A DNA stretch of 64,000 bases from Candidatus Poribacteria bacterium (GTDB lineage Bacteria; Poribacteria; WGA-4E; WGA-3G): assembly GCA_965198235.1 (NCBI GenBank), contig OZ240248.1:3200001-3264000 (forward strand), in the 5' to 3' direction. Made by a program: the position numbers and the translations under genes. Of this stretch, positions 1-64,000 are shown one piece after another. The notes under the pieces are model-generated. The model saw nothing but the letters and a program-made list of their open reading frames with translations. It had not been told where the DNA came from and made no database searches. Positions within the stretch are counted from its first letter, which is position 1; every line of letters begins with the position of its first letter.

Positions 1-82
1 TATCAAAAACCCCTATCAAAAACACCCCTCCACTTCGTTACGGGCTACGTTTGAGATGTTGCTGATTGCTAATTGCTTTAGT

Positions 83-1399
83 TTATTTTTTGGTGCGAAT
101 CATCGCGACGTTGAAAATACGGCGTTCGTAGCCGTGCGCGGGGTTGTTCGCAACTCTTCCGAGTGCCCATAATGTCGAGGAGCTTCCACCATCGAAGTTG
201 ATGGCGTGTTTGATGCCGAGTTCACTGAAAAACGTTCCCATGTGATAGAGCGTCATCCCCATACTGTACCCAGGCTGTCTTCCGTCGACGGCGATGAGGA
301 ACAGTTTTTCATCGTTAAATCCGAGAGCACTGCGCGGGTGACGGGACGCAGCGTTGCGATGCCTGTGGGCACTACGACCGCGTGACTCTCCAAACTCCAT
401 GAGTTCAGGTTCGACCTTACCGTCCCGGACAAGCCGCAAGTTCCCGCCGATCCCCTGCTGAACACGTTGCCATTTTTTAGGCGTGAGGGCAATTTCTAAT
501 GTGCCCGCTGTGGATTTGGTAATTTTGTCTGTCCAGTCGCGTGCCAAACCCGGTTCAATCGCAAGAACAACCCCATCAAACGGGATAATGCTGTTGCCGC
601 GTGGGGTCACCGCAGTGACGACGAATCTGCTTGTGTATTTTCCGGTGATCGGGAGTTCAATTTGTCTGAGCGTAAACTCGTAGCATCGGCGCGTTAAGGT
701 TCTGCGTCCGAAGCGTGGTGTATAGATTACGACGGGGCACGATGAATCGCAGATTTGGTTGACTGCCTCGATCGGAAGCGCGTCGGCGGTCCCACCCTCC
801 ATACGGAGTTTACCGTTGAGTTTCACTCTATCCAAGAGAAACTCGCCGTCCGGAGTTACGCCGAAACTCGTTTCGCCCCACGCTGAGGGTGGCGAATATC
901 CCCATCTGTCAAGCGGTGTCGGAATGCTAATAAGTTCACCGTTCTGGATATGCAGATTGAACATCATACCGCCACGTCCGCGATTGTCCTCTCGAATGCC
1001 GAAACTTCCGTTGACACCTGCGAGCGGTAACACGTCTTTTTCCATGAGTCGCCTTGTCGCATCGGTAATGGTTTCGCGTTCTAAGATTTGATCGTTGGCG
1101 AGTTCAACAGCGAATTGGAGGTTTTTCGCTGTGCGGTCCATTTCTGCGATATAGACCGCTGCGCCACCTGTCCACCAATACCGAAGCAGTCGAAAACCTT
1201 TGGACCATCGATTGCTTTGGAGTTCATCACGTCGTTTGACGGTGTCAGGAAGTGCCTCTCGGTTTTTACTGTTGCCAGCACCGATGCGAAAAAACGAGTG
1301 TTCTCGCGCACGCAGTGCCCCGATCACCAAGATAAAGAGCAGGATAAGCGCGCATACGGTAATGAGTCGCATGAAGTCAGGTCTGTTTTCTCTCATCAT
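83..1399 (-). CDS. Phosphodiester glycosidase (NAGPA-like) family exported protein
   Basis: N-terminal hydrophobic signal/anchor; motifs GVNGSF, HPRSALG, VDGRQPGYSMG, AINFDGGSS typical of the NAGPA/EpsL family. Confidence 0.85.
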   Translation of the reverse strand: MMRENRPDFMRLITVCALILLFILVIGALRAREHSFFRIGAGNSKNREALPDTVKRRDELQSNRWSKGFRLLRYWWTGGAAVYIAEMDRTAKNLQFAVELANDQILERETITDATRRLMEKDVLPLAGVNGSFGIREDNRGRGGMMFNLHIQNGELISIPTPLDRWGYSPPSAWGETSFGVTPDGEFLLDRVKLNGKLRMEGGTADALPIEAVNQICDSSCPVVIYTPRFGRRTLTRRCYEFTLRQIELPITGKYTSRFVVTAVTPRGNSIIPFDGVVLAIEPGLARDWTDKITKSTAGTLEIALTPKKWQRVQQGIGGNLRLVRDGKVEPELMEFGESRGRSAHRHRNAASRHPRSALGFNDEKLFLIAVDGRQPGYSMGMTLYHMGTFFSELGIKHAINFDGGSSSTLWALGRVANNPAHGYERRIFNVAMIRTKK

Positions 1400-1496
1400 T
1401 TCTCTATTTTTTTATTTCCTATCAGATTCAATTATTGTAAGGGTCGCGTCCTTCGGTACTGCTATAGACTGCGATTACTGACTGCTGACAACGGTT

Positions 1497-2600
1497 TTAC
1501 TTACTTGCCTTTAAACCGATACCGGTGAGGATGGAGACTGTCAAATCGCCCTCTTGGATGATACCTGACTCTTGGCATTTCTGATATGCTTTAACGACGA
1601 CAGCCGATGTAGGTTCCACATAAATCCCTTTGGCAGCAAGTGTTTTCATGCCTTCCTCGATGTCTGTGTCGTTGACTGTGGTGAATGTGCCGTTTGTAAT
1701 ACGGAGTGCCTCCAAAATATTATCGCCTCGGATAGGGAGTTCAGCGGTAATGCCTTCAGCAAGTGTCTCTCCAGTTTGTTTCATTCTTGAGACAGATGTT
1801 CCTTTGTCAACGTATGCGTTGTAAATTGGACAGCAAACATCGGGTTGGACACCAAGGAGCCGAGGAATCCTTTCGATAATCCCTTGTGTTTGCAATTCAC
1901 GGAATCCGATGGCGAGTCCCAAATAGATACTCCCGAATCCGACTGGACAAATGACGTGTGTCGGCGCACGCCATCCGAGTTGTTCGGTAATTTCATACGC
2001 GAGGGTCTTTGTGCCTTCTAAGAAAAACGGATGCCAGTTATGGGAGGCGTAGCAGGTGGTTTCTGCTGCGAGTTTTACTGCTTCTGTCGTTGCCATGCGG
2101 TTTCCTTCCACCAATTTTAACTCAGCACCGTAAGCGGAAATCTGTCTCAATTTGCCTTTCGAGGTAGACTCAGGACAGTAGATGGTGCAGTGGATGCCTG
2201 CCCTCGCGCTATAGGCGGCTATCGCGGCACCGGCGTTACCCGATGAATCCTCAACGATCGTCTCGACACCGAGTGCTTTGAGATGCGTGAGCAGGACGGA
2301 TGCGCCTCGGTCCTTATAAGAACCGGTCGGACAGAGATAGTCCAATTTTATGAAATGTTCAGGTGTGTTAGTGTCGAGTGGAACAAGTGGTGTCATGCCT
2401 TCACCGAGCGTGACAATCTCTGTCTTTTCACTGATCGGTAGTGCTTCGCGATACCGCCAGAGCGACATCGCCGCCGGGACCTGTGGATTTGGACAGATCT
2501 GTGAATCCGCGACGAGGTTCAGCGCGCTTCCACAGTCGCACTTATAGCGCAACGGTGAGATCTGATATACGTTGTTGCATTTGGCACATTGATACTGCAT
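1497..2600 (-). CDS. thrC: Threonine synthase (PLP-dependent, fold II)
   Basis: TLGEGMTPL, PTGSYKDRG (PLP lysine), SSGNAGAA, EGTKTLAYEI, VEPTSA, LTGIGLK. Confidence 0.85.
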   Translation of the reverse strand: MQYQCAKCNNVYQISPLRYKCDCGSALNLVADSQICPNPQVPAAMSLWRYREALPISEKTEIVTLGEGMTPLVPLDTNTPEHFIKLDYLCPTGSYKDRGASVLLTHLKALGVETIVEDSSGNAGAAIAAYSARAGIHCTIYCPESTSKGKLRQISAYGAELKLVEGNRMATTEAVKLAAETTCYASHNWHPFFLEGTKTLAYEITEQLGWRAPTHVICPVGFGSIYLGLAIGFRELQTQGIIERIPRLLGVQPDVCCPIYNAYVDKGTSVSRMKQTGETLAEGITAELPIRGDNILEALRITNGTFTTVNDTDIEEGMKTLAAKGIYVEPTSAVVVKAYQKCQESGIIQEGDLTVSILTGIGLKASK

Positions 2601-2618
2601 TATTCAAGTTCGTCCATT

Positions 2619-2925
2619 CTATTTCAAAATGAGCATACGCCGGGTTTGCTGGAAAGAAGGTGTTGTCAGTTGGTAGAAATAGATGCCACTTGCAACCGGT
2701 TCACCTAAGTCGTTACGTCCATCCCAATAGGCGGCACGTTCTCGATCCTGATAATAGCCTGTGGACTGATAACCGAGCGGAACTGACGACGAACGCCCAC
2801 GTCTGATTAAGGGGCATTGCAAACGGTGCTGCAGCGACCTGTGTCTGATTCGTCCATTTTGCGCCGACGAAGACGATGTCGCGTGCTTGTGGGACGTTGA
2901 CGATGTATCCCTTCCCAAAGATTAG
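2619..2925 (-). pseudogene. Decayed 3' remnant of a large secreted protein with FlgD-Ig/T9SS-like C-terminal domain
   Basis: One frame ends ...GYYQDRERAAYWDGRNDLGEPVASGIYFYQLTTPSFQQTRRMLILK*. A different frame upstream reads GKGYIVNVPQARDIVFVGAKWTN...AAP...WAFVVS. No proper start; the frame junction near 2785 implies an internal deletion. Confidence 0.7.
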
Positions 2926-2943
2926 AATCTAAACCCTTAAGGA

Positions 2944-3076
2944 TAATGTGAGTTAGACGTGAGAAGGAGTTGTGTTTCCAAGGGAGAACCGCTATGGTAT
3001 AATGAGGTATCTAAACCGATATCGAAACGAGTTCTCCATGAATATTATAGCACTTTTCTGTAATATTGACCACTTT
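2944..3076 (+). mobile_element. Probable IS982-family left-end remnant (IR, promoter, first ~13 transposase codons)
   Basis: TAATGTGAGTTAGACG resembles IS982-type ends; extended -10 TGGTATAAT at 2995-3003; ATG at 3038 gives MNIIALFCNIDHF, like IS982 transposase N-termini (LFCxIDDF), then it is cut off. Confidence 0.5.
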
Positions 3077-4078
3077 TTATTCATCCCAGGGCAGTGGCAC
3101 ATCTAATCGTTCGCTGACCTCGCGTGCGGATTCCTGTTCCATCTCACCGTAACGGATACCTGCGCGGCGATGCTGTTCCGTACGTTCCATTTCGATGGCA
3201 CCGGGTAGCAGTGCCCTGTCGGTTCCCGGCATCGGCTCGTAAGTTTCGCGGACATCCCGCACCATGCGGTCGACTTCAGCGTGGAAAACATCAGGTGGCA
3301 CAACGGATTCAATGTCTATTGCGAGTACCATACCCCCCTGTGGAGGGTTCCATTTTGCGGTGTCTTCGGGTGGTGGTTCGGTGAAGCCGGTCAGTCCGCC
3401 ACCGAGGAGGTGTGCCAGAGCGGTATAGCCGATGCTCTTGAAGAAGGCAGCGGGGATGATCGAAAGCAGGGTGTCGAATTCGGGACCGCGCTGATAGTCA
3501 GCCATAATACAGGTGGCTGCGTCGAGCACGACCGGTGGTTCATCACCAGAAGGTATAGCGAAACAGATGGGCGGGTTGCCGAAGTAGCCAAGCTGCGGTT
3601 TGGAGTCTTGGTTTCCGGCATTGCCGTGGTTCTGGGAGCCCTGTACCGAAAAACCGATGCATCCGGCTTCGTTACACATCCGCGAGTAGTGGCCCGCGGA
3701 CCCGTAGTGCCCAATGTAGCGGACGAGTCCCATCCCAATACCTACCTCTTTCGCTTTGGCGATGGCGTGTTCGGTTGCACGCACCATCGGGAGATAGCCG
3801 AGTGTGCCGTTTCCATCCAGCACGACAGCCGTTGGTGTTTCATGGATGACGCGGATATTCGGGTTGGGATTGAGATTTCCGCTTTCAAAGCCAGCACAAT
3901 ACCTATTAACAGTCCGTGTACCGTGACTACGGACACCTCGCAGGTCGGAATTAACGAGCAAGCGGCTGATGAGTGCGGCGTGTTCATGTGGGAGACCTGC
4001 CTTCTCAAAGCAGGTGGTAGAGAAGTTGAGAAGTCGTTCCTCATCTACTAAGACGAAAGCTTCTGGTGGTCTGTTCAT
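3077..4078 (-). CDS. Ldh_2 family (malate/L-sulfolactate/ureidoglycolate dehydrogenase-like) oxidoreductase, copy 2
   Basis: SDLRGVRSHG, HYGSAGHY, GNPPICFAIP, LLPG motifs. Confidence 0.88.
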   Translation of the reverse strand: MNRPPEAFVLVDEERLLNFSTTCFEKAGLPHEHAALISRLLVNSDLRGVRSHGTRTVNRYCAGFESGNLNPNPNIRVIHETPTAVVLDGNGTLGYLPMVRATEHAIAKAKEVGIGMGLVRYIGHYGSAGHYSRMCNEAGCIGFSVQGSQNHGNAGNQDSKPQLGYFGNPPICFAIPSGDEPPVVLDAATCIMADYQRGPEFDTLLSIIPAAFFKSIGYTALAHLLGGGLTGFTEPPPEDTAKWNPPQGGMVLAIDIESVVPPDVFHAEVDRMVRDVRETYEPMPGTDRALLPGAIEMERTEQHRRAGIRYGEMEQESAREVSERLDVPLPWDE

Positions 4079-4221
4079 GCCTTTTTCCTTCCTTGGTTGT
4101 GAACATGCGAGATTAGTGCCCTTTCCCAGTAACAGGTGGAGATCCCCTCGTCAATGACGGCAGTGCATTTTTGCGTCTATTTAATTCATTTTTAGTTTCG
4201 TTTCCTATAAGCGTGTGGAGG

Positions 4222-5226
4222 TTATTCGTCCCAAGGCAGTGGCACACCTAAGCGTTCACTGACCCCGCGTGCGGATTCCTGTTCCATTTCACCGTAACGG
4301 ATGCCTGCGCGGCGATGCTGTTCCGTACGTTCGGTTTCAATCGCTCCCGGTAGTAGTGCTCTGTCTGTCCCCGGCATTGGCTCATAGGTTTCACGAACAT
4401 CATGCACCATCCGATCGACTTCTGCGTTGAAAACAGCGGATGGCACAACGGATTCGATATCTATAGCGAGCACCATTCCTCCCAGGCTTCCACCATTCCA
4501 TTTTGCAGTATTTTCGGGTGGTGGTTCAGTGAAGCCAGTTAGCGCACCACCGAGCAGACTCGCAACTGCGGTGTAGCCGATGCTCTTGAAGAAGGCAGCG
4601 GGGATGACTGAAAGCAACGCATCGAAATCGGGACCGCGTTGGTAATCTGCCATGATACAGGTTGCCGCGTCGAGCACGACTGGTGGTTCATCGCCGGAGG
4701 GGATGGCAAAACAGATCGGCGGATTGCCGTAGTAGCCGAGTTGCGGTTTGGAATCTTGGTTTCCAGCGTTGCCTTGGTTCTGATACCCCTGTACTGAAAA
4801 ACCGATACAACCCGCCTCATTACAGATTCGTGCATAGTGTCCTGCAGATCCATAGTGCCCAATATAACGCACCAGTCCCATCCCAATGCCCACTTCTTTC
4901 GCTTTGGCGATGGCGTGTTCGGTTGCACGCACCATTGGAAGATAGCCGAGTGTGCCATTTCCATCCAGCACGACCGCCGTTGGTGTTTCATGGATGACGC
5001 GGATATCGGGGTTGGGATTGAAACTTCCGTTTTCAAAGCCAGCACAATATCCATTAACAGTCCGTGTGCCGTGACTGCGGACACCTCGCAGGTCGGAATT
5101 GACGAGTAAGCGGCTGATGAGTGCGGCGTGTTCGTGTGTGATGCCGGCTTTTTCAAAGCAAGTGGTCGAGAAGTTGAGAAGTCGTTCTTCGTCTACATGG
5201 ACGAAGGCTTCTGGTGGTCTATTCAT
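4222..5226 (-). CDS. Ldh_2 family oxidoreductase, copy 1 (tandem paralog)
   Basis: Same motifs; colinear and mostly identical to 3077..4078. Confidence 0.88.
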   Translation of the reverse strand: MNRPPEAFVHVDEERLLNFSTTCFEKAGITHEHAALISRLLVNSDLRGVRSHGTRTVNGYCAGFENGSFNPNPDIRVIHETPTAVVLDGNGTLGYLPMVRATEHAIAKAKEVGIGMGLVRYIGHYGSAGHYARICNEAGCIGFSVQGYQNQGNAGNQDSKPQLGYYGNPPICFAIPSGDEPPVVLDAATCIMADYQRGPDFDALLSVIPAAFFKSIGYTAVASLLGGALTGFTEPPPENTAKWNGGSLGGMVLAIDIESVVPSAVFNAEVDRMVHDVRETYEPMPGTDRALLPGAIETERTEQHRRAGIRYGEMEQESARGVSERLGVPLPWDE

Positions 5227-5296
5227 AGCAATCTCCTATTTTTTGTAGTGGCACCAAGTGTTTTTGGAGCGTTTGGCTGAGAGGAAGGATTTGGAT

Positions 5297-7309
5297 CTAT
5301 TCCGCCTCCAAAGTCGGTTTGATCTCCCAGAGCGTCACCGTGCCATCCGTACTTCTGGTAGCGATGGTCTGTCCATCGGGTGAATACACGACAGAAACGA
5401 TGTCTGTATGTGCTGTGAATGTGGCTTTATGTTCCCCTGTGATCGCATCCCAGAACCGGACCGTGCCATCCGTACTCCCGGAAGCGATTGTCTTTCCGTC
5501 AGGTGAGTACACAACGGAAGCAACGGTCTTCGTATGTCCCCTCAGTCTGGTTTTGTGTTTCCCTGTTGTCGCATTCCACAATTGCACGATGTCATCGCGA
5601 TATCCTCCACCAGAAGCGATCGTCTTTCCATCAGGTGAATACACTAATGACTTGACCCCGCCTTTGTGTTTTGTGGATATTGCTTTAAGTTCCTCACCCG
5701 TTACGGTGTGCCACACTTGTATTTTGCCGTTCCAACTTCCAGTAGCGATCATTCTGCCATCTGGCGAATACGCTACGGAAGATATGTAATCGGGTCCTTC
5801 ATATATGATTTTGCGTTTCCTTGTCTGCGCGTGCCATAGGTACACTGTTCCTTTATGGTCTTTATAGTGTCCTCCGGCGGTAGCAAGAGTCTGTCCATCG
5901 GGTGAATATGCCACTGAGGATATGTCGTACCCGCGGTCTGCGTTGGCATGTTTGAATGTGGCTTTGTGTTTACCCGTTCCCGGACTCCACAACTGAACTG
6001 TATTATCGGACAAGTTCACCATAGCGATCGTCTTTCCATCAGGTGCGTACACTATGGAAGCAAGGGTGCTGTTCGTGTGTTCGGTATATGTAGTTTTGAG
6101 TTTCTTTGTCTTAACATCCCGCAATTGCAGTGAGTTGCTACGATAGTCCCCAACCGTAGCGATCGTCTTTCCATCAGGTGAATATGCGACAGCGTTAATA
6201 TGGATATATCCTGTGAGGACAGTTTTGGTTTCACCCGTGACAGCATCCCATAATCGCACAGTGTTGTCTTTCCAACCTCCAGCAGTAGCGATCGTGTTTC
6301 CGTCGGGTGAATATACTACCGAGTTTACTGGACCTGTATGTCCAGTTAGTGTAGATTTAAGTTTTGTTGTTCGTGTATCCCACAATCGTAACTTGCTGTC
6401 CTCACTTGCAGCAGCCACGGTGTTCCCATCAGGTGAATATGCGACAGAATTAACAGGTGCATTCAGCCACGGAAATAGGGAGTTAATCCAATTCGTCCGT
6501 TTCAGGATGGCTTTGTGTTTTCCGGTGGCGACATCCCACAACCGCACCATGCCATCCGTGCTCCCAGAGGCGATAATATTGCCATCGGGTGAATATGCAA
6601 CGGAATTGACTCGCTTCGTATGTCCAGTCAGTGTAGTTTTGTGGCCACCCGTTTGTGCGTCCCATAACTGTACAACGTTATCTGTCCAACCTCCAGCAGT
6701 AGCGATGGTGTTTCCATCGGGCGCATACACAAAAGACTGGACGCTACCTCTACCTACCCTCTCGAGTGTTCCTTTGGATTTTCCTGTAGCAGCGTCCCAC
6801 AAATATACCGTGTTGTCCCGCTTTCTTGCAGTCGCGATAGTGTTTCCGTCGGGTGAATATGCAATGGAAGCGGCCCTCTGTGTCTGTAGTCTGATGGTGG
6901 TTTTCTTTTCGCCACTGGTGCCATCTCTCAGTTGTACTGTATTGCCCGCAGTTGAAGGCAGTCTTGCCTCTCTTGTTCCTGTTACCACTATCATCTCGTT
7001 CGTGCTCCCATTGGCGATGGTGTTTCCATCGGGCGCGTATGCGAACGCAAAGGGAGCGACACCGTTTGTGTACAGCAACAAATCTAATTCTTTACCGGTC
7101 TGTGGATCATAAAACCAGATACCGATAGAACTGGAAACCGCAAGCCGGCTACCGTCCGGAGAAAAATGGACTTCGCCTAACGTTCCTTTACCGAGCCTTG
7201 CTATTGCCCCCTCGGGTAAACTGAATTGCGTGGAATCTTGGGCGATAGTCGAGAAACAGCAGATTAATAGTGTAAGTATTGTGCATCTCAGGAAAAGGGT
7301 AATTTTCAT
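5297..7309 (-). CDS. Secreted WD40-repeat protein
   Basis: Signal peptide; LPEGAIARLGKG lead-in; about 14 repeats of GH...V.SVAYSPDG.TIASGS.DGTVRLWD. Confidence 0.92.
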   Translation of the reverse strand: MKITLFLRCTILTLLICCFSTIAQDSTQFSLPEGAIARLGKGTLGEVHFSPDGSRLAVSSSIGIWFYDPQTGKELDLLLYTNGVAPFAFAYAPDGNTIANGSTNEMIVVTGTREARLPSTAGNTVQLRDGTSGEKKTTIRLQTQRAASIAYSPDGNTIATARKRDNTVYLWDAATGKSKGTLERVGRGSVQSFVYAPDGNTIATAGGWTDNVVQLWDAQTGGHKTTLTGHTKRVNSVAYSPDGNIIASGSTDGMVRLWDVATGKHKAILKRTNWINSLFPWLNAPVNSVAYSPDGNTVAAASEDSKLRLWDTRTTKLKSTLTGHTGPVNSVVYSPDGNTIATAGGWKDNTVRLWDAVTGETKTVLTGYIHINAVAYSPDGKTIATVGDYRSNSLQLRDVKTKKLKTTYTEHTNSTLASIVYAPDGKTIAMVNLSDNTVQLWSPGTGKHKATFKHANADRGYDISSVAYSPDGQTLATAGGHYKDHKGTVYLWHAQTRKRKIIYEGPDYISSVAYSPDGRMIATGSWNGKIQVWHTVTGEELKAISTKHKGGVKSLVYSPDGKTIASGGGYRDDIVQLWNATTGKHKTRLRGHTKTVASVVYSPDGKTIASGSTDGTVRFWDAITGEHKATFTAHTDIVSVVYSPDGQTIATRSTDGTVTLWEIKPTLEAE

Positions 7310-7456
7310 GATGCCTGGACGCTTTTGTCGTGAATTATGTTGAGAATATATACCATTGGATTATGACATGTCGCATCCCTTATGAAAAAATAGCGGTCTA
7401 CTACAATTTTCAAATCAGAACCTGTTGAAGAAATCTTGCTCCATTACTGCGCGCAA

Positions 7457-8611
7457 TTAGAAAGGGTCGATCTGTTTATGGAACTGCTTTTCGCCGTTTT
7501 TGATGGTGAGTATGACAGAACTTTTGGTTGGATGCCGGTTTTCGTCATAACTTCCGATCCGAGTCGCGCCGGTGTAATTTTCAGTGGCACTCAATTGATC
7601 GCGAATTGCTTCGGGTGCGAGACTGCCTGCCCGTTCGATTGCTTCAAAAAGCAATTTGACCGCGTCATAATTGACAGCGATACCGCCTGTTGGCACCTCT
7701 CCGTGAATAGATTGGTAAGCGTCAATAAACGCTCGTGCTGCCGGTTCATCTGTGCTCGGTGAAAAGTGTGTCGTAAAAAAACTTCCCTCTACTTCAGCAT
7801 CTTCGTCGGCTAACAATACTTCGTTGTCCCATGTATCCGTTCCAAGAAATAGAGTCGGAGTACCTACGGCGTTTTGCAAGGGAATTGCCCTTGCCTGCTG
7901 TGTGATAGGACCGATGTCACGTGCGAAACTGGAGATGAAGAACGCTTCAGGTTGCGTCGCAGCAATGCTCGTCAACTGTTCTGTAAAATCCATTACCCCA
8001 CTTTCGTAGGATTCATTAGCGACGATCTCGCCGCCGAGTTTGCTGAAATTGCGTGCGAAAAATTCAGAGATGCCTTCCGTATAAACGTCCCCACTTAGTG
8101 TCAAAATGGCTGCAGTGGTTACGTCGAGTTCTGTAATTGCGAACTGTGCCAGGACCTTACCTTGAAACGCATCTGTAACGGATGCCATGAAGACGAAATC
8201 ACCGGCTTTTGTGACATCGGGGTTGCTTGCAGCGGTGGTAATCATTGGCACACGATATCGTTGTGCGATTGGACCTACGGCAACAGCGTGTGTAGAGCGG
8301 TTGGGTCCAATAATAGCGATTACTTTGTCTGTAAGAATCATGTCCTCAGCAGTTTGGATGGAAAGGGGTAATGATGCTTCTATGTTAATGAGGCTGACCA
8401 ATTCGATAGGTGTGCCGAAGATTCCGCCAAGTTCGTTAATTTCATCCACAGCGAGTTGGGCACCGTTCAGGTACGGAGCGCGGTCGCCCGCAACAATAAA
8501 ACCGATTTTCAGAGTTTGAACTTCTTCTGAGACGGTTATTTCTTGGATTCTTTCGCATCCAGCCAATGTTAGTAACGACACAATCAAACAGCATGCAAGA
8601 AATTTGAACAT
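7457..8611 (-). CDS. LivK/LivJ-like ABC substrate-binding lipoprotein
   Basis: Lipobox LAGC; LKIGFI, NGAQLAVDEIN, AIIGP, YDAVKLL motifs. Confidence 0.88.
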   Translation of the reverse strand: MFKFLACCLIVSLLTLAGCERIQEITVSEEVQTLKIGFIVAGDRAPYLNGAQLAVDEINELGGIFGTPIELVSLINIEASLPLSIQTAEDMILTDKVIAIIGPNRSTHAVAVGPIAQRYRVPMITTAASNPDVTKAGDFVFMASVTDAFQGKVLAQFAITELDVTTAAILTLSGDVYTEGISEFFARNFSKLGGEIVANESYESGVMDFTEQLTSIAATQPEAFFISSFARDIGPITQQARAIPLQNAVGTPTLFLGTDTWDNEVLLADEDAEVEGSFFTTHFSPSTDEPAARAFIDAYQSIHGEVPTGGIAVNYDAVKLLFEAIERAGSLAPEAIRDQLSATENYTGATRIGSYDENRHPTKSSVILTIKNGEKQFHKQIDPF

Positions 8612-8880
8612 TATCTTTCCTTGTAAAAAATGGTTTGTTTTGTTTTACATATTTGCTACAATGTTTTTCAAGCAGTTGAAGATGGGAGTGGGTGAGTATC
8701 TGAGAGCAGTACGTGCCCTTTTCTATAATTATTATCCTTTATTTTACCAAAATAAACAAGCGAATTCTATGGAATGGCTGTCGGTTGTCGGTAAGAGGTT
8801 TTTGATTAAATTAGACATCTCTTTACTGAGGCTGACTGCCAATCGCCAACTCTCAAAACTATAATGTAACGCTATCTGCT

Positions 8881-9639
8881 ATGGAAAGTTTGATCACAGT
8901 GATTGGCCGCGGTCATTCTGGGACGCGCGCCATTTCTCATACGTTATACGCCAGTGGGGTTTTCATGGGAAGCCAGCTGAACCCCTCCGGCGATAAGATT
9001 CCACCGCACGCGATGTATGATGCATGTCGAGTGATGGCGCAATATGTCAAGTGGCAAGGCGAGTTATCGTGGGATTTTGAACCCCTGTTTACGATGCCGA
9101 TCGATCCGGAATTTGAGCACCTCATCAATATCTACCTTGAGGATGTGCTACAGGATCCGGCACCCTACAAAGGCTGGAAAATTCCAGAGACTACGTTAGT
9201 CTACCCGTGGATAATTCGGATGTTTCCTGAGATAAAGTTCATCCACTGGGTTCGGGATCCGCGGGATTGTATTCGGGGCGATCACAAAACCGACGATCTT
9301 CGGGATTTCGGGGTCGCCTATCCTGAAACAGACGACATCTATGAAAGACGAGCGATTTCATGGATCTATCAGTATAAGCTCATGCAAGCGACACCTATGC
9401 CCAAGAATGTTATCCAGATCCGCTTTGAGGACTTCGTTCTGAATCAGGAGGCGATACTCAAGGAGCTTGAAGCGTTCTTGGATATCCCGTTGGGGCGGAT
9501 TATCGTGCGTCCAGATGCAGTAGACCGCTGGAAGCGAGACGTTGCGGAATTGGAGCCGGGAGCATCGTTACCGCAGTACGAATTTGAGTTTCTGAAAAAA
9601 GCAATCGTTGAAAACGGTTATTCTTTAACAGCAACATAA
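8881..9639 (+). CDS. Sulfotransferase family protein
   Basis: 5'-PSB loop IGRGHSGT, GWKIPET, 3'-PB motif HWVRDPRD, IRFEDFV. Confidence 0.85.
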   Translation: MESLITVIGRGHSGTRAISHTLYASGVFMGSQLNPSGDKIPPHAMYDACRVMAQYVKWQGELSWDFEPLFTMPIDPEFEHLINIYLEDVLQDPAPYKGWKIPETTLVYPWIIRMFPEIKFIHWVRDPRDCIRGDHKTDDLRDFGVAYPETDDIYERRAISWIYQYKLMQATPMPKNVIQIRFEDFVLNQEAILKELEAFLDIPLGRIIVRPDAVDRWKRDVAELEPGASLPQYEFEFLKKAIVENGYSLTAT

Positions 9640-9656
9640 CAAAGAAAGGAAATATT

Positions 9657-10676
9657 ATGTCAACTACTTACCGTGTTGGACTTGTCGGAGCAGGTGGGAT
9701 CGCCAATGCGCACGGCAACGCGTGTCAACAAGCACCGAGTGCTGAATTGGCGGCGATCTGTGATGTATCGGAAAATGCCTTAGCCAGTTTCGGTGAACGC
9801 TTTGACGTGGATCCTGAAAACCGGTATCTCTCTTTAGAAGAGATGTTAGACGCTGAGGATTTGGACATCGCTGTTATCTGTACTTGGGGTGCCTTTCACG
9901 CTGAGGTCGGTATCCAGCTTTCTGAATCCCGCCAAGTCAAAGCGATTTTGTGTGAGAAACCATTCACATCAACAGCTGCGGAGGCGGAAGCGTTCGTCGG
10001 TGCGGCGCAAGAGAATGGTGTGCTGGTGGCGGAAGCGTTTAAATTTCGGCATCATCCAATGCATCTCAAAGCGAAAGAACTTATTGATGCGGGGGCTATC
10101 GGGGACTTTAAGACGCTTCGAAGCACCTTCTGCACTGGCGGCGGTGGCGGCGGACCAGAAACGCGACGCCCTGAGATGAATTGGCGGTTTAATAAGGCGA
10201 AGGGTGGCGGTAGTATTTACGATTTGGCGTGTTACAATATCCATCACGCGCGATTTATGTTTGGTGCTGAACCGATTCGGGTATCGGGGATGTCTCAAGC
10301 CGGGTTAGAAGTCGACGATGGTTCCTATCTATTGTTAGTATTCCCGGGTGAACGTGTTGCGCAGATTTCTACCGGTTTTAATTGTGCTGGTGGACAGTAT
10401 GCTGAAATGTCAGGCACCGGCGGCATGTGTCGACTTGATCGGGTTTGGAACAATGAGAACTCAGCCGTCAATATTGAACTCACCACACGAGAGGGCAGAG
10501 AAGTCATTGATTTTGAACCGTGTTTCCAATTTGCGTTGCAATTAGAGTATATGTGCGAGGTTTTAGCGACCGGAAAACCGCACCGTATCTCACCCGAAAG
10601 CTGCGTGAATCAGATGCGTGTTATTGATGCCGCGTTTGAAGCGATGGCGACTGGGCGCACAGTCGAATTAGGGTAA
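9657..10676 (+). CDS. Gfo/Idh/MocA family oxidoreductase
   Basis: GLVGAGGIA, CEKP, GGGSIYDLACY. Confidence 0.92.
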   Translation: MSTTYRVGLVGAGGIANAHGNACQQAPSAELAAICDVSENALASFGERFDVDPENRYLSLEEMLDAEDLDIAVICTWGAFHAEVGIQLSESRQVKAILCEKPFTSTAAEAEAFVGAAQENGVLVAEAFKFRHHPMHLKAKELIDAGAIGDFKTLRSTFCTGGGGGGPETRRPEMNWRFNKAKGGGSIYDLACYNIHHARFMFGAEPIRVSGMSQAGLEVDDGSYLLLVFPGERVAQISTGFNCAGGQYAEMSGTGGMCRLDRVWNNENSAVNIELTTREGREVIDFEPCFQFALQLEYMCEVLATGKPHRISPESCVNQMRVIDAAFEAMATGRTVELG

Positions 10677-10760
10677 CAGATTTAAATGGCTATCGGCTTT
10701 CAGTCTTCGGCTATCAGTAGGAATGGCTGACGGCTGATGGCTATTATTCTCACAACTATT

Positions 10761-11456
10761 ATGGCAAATTTTTCGGAGACGAAGGCTCTTACCTTTGACC
10801 TGTTCGGTACAATCTTGGATTTAGGGGGGAGTCTTACCCCCTTCATTGACGAATCACTGAAAGTACGTGCTGTCGATGGATCGGCGGATGAATTCTGGGC
10901 GCAGTGGCGGTACCGTCAGCGAATCGAGCAGTATCAAGATACGATTGTAATGCTCGGACATAGCGGTTACCTGGAAACGGTGCGCCGCGCCCTGCACTAC
11001 ACGCTGAGAGGGAACGGCATTGATGCTACGCCTGATACGGTAGCGGAATTTATGCGTGGCTGGCAGTCCCTCTCCCCTTTTCCAGAGGTGTTGGCTGCTC
11101 TCGCGAAGATGCAATCTCGGTATCAGTTGGTGGTGTTGTCCAACGGGGATCCGTCGTTTTTAGAATATCTCGTCACGGAACGGGTTGCATGGGATTTTGA
11201 CGATGTGATTTCGGTAACATCGGTTGGGGCGTTTAAGCCACATCCAGCGGTCTACCGTGCCGCGGCAGGGAAGTTAGGGCTTGAAGTTGACGAGTGCTTG
11301 ATGGTATCTGCGAATTCGTTTGACATCATGGGGGCGCGAGCGTGTGGCTTTAGAGGGGCGTTTGTGAACCGCTATCAACTTCCGTATGAGGATACACCCT
11401 ACCAACCCGACGTAACGGTGGGCGATTTCACGGAGTTAGCGGCAGCGTTGCTATAA
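10761..11456 (+). CDS. Haloacid dehalogenase type II (HAD)
   Basis: FDLFGTILD, LSNG, FKPHP.VY, MVSANSFD; start at ATG 10761 chosen because the upstream extension lies in a heptamer repeat. Confidence 0.88.
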   Translation: MANFSETKALTFDLFGTILDLGGSLTPFIDESLKVRAVDGSADEFWAQWRYRQRIEQYQDTIVMLGHSGYLETVRRALHYTLRGNGIDATPDTVAEFMRGWQSLSPFPEVLAALAKMQSRYQLVVLSNGDPSFLEYLVTERVAWDFDDVISVTSVGAFKPHPAVYRAAAGKLGLEVDECLMVSANSFDIMGARACGFRGAFVNRYQLPYEDTPYQPDVTVGDFTELAAALL

Positions 11457-11917
11457 GGGACATGAGACTGGTCTGCCCAGGTTTTCCTGGACACGATTAC
11501 TGATTTCAAAAGCACCATTGTCCTGAACCGCTACGATGTACCCGCCCCATTCGATGAACTGCTCATCCCATGCCCATAATTCTACGGTCATCCCTTCTGT
11601 GGGGAGTTCGGCTTTTTTGATGTCATCGGTCATTTGGACACGGGCACCCGCGCCACCACCCAACTGCACTGCTTCTCCAAACTTACCCTGGACGATTTGA
11701 AGTTTCCCTATCATCTCGGCATCTTGGTTGCCCCAGATATCCTTTACCGTATTGCCTTTTACAGTGTTTTTGTCAAAACTCCAGTAGCCAATTAACCCAT
11801 CTTCGATGACGACTGTCTGGGCAGCGACAGGAATTCCTATTCCCAATCCAGCGATTAAAACAACCGCTAAACTCAAAACCACTTTTTTCTTGTTGCGTTC
11901 ATAACAAACGGAAACAT
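11451..11917 (-). pseudogene. Truncated, frameshifted LamG/concanavalin-like secreted protein
   Basis: AAGGAG-ATG at 11917 is out of frame by -1 at an A6 run; body GLIGYWSFD...VKDIWG...GKFGEAVQL...TVELWAW ends abruptly after QDNGAFE at the IS3-like scar. Confidence 0.7.
11469..11504. mobile_element. IS3-family terminal inverted repeat remnant
   Basis: TGGTCTGCCCAGGTTTTCCTGGACAC has the TG-start and C-rich/GGACAC pattern of IS3-family ends; it sits where the LamG-like frame breaks off. Confidence 0.5.
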
Positions 11918-11973
11918 TTTTCACTCCTTTGGTTGACACCCTACCGCTTTTCGCACACACATTGTGTGGAGTG

Positions 11974-12072
11974 TTGGGTTTCGCTTTGTTTGGTTCCAAA
12001 GGTGTATCATCGACACGCAGGAACCTACTATGAAAACCTAATAGCATGTGTATTCCCGCTCAACCCAACCTA
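11974..12072 (-). repeat. GTAG-type REP-like element with long spacer
   Basis: Minus strand GTAGGTTGGGTTGAGCG ... GCGAAACCCAACA, enclosing an inner GGTTCC/GGAACC stem. Confidence 0.6.
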
Positions 12073-12074
12073 CA

Positions 12075-12401
12075 CTACTTCGTTTGGCTTTTTACGTCGC
12101 CCCACGACGTGCTTAAGAGCGATGTTGACGGGGAAACAGGTAGTTGCTTCGGCGCGAACCAATTACCCGCATAATTGCTGCCATCTTTTGTAAGTTGTGT
12201 GGCCTTTTGACTTATCAGATTGATTTTGACAATTTGTGAATTGTTTCCAATAACACCTTCGGGATTCATTATATAGATTTCCCAATTACCATCGCGATTT
12301 GACGAAAACAGAATCTTTTCGCTGCTGAGTGGTTTTGCTGAAACAGGGCATAGCAGCCCGAAGATGAGGCAACAAAGAATGAAGATGTCTCGTCGTTTCA
12401 T
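12075..12401 (-). pseudogene. Internally deleted TolB/PD40-repeat secreted protein
   Basis: Signal peptide plus one PD40 repeat (ILFSSNRDGNWEIYIMNPEG) joined almost directly to the C-terminal tail LPVSPSTSLLSTSWGDVK; about 108 aa, too short for a propeller. Confidence 0.65.
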
Positions 12402-12458
12402 GAGAAAACCCCCTATATCAATGATTTGTTTACATGCCAGTCCTCTTGGCGGGTTATC

Positions 12459-12575
12459 TATGGTAAAACCCACAATTACTTGGACATTGCGGGGAGGCGA
12501 GGATACAATCCTCGCCAGCGGGGGTGAGCAGTTCATTCACTGAGCAACTATCTGTATATTTTTAGGTTTTACATA
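12459..12575. mobile_element. MITE family B (TATAGT-type ends) carrying GGCGAGG/CCTCGCC hairpin
   Basis: Ends TATGGTAAAACCCACAAT / ATTTTTAGGTTTTACATA; left arm AATTACTTGGACATT shared with the copy at 25925. Confidence 0.65.
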
Positions 12576-12728
12576 AATATTAAGGATATTAAATCAGATA
12601 GGTAGGGCTGAGGGATAGTCGATGGTTAACCTAAGGTTTATCCAAGTTCCACCTGTTTTTAGGCGCGCTTACAAGGCGCGCCTGTGGGAGATTGATATGC
12701 GCGGATTCAGGAAAGTAGAAAGTGAGGT

Positions 12729-13565
12729 TTACGACCAGACAAACACTTCGTTATCCTCAGGGGAATACCCAATAAACACCGCCAAGACGATTCGAGTGTG
12801 ATTGCCTTGAACGGGTGGTACTTCATGGATACACCGTGTATTGAAAAAGTAGAGGTCACCCTGCTCTAATTCGACTTCACAGTTCTGTATCCCGTTATCA
12901 GCAGCATATTGATCAAAAGTTTCCTCGGCGATATGGGGTTGAACTTCTTCGGACCAGAGACAGCGATGCAGGATAGCTTGCGTGCCTCTTCCATTCTCAT
13001 CGGCATTTTGGACGCACAACACACCTGCAAACTGATGTTCGAAGCGGTAAACTTCATAATTGGTGCGCTGTTCACGGTATTTGACGTGATCGATGTGGGG
13101 CTTATAACTGTGTGTTTCGTAATGGACACGGAAGATCGCGGGACCGTAGCGTGAACCGTCCTGTTCACGCGCCACCTTCACCTCTTTTCCCGGTGAAAGG
13201 GCAGTGAGCGAATCGTAGATGAGATCGACAGGATTATCAAATCCATCGAATAGGAATTTGAAGAGGTGTTCTGTCGCCTTGGCGTGTGCCAAAAATTTCG
13301 CTTTATCCACACCACGATTACCGAGGCTGGTGCCTATGTCGATACGAGTGCGTTTGTCGGCGGAGTTGATATCGGCTTCATCTCGCATCAGACCCATATT
13401 TGTGAACCGATTGATGAGCCCATGACATTGTGCGGGTGAATAGGCGTTCCGAAGGATGATGGCGGGCACTTCGGCTTGGGAGAGGGCATAAATCGGGTCG
13501 CTGTAGGTTTTACAAATTGTCTCAAGGTCAGGCTCAGCGGGGAGCCAGTTGGTTTGGGCGTTCAT
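12729..13565 (-). CDS. 2OG-Fe(II) oxygenase family protein
   Basis: HID (HxD) motif, GDLYFFN...IHEV, distal R; GGAGG RBS before ATG 13565. Confidence 0.8.
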   Translation of the reverse strand: MNAQTNWLPAEPDLETICKTYSDPIYALSQAEVPAIILRNAYSPAQCHGLINRFTNMGLMRDEADINSADKRTRIDIGTSLGNRGVDKAKFLAHAKATEHLFKFLFDGFDNPVDLIYDSLTALSPGKEVKVAREQDGSRYGPAIFRVHYETHSYKPHIDHVKYREQRTNYEVYRFEHQFAGVLCVQNADENGRGTQAILHRCLWSEEVQPHIAEETFDQYAADNGIQNCEVELEQGDLYFFNTRCIHEVPPVQGNHTRIVLAVFIGYSPEDNEVFVWS

Positions 13566-13616
13566 AGTAACCTCCGTCATGAACTCAGAGCGGTACTTGA
13601 CACCGCATGCACACAT

Positions 13617-14456
13617 TTAGAATCTCGGATTGAAGAGATAATTGTAATCATCTATTTTTTGATCAACGAAGTCAATGAACTCAGCATTATGGTCGAGATC
13701 GCTGTTTTCAAAAACGACTTCGCATCCAGTTTTATACTTCAGTCGGCGGTCGGATTTTAGCCAACTGACACGGTGAATCATAGCGATCATGTGGCGTGGT
13801 GCCTCGGATGGGTTAGGGACGCCTCGGTGCCACAGTCGCATATCTCGGATGAGTGTACTACCCTTCTTCGCATTTCCACGGATAGGGGGACAGATTTTAC
13901 GGCGTGCTTCCTCCTCTTCTGCCTCTATCCCTCGCCCACTGACATCCAGATGTGAGCCGGGCCAAAGTTCTACACTGCCGTTTTCCTCAGTTGTATCCTG
14001 TGGTGAAATATTAACGACAACTTCTGCTGTTGGGTGTGCTACTTCTTGGTCTGGCCACAGGTGAGCACCGTCTCTGTGGAGCGGTTGTGTTGTGCTACCG
14101 GGGCTGTTCGTGTTGCCGTTGTAAAAGTTATTATAGAGCCCATGACCCAGGAGTGCCTTCGTCACCTGCACGACGTAAGGGTTCGCGACGACATCTCTAA
14201 AAATGTAGGGAGCAAATGGTGGCGGTCCCTGTTGGAGATGCCCTATGAGTTTGCCTGCGCCACCCCATTTCTGGGCTTTAATCAGGATTTGCGAATCTGC
14301 ATCCATCCGTTCGCGAAGAATGTCCAAGTGTTCATAATTGATGACGTTCTCTAAAACAACGTACCCATCAACGCGGATCGCCTTAACGGCTTGCTCCACG
14401 TGTGCATCTGTCAGTTTTCCTGCTGCCAATTCTTTCGGTTGAACAGTTATTTCCAT
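13617..14456 (-). CDS. Phytanoyl-CoA dioxygenase (PhyH) family
   Basis: DGYVVLENV, QPLHRD, ENGSVELWPGSH, RLWHRG. Confidence 0.9.
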   Translation of the reverse strand: MEITVQPKELAAGKLTDAHVEQAVKAIRVDGYVVLENVINYEHLDILRERMDADSQILIKAQKWGGAGKLIGHLQQGPPPFAPYIFRDVVANPYVVQVTKALLGHGLYNNFYNGNTNSPGSTTQPLHRDGAHLWPDQEVAHPTAEVVVNISPQDTTEENGSVELWPGSHLDVSGRGIEAEEEEARRKICPPIRGNAKKGSTLIRDMRLWHRGVPNPSEAPRHMIAMIHRVSWLKSDRRLKYKTGCEVVFENSDLDHNAEFIDFVDQKIDDYNYLFNPRF

Positions 14457-14670
14457 GTTTTTAACGATTGAATTTTCGCTCCGTTTTTCCGTTTTGATTA
14501 TCAGCTCGTGCCTTTATAAAATGTGGAAGACGAGTTGATGGTCAAAAAACAGGTTTTCGATGAATATCAACGACATCGGTGATAATTCGGGCACGTGAGA
14601 GAGCAAAACTGTTTTACCGAGAAACTCTTCTGTTCTACGTCTCCCCAGTAGCTTCCAGCTCTCGGTTGAT

Positions 14671-16026
14671 TTAAGAATCAAAAAATTCGGTATAGAGTGC
14701 CTGAACGGCTGTCTCCATATCTTCGGATTTTATACCGAACATCATACTGACTTCGTTGGAGCCTTGATTAATCATTTCAATGTTGACTTTCGCGCCAGAT
14801 AACGCCTTTGTAGCACGCGAGGCGATGCCGACAGTGTGACGCATGCCTTCACCCACGACCATGATTAGAGAGAGTCCGCGTTCTACAGAGATGTCTTCCG
14901 GTGCAAGGGTCTGCCGAATCTGTTCGACAATTCTCTTCTCTTTTGCTGTAGATAGGTTATCCTCTCGGAGAATGACGGACATATTGTCTATCCCCGAAGG
15001 AACGTGTTCAAAAGAGATATCTTCGGTTTCTAATATCTGTAGCAGCCGCCGACCAAATCCGATTTGACGGTTCATTAGGTATTTACTGAGATAGAGACAG
15101 CAAACACTGTCCATCGCAGCGATACCGACAACCGGAATATCCGTTGACGTACGGCTTGGAACAATTAGCGTGCCGTCTGCTTTCGGGTTATTCGTATTGC
15201 GGATGTTGACTGGCACCTGTGCTCGGTAGACGGGTTCGAGTGCCTCATCGTGAAATACGGAAAAGCCTGCGTAAGAGAGTTCGCGCATCTCGCGGTAGGT
15301 TAACTCCGCGATCGGTACCGGATCTTTAACGATAGACGGGTTCGCGGCGAACACGGAATCGACATCTGTAAAGTTCTCATAGGCTTCCGCCCGAACAGCA
15401 CTGGCGAGAATAGCCCCTGTAATATCTGAACCGCCGCGCGAAAAGGTAACAACGTTGCCCTGTTTTGAGTAGCCGAAGAAGCCGGGAAAAATGGTGATGC
15501 CGGGACGCTCGTGTAAATCACGGAGTCGGTTGTATGCTTCGGGTAGCACTTGAGCGTTACCTGGCTCGTCCGAAAGTAGTAATCCAGCATCCTTTGGATT
15601 CACATAATGTGCGTCTACACCGCGTGCCTGTAGCACTTGTGCAATGAGGCGGGCGCAGTTGTCTTCACCTCCTGCCTTCATTGTGTCCATATAGAGGTCG
15701 GCATCGGTTGTGCTATTTTCCAAGCGTTCCGTTAGGTCACGAGCGATAGGCTCGGCAACCTCGGGTGGGAGGCATAATTCAGAGGCAATGCTCCTGTACC
15801 GTTCAATCGCTTCAGCACATTCCGAGGCACCGATTTTTCCCATGAGTCGTTGGGATGCCGCAGCGATGAGCAGGTCTGTTACTTTGATGTCTTGGCTATA
15901 TCGTTTTCCGGGGGCAGAGACAACAATGAGACGGCGTCCCGGATCGGCAGTGATGATGTCGCAAACACGGCGGACTTGCTCCGCTGACGCAAGGGAGCTT
16001 CCGCCAAATTTTGATACTTTTAACAA
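14671..16026 (-). CDS. lysC: Aspartate kinase
   Basis: KFGGSSLA, VVSAPGKR, FSRGGSDITG, TYREMRELSYAGF, two ACT domains. Confidence 0.93.
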   Translation of the reverse strand: MLKVSKFGGSSLASAEQVRRVCDIITADPGRRLIVVSAPGKRYSQDIKVTDLLIAAASQRLMGKIGASECAEAIERYRSIASELCLPPEVAEPIARDLTERLENSTTDADLYMDTMKAGGEDNCARLIAQVLQARGVDAHYVNPKDAGLLLSDEPGNAQVLPEAYNRLRDLHERPGITIFPGFFGYSKQGNVVTFSRGGSDITGAILASAVRAEAYENFTDVDSVFAANPSIVKDPVPIAELTYREMRELSYAGFSVFHDEALEPVYRAQVPVNIRNTNNPKADGTLIVPSRTSTDIPVVGIAAMDSVCCLYLSKYLMNRQIGFGRRLLQILETEDISFEHVPSGIDNMSVILREDNLSTAKEKRIVEQIRQTLAPEDISVERGLSLIMVVGEGMRHTVGIASRATKALSGAKVNIEMINQGSNEVSMMFGIKSEDMETAVQALYTEFFDS

Positions 16027-16064
16027 TCCGGATCCTCCAATTTTTTGTGCTATTTAGTAACTCA

Positions 16065-16165
16065 CAGGACTTACGCAAATTGCGCACACGGTGGTAGATT
16101 TTGCCTTTCAAACCCCCTAAATCCCCCTTATCAGGGGGACTTATGAACGCGCTGCGTAAATCCTA
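16065..16165. mobile_element. MITE family A (CAGGACTTACGCA ends) carrying CCCCCTTATCAGGGGG hairpin
   Basis: CAGGACTTACGCA ... TGCGTAAATCCTA; flanked by direct repeat ACTCA (candidate TSD); related copy at 52497. Confidence 0.75.
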
Positions 16166-16230
16166 ACTCAGATAAAGTAGCGGGTACACTCTATACGCCG
16201 TAAGCAGTTTAGGACTTGAAGGTAACCAAA

Positions 16231-16950
16231 CTATTTTTTGAGATGTGAGACGTGTGTTCCTTCAACTGGCTCAAACCGTTGCGAATTCTCACCCATATAG
16301 TGACATATAAAACTCCGCCGCCACCGGTCGCGCGTCTTATTCATGTAAGAACCGTGAATAACCTTACCATCAAAGAAAAGCGTATCACCGGGTGACATGT
16401 CTATTCCCAGTTCTTTAGCGTTTTCAGGTTTGACGGCTTGTACGTTTGTAAACGAAATAGCGGTGTCAGCTGTTTCAACAGATAGCAGTCCACATTGATG
16501 AGAACGTGGGATAAGCACCATACGCCCAACAGCTTCGTCCGATGTATCTAATGCTACCCAAACGCCGATGATTGGATCTATAGTGATGTATTGTTCATCT
16601 TGGTGTAGGGCTTGACCTCGTGCGCCGGGCGGTTTGAAATAGAGCATCGTTTGTAACAACACCGGCGTATCATTAATCAGTTGTTCCGTAACGTCAAGTA
16701 AATCGGTATCCGCTGCCCATTCTTGGGTTAATTCGTCCCAGTTGTGCATATTAATCATGCGTGGGAATTGATGGTTTGGGTCGTCGGTGTGGTCGGTTGT
16801 GCCGCCGCTGTCGCCGGGTTTCGGACCTTCTGCGCGGCGTTTCATATAATGCTCGCTCATCAATGTTACTGTGGCTGTGCTAAAGAGATTCGGAATTACC
16901 ACGAAACCCTGATCTTTATAGTAGTCTTGCTGTTGAGGGGTTAAGTCCAT
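16231..16950 (-). CDS. Phytanoyl-CoA dioxygenase (PhyH) family
   Basis: QGFVVIPNL, FKPPG, LHQD, WVALD, GDTLFF...IHGS, RR. Confidence 0.9.
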   Translation of the reverse strand: MDLTPQQQDYYKDQGFVVIPNLFSTATVTLMSEHYMKRRAEGPKPGDSGGTTDHTDDPNHQFPRMINMHNWDELTQEWAADTDLLDVTEQLINDTPVLLQTMLYFKPPGARGQALHQDEQYITIDPIIGVWVALDTSDEAVGRMVLIPRSHQCGLLSVETADTAISFTNVQAVKPENAKELGIDMSPGDTLFFDGKVIHGSYMNKTRDRWRRSFICHYMGENSQRFEPVEGTHVSHLKK

Positions 16951-17047
16951 AGATAGTTTCTCCCGCAGGTTGCCGGTCCGTTTTGGATAATGTTTTCAAG
17001 CCTGTCTTTATAATTTTATGGTAACTTCGTGTATTTGTCAAAGTTTT

Positions 17048-17065
17048 TTCTGTATGTATACAGAA
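17048..17065. promoter_or_regulatory. Palindromic operator candidate between divergent genes
   Basis: TTCTGTAT-GT-ATACAGAA, perfect 8-bp arms. Confidence 0.4.
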
Positions 17066-17157
17066 CATTTGGGTCTCCATAAACAGATTCTACGTGACTT
17101 TCTCGGCAAAATGTGCTATACTTATGCAAAATCTTATTGTATGGAGTTTATTTTTTG

Positions 17158-18093
17158 ATGAAAAACGAGTGGGTTGTTTACGAAGGAAACGAAGGTCCCG
17201 GAAAGGGCAAGCATATTGTTCTCGTCGGTGGCGATGAAGAGTATCGCTCTGAAGAGGCTTTGCCGATGTTGGGTAAGATGTTAGCCAGGCACCATGGGTT
17301 TACATGTACGGTGCTGTTTGCTATTGATCCGGAAACAGGCGAGATCGATCCGGAGGTGCAGACGAACATCCCGGGACTCCACCATTTAGAATCCGCGGAT
17401 ATGATGGTGCTGTTCACGCGTTTCCGCGAACTGCCCGATGAACAGATGAAATATGTCGTTGACTATACGAACGCTGGCAAACCTGTGATGGGTCTCCGCA
17501 CAGCCACACACGCTTTCAGTTATAGCCGAAACCTCGGTAGCCCGTATGCAAAATACAGTTTTAACAGTGAGGAATTTGAGGGTGGATATGGCAGGCAGGT
17601 GCTCGGCGAGACGTGGGTTAACCACCATGGACATCACGGCAAAGAGAGTGCACGTGGCGTAATTGACGAAGCGATGCAGGACCATCCAATTTTCAAAGGC
17701 GTTGACGATGTCTGGGGACCCTCCGATGTCTACGGCGTTAATGACTTGACGGGAGACGCACAGGTGCTTATCCATGGGCAGGTGCTGGTCGGTATGGATC
17801 CAACAGATGCCCCAAAACCGGATACCGTCACAATGCCGATGGTGTGGATTAAGACCTATACGGGCGATGAAGGCAACACCTCACGCGTCTTCAATACAAC
17901 GATGGGTGCCTCCGTTGATTTAGAGAGCGTAGGGCTTCGCCGTCTCCTCGTCAACGGCTGCTATTGGTGTATGGGGATGGAGGATGCAATTCCTGATAAA
18001 AGCGTTGTCGATTATGTCGGCGATTATGCACCGACGTTCTTCGGTTTCGGCACTTTTACAAAGGGTGTCCGCCCAGAAGATCACGCGCAATAA
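17158..18093 (+). CDS. ThuA-like (trehalose utilization / GATase1-like) domain protein
   Basis: GDEEYRSEE, GLRTATHAF, HHGHHG, RVFNTTMG motifs; start at ATG 17158 after GGAG. Confidence 0.8.
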   Translation: MKNEWVVYEGNEGPGKGKHIVLVGGDEEYRSEEALPMLGKMLARHHGFTCTVLFAIDPETGEIDPEVQTNIPGLHHLESADMMVLFTRFRELPDEQMKYVVDYTNAGKPVMGLRTATHAFSYSRNLGSPYAKYSFNSEEFEGGYGRQVLGETWVNHHGHHGKESARGVIDEAMQDHPIFKGVDDVWGPSDVYGVNDLTGDAQVLIHGQVLVGMDPTDAPKPDTVTMPMVWIKTYTGDEGNTSRVFNTTMGASVDLESVGLRRLLVNGCYWCMGMEDAIPDKSVVDYVGDYAPTFFGFGTFTKGVRPEDHAQ

Positions 18094-18105
18094 AAAGTAA
18101 CTGAC

Positions 18106-18375
18106 TATAGTGAAATATAAGAGTATGTAGACCCCTATTGGTAGGCGCGCTTTGATGAAGATTCAGAATTTAATTCGGTAATGTGTGATGTCTGCCCCAT
18201 ACGCTAATCGCTATGGGGACCCCTGTCAGAAGCAGGATTTTCAGGATTCTAAGGATTTTCAGGATTGTGTATCCTTGTTGACTGGAATTCCCATTATAGC
18301 ATTACCGAAATATTTATTTAAACTTCATGTAAGCGCGCCGATCTATGGTGTATTGCTAATTGTGAGTCTACTACA
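18106..18375. mobile_element. Composite nested miniature element (family B-like shell plus 42-bp inverted repeat plus tandem 9-mers)
   Basis: Outer ends TATAGTGAAA / TAATTGTGAGTCTACTACA; inner imperfect IR 18142-18183 / 18300-18341; core has a CCCCATA..TATGGGG hairpin and CAGGATTTT-like repeats. Confidence 0.6.
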
Positions 18376-18461
18376 ATAGATTTTTCGTGTCTTACTTGTT
18401 GTATTACTGTGAGCAAAGGTAAGGCACGAAACTTTTTAGAAGCGCGCGGTCAGAAACTTTA

Positions 18462-18519
18462 CAAATTTATGACAAAAATGTGTCATAAATTTGACAGAAC
18501 GCAATAGATGCTGTATCCT
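18462..18519 (+). promoter_or_regulatory. Sigma70 promoter with overlapping 13-bp inverted-repeat operator
   Basis: CAAATTTATGACA-N6-TGTCATAAATTTG overlaps TTGACA (18491), followed by 17 bp and TATCCT. Confidence 0.65.
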
Positions 18520-18564
18520 ATATACCTGTCCTCAACTATAAACAACAAATAAAAGGAAATTACC

Positions 18565-19683
18565 ATGGTAAATACAAAAAGAGTCCGAAACGCACAGGAT
18601 AGGATGAAACAGCAGGGCATTGATGCTTATCTCATTCTGACGCATGATGATTATATCTACTTTTTCGGAGAGGATCGGTATCAACCCCGCGCTATCATTC
18701 CAGCAGAGGGTGTGCCTATTGTTGTAACATTCGCAGGTGAGGAAGACGAGGTGAAGGCATCTTTGGGGGTTGAAGATGTCCGAATATTCGGTTCCGTGGG
18801 ACAACAGATCAAAGATGTCGTTCAGGTGATGCGTGGTATGATAGGCGAGAAGGAGAAACTCACAATCGGGGTGCAGATGTGGTTTTCAACGCCTGCCTTC
18901 TTACTGAACATGTTCCAAAGAGCGAATCCACGCGTCAACGTCGTAGATGTCGCTCCTGTTATGGACGAACTCCGTATGGTGAAGGACACCTCTGAGGTAG
19001 CACTCATGAAGCGTGCATCGGAAATTGCTGGCATCGGTATGGAAACAGCAGTCAAGACGCTCAAGCCCGGTATAACGGAAAACGAGGTCGCAGCAGAAGT
19101 GGAATATGCCATGCGAAAAGCGGGTGGACATGGTGTTGCAACGCCCGTGTTCGTGAATTCTGGCGTTCGTTCAGGATGGCTGCACGGAACAGCCTCCGAC
19201 AAGGTAATTGAGAGCGGGGACCTCGTTGTCCTTGACCTGGTGCCGCGTTATAAAGGTTATTGTGCGAACCTCTGCCGAACCTTTGTCGTTGGTACACCCT
19301 CTGCTAAACAGTCGGAGATGTTTACAACTTATAAACAGGCACAAGCCGCGGGAATAGAAGCCTTAAAACCGGGTGCGAAAATGCGGGATATTGATGCTGT
19401 GGCAAAGAAAGTTTTCACTGAGAATGGTTACGGAGAATTTTATGTTGCCGGTATCAGCCATAGTATTGGATTAGGTTTTGAAGAGACACCGGCACCGACG
19501 ATTCACCCCGGCGATTCTGGTATTCAGATTTGTGACGGAATGACGGTAACCGTCGGACATCCAGTCCTCTCTGTTCCTGGAACAGGCGGCGTACGGTTAG
19601 AGGATACATTCCACATTTCGGAAGGGATAGCACAGCTCTTGACGGTTTTTCCTTCGGAGTTCGCGTTATCTAATTACACTTAA
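18565..19683 (+). CDS. Xaa-Pro peptidase family (M24B) protein
   Basis: Creatinase N domain; LRMVKD..E, GDLVVLD, HSIGL, GGVRLED. Confidence 0.88.
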   Translation: MVNTKRVRNAQDRMKQQGIDAYLILTHDDYIYFFGEDRYQPRAIIPAEGVPIVVTFAGEEDEVKASLGVEDVRIFGSVGQQIKDVVQVMRGMIGEKEKLTIGVQMWFSTPAFLLNMFQRANPRVNVVDVAPVMDELRMVKDTSEVALMKRASEIAGIGMETAVKTLKPGITENEVAAEVEYAMRKAGGHGVATPVFVNSGVRSGWLHGTASDKVIESGDLVVLDLVPRYKGYCANLCRTFVVGTPSAKQSEMFTTYKQAQAAGIEALKPGAKMRDIDAVAKKVFTENGYGEFYVAGISHSIGLGFEETPAPTIHPGDSGIQICDGMTVTVGHPVLSVPGTGGVRLEDTFHISEGIAQLLTVFPSEFALSNYT

Positions 19684-19753
19684 GTTATGGAACGTGTGCA
19701 GCGGATGCTTTGGGCGGGACTGGTTAAGCTGTTCAGACTTAATGAGTGATAAC

Positions 19754-19785
19754 AAAAAAGCCGTCGAATTGTGGAAACCGACGGC
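19754..19785 (-). terminator. Rho-independent terminator of the TA operon
   Basis: GCCGTCG/CGACGGC stem followed by T6 on the minus strand, just after the toxin stop. Confidence 0.6.
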
Positions 19786-19792
19786 GTGCTTA

Positions 19793-20050
19793 TCAGATCC
19801 GCCTATCGTACTCACCATGTTTTCCGATCCAAATCCAAGTTAAAATGCCCTCATGTTCAATTGCTAATGCTCGATAGTTATCATTAACTCTTGCGGACCA
19901 ATAATTGCCGTGCTGAGTCTTCTTTAACATGAGTGAAGGATGGTCAGGGTTTTGCTTTAGGAGTTCAAATTGCTTATCTGCGCGTCTTTGAATGTCTCGT
20001 GGAAGTCTGCGATAATAATCCCAAAACTTACGGGTTGTTTTATAAATCAA
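19793..20050 (-). CDS. RelE/ParE-superfamily toxin
   Basis: F...Y..LP..IQ..ADKQF.LLK.NP.HPSL..KK, WSARV...YRALA, W.WIG.H.EYD; overlaps the upstream gene by 11 bp. Confidence 0.85.
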   Translation of the reverse strand: MIYKTTRKFWDYYRRLPRDIQRRADKQFELLKQNPDHPSLMLKKTQHGNYWSARVNDNYRALAIEHEGILTWIWIGKHGEYDRRI

Positions 20051-20402
20051 TAACCCTTCCAGCCTTTATCTCTTCGAGTGCTTCCTCGCGTAGATAATCC
20101 AGTTTTCCGGCTTTTATATCTTCTTCGAGTTGTTTATCCCAAGCTTCCTCGCGAGCCTCTAAAGCTTCACGGAGTTGTGCTGTGAGACGTTTCAACAGTT
20201 CTGTTTTTGTCTTTCCTTCACACTCAACTTCTGGAACATCTGGAATCCATCCGCGCCATCCAGCAGACTTTTTTGCTACATGGGCAGTGTAGGTTTCCTC
20301 AAAGACGGGATCTATTATTTCAACAGACTGAAGCCGTGTGTGTTCAACGGTTTGTTCGGACACATCATCGGCGGCAATCCGCTCATTTGTGATACGTGTC
20401 AT
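20040..20402 (-). CDS. Antitoxin: HicB-like domain fused to a 'WDKQLEEDIKAGKLD' C-terminal domain
   Basis: YTAHV...GWRGWIPDVPEVECEGKTKTELL (HicB N-domain pattern) plus acidic C-terminal helix; directly upstream of the toxin. Confidence 0.7.
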   Translation of the reverse strand: MTRITNERIAADDVSEQTVEHTRLQSVEIIDPVFEETYTAHVAKKSAGWRGWIPDVPEVECEGKTKTELLKRLTAQLREALEAREEAWDKQLEEDIKAGKLDYLREEALEEIKAGRVIDL

Positions 20403-20547
20403 ATATGTTCACCCCCAACATAGAGCAATCTTTACTTGCTATAAACATGGGATCACTTGCAACTGGCTCGCTACCGTCCAGCGGTAGGAACAGGACTCGA
20501 CCCTTGTGCGCGCCGAGGTAAAGCCGCTACCCCGCAAATCGTATATA

Positions 20548-20576
20548 ATAATACCACTTGTTGTCAGCAAAGTCAA
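20548..20576 (-). promoter_or_regulatory. Sigma70 promoter for the TA operon
   Basis: TTGACT-17bp-TATTAT on the minus strand. Confidence 0.6.
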
Positions 20577-20701
20577 ACTTTTTCTTTACTAATGTATCTA
20601 ATTTGATGTTATGTAAAGCAGAACGAATATCGTGCGGAAACTAAGGGTATTTTGTATGTGTCCGCACGATATTCAAACGTTTGTAGAGTAAATAACGGCT
20701 C

Positions 20702-23700
20702 TCAACGTTTAGGACGACGCAGCACAACGCCTCCTTGCCCAACAACCCACAATGTATCTCCATCTTTGCCACGCGTGATTGTATACAGATCGTTTTCAGT
20801 GCTGGTATGCTCTTGTTCCCATGTTTCGCCCCCATTTGTCGAATGAATGATGGTTCCAGAGGCACCCACTGCGTAGAGTTCCTGTTCAGAGAGAGCCAAA
20901 ATATCGTAAAGCGTTTCTGGCACCTTGTTCAATTTCGACTTCCAAGTGAATCCGCCATCGGAGGTGGATAGGATAATTCCTGCACGTCCGACAGCCCATC
21001 CTCTTCGTTTCGTAATGAACGATACTCCGTATAGGTCGTAGCCAGCGTATGTTTCATGGAACTTCCAGTATTCACCACCATTGACGGTTCTCTGGATGAC
21101 CCCGTTGGTCCCAACCGCCCAACCGAGGGGTGCAAATTTCATGTCAATGCTCGTGAGGGTTTTACCGGTTGAGGTGCGCTGTAGCTTCCAAATCGGACCG
21201 CCATCCAGATTGTGGATAATTTCTCCATTCTCACCGACCGCCCATCCTTCAGAAAACTTGCCAAAGGCAACCTCATTTATGGAGAGTGGAGGTAGTTGAT
21301 GCTGGGGAAGCAGAGGTAGTTCGCGCTGTGGAAGTTCTTGGTTGTCGTCTGTTGACCAGTCATCCCCATCGGTAGTGTAAAGCAAGGTTCCATCCCTTTC
21401 CATCGCCCACCCCCATTTCGGATCAAGACTGATAAAGTGAACATCGACGATACGATCCGTAGTACCGCTCTCCAAACGCTTCCAATTTTCTCCGCCATCT
21501 TCTGTTGACAGCAAGACCCCGTTATCCCCGGCAATCCAACCGTTTTGCTCATCAAGGAATTGCACATCACGGAAGTTATCAAGGGGTTCACCGAGTTGAT
21601 GCTGCCAGGTCTTTCCGCCATCTGTGGTGGCGTAAATCTGACCGGTAGATGCACCTGATTCGTTGGAACCACCAATATCAGCTCCGGTCAGTTCTCTATC
21701 GTGAATTTGTTCTCCGGCGACTAACCAACCGTGACCATTAGGTAGGAAATGCGCGTTGGTAATTCGGATTAAGAATCCAAAAGAACGATCTGCTGCCATT
21801 CTTTCTATCCAACTTTCCGATTCACCGTTTGCAGTTTCCCTCTCAGGCAAGGAATAGGAATACGTTACTTCCCAATTCTTACCTTGGTTTTGGGTTGTAA
21901 GAATTGTATGTCCGCCATCAATTGCCCAAGCCTCAGTGTGATTGTGGAATTTCACGGTAAGCAGATGGATATCCAAATTCGTTCCTTTGATATCTCGTTC
22001 TGCTTCCAAATCCCGTTTCCAACTTTCTCCGCCATCTGTGGTAAGGAGTGAGGTTCCGTTTTCCAGGACCGCCCATCCGGATGTGGCATTCAGAAAGTGG
22101 ACCCCGATGCAACGGTGATGGGTTTTGGCTTGGATTTGCCAGTAATCACCACCATCAACCGTGTGCAGAATAAATCCACCGGTCCGCCGTTGTGGTGCAA
22201 CTGCCCATCCCTCTTTACTATTGATAAAATGTAAGTGCGTAATTGGGTGCTGAGTTGTTCCTGTTTGCTGAAGCGTCCAGGTTTTGCCACCATCGCTTGT
22301 ACGCAGGATTTGTCCTCTATCAGCACCGAGCCATCCTTCTTTCGGGTTGATGAAGTGTAACGCACGGATATTGTGGAAGTTTTTCAACCCGTTACGGATA
22401 ATTTGCCAAGTTTTACCGCCGTTTTCGGTTCGCAGTAGCACGCCTTCACCGCTAATCCAACCGTATTTTTCATCAATGAAAACAATCCGTTGCAATGTTT
22501 CTGATACACCACTCTGTTGCGGCTGCCACGCTTTGCCACCATCTGTGGTCCGTAAAATGGTGCCGCCGCTACCCACTGTCCATCCGTGCTGTGCAGACAG
22601 AAAATAGGTGTCGGTAAATTCGGCTTGCCAGTTCCCCTGACGGACGATTTCCCAGTAGTATTCAATTGCTTCAATCGGTTTCTCATCCGTTTCCATTTCT
22701 TGCGCAACAGGTGGCAATTCGACAATAAATTTCTCCGTGTCCACAGAGTAGCGCATCGCAATGCCGCCCTCACCGACAGCGAGGATACCATCAGGAGAAA
22801 GCGAAAAGCTATAGAGATCATTGGACGTGCCACTGTTCTGTAACTCCCATGTAATGCCGCCGTTGATAGTCGTCAAAATGACACCTTCGTCCCCTACAAT
22901 TAACCCGTGATTTGCATCGGCAAAGTAGACTTTGTTCAGATTCGCCTGCGTCCCACTTCGTTGGAATTTCCACGTTTTTCCGCCATCGAGGGTATGTAAA
23001 ATCTCGCCGAATTGTCCGACCACCCAACCGGTGTGCCTGTCGATGAAGTAAGCGGCGTAGAGTTCGTTGTAACTGTTGCTGTTCTGTCGTTTCCACGTCA
23101 GTCCACCATCTTCGGTGTGGAAAACAATACCGGGCCAACCGACGACCCAACCCTCCGTTTCATTGAGGAAAAAGATCCCTTTAATCATTTCGTGAAAGTA
23201 TCGTGGTGCTTGTTGTATCCACGTTTCGCCACCGTCTGTTGTATGAAGCACTGTCCCCAAATCGCCAACGATCCAGCCTTTCTGCGGATTGATGAAATGG
23301 AGGGCATTGAGAGTATACCACCATCCGCTGGTTTGCCGCTCCCACGTCTGACCGGCATCGGTTGTGTGAAGGATAAACCCGCCGTCGCCAACCGCCCAGC
23401 CTTCCCTGTCAGTGACGAAAGATAGATTACGGATACGGTGCCAAGTGTCCGTCTCAATGTTGGTCCAGGTTTTACCACTGTCGTCACTTGTCGCAATTGT
23501 GCCCTTCTCTCCAACGGCAACCGCACGGTTTGCATCCGCAAATGCGACACTCTGCAGTGCATCGGCTGTCGTGCCGCTTCTCATGTTCCATGTTACCCCT
23601 CCGTCTGTCGAATGTAGGAGGGTGCCGTTCCAACCGACTGCCCATGCCTCTTTAGGAGTCGCAAAATGAACACCCATCAAGTCATTCTTGGTCTGGTTTT

Positions 23701-24577
23701 CTGTTAATTTCCAGTTGTCCCCACCATCTTCGGTTCGGATGATAAACCCGCCCTGCGCGACCGCCACGCCGTAGTCATCGTTAATGAAATGGAAGTCATT
23801 GACGGTTGGACGGACATGTCCATAAATCATTGGAAGTCGACTGTACTGTGAACGCCATTCTACCCCACCGTTGGTAGTATGAAAAATGGTCCCATCTGTA
23901 CCACCGCTCCACCCCTCATAAGGAGTCGCAAAAAATACAGTGTGGAGGTTGCAAACCTCCGATGTATCATGTTCCATTCTCACAAGCTCATTCTGTCTAT
24001 GCCAAGTTTGGCTGCCGTCTCTGGTGACAAAGATCCTGTCGTAATCTCCGACTATCCATCCGCGCTGCTTTTCTGTAAACCAGATACCGCCGAGTCCGAA
24101 TTCGCTCGCTTCCTGATGGTTCCACGTTTTTCCACCGTTTTTCGTATATAACAGCCCATCCTGTCCGGTGATCCAGCCGGTCTTTGAATTGGTGAAAAAG
24201 ACATCCATAAGCAGTCCGTAAGATTGAGTCTTTTGAAGAGTCCAATGTCGTCCACCGTCGTCAGTCGTGGCAATTAACCCTTTGTCCCCAACCGCCCAAC
24301 CGTTACGGAGATTTGTGAAATAAACCGCTTTGAAATCCTCATTCGTATTCACCGTCTGTTTTTCCCAATTCTCGCCTCCGTCAGCGGTATGGAGAATCCA
24401 CCCTTGATGTCCGACAATCCATCCGTATTTAGCATCCGCGAAGTAGATGTCCGTAAAATGGGTTTGCCAGTCGGCTATGCGCGTAACCTCCTTTTTTACA
24501 CAACCAGTCAACAGGAAAGGAGTTCCAAAAAGAGTTACTATCCAAAAGCAAGTGATGTGTTGAAGAATCTTTTTCAT
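20702..24577 (-). CDS. Large YCF48/BNR (Asp-box) repeat lipoprotein, multiple beta-propellers
   Basis: Lipobox LTGC after MKKILQH; more than 20 repeats of F.....GW.VG..G.ILHT.DGG.TW. Confidence 0.88.
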   Translation of the reverse strand: MKKILQHITCFWIVTLFGTPFLLTGCVKKEVTRIADWQTHFTDIYFADAKYGWIVGHQGWILHTADGGENWEKQTVNTNEDFKAVYFTNLRNGWAVGDKGLIATTDDGGRHWTLQKTQSYGLLMDVFFTNSKTGWITGQDGLLYTKNGGKTWNHQEASEFGLGGIWFTEKQRGWIVGDYDRIFVTRDGSQTWHRQNELVRMEHDTSEVCNLHTVFFATPYEGWSGGTDGTIFHTTNGGVEWRSQYSRLPMIYGHVRPTVNDFHFINDDYGVAVAQGGFIIRTEDGGDNWKLTENQTKNDLMGVHFATPKEAWAVGWNGTLLHSTDGGVTWNMRSGTTADALQSVAFADANRAVAVGEKGTIATSDDSGKTWTNIETDTWHRIRNLSFVTDREGWAVGDGGFILHTTDAGQTWERQTSGWWYTLNALHFINPQKGWIVGDLGTVLHTTDGGETWIQQAPRYFHEMIKGIFFLNETEGWVVGWPGIVFHTEDGGLTWKRQNSNSYNELYAAYFIDRHTGWVVGQFGEILHTLDGGKTWKFQRSGTQANLNKVYFADANHGLIVGDEGVILTTINGGITWELQNSGTSNDLYSFSLSPDGILAVGEGGIAMRYSVDTEKFIVELPPVAQEMETDEKPIEAIEYYWEIVRQGNWQAEFTDTYFLSAQHGWTVGSGGTILRTTDGGKAWQPQQSGVSETLQRIVFIDEKYGWISGEGVLLRTENGGKTWQIIRNGLKNFHNIRALHFINPKEGWLGADRGQILRTSDGGKTWTLQQTGTTQHPITHLHFINSKEGWAVAPQRRTGGFILHTVDGGDYWQIQAKTHHRCIGVHFLNATSGWAVLENGTSLLTTDGGESWKRDLEAERDIKGTNLDIHLLTVKFHNHTEAWAIDGGHTILTTQNQGKNWEVTYSYSLPERETANGESESWIERMAADRSFGFLIRITNAHFLPNGHGWLVAGEQIHDRELTGADIGGSNESGASTGQIYATTDGGKTWQHQLGEPLDNFRDVQFLDEQNGWIAGDNGVLLSTEDGGENWKRLESGTTDRIVDVHFISLDPKWGWAMERDGTLLYTTDGDDWSTDDNQELPQRELPLLPQHQLPPLSINEVAFGKFSEGWAVGENGEIIHNLDGGPIWKLQRTSTGKTLTSIDMKFAPLGWAVGTNGVIQRTVNGGEYWKFHETYAGYDLYGVSFITKRRGWAVGRAGIILSTSDGGFTWKSKLNKVPETLYDILALSEQELYAVGASGTIIHSTNGGETWEQEHTSTENDLYTITRGKDGDTLWVVGQGGVVLRRPKR

Positions 24578-24641
24578 TTGTTCTACCTCTTTTGTTGATG
24601 TCTCTGTGTTAAGAAGTACTGAAGAATTTTCGTATTTTCGA

Positions 24642-25880
24642 TTAATTGCCTGAGTTTTGAGATGGGAGATAAACCCCGACTGCGGCACCGGCATCCGTAG
24701 CGAACCAGAGTTTACCACTGCTGTCCTCAAATACCGACCAGACACGGTTGCTCGGCAGACCGTCGTCTTTGTTGAAGTTTTGGAACGTCTCACCGTTATA
24801 TACACTTACGCCGGATTCAGCTTCAGGAAAAATCATGCTGATATTGTCCTCAGTTTCATGCCTCTTCGGAGGTAGTTTCTTAACACCTGTAAACCAGAGG
24901 TTGCCGCTGCTGTCCTGCATGATGTTGTTAACGCTATTCATTGGAAGTTCATCACTTTGTGGAAAAGTCGTCAGTTTTTTGCCGTTGTATTGACGAATGC
25001 CAGAGTTCTCCTCGTCCATCCCATCTTGACTCATCCAGAGATTTTCCTTCGCATCGAACTGCAGATCTATTATGTGAGCGGTTCCTGATTTCCCCATCTC
25101 TTGGAAAGGGGTGAAATCCGAATCAACACCGAAATAACGGAAACCGGACGTTTGGACATTGTAGTAGGTAATGCCAGCTGTGCTTCCAAACCAAAAATTT
25201 CCTGCTGTATCCTGTGCAATTGCTGTGACTTCATCCCACCAATCGGGTAATACTTCCATCCCCATGGGTCCGTTCATAATAATATTGCTGAACTTTTCGC
25301 CGTCGTAACGACTCACACCCGACGATGTTGCGAACCAAAGTGTGCCTGCCTTGTCCTCAACTATATCTTTAACGGTATCATAAGCGAGGCCGTCGGCTGT
25401 CGTGAAAATTCTGAACGCATGTCCGTCGTAGCGACTCACGCCTTTTAACGGGATGGGCTTTATTGTTCTTGCCGGTGTTTCATTGTGTGGCGTGATATCG
25501 AGTTCACTCAATGGCGTTTCCATCCATGACATGTCCATAGCCTTTTCTCTTTCCAAGACGCTTGAAAGCACGCCGTCACCGAACCAGAGCATTCCTCGCT
25601 GGTCTTCAAAGATAAGCCCTATCGTGTTCTGTACTAATCCGTCTTCTGTTGTAAAGGTTTGGAAATTCTCTCCATCATAACGGGTGAGTCCATTGGTCGT
25701 TCCAAACCACAGAGTGCCGTGGCTGTCTTCAAAAATGGTAAGCACTGTATTTGATGCCAAACCGTCTGCTTCGGTCAAGGTTTTTTCGATTTTGAGTTTT
25801 GCTGCGTGGATAACGGATATTGTCCAGTTTGACAGCAGGAATGCAATTAGTATTATGAGACACGATCGTTGACTTTTCAC
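24642..25880 (-). CDS. Secreted Reg_prop (two-component regulator propeller) repeat protein
   Basis: Signal peptide; DGLASNTVLTIFEDSHGTLWFGT..GL.RYDG repeats; no kinase domain. Confidence 0.85.
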   Translation of the reverse strand: MKSQRSCLIILIAFLLSNWTISVIHAAKLKIEKTLTEADGLASNTVLTIFEDSHGTLWFGTTNGLTRYDGENFQTFTTEDGLVQNTIGLIFEDQRGMLWFGDGVLSSVLEREKAMDMSWMETPLSELDITPHNETPARTIKPIPLKGVSRYDGHAFRIFTTADGLAYDTVKDIVEDKAGTLWFATSSGVSRYDGEKFSNIIMNGPMGMEVLPDWWDEVTAIAQDTAGNFWFGSTAGITYYNVQTSGFRYFGVDSDFTPFQEMGKSGTAHIIDLQFDAKENLWMSQDGMDEENSGIRQYNGKKLTTFPQSDELPMNSVNNIMQDSSGNLWFTGVKKLPPKRHETEDNISMIFPEAESGVSVYNGETFQNFNKDDGLPSNRVWSVFEDSSGKLWFATDAGAAVGVYLPSQNSGN

Positions 25881-25924
25881 TGAGGCGACTCCTTTCGTTA
25901 AAACTACGGTTGAAATGTTAGATT

Positions 25925-26039
25925 TATAGTGAAGCCTATAATTACTTGGACATTCTGAATAAGCGAGGTTACAAACCCCGCCAGCGCAGGAGGGGTTGTT
26001 ATTCCCAGAAGTATCAACTTATTTTTGGGTTTTACTATA
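25925..26039. mobile_element. MITE family B copy
   Basis: TATAGTGAAGCCTATAAT ... ATTTTTGGGTTTTACTATA; internal GCGAGGTTACAAACCCCGC hairpin. Confidence 0.7.
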
Positions 26040-26296
26040 AGTATATGCAATTTATGTGCCAATCCGAAAAGGAGAATATCTGGAAAACACTGCACCAAAT
26101 GGGGCAGATAAAATAAATAGATGCACAAATTTGGGCAGGGAGCGAGGTTAGGAAACCTCGTCACCGAGGAGCGGACGCGTATACGTTATTCTGTCTACGT
26201 GATTTTTCCATTGTAATATCTATCATATCAATATATATGACGCGGGTTAGGGGCGAAACGGTTGCCTAATTCTCGAAAAATTGGGGAAGTTGTAAT

Positions 26297-26324
26297 AAAG
26301 GGATAGATTAAATCTATCCCTTTT
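26297..26324. terminator. Perfect hairpin, probable terminator
   Basis: AAAGGGATAGATT-A-AATCTATCCCTTT downstream of the SDR gene. Confidence 0.55.
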
Positions 26325-26399
26325 GGTGTCCTGAAAGGAAAGTATAGGAAGGGATATGCTTGAAAGACTAAACCTCGCCGGCGAATTGCCAGATGCCGT

Positions 26400-27164
26400 T
26401 TAAAGCGAGAGGATTCCACCCTCAACGAGCATCGGGGCACCCGTCATGTATCTGGATTCATCGGAGGCTAAATAGACTGCCGCCCAAGCGATGTCTTCGG
26501 GTTCGCCGATGCCTAACGGATGCATCTCTTTGATTTCTTTGTTGATCGCTTCTGGATCGGGTTGCTTCGATAGGAATTCTTGGTAGAGTTCGGTGTTAAT
26601 TGTACCCGGACAGAGGCTGTTGACCCGGATGTTGTCTTCAGCATACCGAACCGCCATGCTTCGTGTGAGATGTACCACAGCGGCTTTGGAAGAGGTATAG
26701 GCGGGGTGCATCGGGAATCCAACATAGGCGGATTCACTCGCCATATTGATGATCGAACCGCCACCAGATTCGCGCATCAGTGGTATTATCGCCCGAGAAA
26801 CGAGATAGATGCTCTTCACATTGACAGCGTATTGGTGATCCCAGTCTGCTTCGGAGATTTCTTCTAATTCGCCTACGACGGCAATACCGGCGTTGTTAAA
26901 CAACACATTTGGGGTACCAAGTTCAGATGTGACTTGGGCAACGGCACTCTCGATCTGTGCAGTGTCGGTTACGTCGCACTCGCAAAAAAGGGCGGTCCCA
27001 CCGGAGGATCGAATCTGCTGCGCGGTTTCTTCACCGCGTTCTGCGTTCAAGTCCCAGATAGCCACAGCTGCGCCTTCACCTGCAAAGAGTTCAGCACTTT
27101 TCGCTCCGATTCCGCGAGCTGCCCCGGTAATAACGGCGATCTTATCTTTAAGTCGGTTTGCCAT
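26400..27164 (-). CDS. Short-chain dehydrogenase/reductase (SDR)
   Basis: TGAARGIG, NNAG, YTSSK, IRVNSLCPG. Confidence 0.93.
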   Translation of the reverse strand: MANRLKDKIAVITGAARGIGAKSAELFAGEGAAVAIWDLNAERGEETAQQIRSSGGTALFCECDVTDTAQIESAVAQVTSELGTPNVLFNNAGIAVVGELEEISEADWDHQYAVNVKSIYLVSRAIIPLMRESGGGSIINMASESAYVGFPMHPAYTSSKAAVVHLTRSMAVRYAEDNIRVNSLCPGTINTELYQEFLSKQPDPEAINKEIKEMHPLGIGEPEDIAWAAVYLASDESRYMTGAPMLVEGGILSL

Positions 27165-27174
27165 GCGTATTCCT

Positions 27175-28005
27175 TTAGAGTCCGTGCAGGAGAGATACCC
27201 ATCGCTCCCATGCGGCTTTGGTGGCAGCTTTCTGTGCTTCGTTGGCATCTTCTGCCATACCGCGTCTCAGGAAGGCGTGACCGACACCTTCATAGATGAC
27301 GGGTTCGTAGGTGACGTTTACGGCATCAGCGGCTGCTTTTGTGGCATCAATCGTGGCATTGATACGGTTGTCGCTCTCGCCATAAAAGCCGTACACGGGT
27401 GCTGATATTTTGGGGACATCTTCCGTTGAAGGTGCACGACCGTAAAACACGAAGCCAGCGGCTATTGTGTCGGAATTGACGGCGTAACTAAACGTTTGAC
27501 CGCCTCCCCAACAGAATCCGGAGACTCCAACTTTTTCGTTGGTTGAAGGTAGATCGCGGACATATTTCTGGACGGCATCCAGATCCGATGTGACTTGGGA
27601 GGGTGAGAGTTCACGGATAGTCCGTCGGACATCATCACCGGCGTCGAAACTTTCTGTGCCGCCACCGTCAGGACCCATACCAGAAAGCAGATCCGGACAA
27701 ATTGCGACAAACCCTTCAGCGGCGAGCGTGTCTGCCACGAGCCGAATCCAATCGGTGAGTCCGAAAATCTCGTGGATAACGATGATAGCCGTTGCGGGTT
27801 CTTTCACTTCTGGATAAACAACAAAGGCATTGACGGTACGGGCATCAGAGGTTGTTACTTTCACCCATTCGCCGTGGCGTGGTGATGCTTCGAGTTGAGA
27901 TTTTATACTATCAGCCTCTGCGTCGGCAATGGACAATAAACCGGTAACAATAATACCCAGCATGAGGGCATGGCATATCTGCATAGTTTTCTCCTTATTT
28001 TTCAT
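27175..28005 (-). CDS. Dienelactone hydrolase family, exported
   Basis: HEIFGL, GFCWGG nucleophile, GVGHAF; signal peptide. Confidence 0.9.
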   Translation of the reverse strand: MKNKEKTMQICHALMLGIIVTGLLSIADAEADSIKSQLEASPRHGEWVKVTTSDARTVNAFVVYPEVKEPATAIIVIHEIFGLTDWIRLVADTLAAEGFVAICPDLLSGMGPDGGGTESFDAGDDVRRTIRELSPSQVTSDLDAVQKYVRDLPSTNEKVGVSGFCWGGGQTFSYAVNSDTIAAGFVFYGRAPSTEDVPKISAPVYGFYGESDNRINATIDATKAAADAVNVTYEPVIYEGVGHAFLRRGMAEDANEAQKAATKAAWERWVSLLHGL

Positions 28006-29095
28006 TTGCTTTGTGAATAATGGATTCTACTACTTTCTGCATTTCGGTGGCAGGCATTGCGCCGAACAGGAAAAAGTGAATATCCGAACTGGACCAGCTG
28101 AAGGCATGGGTCGGTCCGCGCTGGTATTTATGAACGCGGGTGCCGTCAAGTTCAATTACATCTGATTCTCTATGTCTTTCACTGCCACGACGCGCTCGCT
28201 TGTCTGTTGTTTCAAATATAGAAAAACCCAACAGACCGTCTGTATAAATTAGGTGAATTGTATTCTTTTGGTCCTTTATGCTGTGAACATCCTCCAGCTG
28301 AAACCCCGGGGGCAGGTACTCAGGCTGGATGGGTTCGATTTCAAGTATCTTTTCTCCTTCGGCGATCGAAATTGAATGGCTGCGTGGGGGTCGCGGTTTA
28401 ATGTCTTTTTCAAAGACCTTCCATTTGCGCTCCACGGTTTCGGGATCGAAACTAATTCGGTTGTAGACAAACATCTCCCGAAGCACACCTTCAGCGTCCA
28501 GGTCCTCTACTCGCAAGATAACACCGTTTCCGCGGGCAAAAAAGATTCGCTTTGTGGGCCTACCGGCGAATTTGGGTGTGATCGTTAGGATGTTAGTTTC
28601 ATAATTCGCTGTTTTTTCTGTGGATACCGATTCTTCCAAGTTATAATTTTCGGCAATCAACTCGATCTCTTTCTTTGAAAATTGACTCCTAACTTGTCGC
28701 CATTCGTTCCGGTCCCGATTTCTTTCCCGACGGTCTCTGCGATTCTCGTTGTTGTCTCTTTGCCTGTTATCGTTGCGGCGTTCGTTTCTGTCTCGTGAAT
28801 CTTCGGACGATTGTCGTTCGCCGACTACGGATACCACCTTCCGGTACGAAGCATCTACAGATTTGTGAATGACCACTTCTTCAAAAGTACGTGTGCCTCT
28901 TGACGAGCTAAACGTCTTCAAGCGTAATCCTACGTAACTGACTTTGTGTTCGGCTTCTGCAATGCGTTCAAGCGTACTGATGTCAGCAAAAAGTATTTGA
29001 GGCATCCAGAGCAAGGAGGCTAAAACTGAAATGCAAAGGCGGTGATGTTTAGATTGCAAACCTTTATGAAGGATTAAATATGTGGGCATTCGCAT
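27995..29095 (-). CDS. MucB/RseB-like periplasmic regulator of ECF sigma
   Basis: Signal-like N-terminus; P.YLPPGF, LIYTDGL..FSIFE; third gene after sigma and anti-sigma; start uncertain (29125 alternative). Confidence 0.7.
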   Translation of the reverse strand: MRMPTYLILHKGLQSKHHRLCISVLASLLWMPQILFADISTLERIAEAEHKVSYVGLRLKTFSSSRGTRTFEEVVIHKSVDASYRKVVSVVGERQSSEDSRDRNERRNDNRQRDNNENRRDRRERNRDRNEWRQVRSQFSKKEIELIAENYNLEESVSTEKTANYETNILTITPKFAGRPTKRIFFARGNGVILRVEDLDAEGVLREMFVYNRISFDPETVERKWKVFEKDIKPRPPRSHSISIAEGEKILEIEPIQPEYLPPGFQLEDVHSIKDQKNTIHLIYTDGLLGFSIFETTDKRARRGSERHRESDVIELDGTRVHKYQRGPTHAFSWSSSDIHFFLFGAMPATEMQKVVESIIHKANEK

Positions 29096-29126
29096 AGATT
29101 CACCTGTCTGGTTCCTATTGGACAAT

Positions 29127-29897
29127 TTAATTCCCTACATCTTCCAGATAGAGGTCGAGAATTTGTTCGATGTCGTCAGCCGCTTCTATAACGACAGATT
29201 CCTCTGGCTGTGTTGTACTGAGCGGTGTGCTGACGTTTGATTTCAATGGGTTGTCTTCGAGTTGTTCAGTATAAAGCCCGAAGTAAAAGTCGAGCGTTTC
29301 TTCATGTTGCGGAGCAGTTGGATAAAAATAGAGGGCACCCAAAATCAGTACGAGCGTCAGAATACCGGTCGCGCCTGCGGTAACGGGACGGAAAAACCAG
29401 CGTCCAAGATCAGGCATCCATCGCCCTATATCGGGTATCCATCCGGCACGAGTAGGTTCCTCTTCGCGTGCCTGTGCTGCTTGTTGGCGTATTTTCGCCA
29501 TCACTGCGTTTTCAATAGATGACGGTGCGGGATGCTCAAAACTTTTGATCTGCTCTCGGTTTTGGCGAAACGCTGCCAGCATATCGGAACACTCACCGCA
29601 GGCGTGGAGGTGTGCTTCAATTCGATCGCGCATCGCAGGAGCCAATTCGTTGTCGAAATAGGCAGATAATTCATCTTGAAACTGCGTGTGTATTTTTGCC
29701 ATCACTCCGTCTTTGAGCGTTGATGGCACTGGACGCGCGATGTTTGTGACTATCTGGCGGTTCGTTTGAAACGTTGCCAGCATATCAGAACACTCGTCGC
29801 AGGAACGCAGATGTGCTTCAATCTGCTTATGTCTGCTTGGGCTTAATTCGTTATCTAAGTAGGCTGATAATTCCTCTTGGATTCTTTGGTGGTTCAT
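29127..29897 (-). CDS. Anti-sigma factor with two tandem zf-HC2 (ZAS) domains and a TM helix
   Basis: LSAYLDNEL...HLRSCDEC and LSAYFDNEL...HLHACGEC; one TM segment. Confidence 0.88.
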   Translation of the reverse strand: MNHQRIQEELSAYLDNELSPSRHKQIEAHLRSCDECSDMLATFQTNRQIVTNIARPVPSTLKDGVMAKIHTQFQDELSAYFDNELAPAMRDRIEAHLHACGECSDMLAAFRQNREQIKSFEHPAPSSIENAVMAKIRQQAAQAREEEPTRAGWIPDIGRWMPDLGRWFFRPVTAGATGILTLVLILGALYFYPTAPQHEETLDFYFGLYTEQLEDNPLKSNVSTPLSTTQPEESVVIEAADDIEQILDLYLEDVGN

Positions 29898-29928
29898 GTC
29901 TTCAATCGAGGATAGTGGTAGAAGGTGT

Positions 29929-30549
29929 TTACCACTCAACTCGCTCCAGTTCTTTTTTCAGTGCTTTTCGGGCTTCATGTAACCGGGATTTAACGCGTCC
30001 GAGTGTGCATCCCAGGATTTCAGATATTTCTTCATAAGGCAGATCTCGCAGTTCTCTTAGCACCAGGATCTCTCTATGGCTGTTCTTGAGCTTTGCGAGG
30101 GCGGCGTGAACGATTTCTTTTTCTTCAGTACGTAGTGCTTCTTCTTCAGGTGTTACTGTATCAAGGGGTACCCACGGTTGTGAGTCATCAATCTCTGTTG
30201 GGTCGGTTTTTCGGCGTTGATACTGATCGATGTGATTAAGACACTTATTTTTCACGATACGGTAGAGCCATGTGGAAAATCGGGAGCGAAATTGAAATTT
30301 CTCAATGTTTTCCCATGCGGAGAGGAAAGCATCTTGCGCGACATCTTCAGCATCTTGGTGATGACCGAGCATACCGTAAGCGATGTTATAAACCCAGTGT
30401 TGATATTGAATCACAAGGGTTCCCATTGCATCGGCATCGCCTTTTTGACAGCGCAAAACAATCTCACGTTCCTGTGTGAGATCTAATTCTTCTGTCTTGC
30501 TTATCGCCGAATAGGTTTCCATAGTAGCTGTAAGGGTTGCAACGGACAT
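29929..30549 (-). CDS. ECF (sigma-70 group 4) RNA polymerase sigma factor
   Basis: DAEDVAQDAF, FSTWLYRI, YEEISEILG..LG.VKSRLHEAR; start uncertain. Confidence 0.92.
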   Translation of the reverse strand: MSVATLTATMETYSAISKTEELDLTQEREIVLRCQKGDADAMGTLVIQYQHWVYNIAYGMLGHHQDAEDVAQDAFLSAWENIEKFQFRSRFSTWLYRIVKNKCLNHIDQYQRRKTDPTEIDDSQPWVPLDTVTPEEEALRTEEKEIVHAALAKLKNSHREILVLRELRDLPYEEISEILGCTLGRVKSRLHEARKALKKELERVEW

Positions 30550-30629
30550 ACTTCTTCTCCAAACTGCCGGGATAAAGAACATGCTTTTATTCAATTAGAC
30601 ATCTAAGAAAACAAAAGGTTCGTTTTGTT

Positions 30630-33083
30630 TTATTTCAGCACGTTTTTTTTACCCGGTGTGGTTTGGACCTGTTTGAGTTTGCCACTACCATTCGGCCATC
30701 TGCCGAGGGCAACATCCTTCTCCTGTTTATCAAACGTCACTGTATCAAGTACTTGGTTACCGCGTATATCGGTATCAACGAGCATCACGGTTTCGCCGTT
30801 ACGGGACAACTTGAAGTTCGCATGGAGTCCCACGTCGGCTTTACCGTCTTCATCTAACCACACAAGGAGATAGCCCTGTGCTGGAATTGTTGTATTCTCA
30901 GGAAATGCCCATTTTTTTAGATTGTTCATCTTATCTGTTAGATACATCCCGGAGAGATTCACTACGTTGCTGGTGAGGTTGTGCAGCTCAAGCCAGTCTT
31001 CGTGGTGCCCTTGCGGATCGGTAAGGCTTTTGGTATTGAACGCCATTAGTTCGTTAATAACGATTGGTGTATCTTTTGCAACGGAAACACCAATTCGGTA
31101 CTGTGCCGCGCCTTGCTCTGATCTTGCAGGTGAAAAGTCAGTTGTGCCGTGTGTCTTGACCGCGTTCGCCTCTACATAATAGTAAACTGTGGTGTCTGCG
31201 GGAAAACCGGGGATGTGTCCAACATAACTATCCCTTTCTTTTGTCATCGTCACCTGATTGAAAACGATGGACCGATCGGTACTATAATGCAACAAAACCG
31301 AATCAACGGCAATTGATTTGTCGAGTGTTGCTTTAACCGAGACAGATTGATTCGCTACCGGAGGCGTTTCAGATCCGACTTCAACCGAAACAATCTTTGG
31401 CACCGGTCTGCTAAGTTCCGGGTGATTGCTCAGATGCTCGCGTCTTTCGATAACAAAACGCTTGAGATCCATGGGCGTGTCAGTTGCAAAGTCTGCATAT
31501 CCATAAAGTTTCTTATCGTCTTGCTGAACTTCGGCATCAATAAGCGTTTGATATTCCTTAATAATCGGTTCAAACACTTCCCAATCGAGCCATTCATCCA
31601 CGACGGTTCGGACGTGTGCGAGATACCGTGCCCGCCACTGCGGGTTTGAGAGCAACCGCTTAATAAGTGGACGGAAAGCATTGTCTTCATGGGCGATAGG
31701 AGATACCATTCCATTCGTTAAGTCTCCCCATGACCAACCACCGGGACCTCCACCACCAGGACCCCCTCGCCCTGATCGACCAAATCTGAAACTTTCATTG
31801 TTGTCGTGGGGTATGAGGTGGAATCTGCCGTTGACATCTTGATAGAGGGCGTAGTCACCGCCTTTGTGGATGTAGCCGTCGTCATCCATAAAGACGTTTG
31901 AAACGGCGAGTTGCCACAGTACTTGATCGATATTAAGAACGGGTGGGAGATTTTCCACGAGTTCCGTATCAGGTGTGGAATCATCAAGCATTTTAGTGAG
32001 CGCAATAAGACCTTCCCAAGGATTTTCGACATTGTTGGTTTTGAGTTGATACGTTTCTTGATATGATGCTGGATCGTCTCCAGCATGAGTCAGGGCGCCA
32101 CCTCTACCGGGACCTATCTTCCAGCGTACACCCCCTTTCGTGCCGAACCACTCGGCGAGAAAGTCCTTGTTATATTGTTGGAGATTGATATAGATCCCCC
32201 AATTTTCACCGTTGATAACCAATTTCACAAGATTGGTTTTCATCGCAGGGATATAGTCACGGGAGATTCGATTGTAGATCACCTCACGGAGGAAAGAGGC
32301 ATCGACGTGCCCGTTGAGTAGATTGAGCGTTTTGTAGCCGTAGAGGCGTTGTCCATCTTCACCATAGTCAACAGCAATATTGAAGGATTTTTTCTCCGAT
32401 CCGACTGTAAAGTAGGAGGAGGTGCCTCGAAAATGGACACCAACTTCTGGGTAGACCTTGCCATCAACAATCAGTGCTGCCGGAACTTCAATGTCCGTGC
32501 GATAAAACGAGCTCATCTGCTCGTACCAATCTTCATGGTGGAATCGGAGGTGAAGCGTACGGAGTGTTTGTGCGTCGTAGAGTGAGGGTGAGCCTTCTGG
32601 CACCGTATTGAGGCTTGCTTGCACATCGCTCTGAACGTCTTCGTGCAACCTTTCTTCGCTCATGAGAGACGAACTTCCACCACCGCGCGTGTTCAGTGCC
32701 GCTTGCCGCTCGGCACGGGTTAATTTTCCATCCTTGTCTGTATCGAACTGTTTGAGCAGTTTTTCTGGGGGTTGAGGTCCTCTCCTACCACCGCCAAAAC
32801 CGGGCATCCCACCGGGTCCTCCAAAGCCTACGTTAGGACCTTGATTATTCTGCATTCGCTTAATCTCTGCAGTGGTTAGTTTATTGCCTGTGAGTGCTTC
32901 TATGCTCGTAACCCGGAGCATCAGATCATCCTCTTCATTGCTCAGTTTGCCATCTCCATTGAGGTCGAACCGCTTCTGGTCATCTGAGAGTTTGGGGGAT
33001 TCTTGATTGTCTTGAGCGTTGGCGTGTATTGTCCAACCGATAATTATTAGCACAATGAGTGTTATTGATTTAATTTGTTTCAT
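30630..33083 (-). CDS. CotH kinase family protein with EF-hand-like motifs and C-terminal lamin-tail domain
   Basis: Signal peptide; FDLNGDGKLS and FDTDKDGKLT; VGVHFRG.SS, K.SFNI, FLRE, LIPHDNNESF; IVINELMA.N...DWLEL.N. Confidence 0.85.
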   Translation of the reverse strand: MKQIKSITLIVLIIIGWTIHANAQDNQESPKLSDDQKRFDLNGDGKLSNEEDDLMLRVTSIEALTGNKLTTAEIKRMQNNQGPNVGFGGPGGMPGFGGGRRGPQPPEKLLKQFDTDKDGKLTRAERQAALNTRGGGSSSLMSEERLHEDVQSDVQASLNTVPEGSPSLYDAQTLRTLHLRFHHEDWYEQMSSFYRTDIEVPAALIVDGKVYPEVGVHFRGTSSYFTVGSEKKSFNIAVDYGEDGQRLYGYKTLNLLNGHVDASFLREVIYNRISRDYIPAMKTNLVKLVINGENWGIYINLQQYNKDFLAEWFGTKGGVRWKIGPGRGGALTHAGDDPASYQETYQLKTNNVENPWEGLIALTKMLDDSTPDTELVENLPPVLNIDQVLWQLAVSNVFMDDDGYIHKGGDYALYQDVNGRFHLIPHDNNESFRFGRSGRGGPGGGGPGGWSWGDLTNGMVSPIAHEDNAFRPLIKRLLSNPQWRARYLAHVRTVVDEWLDWEVFEPIIKEYQTLIDAEVQQDDKKLYGYADFATDTPMDLKRFVIERREHLSNHPELSRPVPKIVSVEVGSETPPVANQSVSVKATLDKSIAVDSVLLHYSTDRSIVFNQVTMTKERDSYVGHIPGFPADTTVYYYVEANAVKTHGTTDFSPARSEQGAAQYRIGVSVAKDTPIVINELMAFNTKSLTDPQGHHEDWLELHNLTSNVVNLSGMYLTDKMNNLKKWAFPENTTIPAQGYLLVWLDEDGKADVGLHANFKLSRNGETVMLVDTDIRGNQVLDTVTFDKQEKDVALGRWPNGSGKLKQVQTTPGKKNVLK

Positions 33084-33151
33084 CGTATTCTCCTTTTCAG
33101 TTTTAGATTCGGACAGCATAGAAAGGTTCGGGGTTTCTCCGCTTTCTATGT

Positions 33152-33811
33152 TCATTCTTTATCCATTTTAACCTCTGTGACGTTTTCAGTCCGTGAAAGT
33201 TCGTTAAAGAAAGCAAGCCATTCCTGCGGATTCGCCAATCTAACCCGATATGTCAATTCAATCTGCTGTGATTTTTTGATGCGTTGTTCGAGTAGATGTT
33301 CATAAATTAGGTGCTTATCGAAAACGGGACGATAGGCGGTCTCGGAGTCTTGGTCGGGTGGTAGGCAGAATTCGAGACTAAATTCATTATTGTTACCAAA
33401 GCGTTGATGCCAATGGTATAGGCAGAGGATAATGATACCAATGAGGAAGGTCGCCAGAATTGCGACAGATGGATTTCCAGCACCGACCGCCATCCCAACA
33501 GCTAACGCGTAAAAAACGAAACCGATATCGCGTGGATCTTGGATAGCAGTTCGGAATCGGATAATAGACAATGCACCTACAAGGCTAAACGCCCTTGCGA
33601 TGCTATCACCGATAATCACCATCACTATAGAAATCAACATACATAGGATGATGAGTGTGTCGGTAAACGATTTTTGTGGGACTTTGGCGTGGGTCCACAA
33701 GTAGATGTTAACAATGAAAACGCCGAGCACAAATGAGAGTAACACTCTGAGGGCATCAGCACCAAGCGTTACAAATGGAGGCAGCGTTAAAAAATCAAAG
33801 AATATATGCAT
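33152..33811 (-). CDS. DUF4956 membrane protein
   Basis: SIARAFSLVGALSIIRFRTAIQDPRD signature. Confidence 0.88.
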   Translation of the reverse strand: MHIFFDFLTLPPFVTLGADALRVLLSFVLGVFIVNIYLWTHAKVPQKSFTDTLIILCMLISIVMVIIGDSIARAFSLVGALSIIRFRTAIQDPRDIGFVFYALAVGMAVGAGNPSVAILATFLIGIIILCLYHWHQRFGNNNEFSLEFCLPPDQDSETAYRPVFDKHLIYEHLLEQRIKKSQQIELTYRVRLANPQEWLAFFNELSRTENVTEVKMDKE

Positions 33812-33968
33812 TCCAGTTTGCCAATTAGCCAATTAGAAGGTTGTGTTATAGTCTACCACAATTAGACAGACATGTATGGAAATTGTTGAAAAATTTTGTC
33901 AACAAAGCGGCTTAAAGCAATTTACCGTGATTCCTTCGATTTGTGCGTGAGGAAATTTTCGACAACCC

Positions 33969-34400
33969 CTATTCAGTTGATGTGCTCGATTCTGTGCCGT
34001 AAAGAACTATCCGATCGATCATACCTAATGACGATGACAACACGACACGGATGGCATCTGTGGAGAGCGGAGCCCGAATGATATAGGGTGATGTCCTAAT
34101 TGGCGTTTTGATTGCCTTGACGATTCGCCAATTATCTTCTCCCATCCGAGCATAGACAGTCATGTTCCGCAGCGGTTCAATCGGATCAAAGTGGATTTCG
34201 ATTCGACTGATAGAACGTCTTTCCGGGAGTATCCACTTCTGAATTGCACTTGTACCACTCTCGGACAGTTCATAAGTCTGCGTCATACCACCATCGACGC
34301 GAACTGTGTTCTGGGCAGCGATCGAAAGGCAACCGAGCATCACGAACGGGAGTAGGACAAATACGAAAGTACTGTGGATAGAATTATTGAGACGGGTCAT
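33969..34400 (-). CDS. Hypothetical exported protein
   Basis: AGGAG RBS, signal peptide, follows the iron permease on the same strand. Confidence 0.6.
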   Translation of the reverse strand: MTRLNNSIHSTFVFVLLPFVMLGCLSIAAQNTVRVDGGMTQTYELSESGTSAIQKWILPERRSISRIEIHFDPIEPLRNMTVYARMGEDNWRIVKAIKTPIRTSPYIIRAPLSTDAIRVVLSSSLGMIDRIVLYGTESSTSTE

Positions 34401-34436
34401 AGCTTATTTCTCCTATTGTTTTAGTAATGTTTGTAC

Positions 34437-36008
34437 CTATTCTCGTGCTTGCTCTTCATGGCGAATCAGGACACCAACGAATATCCCTGAAAAAGCCAGA
34501 ATTGCAAGTGCATAAGGTGCGGCTTCAGCGAACATCGCTTCTGATGTGTAACTCCAGACGTTGAGCGCGAGTGTTTCATATCCAGCCGGCGATAAAAGAA
34601 AGGTAAGCGGTAATTCTTTCATTGTTGCGAGGAAAACCAGTGCTGTGGCAGTCAGCATCCCACGCGTGAGAATTGGGAGAAGTGCCCTGAAAAATGCTTG
34701 TATCCGTGAATACCCCAGCGAGCGAGCGGCTTCTTCTAAATTTGGTGAGGCTTGGTAGAGCGAACTCCGCACCGGTCCGATGGCTTCTGCGAGGAAATGT
34801 AGGGTACACGCGTAGATTAACACGGGTAACGTTTTGTAGATAAAAGACACGGTGTTTAAGACGAAAAAGATGAGTGACAGTGCAAAGGCGAGTGGCGGTA
34901 TAGCGTAAACGATATAGGCGACACGCCCTAACATGTTTGACAGGCGTGATGGGTGTCGAACGCCTACATAGGCGAACGGGACCGCCAGAAACGCACACAG
35001 AATTCCCGCGGGTATTGCAATCAACAGTGAACCGATGAGTGCATTCGCAAGCCCTTCCAGCACGGCAGCATCGAACCCTCTGAACATCCAGAGGAGTACA
35101 GCACCAGCAGGGATAACTACAGTCGCGAATGAGAGTACACTGAGGTACAAATAAGCGGGGGCTCGCCACGTACCGAGTGCGATCTGCGATAGTTGACGGG
35201 AAACCCCACTTCCCGCTCGATGGAGTGCTACCCGATTTAGCAATTTTGCCTCAAGATAGAGCAAGCATCCGGTAAAGACCAGAAGCATGAGCGCAAGCCA
35301 CGCTGCATAGATGTGCTCGAAAGAGAGCATGTATTCTATGTACAGTGCGTAACTAAAGGTCTCATAACGCATCAATGACACAACGCCGAAGTCACCGAGG
35401 ACATGTAGGCTAATGAGTAAACCGCTTGCATAAAAGGCAGGACGCAGCTGCGGAAGGATGATATGGAAAAAAGTTTCGCGATATCGGTAACCGAGACTTC
35501 GAGCGGATTCCTCAAGGCTTGGGTCGAGTCCTAACAGTGCGGTACGCAGATTCAAAAAGAGATAAGGGCTCGTGTAAGCACTTAGAGCGAGAAGTGCCCC
35601 CCAGTAACCACTGAGGCGCGGGATACTTTTTCCGAAAAACTGGGCGACGATACCGGTATTTCCGCCGAGCGCCAGCAACGCGTATGCCATCACATAGCCT
35701 GGAATAGCAAGTGGTAAAGCGCAAAGCACCGTAAAGAAACGTTTCCCCTTCAGGTTCACTCTGGTTGTTAACCATGCTGCGGGGGTTGCCAAAAGAAGAT
35801 CTAACGCGAGAACACCAGCGGTCAGCAGGAGTGTGTTAAAGAAAAGCCTCGCGTTTCGCCAGCGGAAGACAATCTGCGCAAGCGCAGTGCCTTCCGCAGA
35901 AAACGCTTTGACGAGTAGGTAAACCAACGGGATCAGCCCGCCAGCACCGACCACAACTGCCGGTATAAGGAGATAGTAGTTTACACTTACTATTTTTGGC
36001 TTTGACAT
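34437..36008 (-). CDS. fbpB: Fe(III) ABC transporter permease (FbpB/FutB-like)
   Basis: Two EAA loops (LEESARSLG, LEEAARSLG), PLAIPGYV, MKELP. Confidence 0.88.
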   Translation of the reverse strand: MSKPKIVSVNYYLLIPAVVVGAGGLIPLVYLLVKAFSAEGTALAQIVFRWRNARLFFNTLLLTAGVLALDLLLATPAAWLTTRVNLKGKRFFTVLCALPLAIPGYVMAYALLALGGNTGIVAQFFGKSIPRLSGYWGALLALSAYTSPYLFLNLRTALLGLDPSLEESARSLGYRYRETFFHIILPQLRPAFYASGLLISLHVLGDFGVVSLMRYETFSYALYIEYMLSFEHIYAAWLALMLLVFTGCLLYLEAKLLNRVALHRAGSGVSRQLSQIALGTWRAPAYLYLSVLSFATVVIPAGAVLLWMFRGFDAAVLEGLANALIGSLLIAIPAGILCAFLAVPFAYVGVRHPSRLSNMLGRVAYIVYAIPPLAFALSLIFFVLNTVSFIYKTLPVLIYACTLHFLAEAIGPVRSSLYQASPNLEEAARSLGYSRIQAFFRALLPILTRGMLTATALVFLATMKELPLTFLLSPAGYETLALNVWSYTSEAMFAEAAPYALAILAFSGIFVGVLIRHEEQARE

Positions 36009-36049
36009 TCAATTCCAGTTACCTCAACTACCGACTGGGGTTGCTGTGT

Positions 36050-37060
36050 CTATAGAATCTCAACATCTCTCAACAGTTTAACTGTACCGTCGAGATCGTC
36101 CATATCATTGAGATTGAATGTCGGTGCCAATTGAAGCAGTTCAGAGAGGGGCAGCAGGTTCGCATGCGGAGTTACGCCGTCAATGGCGGGGTATTCAAAA
36201 ACATCGCTGGTGAAGTATTGCTGCGCTTTAGAGGATAGCAGAAATTCCACAAATTTCAGTGCGGCATCTTTATTTTTCCTGCTTTTCAATAATCCGATAC
36301 CAGCAACATTGACGAGGTTGCCCGGATCAGTCGCCTTAAAAAAGATTTGTTCTACAGGAAAACCGGAGTCCTTGCTTTTAAAGCGAAGGAGATAATAGTG
36401 ATTCGGCAAACCGAGATCGATTTCTCCTGCAGCGAGTGCCTCTATGATGGGGGTATTCTTCGCATATTTTTTCACATCATTTGCTTTCATGCCGCGGAGC
36501 CATTCTTCTGTTCGTTCTTCACCTACCTGCACACGCAGGGAAGTCACAAACGCCTGAAAGGACGCATTTGTTGGTGCCCAACCGATTCTGCCTTTCCACA
36601 TCGGTTGTGTTAAATCGAAGATGCTTTGGGGGAGTTCTTCCATCTTAACGCGTTCTGGAGAGTATGCGAGTACACGTGCTCTACCGCTTGTTGCTACCCA
36701 GAAGCCTTCGGCATCACGAAATCCTGAAGGGACCTGTGTGAGTATGGATTCTGGCAATTTTTCAAACATCGTTTTTTTGCTAACGGCACCAAGGGCACCA
36801 GCGTCTTGTGCCCAAAAGAGGGCGGCAGGGCTTTTGTCGCCTTCTGTTAGGAGTGCAGCGGCGAGCTGTGTCGTCCCGCCGTAACTCACTTCCACTTGGA
36901 TACCACTCTTCTCTTCAAATTTCTTAATAATCGGTTCAACGAGGCTCTTACTTCGTCCGGAATAGATGGTCAACGTTTCAGCGTGAACCGTCCCGATGAG
37001 GGTGAATAAGAGCAAAATAAGCGCGTAATAACTGAACAAACTGGATCGGTTGTTAAACAT
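36050..37060 (-). CDS. fbpA: Fe(III) ABC transporter substrate-binding protein (FbpA/FutA-like)
   Basis: LTIYSGR, EGDKSPA, SGRARV, NHYY (Tyr ligands), FEYP. Confidence 0.88.
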   Translation of the reverse strand: MFNNRSSLFSYYALILLLFTLIGTVHAETLTIYSGRSKSLVEPIIKKFEEKSGIQVEVSYGGTTQLAAALLTEGDKSPAALFWAQDAGALGAVSKKTMFEKLPESILTQVPSGFRDAEGFWVATSGRARVLAYSPERVKMEELPQSIFDLTQPMWKGRIGWAPTNASFQAFVTSLRVQVGEERTEEWLRGMKANDVKKYAKNTPIIEALAAGEIDLGLPNHYYLLRFKSKDSGFPVEQIFFKATDPGNLVNVAGIGLLKSRKNKDAALKFVEFLLSSKAQQYFTSDVFEYPAIDGVTPHANLLPLSELLQLAPTFNLNDMDDLDGTVKLLRDVEIL

Positions 37061-37176
37061 TATGTCTCCTTTGGTAATTAACGGACTGTACATCCGAATG
37101 AAATCTGATATGAATTTAGTCAGATTTCAGTGCGAAAGGTTCAAAGTTTCTGAATAAACGCTCGATATGCGTTTTG

Positions 37177-38178
37177 TCAATTCTTAGGCACCACCCGCCA
37201 GCGTGTGTTCATGCCTGCCGTAATATGATCAGCAACATGGCAGTGATAGAGCCAATTGCCGGGAGTTTTTGCTGTCATATCTACCGTAACCATAGAGCCG
37301 GGAAGTAAATCTACCACGTCAGTGCGTTTTCCTGCGTTTAGCACCGTCTGACCGTGCCAGTGTGCGGTGTGCATATCGACTTCAGTGCCTAACCCGATGA
37401 GATACCAGCGTACTCGGTCGTCTTGTTCAACTTCCAACCCTTGTAAATTGCCAAAGATATAGCCGTTAATAGCATGTTTAAGATTACCCTCTTCAGCCTC
37501 CTCAGGAGAGTCATAGTCCGCGCTTTGTCCGCTTTTGACGATTTTGCGGTCATTTTCATTGAAGACGAGAAACAGCGTAGTGAAGGCTTTGTCAACATCT
37601 TTGGGACGTGGATCGTTCGCAGCACGTTCCATCCCTTTTTTCGTGACGACAACGGTTCCAATCAAACCGTCGTAGATCTCGGTAACGGCATCGACGTGTG
37701 AGTGGTAAAGCCAGATGATAGACGATGGATCGTTTGGACCAGGGGCGGCATCACTATCTGCTTCCCAGTGATAGGTAAATTTACCGCCTGGTGGCACAGC
37801 GGCACCGGATCCTTTCATATCGGCACCTTCGTTTGCTTCATCGTATTGTAATCCGTGCACATGGATGCTGAGGGGTTTGTCGGCGCGATTGAGAAAATGG
37901 ACCCGGACGCTATCGCCTTCAACAGCGTGCAGTTGCGGTCCAAGAATACCCATCCACGCGGGTTGTTCAACTTGTGTCGTGTAGGTATCATCGGTGTATT
38001 GGATGTAGCGATATTTTTCGTACATGAGTGCTTTACCCCAAACGTCCAACCCCATCGCTGGTCTGATGAGGTTTTGTCCACTGGGTGCGTAGTTCCATTC
38101 GACTTTCTCAGCCGCGATCCAATACTCCCGTGTTACGGCTTCAGCGGAGCCGATACAGAGGTAAAGTAGGACACTCAT
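37177..38178 (-). CDS. Two-domain multicopper oxidase, ceruloplasmin/hephaestin-like (putative ferroxidase)
   Basis: REYWIAAE..EWNYAP, SIHVHG, WLYHSH, MHTAHWHG, WLYHCHVADHITAGM; start uncertain (ORF open to 38316). Confidence 0.85.
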   Translation of the reverse strand: MSVLLYLCIGSAEAVTREYWIAAEKVEWNYAPSGQNLIRPAMGLDVWGKALMYEKYRYIQYTDDTYTTQVEQPAWMGILGPQLHAVEGDSVRVHFLNRADKPLSIHVHGLQYDEANEGADMKGSGAAVPPGGKFTYHWEADSDAAPGPNDPSSIIWLYHSHVDAVTEIYDGLIGTVVVTKKGMERAANDPRPKDVDKAFTTLFLVFNENDRKIVKSGQSADYDSPEEAEEGNLKHAINGYIFGNLQGLEVEQDDRVRWYLIGLGTEVDMHTAHWHGQTVLNAGKRTDVVDLLPGSMVTVDMTAKTPGNWLYHCHVADHITAGMNTRWRVVPKN

Positions 38179-38268
38179 GAGTGTAAGAAATGTATAAGAC
38201 GTGGTTTGTAGGTTTCCCGGATTGAGTAGGGAACGCAGTTGGAAGGTATTCGTTAATTTCAATCTCGT

Positions 38269-38287
38269 GATATTGAGACTCATTTTC
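38269..38287. promoter_or_regulatory. Fur box
   Basis: GATATTGAGACTCATTTTC matches 15/19 of GATAATGATAATCATTATC, upstream of iron-uptake genes. Confidence 0.75.
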
Positions 38288-38352
38288 AGAAACCGACTTT
38301 TTAAAGCGGACTCCATTAGATACTGAACCTCGCTGGGTTAAATTTGCATTGA

Positions 38353-38381
38353 ATTATATCACAAAAAGTGGGACGTGTCAA
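38353..38381 (-). promoter_or_regulatory. Consensus sigma70 promoter of the iron cluster
   Basis: TTGACA-17bp-TATAAT, perfect, on the minus strand. Confidence 0.8.
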
Positions 38382-38431
38382 GAAAATCTTAAGTTTTACT
38401 GCATGTCTGTCCATGCCGGCATCGTTTAACC

Positions 38432-39286
38432 TCAATCTATTTGCGGGTCGAGGGCATCTCGGAGGGCGTCACCGAGGAGGTTGAACCCCAAGACGATGAG
38501 AAAGATGGCGATGCCGGGAGCGGTAACAGCCAAGGGGGCGCGGCGGATAAATTTTCGGTTTTCATTGAGCATTGCGCCCCATTCGGGTTCGCCAATCTCA
38601 GCACCGAGTCCGAGGAAACTCAGTCCGGCGGCATCTAAAATGGCGGCACCGATACCTAAAGTCGCTTGGACGATCAACGGCGCGATACAGTTCGGGAGAA
38701 CGGTGGTCAGAAGAATGCGACTGTTGCTCGCACCGATGACCTTCGCGGCGACGACATAATCTAACTCACGGACTTTCAGGACAGCGGCACGCAAGATTCG
38801 GGCGTATTGCGGGATATAGACGATGGAGACAGCAATAATTGCATTCGTAAGGCTCTGCCCCAAAATGGTGACAATGACCATTGCGAGAAGGATGCTCGGC
38901 ATGGCAAGCATCATATCCATCACGCGCATAATTAGATTGTCGAGCCTTCCACCGTAATAACCGGCGATTGCACCGAAGAGAGTACCGAATCCTATGGAAA
39001 ATGACATCGCGATCAGTCCGACCTTCAGAGATATACGCGTTCCATAGACAATCCGGCTGAAAATATCACGTCCAACGCCATCCGTGCCGAGGTAGTGTGT
39101 GCCGGACGAGTCTTTGAGGCGTTCAACGACGTTGGCATGCCTCGGATCATGTGTTGCGATAAGCGGCGCGAAAATGGCGATGATAATGAAGAACAGTATG
39201 ATAGATGCCCCAATGGTGGCAGAACGGTGTCTTAAGAGTTTCCGAAGGACGTATTGTTGAGTAGTGAGGGTTGTTGCGTTGCTCAT
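38432..39286 (-). CDS. dppC: Peptide/nickel ABC permease (DppC/OppC)
   Basis: LGTD..GRDIFSR, GLSFLGLG, PEWGAML, GDALRDALDP. Confidence 0.9.
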   Translation of the reverse strand: MSNATTLTTQQYVLRKLLRHRSATIGASIILFFIIIAIFAPLIATHDPRHANVVERLKDSSGTHYLGTDGVGRDIFSRIVYGTRISLKVGLIAMSFSIGFGTLFGAIAGYYGGRLDNLIMRVMDMMLAMPSILLAMVIVTILGQSLTNAIIAVSIVYIPQYARILRAAVLKVRELDYVVAAKVIGASNSRILLTTVLPNCIAPLIVQATLGIGAAILDAAGLSFLGLGAEIGEPEWGAMLNENRKFIRRAPLAVTAPGIAIFLIVLGFNLLGDALRDALDPQID

Positions 39287-40305
39287 GTGGCTTCGTTTCC
39301 TACTCGAATACGTGGGTCAAAATAGGCATACAGCAGGTCCACGACAAGATTGACGAACATAAAGACCGATGCGACGAAAAGCACACCCCCTTGCACTGCG
39401 CGAACGTCACGAGCCTCTACGGCAGCACGTAACCAGGAACCAAGTCCGGGCCAAGAAAATATGTGCTCGGTTAAGATTGCTCCGCCTAATAGATAGCCGA
39501 ATTCCAAGCCGATAATTGTCAGAATGGGCACCATGCTGTTTTTCATTGCATGTTTACTAATGACTTTCCACCGCGGCAAGCCTTTCGCGTAAGCAGTTGT
39601 AATGTAGGGTTGGTTTAGCACTTCAAGGAGGCTGGATCGGGTCATCCGGGCGATAATTGCTAATGGGATCGTGCCTAACGTTATCGCCGGGAGGATGAGG
39701 TGCGCTACGGCATTCCGAAAGGCGGCGAAGTTACCTGTAAGAAGGGTGTCGATGAGATAAAAACCTGTGAGCGATTGGACATCTAAATCTAATATGACAT
39801 CGAGTCGTCCCGTGCTCGGTAGTATAGGCAGGAAATATGAGAAAAGCAAGATGAGCATCAATCCCAACCAGAAGATTGGCATAGAGATACCAGCGAGGGA
39901 TATTGACATGGAGAAATAGTCTAAAAACGTTCCGCGGGAGATCGCAGCAATGATACCTGCCGCAATACCGAACAGGATCGAAAATGCCATTGCTGCGAGG
40001 GTCAGTTCAGCTGTTGCCGGGAAATAGCGTTTGATTTCTTCGATGACGGGTTGCTTTGTTTTGAAGGAGCGTCCGAAGTCGAGGTGTGCGACATCCCACA
40101 GAAATTTGGCGTATTGGTGATACAAAGGCTTATCAAGCCCCATATCTTCTCGAAGTTCGGTGAGTGCCTTTTCGGTCGCCCGTTCTCCCAAAATAGCGAT
40201 GGCGGCATCGCCGGGGATGAGATGCACCATCAAAAATACAAGGAGCGATACCGCCAAAAGGGATAAACCGATGGAAAGAAAGCGTTGGAGAAGATAGGAG
40301 AGCAA
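39283..40305 (-). CDS. dppB: Peptide/nickel ABC permease (DppB/OppB)
   Basis: PGD, PATAEL, SMPIFW, ARMTRSS, DPRIR; 4-bp overlap with dppC. Confidence 0.9.
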   Translation of the reverse strand: MLSYLLQRFLSIGLSLLAVSLLVFLMVHLIPGDAAIAILGERATEKALTELREDMGLDKPLYHQYAKFLWDVAHLDFGRSFKTKQPVIEEIKRYFPATAELTLAAMAFSILFGIAAGIIAAISRGTFLDYFSMSISLAGISMPIFWLGLMLILLFSYFLPILPSTGRLDVILDLDVQSLTGFYLIDTLLTGNFAAFRNAVAHLILPAITLGTIPLAIIARMTRSSLLEVLNQPYITTAYAKGLPRWKVISKHAMKNSMVPILTIIGLEFGYLLGGAILTEHIFSWPGLGSWLRAAVEARDVRAVQGGVLFVASVFMFVNLVVDLLYAYFDPRIRVGNEAT

Positions 40306-40449
40306 GCGTTGAACCTTTCGTTAGCGATGCCATCTACATGCTATTCATAGACTCCATCTTTCTTTTCTTTACCAAAATGGGGTTAAATTAACCGAAAATC
40401 CGTTTTTCGACAGCGGAAAAATGGCACAGGGAGGCCCGTAGTTTAAAAA

Positions 40450-41277
40450 TTAGAAAAATGGGTTGTGTAATTTCTCTTCACCGACGGTGGTGGAAGGACC
40501 GTGCCCTGGAAAGAGTCTAACTGGGTCTGGAAGTGACAACAGGTTGTCTCGAACGCTATCAATTTCATCCTGGTAGGAGATGTTGGGACCGCCAACTGAG
40601 CCAGCGAAGATCGCATCGCCGACGAACGCTACGTTCTGGACGATGAAACTACAGCCGCCGGGCGTATGCCCGGGCGTATTAACGACGGTTACTGTGAGTT
40701 CACCGACGGTGAGGGTATCTCCGTGTGCCATCTCACGTAATCTCGTTTCGCTCCCCGGTTTCGGTTCGTTCGTATGGATGTAAGTTTCGCATCCAGTAGC
40801 GGTTTGGATCTTCGGTAAACCCTCGGTGTGATCGCTGTGGGCGTGTGTCAAAAGAATCGCTGTGGGATTCACATTGTGGGCATCTAACTGTTCCAAGATG
40901 AGGTCTGGATGCGCTGCGGTGTCGATAATCGCAGCGTCATTGGTTGCTTGGCAGATTAGGATATAGGCATTGACGGGCCATCCTCCTACCGGTGCGCTAA
41001 TTGTGATAACTTCAAGGGCTGAATCACTCATCTGTTGCGGTGGTTCGGGTTCCCACTGTTCTGTCGCGATATCGAGCAGCTTGGTGCCGTCCAAATTCAG
41101 GACTTCTGCGAGTCGAAGGACTTGCGTTTCTGTCGGTTTTAAGGTATACTGCTCCATACGAGCCAGTTCTGTCTCTGTGATGCCCGCCGCAGTGGCGATT
41201 TGGCTTGGAGGCAAGTTCTGCCCGCGTCGGGCTTTGCCGATGATGTCACCGAATTCATCTTCAAGTGCGTATGCCAT
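40450..41277 (-). CDS. MBL-fold metallo-hydrolase with N-terminal XRE-like HTH
   Basis: LEDEFGDIIGKARRG N-domain; THAHSDH, TPGHTPG, GD, PGHG. Confidence 0.85.
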   Translation of the reverse strand: MAYALEDEFGDIIGKARRGQNLPPSQIATAAGITETELARMEQYTLKPTETQVLRLAEVLNLDGTKLLDIATEQWEPEPPQQMSDSALEVITISAPVGGWPVNAYILICQATNDAAIIDTAAHPDLILEQLDAHNVNPTAILLTHAHSDHTEGLPKIQTATGCETYIHTNEPKPGSETRLREMAHGDTLTVGELTVTVVNTPGHTPGGCSFIVQNVAFVGDAIFAGSVGGPNISYQDEIDSVRDNLLSLPDPVRLFPGHGPSTTVGEEKLHNPFF

Positions 41278-41375
41278 GGGGTATGCTCCTTACTTATTGG
41301 TTTAAGGAACATTGTATCAAATAATTCGGTATAATACAATTGAAAATGGTAGACATCGAAACAGGAGGAATTCTG

Positions 41376-41948
41376 ATGGACATTCCGAAAAACGGTTCTG
41401 AACAAGCAGCAATATCCCTGGCGCCCATAGCAACCGATATGACCCTGGATGAATTTTGCCAATCCGACTTGGAGGGATATGAATATGTCAAAGGGGAATT
41501 AATACCGATGGCACCACCGACAATGGAACACGGTGAAATAAGTATGAGCCTTAGTTTGCTTTTAGGTGTTCACATTCGTGAAAATGAGTTGGGGCGTTTG
41601 TATCCAGCAGATACAGACTTTAAATTGGGTGACCGATTGGTTAAACCAGATATTGCGTTTGTTTCGACAGCGAGACTGCCTGAGAACAAGCGCCAGGCAT
41701 CCCCTGTGGCACCGGATCTAGCGGTTGAAGTCGTCTCACCGACAGATATTCAATATCGTGTTGTCGAAAAGGTGTTTGCCTATCTCAACGCCGGAACGCG
41801 CCTCGTCTGGATCATTGAACCTGTAGGAAAAACAGCGACGGTGTATCGTTCCGAAACAGACATCAAAACGCTCACATTCGAAGACACGCTTACCGGTGAA
41901 GATGTCGTTGAAGGTTTTTCGTGTCAAGTCTCACAACTTTTTGAATAA
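41376..41948 (+). CDS. Uma2 family (PD-(D/E)XK-like) endonuclease
   Basis: EYVKGEL, PDIAFV, PDLAVEVVSP, YL.AGTRLVW; AGGAGG RBS. Confidence 0.9.
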   Translation: MDIPKNGSEQAAISLAPIATDMTLDEFCQSDLEGYEYVKGELIPMAPPTMEHGEISMSLSLLLGVHIRENELGRLYPADTDFKLGDRLVKPDIAFVSTARLPENKRQASPVAPDLAVEVVSPTDIQYRVVEKVFAYLNAGTRLVWIIEPVGKTATVYRSETDIKTLTFEDTLTGEDVVEGFSCQVSQLFE

Positions 41949-41957
41949 GGAGATTTT

Positions 41958-42716
41958 ATGAAGCTTGGTTTAGTTACATATAATATGGCAAAAGATTGGG
42001 ATGTCCCTACAATCATCGAAAACTGCGTAGAAACAGGATTCTCAGGCGTGGAATTGCGAACAACACATGCCCACGGCGTTGAGGTAGAACTTTCGGCAAG
42101 TGAACGGTCAGCAGTAAAACAGCAATTCGCCGATTCGCCGATCGAGATCGCTGGTTTAGGATCCGCATTTGACTATCATGCCTCGGATCAGGCAGTGGTT
42201 CGCCGGAATATAGCGGGGACGAAGGCGTATTCTCAACTCGCAGCGGCTGTCGGAGCCCCCGGCGTAAAGGTGCGTCCGAATGGACTTCCCAACGAGGTGC
42301 CTGTTGAAAAGACGTTGGAACAGATCGGGTTAGCATTACGCGAGTGTGGTGAATTTGCCGCTGACCTCGGTGTTCAAATCCGGTTAGAAGTACACGGTGG
42401 TGGCACCTCTGAACTTCGTCATATCCGTACGATTATTGATGTCGCTGATCACGATAACGTCTACGTCTGCTGGAATTCTAATTTCGGGGAGGTAGAAGAC
42501 GGTTCTATTCTGAACAACTTCAACTATGCAAGAGGCAGAATCGGCTTGGTGCATATCACGGAACTTCACCGGCGTGAGTATCCGTGGCGAGAACTCTTTA
42601 CATTGCTGAAAGAATCTGGATATACAGGTTATACATTGGCGGAGATTGCGGGGAGTTCCGATCCGCTGCGCGTGATGAATTTCTATCGGGCGTTGTGGGC
42701 AGAACTATCAGGATAA
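41958..42716 (+). CDS. Sugar phosphate isomerase/epimerase (TIM barrel)
   Basis: GFSGVELR, RLEVHG, VHI, YTGY..AEI. Confidence 0.85.
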   Translation: MKLGLVTYNMAKDWDVPTIIENCVETGFSGVELRTTHAHGVEVELSASERSAVKQQFADSPIEIAGLGSAFDYHASDQAVVRRNIAGTKAYSQLAAAVGAPGVKVRPNGLPNEVPVEKTLEQIGLALRECGEFAADLGVQIRLEVHGGGTSELRHIRTIIDVADHDNVYVCWNSNFGEVEDGSILNNFNYARGRIGLVHITELHRREYPWRELFTLLKESGYTGYTLAEIAGSSDPLRVMNFYRALWAELSG

Positions 42717-42729
42717 AGGAGGCACTCTG

Positions 42730-43302
42730 ATGAGTATCCTAAAAGCCGATCATGAACAAGTTGTCGTATCTCTCACACCGTTGGAGACCGATATGACAGT
42801 GCAGGAATTTCTTGAAAGCGATTTAGAGAGATATGAATATGTGAAAGGAGAACTCATACCCATGCCACCGACTTCAGGAGAACACGGCGATATTAGTATG
42901 AGCCTTGTTTTATTTTTGGGTCCGTATGTGCATCAGCATCAACTGGGTCGTGTCTATACGTCGGATACAGGTTTCCAGATCGGTGACCGGGTCCTGATGC
43001 CAGATATTGCGTTTGTTTCGTCAGCAAGACTGCCTGATGACAGACGCAAAACGTTCTCCATCCCGCCGGACCTTGCCGTTGAAGTCGTTTCCCCGACAGA
43101 TGCACAGTTTCGGGTCGTTGAAAAGGCACTTGTCTATCTCGCTGCGGGGACCCGACTCGTTTGGGTAATTGAACCAGTGGCGAAAACGGTAACAGTGTAT
43201 CGTTCGGAGACAGACATCAAAATGCTCACGCGCGAAGATACACTTGACGGTGAAGATGTCGTGGAAGGCTTTTCCTGTCAAGTTTCACAGCTTTTTGAGT
43301 GA
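42730..43302 (+). CDS. Uma2 family endonuclease (paralog)
   Basis: Same motifs; C-terminus near-identical to 41376..41948. Confidence 0.9.
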   Translation: MSILKADHEQVVVSLTPLETDMTVQEFLESDLERYEYVKGELIPMPPTSGEHGDISMSLVLFLGPYVHQHQLGRVYTSDTGFQIGDRVLMPDIAFVSSARLPDDRRKTFSIPPDLAVEVVSPTDAQFRVVEKALVYLAAGTRLVWVIEPVAKTVTVYRSETDIKMLTREDTLDGEDVVEGFSCQVSQLFE

Positions 43303-43314
43303 GGATAGATACCA

Positions 43315-45651
43315 TTGTCCAGATTGCAATTTTATATCTTATCCATAGGGATATTTCTGCTGACTTCTATCGGTATGAGTGACACACTTGAAAGCATTCG
43401 TTTCAGCAACGATATTTGGGACGTTGAAATCGTTCCGCATTCGCTTGCTGTGAATGTCTATCCTGCAGGGACGGACATAACAGTTCGAGCTTCATCGGGT
43501 CAGACAGGATTTGGTGCTGTGACGGACTTTTCTGATGAAGGCAACGGTATGAGTTGGAAACTGCCGGAACGCTCCCTTACCGTTCACGTTGAATCGGTAA
43601 GGAACTCGCTAACGATCGAATTTATTCAAGATGCCCCTGCAAGCGACACACAAAATTTTACATGGCCTGTTATTAAAAACACTGAATCCATCCACGGCTA
43701 TATTTTCCCCTTTTTTGAGGGGAGTTATGTGCCGAAAGATGATTCAACATGGCGAGATTTTCTATGTGAACAGGGACCGATAAATACGACAGCGGGTCTC
43801 TCTATGCCGTTTTGGGGGTTGGATCTTGGCGAGAGAACACTTACCTATATTCTGACGAACCCCTTCAACAATCAAATTCTGTTCCGTGAGACGGAAACGT
43901 CTGACTTAGGTATGCAGGTATCACACGCCTTCACGCCGAATTGGGAACAGAAAACATACGGAGTGCGTCTTTCACTTGGTGCAGCATCACCCGTTGAACC
44001 TGCAAAGCAGTATCGGCAGTGGCTGATCGGGAACGGTGAATTCGTTTCGTTTGCTGAGAAGATAGCAAATATCCCAGAGGCGGAAAAATTGCTCGGTGCC
44101 GCCCATATCTATCTCTGGGGAGGCAAGCTCCTCAGTCAGTACGATATAAGGGATTGGAAGGCGTTTGCTACAAAACTTAGTCTTGGTGGCGATGAAAATA
44201 CGGTTGGAGCGGTCGGGAAACACATCTTTTCACAACTGAACACAGAGGCACAGGAAGTCGTCCAAAACATGGCACGGGCTGATTATTCCTCTAACTACAG
44301 CCGACGTGTTGTGAGCCGTGCATTAAGTGAACAACTTGAGAAACCCGGTTTTTACAATGCCTCTGCGTGGGCAGGAATTCCCCTCGCATCAGAAACAGAA
44401 ACGTTGGTTTCGCAGGACGTATCCACGCTATCGCTTCCAGAAATTTACCGACGCAACTGTCTGCTACTTTACGAAGCCTTCCCCGACATACTACGGCATC
44501 CAGACGAATGGGGAGATGGTCTCTCTGTGAAACTACTGGAGCGGCTCGCTGAAAGTGGGTTGGACAGACTCTGGCTCGGTGCTGATTCATGGCAGGACGG
44601 ATTTCGGCATCCGACTGCTGTCGCGAAAGCGAAAGAACTCGGTTATCTGGTCGGACCCTACGATTCTTACCATAGTATCCATCATCCGAACGAAAAGGAT
44701 ACGTGGGAAACCGCACAATTTGATCTGTCGCTTTATGAGACTGGCGCAATTGTCAACGCAGATGGCACGAAGAATAAAGGGTTTAAAAAGAAAGGGTATC
44801 ACTTAAGTCCGCTCGTCGCGCAATCTTATGTCGAGGATCGCGTCAACGGCATCGTTACACAGATGCCAACAGACTTCAATTCGTGGTTCATTGATTGCGA
44901 TGCTTACGGTGAACTCTTCGACGACTATTCGCCATCCCATCCTGCGACGCAGTTAGATGGTATGAACGCACGACTTGCTCGTATTGCATGGATTCGAGAT
45001 ACGTATAATATGGTCGTAGGTTCGGAAGGTGGTGCTGCTTACGCCGCAGCGACGCTCCACTTCGCACACGGAATGATGGTCCCTGTCGTCGGGTGGGGTG
45101 ACCCAGATATGAAGACGAAAAATTCACCCTACTACATTGGTGGATACTGGCCCCCCGAGGCTCCAGCGATCCACGTCCAACAGGTGCCTCTCAAACCTAA
45201 CTACCTGTATCTTTATTTTGATCCGCGTTTCCGGTTACCGCTCTACCAGATTGTGTTTCATGACTCAGTGGTCACGACAAACCATTGGGGGTCTGGCAGC
45301 CTCAAATTTGAGAATGCAATCGAGACGTTGGCACTGTTGGAATTGCTTTACAACGTCCCGCCGTTATACCATCTGAATATGTCAGAATTTTCAAAGCATG
45401 AAGTGTGGATAAAGCGGCACTACGCTTTCTTTTCACCGTTGCATCGGCACATCGGCGGTCAGACGATGACCGATTTTGAGTGGTTGAGTGAAGATAAGCA
45501 GGTCCAACGCACTGAATTTGGGAATACTGTTGAACTGTTCGCGAACTTCGGAACGAACCCGTTTGAATATGAAGGTGTGATGATTCCGGGACAAAGCGTT
45601 ATAGCGAGATGGGTTGGTACTGGTGAAGCTGAGGTGTTTTCTGCAGAGTAA
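43315..45651 (+). CDS. Secreted glycoside hydrolase, GH129/GH101-related
   Basis: Signal peptide; GPYDSY, WFIDCD, VGSEGG, PLYQIVFHDSVV motifs. Confidence 0.65.
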   Translation: MSRLQFYILSIGIFLLTSIGMSDTLESIRFSNDIWDVEIVPHSLAVNVYPAGTDITVRASSGQTGFGAVTDFSDEGNGMSWKLPERSLTVHVESVRNSLTIEFIQDAPASDTQNFTWPVIKNTESIHGYIFPFFEGSYVPKDDSTWRDFLCEQGPINTTAGLSMPFWGLDLGERTLTYILTNPFNNQILFRETETSDLGMQVSHAFTPNWEQKTYGVRLSLGAASPVEPAKQYRQWLIGNGEFVSFAEKIANIPEAEKLLGAAHIYLWGGKLLSQYDIRDWKAFATKLSLGGDENTVGAVGKHIFSQLNTEAQEVVQNMARADYSSNYSRRVVSRALSEQLEKPGFYNASAWAGIPLASETETLVSQDVSTLSLPEIYRRNCLLLYEAFPDILRHPDEWGDGLSVKLLERLAESGLDRLWLGADSWQDGFRHPTAVAKAKELGYLVGPYDSYHSIHHPNEKDTWETAQFDLSLYETGAIVNADGTKNKGFKKKGYHLSPLVAQSYVEDRVNGIVTQMPTDFNSWFIDCDAYGELFDDYSPSHPATQLDGMNARLARIAWIRDTYNMVVGSEGGAAYAAATLHFAHGMMVPVVGWGDPDMKTKNSPYYIGGYWPPEAPAIHVQQVPLKPNYLYLYFDPRFRLPLYQIVFHDSVVTTNHWGSGSLKFENAIETLALLELLYNVPPLYHLNMSEFSKHEVWIKRHYAFFSPLHRHIGGQTMTDFEWLSEDKQVQRTEFGNTVELFANFGTNPFEYEGVMIPGQSVIARWVGTGEAEVFSAE

Positions 45652-45832
45652 CCCAAGTTGCTACTTACACGATTTTAGGCATACAACGTCCTTTTTTACG
45701 GAAGGTTGTTGATGACCTCACGATTTTGTAGCGTATCCTGTTAGGTTGCGCACCCTTAAGCACAGACTAACAGTCTATGCTACAAAAATGGCAACTTGCG
45801 TTATCTATAGAAACGGCGGTATACCCAGTTTC

Positions 45833-45909
45833 GCACTCCAGCGGAGTGCTATGTCTATAGAAAAGACGCACGCGAGCCACCGCACTCCAGCGGAGTGCTA
45901 TGTCTATAA
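45833..45909 (+). repeat. Direct pair of REP-like hairpins GCACTCCAGCGGAGTGCTATGTCTATA
   Basis: Two copies 49 nt apart; same unit at 52237 and 52286. Confidence 0.85.
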
Positions 45910-46006
45910 AGTAGGTAGCAATTTGAGTTAATTTATAGTTGGCAAAGCAGGAAAAATATGATACACTTTTGGAAATCTATTTACATGGAGGTTTGTAGAC
46001 ATTAGT

Positions 46007-47059
46007 ATGAAAGATTATCCGAATCGGGAGGCACTCCGTAAGGCACACGACATATATCGGGATGCTATGCGTCCATTCATTGTCCAATGCTTGAAGAGGG
46101 TTAAAGGCGAGAACATTGAAGACTTAATTCGCTATTCTTTGGACGATTGGGGGAGGGAAAAATTTGAGCAAAGTCTACAAGGGTCCGACGAAAGCATCGA
46201 AGCAGCCATAGATATTGGCGATTTTCCCCACATTATCGGAAAATATTGGTATCTTGATCGGGCTTTCAGTCAACAGTTTGATTCCAATTCAAAGGTCCAA
46301 TATAAGACTGGAATTATAGCGGACGGTCGAAATCTTTGGGCACATCCAGGGGTAGAGGATCTGGACCCCGAACGCACTCGGGCAGACTTAACTTACGTCG
46401 CTGAAGTACTCGGCGAGATTAACAATCGAGATGCAAAGCGTGAAGTTGAAGATATCCGAGATCAGCTTTTTTCTCATGAAGAGGAAGAACACACCGCGGA
46501 TGTATCTGACCAACTGGAAGTGGTAGGAGCAGAGAACACTGAATTGAAAAAACAGCTCAATACTACATCAAGTCGATTGGAAGAGGTGGAAACAGAATGG
46601 ATTGCTTCCGAGGAACGCCTCACAGATAGGTTAAATCTGTTGAAATCAGTGGAAGCGGAGAACGCTGACTTGAAAAAACGTCTTTTGGAAAAAGAGAATC
46701 GTCTAAAAACTGTTGAATCGGAAAGTGGCGAACGCATCAAAACCTTGTCGGAACAGTTGATTGATAATGCTACAAAGTTGGAGGCTTTGAAAGAGGAAAC
46801 ACTTTCAACGTTGTCAGATCAATTGAGGACGGTAGAAGCAGAAAAGACCGAATTGAAGGAAACGGACGAAGACAGCATTTTCTTAAACGAAGTGTGTACG
46901 GAATCCCAAAGTGATTCCGAGAGTCCTGCGAAGTCTCCAAAACCTCAGCGGAAATGGCGGCGGCCCGGTGCAGTCGCTGCCTCCGAGATACTGTCGAGAT
47001 TCAGGAAACTGAGGCAAAAATTGCGAAAATTCTCAATCCGAGCGAAAAATCTCGCTTAG
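46007..47059 (+). CDS. Swt1-like HEPN domain plus coiled-coil protein (possible C-terminal frameshift)
   Basis: YRDAMRPFI, DIGDFP.II..YW, GRNLWAHP (Rx4H), long E/K/L heptad region. Confidence 0.7.
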   Translation: MKDYPNREALRKAHDIYRDAMRPFIVQCLKRVKGENIEDLIRYSLDDWGREKFEQSLQGSDESIEAAIDIGDFPHIIGKYWYLDRAFSQQFDSNSKVQYKTGIIADGRNLWAHPGVEDLDPERTRADLTYVAEVLGEINNRDAKREVEDIRDQLFSHEEEEHTADVSDQLEVVGAENTELKKQLNTTSSRLEEVETEWIASEERLTDRLNLLKSVEAENADLKKRLLEKENRLKTVESESGERIKTLSEQLIDNATKLEALKEETLSTLSDQLRTVEAEKTELKETDEDSIFLNEVCTESQSDSESPAKSPKPQRKWRRPGAVAASEILSRFRKLRQKLRKFSIRAKNLA

Positions 47060-47107
47060 AGCGCGAATTGCGCGAGGCAAAACGAGCCGTGGATGGTTCT
47101 TGATTTT

Positions 47108-47551
47108 ATGAACCGTAATTTACACAATGGAATCAGCGAACTCGCTGTAGCCAGGCGTCAACGCTTGGCAGATGCGAAAGCACTTCTCAATGCCTCTCGG
47201 TGGCGGGGCGCGATGTACATCGGGGGATACGCAGTGGAGTGCCTCTTAAAAACGAAATTAATGCACATCTACGATTGCAAAAATTTGAGCGAACTAGAAG
47301 ACTTACTTCGGCAACGTTCTATACTTTCTGCACACCGTACAGTCTTTACACACCAATTGGAAGATTTACTAAGACTTATCCCAGGCTATGGCCGGATGAT
47401 ACAAAATCGCGACATATTGTCTTTGTTTAACAAAGTCAACCGATGGATGCCAAACTGGCGTTACACGTCCAAGTTCGCAGATCGTGGAGAGGCAACTGAG
47501 TTCATGACTGCTATTGAAAGGTTCATGCAGTGGATAGACAATAACCTCTAA
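47108..47551 (+). CDS. HEPN domain protein
   Basis: RLADAKALL, AMYIGGYAVECLLK, THQLEDL, W..NWRY. Confidence 0.8.
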   Translation: MNRNLHNGISELAVARRQRLADAKALLNASRWRGAMYIGGYAVECLLKTKLMHIYDCKNLSELEDLLRQRSILSAHRTVFTHQLEDLLRLIPGYGRMIQNRDILSLFNKVNRWMPNWRYTSKFADRGEATEFMTAIERFMQWIDNNL

Positions 47552-47565
47552 TGGAGAACTTACAC

Positions 47566-47826
47566 ATGGCGTGCGAAATCTTAAAGCAGAAAATTCACAA
47601 TACCCTCAAATCCGGATACTTCAGCGATGCAAAAGATTTTGTTGATGTTTCTGACGGTTCCGCGGATCATGTCCATATTGTCGTCGTCAGCCGAAAATTC
47701 AAGGGACACACTATGGGAAACAGGGTCGATATCATCTGGGACGTGTTGACAAAGCATCTTTCCCAAGAGGAATGGGGACATGTGTTCCTCTCCATCGGCA
47801 TGTTGCCTGAAGAGGTTATGCTCTAG
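47566..47826 (+). CDS. BolA-like small protein, copy 1
   Basis: DVSDG..DHVHIVVVSRKFKG....RVDIIWDVL...PEE; start at 47566 after GGAG, matching copy 2. Confidence 0.6.
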   Translation: MACEILKQKIHNTLKSGYFSDAKDFVDVSDGSADHVHIVVVSRKFKGHTMGNRVDIIWDVLTKHLSQEEWGHVFLSIGMLPEEVML

Positions 47827-47842
47827 TAATTGAGGTGGAGAT

Positions 47843-48115
47843 ATGGCATGTGAGATCTTAAAGCAGAAAATTCATAATGCGCTCAAAGCAGGCTCCTTCA
47901 GCGGGCCAGACTACTTCATTGATGTCTTCGACGATGACGAAGAACACATCCGCATTCTTGTCATCAGTCGTAAATTTGACATCTATGAATACAAACGCTC
48001 AGAACGGGAAGACCGGGTTTGGGAAGATATCTTGCAAGTGCTATCCGAAGATGAACTTGAACACATTTCCCGTATCGTTACCGTGAATCCCGAAGAGATT
48101 AAGATCTATACCTAA
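47843..48115 (+). CDS. BolA-like small protein, copy 2
   Basis: Identical MACEILKQKIHN start; HIRILVISRKF...REDRVWEDI...NPEE. Confidence 0.6.
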   Translation: MACEILKQKIHNALKAGSFSGPDYFIDVFDDDEEHIRILVISRKFDIYEYKRSEREDRVWEDILQVLSEDELEHISRIVTVNPEEIKIYT

Positions 48116-48243
48116 CATTATACACACCTCCTATAGCCTCCGACAAAGTAAAATTTCAGTTGCAATCGACGGATCCCTCCCGGTATAATACAGTTATCGT
48201 CCTATCTCATTAGAATAATTGCGTTTCCCGAATTTCGCTGGAG

Positions 48244-48600
48244 GTGGAAACTATGTTTATGCAGAAACTCGCAGCCAGTCTTCGGTTCCTTGGAATTCTA
48301 TTTGTTAGGATTTTAGCGGGAATCGTAGTAGGACACTTGTGGGTTGCCGCTGTAGCATTTATTTTTCATATCACGGGGGAAAATGTAGTATCTGAACACG
48401 CTGCGATAGGTTACGATTTTCACATTAGCAATCCTTATGATTATTTTGATTCAAAATACGACACAAGCAGCCCTGTTTTTCGTGTTGTCGCTTGGGTTGC
48501 ATGTATAGGAAACTTGGGGTGTATGGTTCTTGGCATTCTGTGGGGTTTTTCTCAAGGTAGATTAGATTTGCGGAGATGGTTGAGAAAACGACCAGTTTAG
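48244..48600 (+). CDS. Hypothetical membrane protein
   Basis: Two hydrophobic segments; upstream TTGCAA...TATAAT promoter-like sequence and GGAGG. Confidence 0.55.
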   Translation: METMFMQKLAASLRFLGILFVRILAGIVVGHLWVAAVAFIFHITGENVVSEHAAIGYDFHISNPYDYFDSKYDTSSPVFRVVAWVACIGNLGCMVLGILWGFSQGRLDLRRWLRKRPV

Positions 48601-48631
48601 AAAAGTAGTATCCTTTTCATAAGGGAAAGTT

Positions 48632-49021
48632 ATGGATCAGATCGAATTTTATCAGGCAAAGCTCAATTACGAGACGGATTCTTGGGACCTCTTTGAGGCA
48701 CTCAATAACGGGGAACCGATTGTCGTCATAGATGCGCGTTCTTCAGAGGCGTATGCGCATGAACACATTCCAACAGCGATAAATATACCGCATCGAACAA
48801 TGTCTGAGGCGACGACAAGTGAACTCGATAAATCTAAGGTGTATGTGACCTACTGTGATGGTATTGGTTGCAATGCTTCTCCCAAAGGTGCTTTGAATAT
48901 GGCAAAATTAGGGTTTCAGGTTAAGGAGTTAATCGGTGGTTTAGATTGGTGGAAACGTGATGGCTACGAAACGAAAGGCGAGCAAGGAATATCAGGTTCG
49001 CAAGTTGTGTGTGGATGCTAA
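48632..49021 (+). CDS. Rhodanese-like domain protein
   Basis: VIDAR, HIPTAINIP, YCDGIGCNAS, LIGGLDWW. Confidence 0.9.
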   Translation: MDQIEFYQAKLNYETDSWDLFEALNNGEPIVVIDARSSEAYAHEHIPTAINIPHRTMSEATTSELDKSKVYVTYCDGIGCNASPKGALNMAKLGFQVKELIGGLDWWKRDGYETKGEQGISGSQVVCGC

Positions 49022-49036
49022 TACTGTAATAACATT

Positions 49037-49164
49037 TATAGTAAAATCCCAAAATCCGTGAACACCTTGAGAAGTGAACCCCCCTTCCCCCCTTATCAGG
49101 GGGGTAAGAGACACGTCAAAATCTCCAAGTTTAAAGTGCCTCAATAATTGTGGGCTTTACTATA
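49037..49164. mobile_element. MITE family B copy carrying the CCCCCCTTATCAGGGGGG hairpin
   Basis: TATAGTAAAATCCCA ... TGTGGGCTTTACTATA ends. Confidence 0.7.
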
Positions 49165-49265
49165 ATTTGCAATCGCTGGCCAAGAGGGTGTATAATTAAA
49201 ATCGGTCTGTTTCATTTGTAGCAAAACACTTTTTCTGAAAATTCTTCAGAAACACGAGATTTAAT

Positions 49266-49294
49266 TTGCAATTGCGAATGAAATGGTGTATAAT
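49266..49294 (+). promoter_or_regulatory. Sigma70 promoter of tRNA-Asn
   Basis: TTGCAA-17bp-TATAAT; a second similar TTGCAA..TATAAT at about 49167-49196. Confidence 0.65.
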
Positions 49295-49305
49295 TACATT
49301 AACAT

Positions 49306-49378
49306 TCCCCCATAGCTCAGTTGGTAGAGCAGATGGCTGTTAACCATCGTGTCGGCGGTTCGAGTCCGTCTGGGGGAG
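49306..49378 (+). tRNA. tRNA-Asn (GTT), CCA not encoded
   Basis: Acceptor TCCCCCA/TGGGGGA, D-arm AGCTCAGTTGGTAGAGC, anticodon arm GATGG-CTGTTAA-CCATC, T-loop GGTTCGAGTCC, discriminator G. Confidence 0.97.
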
Positions 49379-49492
49379 CTCTCAATTTTGCTGACGGGCT
49401 TTGCCACTCATTTTGGTTGCCAAGGTTCGTCAGCAAAAATTTTTAATCTATTCCTGTCCAAACTTGCTCCACTTCTCCAATGGAGGTTTCAG

Positions 49493-50317
49493 ATGCCTAA
49501 AAAATTTACCGATGCACAGCTTGATGAACTCTTAGCGAAAGGCTATTTAATTGTACCCGACTACTATTCAGGTGAACAACTTGCGGAGATGCAAGCTGCC
49601 CAACGCCGTGTGCTCCCGACATGGGAAGAAGTTAAGGATGACCCACCACCCGGTAGAGCGACTTTGACCGAATTTCCGCCCGCTGAAATGGCTTTATTAC
49701 GTGCGATCGTGGACCACGATGCATGGGAATTCGCACGTAAATTTCTGAAAACGCGGCATATTCACTACCGTGCTGGGTGTATGATTGTACGCTATCCCGG
49801 ATTTAAAGGCCCGGGTGTCCGTAGCGACCCCAGCAATTTGCACATTGATAACGGCAACAACTCACTGTTACCACAGTCCGAGTCCGCCCCTGAATTCGGA
49901 CAACTCGGCTTTTGGGTACACCTTGAAGATGTTGACGAAGACCAAGCACCGCTTAGACTCCTTGCTAAGGGACACGGACGGGATACCTCTAAATACGAGC
50001 CCCTTGTTTGTAAAGGTGGGACCCTCTGTATCTTCAACAACTATACATTGCATTCAGCAAGCGATTACCTGGGGGAAGACGGGCAACGCTTCACGTGGGG
50101 ATTCGGTTTAGGACGGGCAGACCACTATTGGGAAGGTTTTCGGCACTACACAGACAAAGGTCGGAATGCAACCTTCTCAAAATTCATCGGCACGCTGACA
50201 GCGGCAGAGCGCGAGGTTTTTCGGTTCCCACCTGCTGGGCATCCGTACTACACACCGCAAACGCTTCAGGCGTTGGAAGAACAGTATCCCGGTTGGAATG
50301 CCCGCGGCGAGTATTGA
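49493..50317 (+). CDS. PhyH-like 2OG-Fe(II) dioxygenase
   Basis: KGYLIVPDY, LHID, LHSAS, R; true start after GGAGG at 49493 (the longer ORF overlaps the tRNA). Confidence 0.82.
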   Translation: MPKKFTDAQLDELLAKGYLIVPDYYSGEQLAEMQAAQRRVLPTWEEVKDDPPPGRATLTEFPPAEMALLRAIVDHDAWEFARKFLKTRHIHYRAGCMIVRYPGFKGPGVRSDPSNLHIDNGNNSLLPQSESAPEFGQLGFWVHLEDVDEDQAPLRLLAKGHGRDTSKYEPLVCKGGTLCIFNNYTLHSASDYLGEDGQRFTWGFGLGRADHYWEGFRHYTDKGRNATFSKFIGTLTAAEREVFRFPPAGHPYYTPQTLQALEEQYPGWNARGEY

Positions 50318-50347
50318 TAACACATGATCCTATTGCCAAACAGCGCG

Positions 50348-51982
50348 TTAGAAAGCGGTTTTTCGGAGCGGTTCGGACATCAACCAGCTGATTACGTTGA
50401 CGATATCGTCCTGCCGTTCCTGTAGCATCACTTCGATGAGTGCAGGTTTTTCTGCCGCGAGTGCGTCCCGCAAAGTATCCTTGAAATCTCCCAAATCCTC
50501 GACCCGCTTGGCATACGCACCGAATGATTTTGCGAATTCAACAAAATTCGGATTAAGCAGGTCTGTGTCGATTGTGCGTCCCTCACACCCCTGCTGTTGA
50601 GACCCTTTAATCGCTGACAATGCCCCGTCATTCACCACGATTGCCACGACGTTGATACCGTATTTCATAGCGGTCGCCATTTCCACAGCTCCCATCAGAA
50701 ATCCGCCGTCGCCGCTGAAGCAGATAACAGGTCGATCGGGATGAGCGACCTTCGCGCCGATCGCCGCAGGATACGCATGTCCTAATGCTACACCGATATT
50801 CGGATAGAGGAACGTCCTCGGATCGTAGATAGGAAATTCAGCGAAGGAGGCATAGCCGAGGGCATGGACATCAATCGCGTAGATGGTGTCTCGTGGGAGT
50901 ACATCTTGTAGTTCGTGAATGACCGGCAACGGAGGCTGTGCATCGAATTGTGTTCGGAGTTGCGCCAGGGTCTCGTTCCACCCGTTTTCACCCGGCGCAA
51001 CGTCCTCAATAAGTGCCTGCAGCGTCAGTTTCAAATCCCCGACGACACCTATGTCGCACGGATATTCAAGCCCGATTTCGCCCGCGTCTTCATCAATTTG
51101 GATGAAGGGTTGGGGTAGTTCCAGACTCCAATTTCGGGTATCGATAGAGGTAAAACGCGGTCCGATACCGATTAAACAATCAGCACGTTGGAGTGCCTCG
51201 CGTCCGAGATAACCGTAGCAAATTTGGAGTGCCAACGGATGGTCCTCCGACAAAACGCCTTTTGCATTACGGGTGACGATGACAGGTGCATTCAGCTTCT
51301 CGGCGAGGAGACGTAACTCGTTTCGGGCATTTGAATGAAAGACAGCGGAACCGGCGAAAATCAGGGGCATCTTGGCGTTGCGAATCGTTTCGACTGCGGT
51401 ACTCAGAGATGTATCGTCAGGTGGAGATAATTCGGCACGCTCGACACGCGACGGAATCCGGACATCTCCTTCTCCAGTGACAACATCCATCGGGAATTCC
51501 AGCACAGTAGGTCCCGGTCTCCCGTTGCGCATCGCTTTAAAGGCGTTTTCAACGACGACGGGAATCTCAGCGACAGTGTGTGCGATGGCGCAGTACTTCG
51601 TAAGCGACTCGAAAAACCGCATCTGATCCAAACCGTGGAACATTTTGCTTGGATGTTTGCTGTAGAGGCTGGAATCGCTCTGTCCCGTAATCAGCAGAAC
51701 CGGTGCGCAATCGGTGAACGCCTCTAAAATTCCGGTTGACGCGTTGCTGGCACCCGGTCCCGGCACAGTGATAGCGACACCGACTTCCCCTGTTGCGCGA
51801 GCGAAACCGTCTGCCATCTGCGTCGCTGCATATTCATGCCGGACAAGGTAGTGATCGATTGTGCCTTTACCGCGTCGCAGCAGCGCATCGTAGATTTGGA
51901 TGTTTTGGGTGCCGGGCATCCCGAAAACCGCCGAAACTCCCTGTGCTTTCAAGCATTCAATGATTATATCTCCGCCTTTCAC
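50348..51982 (-). CDS. Thiamine-pyrophosphate-binding enzyme (acetolactate synthase-like)
   Basis: VFGMPG, RHE, GPGASN, GDGGF...VVND TPP motif. Confidence 0.9.
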   Translation of the reverse strand: MKGGDIIIECLKAQGVSAVFGMPGTQNIQIYDALLRRGKGTIDHYLVRHEYAATQMADGFARATGEVGVAITVPGPGASNASTGILEAFTDCAPVLLITGQSDSSLYSKHPSKMFHGLDQMRFFESLTKYCAIAHTVAEIPVVVENAFKAMRNGRPGPTVLEFPMDVVTGEGDVRIPSRVERAELSPPDDTSLSTAVETIRNAKMPLIFAGSAVFHSNARNELRLLAEKLNAPVIVTRNAKGVLSEDHPLALQICYGYLGREALQRADCLIGIGPRFTSIDTRNWSLELPQPFIQIDEDAGEIGLEYPCDIGVVGDLKLTLQALIEDVAPGENGWNETLAQLRTQFDAQPPLPVIHELQDVLPRDTIYAIDVHALGYASFAEFPIYDPRTFLYPNIGVALGHAYPAAIGAKVAHPDRPVICFSGDGGFLMGAVEMATAMKYGINVVAIVVNDGALSAIKGSQQQGCEGRTIDTDLLNPNFVEFAKSFGAYAKRVEDLGDFKDTLRDALAAEKPALIEVMLQERQDDIVNVISWLMSEPLRKTAF

Positions 51983-52236
51983 GTATTAGTCTCCTTTGTG
52001 TTCTCTGAGGAAATTTTCTAACCACGCATCGGGATCATACCCCAGTCGGCGTAATAGTTGGCAACCGACACGTTTTAGAAAATTTGGGATAAGATTAAAG
52101 AGTTTAAGTCGCCAATTCATAATTGCTAAAATATACGAAAGTTTGAACAATTCGTGTTGTGTGCAAGTCACATTTTCAAGGGGTTATGTATTTTTCTGCG
52201 AGTTTCTTATGCGGATGGAAATCGTAGAAAAATACT

Positions 52237-52386
52237 GCACTCCAGCGGAGTGCTATGTCTATAGAAAACCAATGCCCAAGAGCCCGCACTCCAGCGGAGT
52301 GCTATGTGTAATGCCCCACATACCGCTCCGCTGGAGCGGAAGTCTCGGTACATTTTGCTGCTATAGACATGTTGCTCCGCTGGAGC
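52237..52386. repeat. Four REP-like hairpins arranged direct-direct-inverted-inverted
   Basis: GCACTCCAGCGGAGTGC at 52237 and 52286; GCTCCGCTGGAGC at 52325 and 52374; both pairs spaced 49 nt. Confidence 0.85.
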
Positions 52387-52496
52387 AAAGAGGTTTTCTG
52401 TAGCGTGTTGGGTCCTAAGTTTGTTGCCTTGAACATATCTGATGAATCCATTTCTTGTATTGAACTCACCTTAGAAAAAAATTGCCCAAACTTTAG

Positions 52497-52717
52497 CAGG
52501 ACTTACGCAAATTGCCTGGAAAAGCAATATATTTCGTCAAAAAAGTTGTTATTTCAGTGATTTAACCCCCTAAAGAATCAGAATCAACGGTATGAAGCCC
52601 ATATGGGCTTCCCCGGGTATGAATGCGAATCAACGGTATGAATGCCGTATGGCATTCCCCGTATGGCATTCCCCGCCCCTTATCAGGGGGACTTTAAGAG
52701 GAAGTGCGTAAGTCCTA
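52497..52717. mobile_element. MITE family A copy with nested insertions
   Basis: CAGGACTTACGCAAATTGC ... TGCGTAAGTCCTA; same internal CCCCCTAAA..CCCCTTATCAGGGGGAC cassette as 16065. Confidence 0.78.
52575..52675 (+). mobile_element. Three nested copies of a 35-nt hairpin micro-element
   Basis: Intact units at 52581-52615 and 52627-52661; a split third unit spans 52575-52675. Confidence 0.8.
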
Positions 52718-52748
52718 TTTAATAAAATATCAGGATTACAAATCCCTC

Positions 52749-53876
52749 CTACAAAAAAGCCTTGCCTGTGGTTTTATCGAAAAAGTGCATCCGTTCTGGA
52801 ACAAATGTGACGTAAAGGTGCTGTCCAATTTCCGCTTCAAAGTTGGGGGCTGTGCATGCTTTAAGAATCGTATGCGTGCCGGATGTATCCGTTCCGAGGG
52901 TCAGTTCGACGATTGTTTCTGCACCGAGGGGTTCACTGCTATAGACTTCAGCCTGAAAAGCATTGGGTATCGACTGATGACTGACAATAACATCCTCAGC
53001 GTGCGTGCCGAGGATAAAATCTTTGTCTGGATCGTTGTCGTTTACAGTTTTAGCGATCTTGGAGTCCTGAATTGCGACTGAATTGTCTCCGCTGAGATTG
53101 CTCGCTAATGTCAGATGGAGTTCCCCGTTAGTGCTGGAGATGTCGCACGGGATGCAATTCATACTCGGATTACCAATGAAACCAGCGACGAATAGGTTAA
53201 CGGGGTGATTATAGATGTCAGCGGGGGTTCCCATTTGCTGGATTCTGCCTGCTTCGAGGACAGCGATCCTGTCTGCCATTGACATCGCTTCGATCTGGTC
53301 ATGTGTCACATAGAAGGTGGTTGTACCGAGTTCACGTTGCCGCCAACGGATTTCCGCACGCATCTCGGCCCGAAGTTTCGCATCGAGATTGGAGATCGGT
53401 TCGTCCATAAGGAATACTTGGGGACGACGGACCATTGCGCGTCCGAGTCCGACGCGCTGCGTCTCACCGCCGCTCAACTGGTTCGGTGTCCGCATAAGCA
53501 GATGCTCGATGTGAAGCATCTGTGCAATATCTCTGACACGTCGGTCAATCTCCTCAGCGGAGAGTTTTCTTGGATGCAGGGGGAACGCCATGTTCTCGTA
53601 AACGCTTAGATGTGGATAGAGGATATGCGACTGGAAGACAAAAGCCACATCGCGTTCGGCGGGAGTCTTGTCGTTAACACTAACATCGTCCAGATAGATA
53701 GTGCCTTCTTCGGGTTTATCCAATCCAGCGATACAACGAAGCGTGGTCGTTTTTCCCGCACCTGTCTGACCGAGAAGCACAAAGAATTCCTCGTCTTGGA
53801 TATCGAGGTTGATGTCGTTGAGTGCGATGAGATCGCCAAACCGTTTTGTAATGTTTTCGAGTCGGACTGTTGCCAT
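52749..53876 (-). CDS. ABC transporter ATP-binding protein (MalK/UgpC-like)
   Basis: GQTGAGKT, LSGGE, LMDEP, VTHDQ, TOBE C-terminus. Confidence 0.92.
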   Translation of the reverse strand: MATVRLENITKRFGDLIALNDINLDIQDEEFFVLLGQTGAGKTTTLRCIAGLDKPEEGTIYLDDVSVNDKTPAERDVAFVFQSHILYPHLSVYENMAFPLHPRKLSAEEIDRRVRDIAQMLHIEHLLMRTPNQLSGGETQRVGLGRAMVRRPQVFLMDEPISNLDAKLRAEMRAEIRWRQRELGTTTFYVTHDQIEAMSMADRIAVLEAGRIQQMGTPADIYNHPVNLFVAGFIGNPSMNCIPCDISSTNGELHLTLASNLSGDNSVAIQDSKIAKTVNDNDPDKDFILGTHAEDVIVSHQSIPNAFQAEVYSSEPLGAETIVELTLGTDTSGTHTILKACTAPNFEAEIGQHLYVTFVPERMHFFDKTTGKAFL

Positions 53877-53975
53877 AGGTAATTCTACGATTCTGTGTTG
53901 TGAGTATTGCGATAGTATAGCACAAATCGCGTTCAGGGGTCAACAAGAATTGGTTATCGGCTATCAGCGGTCCAT

Positions 53976-54080
53976 CGTCTGAATCAGGATTTGCAGGTTT
54001 CTTCGATCTTTGCAGGATTAGAGACGCTATGATTCGTCTGAATCGCGGAGTGTCTCGGATGCCGCGGATTTCGCGGATTT
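53976..54080 (+). repeat. Two GTCTGAATC-led short tandem 9-mer repeat blocks
   Basis: GTCTGAATCAGGATTTGCAGG... and GTCTGAATCGCGGA...CGCGGATTTCGCGGATTT; similar block at about 18225. Confidence 0.5.
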
Positions 54081-54247
54081 GTCTTGAGTCGTGTAATGTC
54101 TTTAGCACCGTAGGTGCGGCATTTCTGTAGAAAGACGCATACCAAAAAAGCCAGGTTTCCCCAGCGGGGCGAAATATATGTGGCTTTCTCCCAAGCAAAA
54201 ACACTCGCTCCTACAAGGGACTTCCATCCTTCCACTCCCGCTTCCCC

Positions 54248-56083
54248 TCACTTCATCCGTTTGATGTCTGCCCAGGTCGTCGTCAACCGATTTTTTGGGG
54301 TGACCGGCTTCCCATCGACAAGCCCCATCAACGCCTCGGAAACAACATCCGCCAACGGCAAACCATCCCCAAGAATCTCCGAATTCTCCTGAGACCGATA
54401 GAAACCGAGGATCGTTCCGTTCTTCTCATCCAATAGCACGGAGCCTTCCGAGACGCTATTCGCAGGTCCACACGTATGCTGATAGAGGTCAACCGCTCCT
54501 AACCCCGCATGCGGCACGGAGACACACCTCCGCACCCGAAGCGGAAGATTCAACGCATTATCCCGGTCTTCTCCTTTCAGCATAATATCTAATCCAAACT
54601 TATACGTCAACAACTCCACATCCGTCTCCCTTAGATTTGAATACGACGACAACGCAAGCGGCGCATATCCCGAAAAGTCTACATCTCGGATCGCCAAAAG
54701 CACACTCCCTGTCTGTCCGTTCGTGCCCGCAAAGGACGCGACCTCCCTAACGTTGACAGCCTCGGCAACCAATCCGTCATAACCTATTAGAGAGATGTCA
54801 TCTCCGTCGAGGAACTTCTCTATGCCATCTTCTGCTTGTTGCTGTGCGACGAACAACGCATCGCCACCCAGCACCGTGCCGAGATACCCAACGTGGAAAA
54901 GCCGCGGGGTGTCGGAACCCGGCAGAAGCAGATAAAACACAGAGCGATAATTCGCAATCGAGGTGGCATCTATTTTTCTCCAAACGTCTTCACGCGGTGC
55001 CTGCGTCAGCAGCAATTCTACGATATCCTTGTGTTTCTGTGTCGATGCTTCCTTTAGGGGTGCGTTGCCACCCACACCCCTGATATTCACATCAACCGAT
55101 TTGTGCTTCAGAAGCCGTTCAGTGAGTTTGTAATATCCACGCTTCGCCGCCCAGAACAACGCCGTCGAACCGTGCGCGTCCCGAGCGGTGACATCCGTCT
55201 TCTCGTCCTCATCAATTACTGTAGTGGCAAGCCATTCGTTTCCATGTTTGATTTCAAAAATAAGCGGAGACTTAGGCCGACACCCATCAGGAGATGTCTC
55301 CAACTCATAATCAGGGAAGATACAATCCTCTAATGGGAGATTTTCGTGATAGAATTTGTAGAGCCAGACGATACCGTTGGCATCGTCCTCAGTTACCCGT
55401 GTGGGGACAGGGTGTATAACGCCGAGACCCGACATAACCGAAGCGGGTTGATGACCGATCGTCCTCGCCAAGCCACCCCTGCTCACTCTGAGTTCTTCCG
55501 CCTCTCGCCTCAGTATTATATACGTGTCCAGCAAACCGAAGGAGTGACCGAGCTCATGTAGGAGTTCGCCTGCAAAGCGAAGAGTTACTTCCGTGCCTTT
55601 GCGCATTTTGATTAATGGTGGGATATCTTCATCTGCTTGTGTCAATGCAGATGATTTTTCAAAGTTACAGAAGAAATGGATTATCAGATCATATAACTTG
55701 AGATCAGCATCATCTTTGATGACAAGGTTCGGCACAAAACGGAAATCATCGACGACGGGTTTGCCGGTGTTCAAGTCCTTGACGGGTTGCAACCACGCCC
55801 GCAACGCCGTCTTGATGGTCTCCTCTATCGCCGCACCGTTGTTTCTCGCCTCCGGCGGACAGACACCCGCAGGTTCACCCCATTCAGGACCGGCGTATGC
55901 ATAGCCAATCACCCACTGATCCTTATGCACCCGACGGATCAGGCTGTTCACCTTTCTTTTAAGATGTCCTGGAATCCGATGGTCCCCTGCAATAAAACCG
56001 TCTGCAACAGGGAGCAGGTTCACCGATAGCCATACCATCACGATAAGCGTCAAGAAAAGGCGTGTTGTTTTCAGAAGTCGCAT
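54248..56083 (-). CDS. Secreted metzincin-like protease plus ankyrin repeats plus degenerate trypsin-like domain
   Basis: Signal peptide; HELGHSFGLLD and SVM Met-turn; GSTALFWAA and GNAPLKEAS ankyrin units; tail VTPKNRLTTTWADIK. Confidence 0.72.
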   Translation of the reverse strand: MRLLKTTRLFLTLIVMVWLSVNLLPVADGFIAGDHRIPGHLKRKVNSLIRRVHKDQWVIGYAYAGPEWGEPAGVCPPEARNNGAAIEETIKTALRAWLQPVKDLNTGKPVVDDFRFVPNLVIKDDADLKLYDLIIHFFCNFEKSSALTQADEDIPPLIKMRKGTEVTLRFAGELLHELGHSFGLLDTYIILRREAEELRVSRGGLARTIGHQPASVMSGLGVIHPVPTRVTEDDANGIVWLYKFYHENLPLEDCIFPDYELETSPDGCRPKSPLIFEIKHGNEWLATTVIDEDEKTDVTARDAHGSTALFWAAKRGYYKLTERLLKHKSVDVNIRGVGGNAPLKEASTQKHKDIVELLLTQAPREDVWRKIDATSIANYRSVFYLLLPGSDTPRLFHVGYLGTVLGGDALFVAQQQAEDGIEKFLDGDDISLIGYDGLVAEAVNVREVASFAGTNGQTGSVLLAIRDVDFSGYAPLALSSYSNLRETDVELLTYKFGLDIMLKGEDRDNALNLPLRVRRCVSVPHAGLGAVDLYQHTCGPANSVSEGSVLLDEKNGTILGFYRSQENSEILGDGLPLADVVSEALMGLVDGKPVTPKNRLTTTWADIKRMK

Positions 56084-56231
56084 CTGTTGTTTTCCCCTAC
56101 GGGTAATTATCGTGAATTATCAAAATATGTAAATATATTGTAGGGGCAACCCTTGTGGCTGCCCTCCTTGTGGCTGTGCGTAAAGTTTATAGGTGGGAAT
56201 AATAACAGATTTAAACAAAAAGTCAAGGGAA

Positions 56232-56316
56232 TAGCGGTCAGCAATCAGCGGTCAGCAGTCAGAAGAATGGCAGTCAGCAATCAGCCATCAGCAAGAATAG
56301 CAATCAGCAGTCAGAA
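56232..56316 (+). repeat. Heptamer tandem repeats (TCAGC[A/G]N), STRR-like
   Basis: GCGGTCA GCAATCA GCGGTCA GCAGTCA ...; related short arrays near 60, 1475, 8780, 10690 and 53955. Confidence 0.7.
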
Positions 56317-56501
56317 GTCGGGATTCGGAGATCCCTCCTACGGAAGATAGCGGGCAGGCGTCGGGATTTGGGGTGTTTTTGCTTGGGTATTTCCCCCCTC
56401 CTACAGAAAAAATGTATGCAATTCGGCGGCGTATAGGGTATAATTAACAAAAAGTTTCCAAGTTTACGCTATTGCAGGCACAGCAAAGGTTGGAGAAAAA
56501 G

Positions 56502-58301
56502 ATGCTGGATCGCCCAGAGGCAGAACAGAGCACACATAGAAGTCCGTCTTTATTGGACAAAATTAGACGACAATACGATTTAACCCCATCAATCACACTG
56601 ATTTTCGGGTTGACGGTCCTCTTCTTTCTTGTCTTTCTCATCTATCCACTCCTCTATGTTTTCAAGGAAGCCTTCTGGATTGAAAGCAAATTCAATCTCA
56701 CATATTTCAAGTTGATAGTAACCGATCCAAATATCCGGGAACTCGTTATCAATAGTTTCAAGATCGGTGTAATGGTGACGCTGGTGACGAGCATCATCAG
56801 CCTGCCACTGGCGTATTTTTTGACCCGATACCGGTATCCAGGGCGCGACATGCTACGTGCTGTCATCCTGATTCCGATGATTATGCCACCCTTCGTCGGC
56901 GCGATTGGCATGAAACAGTTTTTCGGGTTATACGGTAGCGTCAATATGCTTCTCGAGAAACTGAACCTGATGGATCTCACGGAACCTATTGACTGGTTCG
57001 GCGGTGGATTCTGGGGTGTGGTGATGTTATCAACATTGCACTTATATCCGATCATGTATCTTAACATCGTCGCTGCACTCGCAAATGTCGATCCGAGTTT
57101 AGAGGAAGCCGCGGAGAATATGGGGGCATCACGGTTCCAAGTCTTCCGTCAGATAACATTGCCGTTGATGATGCCCGGTTATTTCGCCGGTGCGATTCTC
57201 GTCTTTATCTGGGCGTTTACGGATCTCGGTACACCCCTGATTTTTGAATACCGTAACGTCGTTTCGGTGCGGATCTTCAACCAAGTGACTGAGGCGAACA
57301 CCAATCCGATGGGTTACGCCCTTGTTGTGCTAATTGTTGTGCTAACGGCACTGGCTTTCTATGTTTCCAAACGGTGGACAGGGAGTAAACACTATGAGAT
57401 GCTCGGCAGGGGACACGTGACTTCGCGTGAAACGGATACAAACTGGGGCATGCGGGGTGTCATCTACCTCTTTATCGGCGGGTTGACCCTTACGGCGTTG
57501 TTGCCACACATTAGTGTCATCCTTGTCTCCTTGACACCGGATGCAAGTCAATGGCGATTGAGTGTACTACCGCAATCATGGACCTTCGCACATTATGTTG
57601 AGACTTTCACGCATTCCGATACACTACCGAGTATCCTCAACAGTTTGAAATACAGCGTTTTCAGCACGTTGTTGGCACTTGTTGTGGGGATTGTGGTGTC
57701 GTATTTGTTGACACGTAAACGTCTCCCGTTTCAAAATCTATTGGATGCCGTTGCAATGTTACCCTTAGCGTTACCGGGGGTGGCGATTGCGTTTGGGTAT
57801 CTCGGTAGTTTCGCGGATACGACGCTTCTCCTGCGGTATTTCCCGGATGGGTTCGTTTCTGTTATAGATCCGAGACAGAATCCGACGTTCCTTCTGATTA
57901 TCAGTTATGCGGTGCGGCGATTACCGTATATGTTGCGTTCCATTTATGCTGGACTCCAACAGACAAGTGTGACGTACGAAGAAGCGTCGCAAAACGTGGG
58001 AGCGACACCGATTCGGACTTTGTATAAAATCACCTTACCTTTAGTCATCGCGAATATCCTTGCCGGTGCGATTCTCGTGTTCTCGTTCTCTATGCTTGAA
58101 GTCAGTGATAGTTTAATCTTGGCAATGAAAGATCAGCACTATCCGATTACAAAAGCGATTTGGTCACTCTCCCAGCGTCCAGACCACGGTCCATATACGG
58201 CAAGCGCATTGGGTGTGGTCGGTATGTTAATCCTGATAGCGTGTCTACTTGGCGCAGGGCGTGTGCTTGGTGGGAAGTTGGGCGAAATTTTCCGAATTTA
58301 G
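56502..58301 (+). CDS. Fe(III)/thiamine-type ABC permease (FbpB-like), no cognate SBP adjacent
   Basis: PMIMPPFVGA, LEEAAENMGA, YEEASQNVGA. Confidence 0.87.
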   Translation: MLDRPEAEQSTHRSPSLLDKIRRQYDLTPSITLIFGLTVLFFLVFLIYPLLYVFKEAFWIESKFNLTYFKLIVTDPNIRELVINSFKIGVMVTLVTSIISLPLAYFLTRYRYPGRDMLRAVILIPMIMPPFVGAIGMKQFFGLYGSVNMLLEKLNLMDLTEPIDWFGGGFWGVVMLSTLHLYPIMYLNIVAALANVDPSLEEAAENMGASRFQVFRQITLPLMMPGYFAGAILVFIWAFTDLGTPLIFEYRNVVSVRIFNQVTEANTNPMGYALVVLIVVLTALAFYVSKRWTGSKHYEMLGRGHVTSRETDTNWGMRGVIYLFIGGLTLTALLPHISVILVSLTPDASQWRLSVLPQSWTFAHYVETFTHSDTLPSILNSLKYSVFSTLLALVVGIVVSYLLTRKRLPFQNLLDAVAMLPLALPGVAIAFGYLGSFADTTLLLRYFPDGFVSVIDPRQNPTFLLIISYAVRRLPYMLRSIYAGLQQTSVTYEEASQNVGATPIRTLYKITLPLVIANILAGAILVFSFSMLEVSDSLILAMKDQHYPITKAIWSLSQRPDHGPYTASALGVVGMLILIACLLGAGRVLGGKLGEIFRI

Positions 58302-58371
58302 GAGCAAATCGCTTCGGTTTCGGTCCGGGAATGGACTAAAAACTTTTACACTCGGAAAGAGAAGAAATATT

Positions 58372-58959
58372 ATGGACATTTTGCATAGCATTCGCGATGC
58401 GTTGTTAGAAGCGCAAAACGTGCTTGATCGGTTTATCCGAAACCCTGAGAATATCGCGACCATCGCGGAAACCGCAGAGTTGATACGAGATGTATTTGAA
58501 CGGGAAGGTCGGGTCTTTACCTGTGGGAATGGTGGAAGTTTGTGCGATGCGATCCATTTTGCTGAGGAGTGCACAGGTAAGTTTCGGGGTGATCGACAGC
58601 CGCTTCCAGCAATCGCGCTCGGGGATGCGGGTCACATCACCTGCACGGCGAACGATTTCGGATTCTCGGAGATCTTCGCGCGTCCGCTGTTGGCACTCGG
58701 ACACCCTGGAGACCTGCTTGTTGTACTCTCAACCAGCGGAAATTCTGAAAATGTCGTCCGTGCGGCAGTGGCAGCGAAATCTCGTGGGATGAGAGTGTTC
58801 GGGTTGTTGGGTAGAGATGGTGGTAGTCTTAAGCAACATTGTGATATTTATCTTATTGCTCCCGGAGACACCGCAGATCGCATTCAGGAAATCCACATTA
58901 AAGTCCTCCACATTCTCATCGAACAGGTCGAACGGTTAATGTTCCCGAAGAATTATTGA
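58372..58959 (+). CDS. gmhA: D-sedoheptulose 7-phosphate isomerase
   Basis: CGNGGS..DA.HFAEE, STSGNS.NV, ADRIQEIH. Confidence 0.93.
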   Translation: MDILHSIRDALLEAQNVLDRFIRNPENIATIAETAELIRDVFEREGRVFTCGNGGSLCDAIHFAEECTGKFRGDRQPLPAIALGDAGHITCTANDFGFSEIFARPLLALGHPGDLLVVLSTSGNSENVVRAAVAAKSRGMRVFGLLGRDGGSLKQHCDIYLIAPGDTADRIQEIHIKVLHILIEQVERLMFPKNY

Positions 58960-59099
58960 GAAGGTCCCTTCAGTTTGCCGGTCTACCTGACTTAGGTTAT
59001 TGAATGTCCTAGTTCAAACCCAAATTAACTTGACCCAAGTCGTAAAGATATGATATTGTGTCCGGACCGTATGAGGATTTTAATGACGAGGATGAAAGA

Positions 59100-60719
59100 A
59101 TGAGAAGTTTTGGAACCCAAGGCAGTGTGCGTCCTGAGCGGCACTATGTTGTCCCGCGCACCGAGGAGATCTCAGATTTCGTCAGTCGCGTCAAAGATGG
59201 CAAGTATATCGTCCTTTTTGCACCGCGCCAAACCGGCAAAACCACCTTCTTCCGATTGGCACTTAACGCACTCACCGCTGAAGATCCAACCTATTTTCCC
59301 ATTCAATTGGATTTCCAAACGATGCGCAATGCCACGCCTCCCACTTTTTACGAGCATCTTTACTACCTAATTTGCATGCAAATTCAGAGTGTTTTCCAAG
59401 GACGTGGCAGCGTGCCTTCTGAGGCGTTAACGCAATTTCTGGCGAACACAACGCTAACCGATCATCTTTCGATGATAAGGTTCTTGGAATACCTTGGAAG
59501 TTTGCTGGACAGCGACTCCCACAAGCAGGTGCCTGCTTTCAAGAGGGTTATACTCCTCATTGACGAATTTGATGGTATCCCACAAACCGTCGTTAGCGAT
59601 TTTCTGTATTCACTCCGCCAGATTTACCTCTCTGATGAGATGCAATGTCCTCACAGTGTAGGCATCGTGGGAGTCAAGAGTATCGCGCAGCTTGACTACG
59701 ACCGGTCTGTCTCGCCGTTCAATATACAGGATGAATTCCGCTTGCCGAACTTCACCCTTGAACAGGTGCGCGAGCTGCTTTCGCAGTATACCGATGAAGT
59801 CGGCCAAGCCTTCGCGCCAGAAGTCGTCGTTTCTATTCATAAACAGACTGCCGGTCAGCCGGTACTCGTCAATAGGCTCGCGCAAATTCTCACCGAGGAA
59901 TTGGACATTCCGAAAATCGACACGATTACGATGGACCACTTTTCAAAAGCTTATACGCAACTCCTTCGCGGACGGAACACCAACATTGAGCATCTCACAA
60001 CCAATATCCGCAGGGATAGGCGCTTTGAAAAAATCCTGATGAACATCATGTCTTATGAGGAAGGGGTGGATTTCAACTTGCGTGATGCGCTCATTGATGA
60101 ACTCGCTACTTACGGGGTCATCTCCGAAGCGGCTGATGGCATGTGTGAGATTGCCAACCCAATTTATCTGTATTCCATCTTGCAGACGTTTAAGCCGACA
60201 GTGAACGGATTAGAACAGGAGTACTTCCCTGAAAACACCGGCGAGGGATTTCTGGATTACCTCACCCCCACGGGACAGATAGACATGGAACGGCTGCTCA
60301 ATAACTTCCAGGACTTCATTGCCCGGGCAGGTTTCAAGATCCTTGAGGTTCCAGATACGCCGCGAGAGTCCGTAGGGCGGCATCTCCTTCTCACCTATCT
60401 AGATCAGTTTGTTAAACTGGTGGGCGGTGTTATGCACATTGAAGTACAAACCGGACGCGGCAGAATGGATCTCCTCATTACACATAAAGGGTGCAAATAC
60501 ATCGTTGAAACAAAGATTTGGCGAGGTGAAATCCGCTATCAGGTGGGCAAAAAGCAGCTTACCGCATATCTCAAATTGGAGGGTGCCAGGCAGGGATACT
60601 ACGTCGTTTTCGATCATCGAAGAAATCCAGAACCACGAGTAGAGACAGAAAAATTAGACGGGGTAGTACTTCAGAGTTACGTGATTCCTGTAATACAAGA
60701 ACCGCCTTCGGCAGAATAA
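59100..60719 (+). CDS. AAA-like ATPase (AAA_35-type) with C-terminal PD-(D/E)XK nuclease-like domain
   Basis: APRQTGKTT Walker A, LLIDEFD Walker B, SPFNI; C-terminal E...GRGRMDL...IVETK...QL..YL. Confidence 0.82.
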   Translation: MRSFGTQGSVRPERHYVVPRTEEISDFVSRVKDGKYIVLFAPRQTGKTTFFRLALNALTAEDPTYFPIQLDFQTMRNATPPTFYEHLYYLICMQIQSVFQGRGSVPSEALTQFLANTTLTDHLSMIRFLEYLGSLLDSDSHKQVPAFKRVILLIDEFDGIPQTVVSDFLYSLRQIYLSDEMQCPHSVGIVGVKSIAQLDYDRSVSPFNIQDEFRLPNFTLEQVRELLSQYTDEVGQAFAPEVVVSIHKQTAGQPVLVNRLAQILTEELDIPKIDTITMDHFSKAYTQLLRGRNTNIEHLTTNIRRDRRFEKILMNIMSYEEGVDFNLRDALIDELATYGVISEAADGMCEIANPIYLYSILQTFKPTVNGLEQEYFPENTGEGFLDYLTPTGQIDMERLLNNFQDFIARAGFKILEVPDTPRESVGRHLLLTYLDQFVKLVGGVMHIEVQTGRGRMDLLITHKGCKYIVETKIWRGEIRYQVGKKQLTAYLKLEGARQGYYVVFDHRRNPEPRVETEKLDGVVLQSYVIPVIQEPPSAE

Positions 60720-60808
60720 AAGGACGAATATGGGAACCCTCACTCGCAAAATACGAAACAACTTGTAGAAGTAATCTGTGATTGAAATCCCCTAAGGAGG
60801 GGCAATTT

Positions 60809-61084
60809 ATGGAGTCATCATCGAAAAATAAGGCGTATTGGCGGAAAAATTTGCAATATCTTGCTATTTTACTCGGAATTTGGTTTGTTACTTCGTATTT
60901 ATGCTCAATTGTATTTGTAGATCAGCTGGATAAAATCCAAATCAGGGGCTATCGTCTCGGTTTTTATTTTGCGCAACAGGCTTCAATCTGGGTTTTCGTT
61001 GAACTTATTTTTATCTATGCATGGTTGATGAACCGTTTGGAGAAAAAATATGCAACTCGCGAAGAAGCGGAGGATCCACAATAA
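60809..61084 (+). CDS. DUF4212 small membrane protein (SSS-associated subunit)
   Basis: AYWRKNL, LGFYFAQQ, Y...MNRL; precedes a sodium:solute symporter. Confidence 0.88.
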   Translation: MESSSKNKAYWRKNLQYLAILLGIWFVTSYLCSIVFVDQLDKIQIRGYRLGFYFAQQASIWVFVELIFIYAWLMNRLEKKYATREEAEDPQ

Positions 61085-61086
61085 AC

Positions 61087-62784
61087 ATGAGCGTACAAGT
61101 ATGGACTTTCGTGATGGTGGGACTCTCCTTCGCACTGTATATCGGCGTTGCGCTCTGGTCCAAGGCGCGCTCTACAGGTGACTTCTATGTTGCTGGTAGC
61201 AATGTGCATCCGGTTGTCAACGGGATGGCGACAGCAGCAGATTGGATGAGTGCGGCTTCTTTTATCTCAATGGCAGGTCTTATCTCGTTTATGGGGCGCG
61301 ACGGTTCAGTTTATCTGCTCGGATGGACAGGTGGCTATGTGCTGCTGGCGTTGTTATTGGCACCCTATCTCCGTAAATTCGGGAAGTATACCGTCCCCGA
61401 TTTTGTAGGCGACCGGTATTACTCACAATTGGCTCGGATTGTCGCCGTGGTGTGTGCAATTTTTGTTTCGTTTACCTACGTTGCGGGACAGATGCGCGGT
61501 GTCGGCATCGTCTTTTCACGGTTTCTGAGCGTCAACGTTGAAATCGGTGTCCTGATCGGCATGGGAATTGTGTTCTTTTATGCTGTACTTGGTGGGATGA
61601 AAGGCATTACTTATACACAAGTTGCGCAGTACTGCGTGCTGATTTTTGCGTTTCTCGTTCCTGCGATTTTCATCTCTATCCTTATTACGGGCAACGCTAT
61701 TCCTCAGTTAGGATTGATGGGAAAAGTGGCGGATGGCTCTGGACTCTACCTCCTCGATCGGCTCAACGGTTTGAACGAAGAACTGGGGTTTAACCTGTAT
61801 ACAGATGGAAGTAAAAGTACTATTGATGTCTTTTTTATCACAGCGGCACTGATGTTGGGAACCGCCGGACTTCCGCACGTGATTATCCGATTCTATACCG
61901 TGCGAAAAGCCTCTGAGGCACGGATTTCTGCCGGTTGGGCGTTGTTATTCATCGCGTTTCTCTATACAACAGCACCGGCAGTAGCCGTATTTGCGCGCAC
62001 CAACCTGCTCAAAACTGTCAGGTATGAACAGAATGGCGAATTAACAGATGTCAAGTATGAAGATGTACCCTCGTGGTTTAAGAATTGGGAAGCAACAGGC
62101 CTCATTAAATTCGACGATTTGAACAATGATGGCGCAATCCAGTACCGCGGTCCGAAATCAGATGTACAGAATGAATTGACGATTGATCGAGACATCATGG
62201 TTTTAGCGAACCCTGAGATCGCGAAACTTCCGAACTGGGTTGTGGGATTAGTCGCTGCCGGTGGGTTAGCGGCTGCACTCTCAACTGCGGCCGGCTTACT
62301 ATTGGTCATCTCAACCGCAATAGCGCATGATCTCCTCAAAGGCGCAATTCTGCCGACACTGCAGGAAAAACAGGAATTGACTGCCGCGCGTATTGCAGCG
62401 GGGGTCGCGGTCTGTATCGCTGGGTATTTCGGCATAGATCCACCCGGATTTGTAGCACAAGTCGTTGCGTTTGCCTTTGGTCTCGCGGCGAGTTCGTTCT
62501 TTCCCGCGATTGTCATGGGCATTTTCTCCAAACGCATGAACAAAGCAGGGGCAGTCAGTGGCATGATTGTCGGTATCACCTTTACAGCGGCGTATATCAT
62601 CTATTTTAAGTTTGTCAACCCAGAATTAAACACATCGGAGCATTGGTTATGGGGCATTTCACCGGAAGGGATCGGAACCCTCGGCATGGTGCTAAACTTC
62701 GTTGTCTCTATCGCGGTAGCTTCTCTAACACCACCACCACCGGCTGACGTGCAAGCACTCGTTGATGATATTCGGGTTCCTTAG
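61087..62784 (+). CDS. Sodium:solute symporter (ActP-related, VC_2705 type)
   Basis: NGMATAADWMSAASFISM, GTAGLPHVIIRF, AAALSTAAGLL. Confidence 0.92.
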   Translation: MSVQVWTFVMVGLSFALYIGVALWSKARSTGDFYVAGSNVHPVVNGMATAADWMSAASFISMAGLISFMGRDGSVYLLGWTGGYVLLALLLAPYLRKFGKYTVPDFVGDRYYSQLARIVAVVCAIFVSFTYVAGQMRGVGIVFSRFLSVNVEIGVLIGMGIVFFYAVLGGMKGITYTQVAQYCVLIFAFLVPAIFISILITGNAIPQLGLMGKVADGSGLYLLDRLNGLNEELGFNLYTDGSKSTIDVFFITAALMLGTAGLPHVIIRFYTVRKASEARISAGWALLFIAFLYTTAPAVAVFARTNLLKTVRYEQNGELTDVKYEDVPSWFKNWEATGLIKFDDLNNDGAIQYRGPKSDVQNELTIDRDIMVLANPEIAKLPNWVVGLVAAGGLAAALSTAAGLLLVISTAIAHDLLKGAILPTLQEKQELTAARIAAGVAVCIAGYFGIDPPGFVAQVVAFAFGLAASSFFPAIVMGIFSKRMNKAGAVSGMIVGITFTAAYIIYFKFVNPELNTSEHWLWGISPEGIGTLGMVLNFVVSIAVASLTPPPPADVQALVDDIRVP

Positions 62785-62798
62785 AAGTGGAGGTTTCG

Positions 62799-64000
62799 AT
62801 GAACGCAATATGTTTCTGGCGAAGCAAGGGATGGCACATACAGGGGGTTTCCAAAGTTTACTGTGTGATTCTCCTATTAGTGACGATCACCTTTGCGAGT
62901 GCTGCGGAGGTGGAAGACTTCATACCGAAAGAGAGTATTCTTTATCTGAAACTCCAAGATATAGATGAAGTCTACAGCGAAATTGAGATTTCAGAAAATT
63001 GGGAGGATGCACTTGCGTTGTTACCGGACGTGTCAGACTGGCAGCAGATGCAGCAGGGACTCGCGATGTTACAAGGCATGCTTGGAACTAATCTGCTGGG
63101 CATCATTGAGGCAGTCGGCTACCGAACCGCGTTAGCATTCTGGTTCGATGAGGCCCAGGCCGGCCTTGTGCAACTCGGGCTCGTGATACACTCTGGCGGC
63201 AATCTCGACGAACTCCGGCAGCTAACCAAAATTGTAGAAGGGCTTTTAGGGATGGGCGATGCGAACACCTTACACTTGGATGCAGGTGTATACCAGCGGG
63301 TTCGCTACAACTTGTTAGAAATCAACGGCGAGATTGTTAGATATGGGTTTGTGGATGACTTTCTCGTGCTCGGCGTAGGCGAAGGCAGTTTTGAAAAATT
63401 GTTGGATGTCTACCGCACAGACGCACCTGATGTGCAAGAGAACGAAGAATTTAACAGGGCGTTAGAAAAAATAGGATCCGGAGAAGTGATTGTTTTTGTC
63501 CACATAGACTACGTTTTGAACGTGCTAAGTGGTTTAGATGTGTGGATTCAGACGCGGTTGCCTATTTTTCCCCTTCTATTTGGACGCCTCAATTTGTTGG
63601 AAACAGCACCGCTTCTCCATCTGGGTGTGCAATTTAAACCGGACGCTGCACTTGACAACGAGATCGGGATGTTTTTGAAAGAGGGGTCAAGGCTTGAAAC
63701 TTTAAACGCATTATCCGGTGAAGAAGATCTGTTTGTTGCGGTAGCACCCCAAATTTTGGAGGGTGTATGGGAACTTGTACGCATCCTGATGGCGGAAAAT
63801 CCGGAAGCTGATATCGATGCGGGCATCGCTTTTGTTGAGGGGCTTTTGAATCTCGATCTGGAAGAGGATATTATAGCTGGGTTGACGGGTGAACTTGCTG
63901 TGTCGGTCCCTGACCTCACACGTTTCGATCCGGAAGCTGTGGGTAACATTAATCTTGAATTTGACGGTTCATTTGAATTTGATGCATCTGGCGTAGAGAC
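62799..64000 (+). CDS. Exported hypothetical protein, runs off the window end
   Basis: GGAGG then ATG 62799; reads MNAICFW...VILLLVTITFASAAEVEDFIPKESILYLKL... and appears to stay open to 64000; absent from the ORF track, presumably because it has no stop in the window. Confidence 0.7.
   Translation, partial: MNAICFWRSKGWHIQGVSKVYCVILLLVTITFASAAEVEDFIPKESILYLKLQDIDEVYSEIEISENWEDALALLPDVSDWQQMQQGLAMLQGMLGTNLLGIIEAVGYRTALAFWFDEAQAGLVQLGLVIHSGGNLDELRQLTKIVEGLLGMGDANTLHLDAGVYQRVRYNLLEINGEIVRYGFVDDFLVLGVGEGSFEKLLDVYRTDAPDVQENEEFNRALEKIGSGEVIVFVHIDYVLNVLSGLDVWIQTRLPIFPLLFGRLNLLETAPLLHLGVQFKPDAALDNEIGMFLKEGSRLETLNALSGEEDLFVAVAPQILEGVWELVRILMAENPEADIDAGIAFVEGLLNLDLEEDIIAGLTGELAVSVPDLTRFDPEAVGNINLEFDGSFEFDASGVE

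Follow-up and report, generated by a model that had tools for sequence, protein, structure and literature searches.

The window, by which we mean the whole 64-kb stretch of DNA analysed here, contains an intergenic MITE between two minus-strand genes (50348-51982 and 52749-53876), and the same inverted repeats, AGGACTTACGCAAATTG and GCGTAAGTCCT, also border other cassette-bearing copies in the genome. The cassette in question is a short sequence, CCCCCTAAATCCCCCTTATCAGGGGGAC, that occurs uninterrupted at a single place in the window (Table 1); in the MITE it is interrupted by a nest of small units. Positions 52575-52675 are made up of one 35-nt unit (GAATCAACGG-hairpin-CCCCG) that is broken twice by two further units. 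When its three pieces are joined, the outer unit lacks the AC of its positions 7-8 and the CG of its positions 20-21, and when the whole nest is removed, what remains is the intact cassette minus TC. The sequence-only reading from which we started had laid out the nest in this way, and on re-reading the pieces, the 2-nt gaps and the cassette TC all proved correct to the base. It had also noticed that units A and B differ in the hairpin with the pairing kept, which agrees with the compensatory changes between their stems, GAATGCC/GGCATTC and GAAGCCC/GGGCTTC. The intact unit pattern is matched in the window by units A and B only, and by none of 100 dinucleotide-preserving shuffles. In an Rfam search of the window a tRNA was the sole match at the gathering score; microRNA matches over the neighbouring REP hairpins (E 0.06-0.44) were weak and were set aside as chance.

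Table 1. Positions of the nest, its host MITE, the empty reference cassette and the neighbouring repeat family.
Feature	Position	Strand	Remark
Host MITE	52498..52716	+	terminal inverted repeats AGGACTTACGCAAATTG ... GCGTAAGTCCT
Target cassette, left arm CCCCCTAAA	52566..52574	+	
Outer unit, piece 1 (GAATCA, unit positions 1-6)	52575..52580	+	positions 7-8 (AC) replaced by unit B
Unit B, intact, 35 nt	52581..52615	+	stem GAAGCCC/GGGCTTC
Outer unit, piece 2 (GGTATGAATGC, unit positions 9-19)	52616..52626	+	positions 20-21 (CG) replaced by unit A
Unit A, intact, 35 nt	52627..52661	+	stem GAATGCC/GGCATTC
Outer unit, piece 3 (TATGGCATTCCCCG, unit positions 22-35)	52662..52675	+	
Target cassette, right arm CCCCTTATCAGGGGGAC	52676..52692	+	CCCC(C)/GGGGG hairpin begins directly 3' of the replaced TC
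Empty reference cassette CCCCCTAAA-TC-CCCCTTATCAGGGGGAC	16113..16140	+	within another MITE, about 16066-16164
TATAGACAT repeats, window	52323-52339; 52362-52388; about 52263 (-); 45859 and 45908 (-)		
TATAGACAT repeats, locus L148	2700-2810; 3385-3450		

The unit is built from a 7-nt head (GAATCAA), a short CGG/CCG helix, the tetranucleotide GTAT, a 7-bp hairpin and a CCCCG tail. As single-stranded DNA, units A and B fold with -7.0 to -7.3 kcal/mol (z -3.6 to -3.9), and in the predicted minimum-energy fold the CGG/CCG helix lies below the hairpin and the GAATCAA head is left single-stranded. It is worth pointing out that most internal positions, GTAT included, were fixed by the search pattern, under which GTAG variants would escape collection, so that only the ends and the variable part of the stem are informative. 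In the stem, all four variable pairs covary (UA/GC/CG and others) among 51 distinct 35-nt sequences, 98.8% of the stem cells are paired, and the covariation score was reached by none of 500 shuffles. G-U pairs also occur, with UG in 5 cells, and the 7-bp stem carries a loop of 4-7 nt. The ends of the unit (GAATCA.../...CCCCG) form no inverted repeats, and its 5' start is variable, with G, A or T in first place and GAATC in some copies against N-AAATC in others. Across 52 G-start and 40 A-start contexts the left flank contains at most 0.5 bits of information and the right flank about 0.9 bits, a preference for GG, with nothing further beyond. The shared ends on which the sequence-only reading had built its case are constant and sharp over all of these contexts. 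Its further idea, that a net gain of 33 nt would preserve reading frames and permit in-frame insertions, found no support: three of 184 units lie in a frame that runs open for 140 nt in both directions, and not one of these three is convincing or coding-like. A recurrent variant of the 5' stem, with TG changed to GGTTCT (GAA-GGTTCT-CCGTGTGGCATTC), was seen in the copy at C1 2081038 and at loci L079, L159, L171, L174 and L180; it weakens the hairpin and could be a footprint or a tiny insertion.

The genome that contains the window comprises 5.17 Mb in two contigs. A search with the 16-nt head, allowing up to two changes, returned 23 matches, of which 15 are true unit heads and 8 are unrelated sequences; the copies of the unit number 13 with the full pattern and 2 in altered form. 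All 15 heads occupy the identical site, in the identical orientation, in the same type of cassette. This cassette is filled in 11 of 41 cases, seven times with a single unit and four times with a triple nest, and its exact empty form is present in 23 copies. It is found in several MITE subfamilies and also outside MITEs. Filled and empty members occur side by side in at least four of the subfamilies, and the triple nest is present in two subfamilies which both have empty members too. The triple nest at C1 2081038 shows additional changes in both inner stems. None of the other target types is filled in this genome, be it the 51 REP loops, the 13 GGAGT-TC sites or the two CGCAT-TT sites. With all copies in one cassette and the other targets empty, spread of the host MITE or recombination between cassettes could explain this genome taken alone. 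The host MITE or exchange between cassettes may have contributed much to the spread in this genome, and the unit may be inactive here. Outside MITEs the cassette CCCCCTAAATCCCCCTTATCAGGGGGAC lies at C1 420795, 3565557, 1363337, 4054407 and 1277843, often preceded by AACCCC(C) heptamer-like repeats, and it may itself be a small dispersed element. The second contig, C2 (43,879 bases), has the G+C content of the chromosome (48.2%) and contains neither unit nor cassette.

The sequence-only reading had proposed a search for further copies in the genome and in related MAGs, and they were found in both. In a scan of the genus and order, 22 of the 24 further genomes from the genus carried the unit, and none of 16 genomes from other genera of the order did. 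A wider scan of the phylum found it in 96 of 176 genomes and in two of the 31 Poribacteria genera searched, both in one family. In the genus of the window (g1), it is carried by 54 of 64 genomes plus the window's own and is missing from the remaining 10; in the second genus (g13) all 40 genomes carry it. No copy was found in seven genomes from the four other genera of the family, and one of 64 genomes from other families of the phylum has the unit. Over the 176 genomes, a genome has between 0 and 420 copies. In public genome contigs the unit occurs in at least 125 stretches, and 79 of 80 among the matches listed are titled Poribacteria MAGs. A scan of metagenomes added 42 stretches, and a scan of viral contigs gave one match, in the same context as locus L001. 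The relatives supply 51 G-start and 56 A/T-start contexts with distinct flanks, about 100 in all. The unit is a genuine dispersed element.

The exchange of 35 nt for 2 nt was examined in empty counterparts, defined as exact matches elsewhere to the 9+9 nt flanking a unit; a 10+10-nt version of the comparison agrees. Among the 51 G-start contexts, 17 have such paralogues. In 16 of these a gap of 2 nt is the most frequent, the sole exception, L099, having a right flank that is shorter by one C. The replaced pairs are TC (in the cassette and in GGAGT_CCTCC), AC (in the unit head), CT or CG (in the unit loop), CT (in two REP loops), TT and TA. For the unit head, the missing pair is AC as read from 48 intact reference heads (6 contexts). 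Since paralogues can mislead, orthologues were sought at two unique loci. The first lies beside dnaA and is filled in genome G018, where it reads ATTGGT[unit]GGGTTGC with the right flank GGGTTGCTA. The site is kept in 7 of 11 orthologous loci from other species, all seven of which read GGT-TC-GGG(T/G), and the other four diverge there. The second locus is filled in G007 and G022 as TAGA[A-start unit]GGTGTT with the right flank GGTGTTGAC; its orthologues read TAGA-TC-GGTGTT in 6 of 7 cases and have CC in the remaining one. At both loci, as in the cassette, the replaced TC directly precedes a hairpin stem on its 5' side. These two unique loci are real insertions, with no flanking homology, no duplication and exactly 2 nt lost. 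The constant rule of 35 nt in and 2 nt out, first read from the window, therefore holds in filled and empty paralogues as well as at two unique orthologous loci, and no target-site duplication was found at the 17 paralogue-checked contexts or at the two orthologous sites. The replaced pair is mostly TC or CT, and it belongs to a small hairpin, either at its 5' foot or within its loop. The favoured targets are the MITE cassette, REP loops, the unit's own junction of head and helix, and the loop of the unit's own hairpin.

The A-start units that lie in repeats often show a loss of one target nucleotide and a gain of N+35, as in the change from AAATCAA-C-GG to AAATCAA-G[unit]GG, and no A-start paralogue with two extra bases was found. 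An attempt to derive one common A-start rule from paralogues failed; the lone unique A-start locus follows 35 in and 2 out. In the comparison of orthologues at locus L111, the unit site lies inside variable heptamer repeats. Near local position 1690 of L205-L218 there is a stretch of GTTNTCN heptamers (GTTATCA, GTTGTCG) with a species-dependent copy number. A unit of the A-start kind lies in this stretch, and G022 has a nested pair there.

Nesting is common among the relatives. Among 174 intact units, 48 are nested in another unit at its head site and 4 at its loop site, an independent loop-site case being L003 in G022, where CT was replaced. Locus L035 has three GAATCA heads followed by an intact unit. 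Two-level composites occur in 16 distinct contexts, the interrupted outer units retain both of their ends, and the outer variant GAA-GGTTCT-CC recurs in three contexts, among them the CGCAT host repeat and a cassette-like site. These recurring contexts, together with the 46-nt unit spacing in species G021 and the presence of the composite in two MITE subfamilies, suggest that composites travel as blocks; they would either stay mobile themselves or ride along with the host repeat. As nested composites recur across contexts and species, the triple nest of the window probably came to its place as a single block within the MITE, either by inheritance or by movement. It would have arisen earlier and have entered the MITE as one block of 101 nt, via the TC site of the cassette or by recombination between cassettes. 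The sequence-only reading had counted three insertion events at the nest; the shared ends, the orientation and the 2-nt loss stand, and what has to be given up is the need for the events to have happened at this locus, since the composite is also found in two MITE subfamilies of this genome and in another species. A related family, seen in other Poribacteria at L013, L014, L033, L095, L124, L137 and other loci, has the head AAATCAAC in common with the unit but not the hairpin, which is CCAAATCAACGCC-AAATGCGC-loop-GGCATTTGGCG; insertions of the 35-nt unit into its loop are frequent.

The junctions were also checked in independent sequence. Logan contig X18 (record 19) is exact over 52365-52593, contig X19 (record 26) spans 52365-52655 with one differing letter and 6 gaps, and contigs from X16 and X17, which may derive from the source sample, span 52365-52579. 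Logan contigs are short and confounded by repeats, and they cover the left junctions, not filled versus empty alleles. As such, the junction check that had been proposed succeeded for the left junctions, which are reproduced by contigs of other runs, and the right-hand junctions are not among the contig pieces listed. The same triple nest stands at four places in the genome, and the 46-nt spacing of units was seen twice in species G021. The nest in the window is no artefact of this assembly, a possibility that the sequence-only reading had raised itself. Contigs of X16, X17 and X19 also join about 52120/52135 to 52733/52759, skipping about 52121-52758, so related strains may lack the REP-plus-MITE block of the intergenic gap altogether.

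We consider it likely that the window contains three nested copies of a 35-nt non-autonomous element, inserted in one orientation with exact ends and a loss of 2 nt, and moved in trans. The earlier description of a minimal, non-autonomous, REP-like mobile unit fits well with the fixed ends, the orientation-specific insertion and the GTAT at the foot of a covarying 7-bp hairpin. Since the unit encodes nothing, a protein acting in trans must move it, and this protein would recognise the unit ends or the hairpin. Our best guess, by analogy, is an enzyme of the HUH Y1 type, which is favoured by the REP-like build of the unit and by its hairpin targets; such a single-strand nuclease/transferase would cut the target twice, 2 nt apart. 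In known Y1 transposition the target is cut once and no bases are lost, so the 2-nt loss would need two cuts.

The genes for such enzymes have not led us beyond this guess, which the sequence-only reading had also made. No unit lies within 700 nt of the six Y1 genes of the genome. The Y1 family PF01797 is found in all 24 genomes of the genus (24 of 24), and most other genera have it too, so that it gives no discrimination by the presence of the unit. In genome G017 a Y1 gene (159 aa, IS200/IS605-type) adjoins arrays of the unit. The repeats that flank it, however, are of a different REP family, TATAGACAT-hairpin repeats in inverted orientation, and the units sit inside these flanking repeats. 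The protein scores 29 bits with the RAYT model, for which the cut-off is 80, and 73.8 bits with the IS200 model. Its family, that of the Y1 gene at locus L148 beside the G017 unit arrays, was rejected as the enzyme because it is also present in genomes and genera without units, and a search of the high-copy genomes G116, G132, G156 and G118 did not recover it. The expectation that the unit's hairpin would flank a RAYT or TnpA gene was thus disappointed, the one Y1 gene beside units being bordered by the other REP family. The IS91-type family PF04986 gave matches in none of 112 genomes, in a search whose control was likewise empty. The TATAGACAT repeats consist of TATAGACAT and a hairpin of 7 bp closed by a GCT loop, as in TTGCTCC-GCT-GGAGCAA, and number 29 copies in the genome by a strict pattern. 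Around the G017 gene they are inverted and REPtron-like, and in other genomes their loops are targets of the 35-nt unit. Two IS200/IS605-type copies in the genome, at C1 4381488-4381841 and 4792784-4793137 (-), have GAAATCAACGCTGCG about 70 nt downstream of tnpA; it has the 9-mer AAATCAACG in common with the unit head, a match which may be chance.

Orientation relative to replication was compared in four complete genomes, with strand counts made by hand from tables and origins placed by dnaA only. In G018 there are 44 minus and 3 plus copies in one replichore and 3 plus and 2 minus beyond it; the corresponding counts are 19:17 and 21:20 in G007, 27:18 and 21:15 in G102, and 8:8 and 12:15 in G127. 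A bias is therefore seen in G018 and in none of the other three, and replication-strand bias was dropped as a sign of a lagging-strand mechanism on account of this inconsistency. In the window's genome the GC skew is too weak to show where the terminus lies. The 52 copies in G018 (G018:C1 0.56-3.15 Mb) consist mostly of one identical stem variant, GAAGTGC/GCACTTC, nearly all on one strand and in one replichore. In the metagenome loci examined this main variant is nested in a host repeat, and the one-variant set looks like a recent burst.

Could the unit be a mere passenger, inserted once or a few times long ago and since multiplied by its host repeats or by gene conversion? Much in this genome would agree with such a history: all 15 unit heads sit in the same cassette, the other target types are empty, and identical filled MITEs have been duplicated, such as those at C1 3405751 and 2091289. 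The uniform copies of G018, nested in a host repeat in the loci examined, could be read in the same way. A passenger would, however, hardly be expected at the two unique, non-repeat loci, which have orthologous empty sites and flanks without homology to any donor. The roughly 100 distinct flank contexts, the coexistence of filled and empty members in at least four MITE subfamilies and the range of 0 to 420 copies between related genomes speak against it as well, and we hold it to be very unlikely that the unit has had no mobility of its own. An origin at this one locus, through slippage, through tandem duplication within hairpins or through an error of assembly, is extremely unlikely. Some stretches of the nest can indeed be taken for short direct repeats, such as the two tandem copies of GTATGGCATTCCCC, but the same nest stands at four loci of the genome and in another species, and its left junctions are reproduced by independent contigs. 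Moreover, the three-insertion rule is valid at many unrelated sites, where slippage would need several unrelated duplications.

There are two other explanations. The hairpin could be copied from RNA, reverse-transcribed at a nick in the target, with a second-strand cut 2 nt off that would produce the 2-nt loss. Such a route would account for a constant loss without duplication; the variable first bases would fit untemplated or variable 5' ends, and the G-U pairs in the stem and the lack of a consistent replication-strand bias in orientation are in line with it. The 3' end of the unit, however, has no tail, and there is neither a promoter nor a transcript nor a linked reverse transcriptase on record for it. 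We know of no short retro-elements of such size in bacteria, and regard copying from RNA as unlikely. The unit could also be kept by selection because its copies are of use to the cell, by whatever means they are moved; it would then be a functional module that binds a protein, forms an RNA hairpin or modifies terminators. Its hairpin is maintained by compensatory change, the units lie in intergenic DNA, and several of them stand directly 5' of terminator-like hairpins, as at the dnaA-side locus with GGGTTGC-TACG-CAACCC and a T-rich stretch. Covariation is equally expected, however, for a hairpin recognised by an enzyme, and a module kept for its use is difficult to reconcile with 0 to 420 copies among relatives, with its lack in 10 of 64 other genomes of the same genus and with self-nesting that has no evident function. 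Selection of this kind is quite unlikely to explain the family.

Returning to a mobile element moved in trans, the closest known kinds are, by comparison of their build, the REP/REPIN elements and the small dispersed repeats of Nostoc. Like the unit, REPs and REPINs are extragenic noncoding hairpins of 20-40 nt with a tetranucleotide at the foot, compensatory stems and a high copy number that is very uneven among relatives. There are several differences. The tag at the 5' foot is GTAG (or CGTC) in REPs and GTAT, which the search pattern fixed, in all unit copies collected; the unit has an extra conserved head of 9-10 nt; and a REPIN is an inverted doublet, whereas the units are single or nested in the same orientation, with facing inverted pairs at 3 of 137 loci (L024, L041 and L076) in an informal tally. 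Nor is there a counterpart of the REPtron, a RAYT gene flanked by its own repeats, as no RAYT gene with flanking units was found. Of four defining features of REPs that were tested, the unit thus has one, the short hairpin, and lacks the tag, the REPtron and the doublet. GTAT is absent from the degenerate tags given in the accessible part of PMC3733652 (GYAG, GYRG, GTRG, GTMG and GTGG), and the accessible parts of PMC3733652 and PMC3479197 make no mention of a constant 2-nt target replacement for REPs. REPs inserted within small palindromes are described in the former, the example being GTAG-23 in T. roseum (PMC3733652). In IS200/IS605, cleavage is directed by a guide of 4 nt that lies 5' of the hairpin foot, and in RAYT it is GTAG that leads to cutting at CT (PMC3479197).

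The IS200/IS605 elements and their miniature derivatives with hairpins (PATEs) resemble the unit in their subterminal hairpins, the lack of target duplication, the oriented insertion and a single-strand route that favours foldable DNA. These elements, however, have two different hairpin ends and insert 3' of a fixed tetra- or pentanucleotide without loss of target, whereas the unit has one hairpin, a 5' flank with at most 0.5 bits, a loss of 2 nt and strand bias in one of four genomes. Classical MITEs, of which the host element in the window is one, are likewise small, noncoding, repeated and moved in trans; they end in inverted repeats, duplicate their target and mostly exceed 100 nt, while the unit has neither of the two features and measures 35 nt. 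The SDR4-6 repeats of Nostoc, which Elhai et al. are said to have described in 2008, are reportedly 21-27 nt long, held to be mobile, and found within other repeats, MITEs and one another. They differ from the unit in host (cyanobacteria as opposed to Poribacteria), in length and in sequence, and the 2-nt rule would be less new if these repeats also show a fixed target loss. Outside bacteria, the R2 retrotransposon leaves a 2-bp target deletion by target-primed reverse transcription. It shares with the unit a small, fixed 2-bp target deletion without duplication; unlike the unit, R2 is eukaryotic, autonomous, kilobase-sized and specific for rDNA. The attC sites of integrons have RYYYAAC ... 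GTTRRRY at the ends of an imperfect hairpin of 57-141 nt. The unit's head, AATCAAC, agrees with RYYYAAC at 6 of 7 positions, but a 3' GTTRRRY partner is missing and the unit has only 35 nt.

No description of the 35-nt element was found in the limited literature searched, and the unit is among the smallest mobile elements seen. A fixed replacement of 2 nt of the target lies outside the products of known bacterial transposition chemistries, and as no such chemistry yields it, the unit may report an undescribed variant of strand transfer. One could go further and see in it a new class of ultra-small (35-nt) mobile DNA, which replaces a dinucleotide at the foot or loop of a hairpin, tolerates cargo, depends on an undescribed bacterial enzyme or chemistry and is active in two genera of uncultured sponge symbionts; we put this forward tentatively, as a possible reading that we hold to be rather doubtful. 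The chemistry would then be that of a single-strand transferase making two cuts 2 nt apart, or reverse transcription.

How REP-like and very small repeats spread is a long-standing question, on which direct evidence is scarce because true empty sites are seldom at hand. The unit family supplies sharp ends, dozens of site types, two clean pairs of orthologous filled and empty sites, and hot spots of self-insertion. Its contrast in copy number, from 0 to 420 over about 105 genomes, is well suited to a search for the enzyme by phylogenetic profiling and to the design of single-stranded substrates. For the annotation of Poribacteria genomes, the unit accounts for many short indels in intergenic hairpins and for nested arrays that break short-read assemblies.
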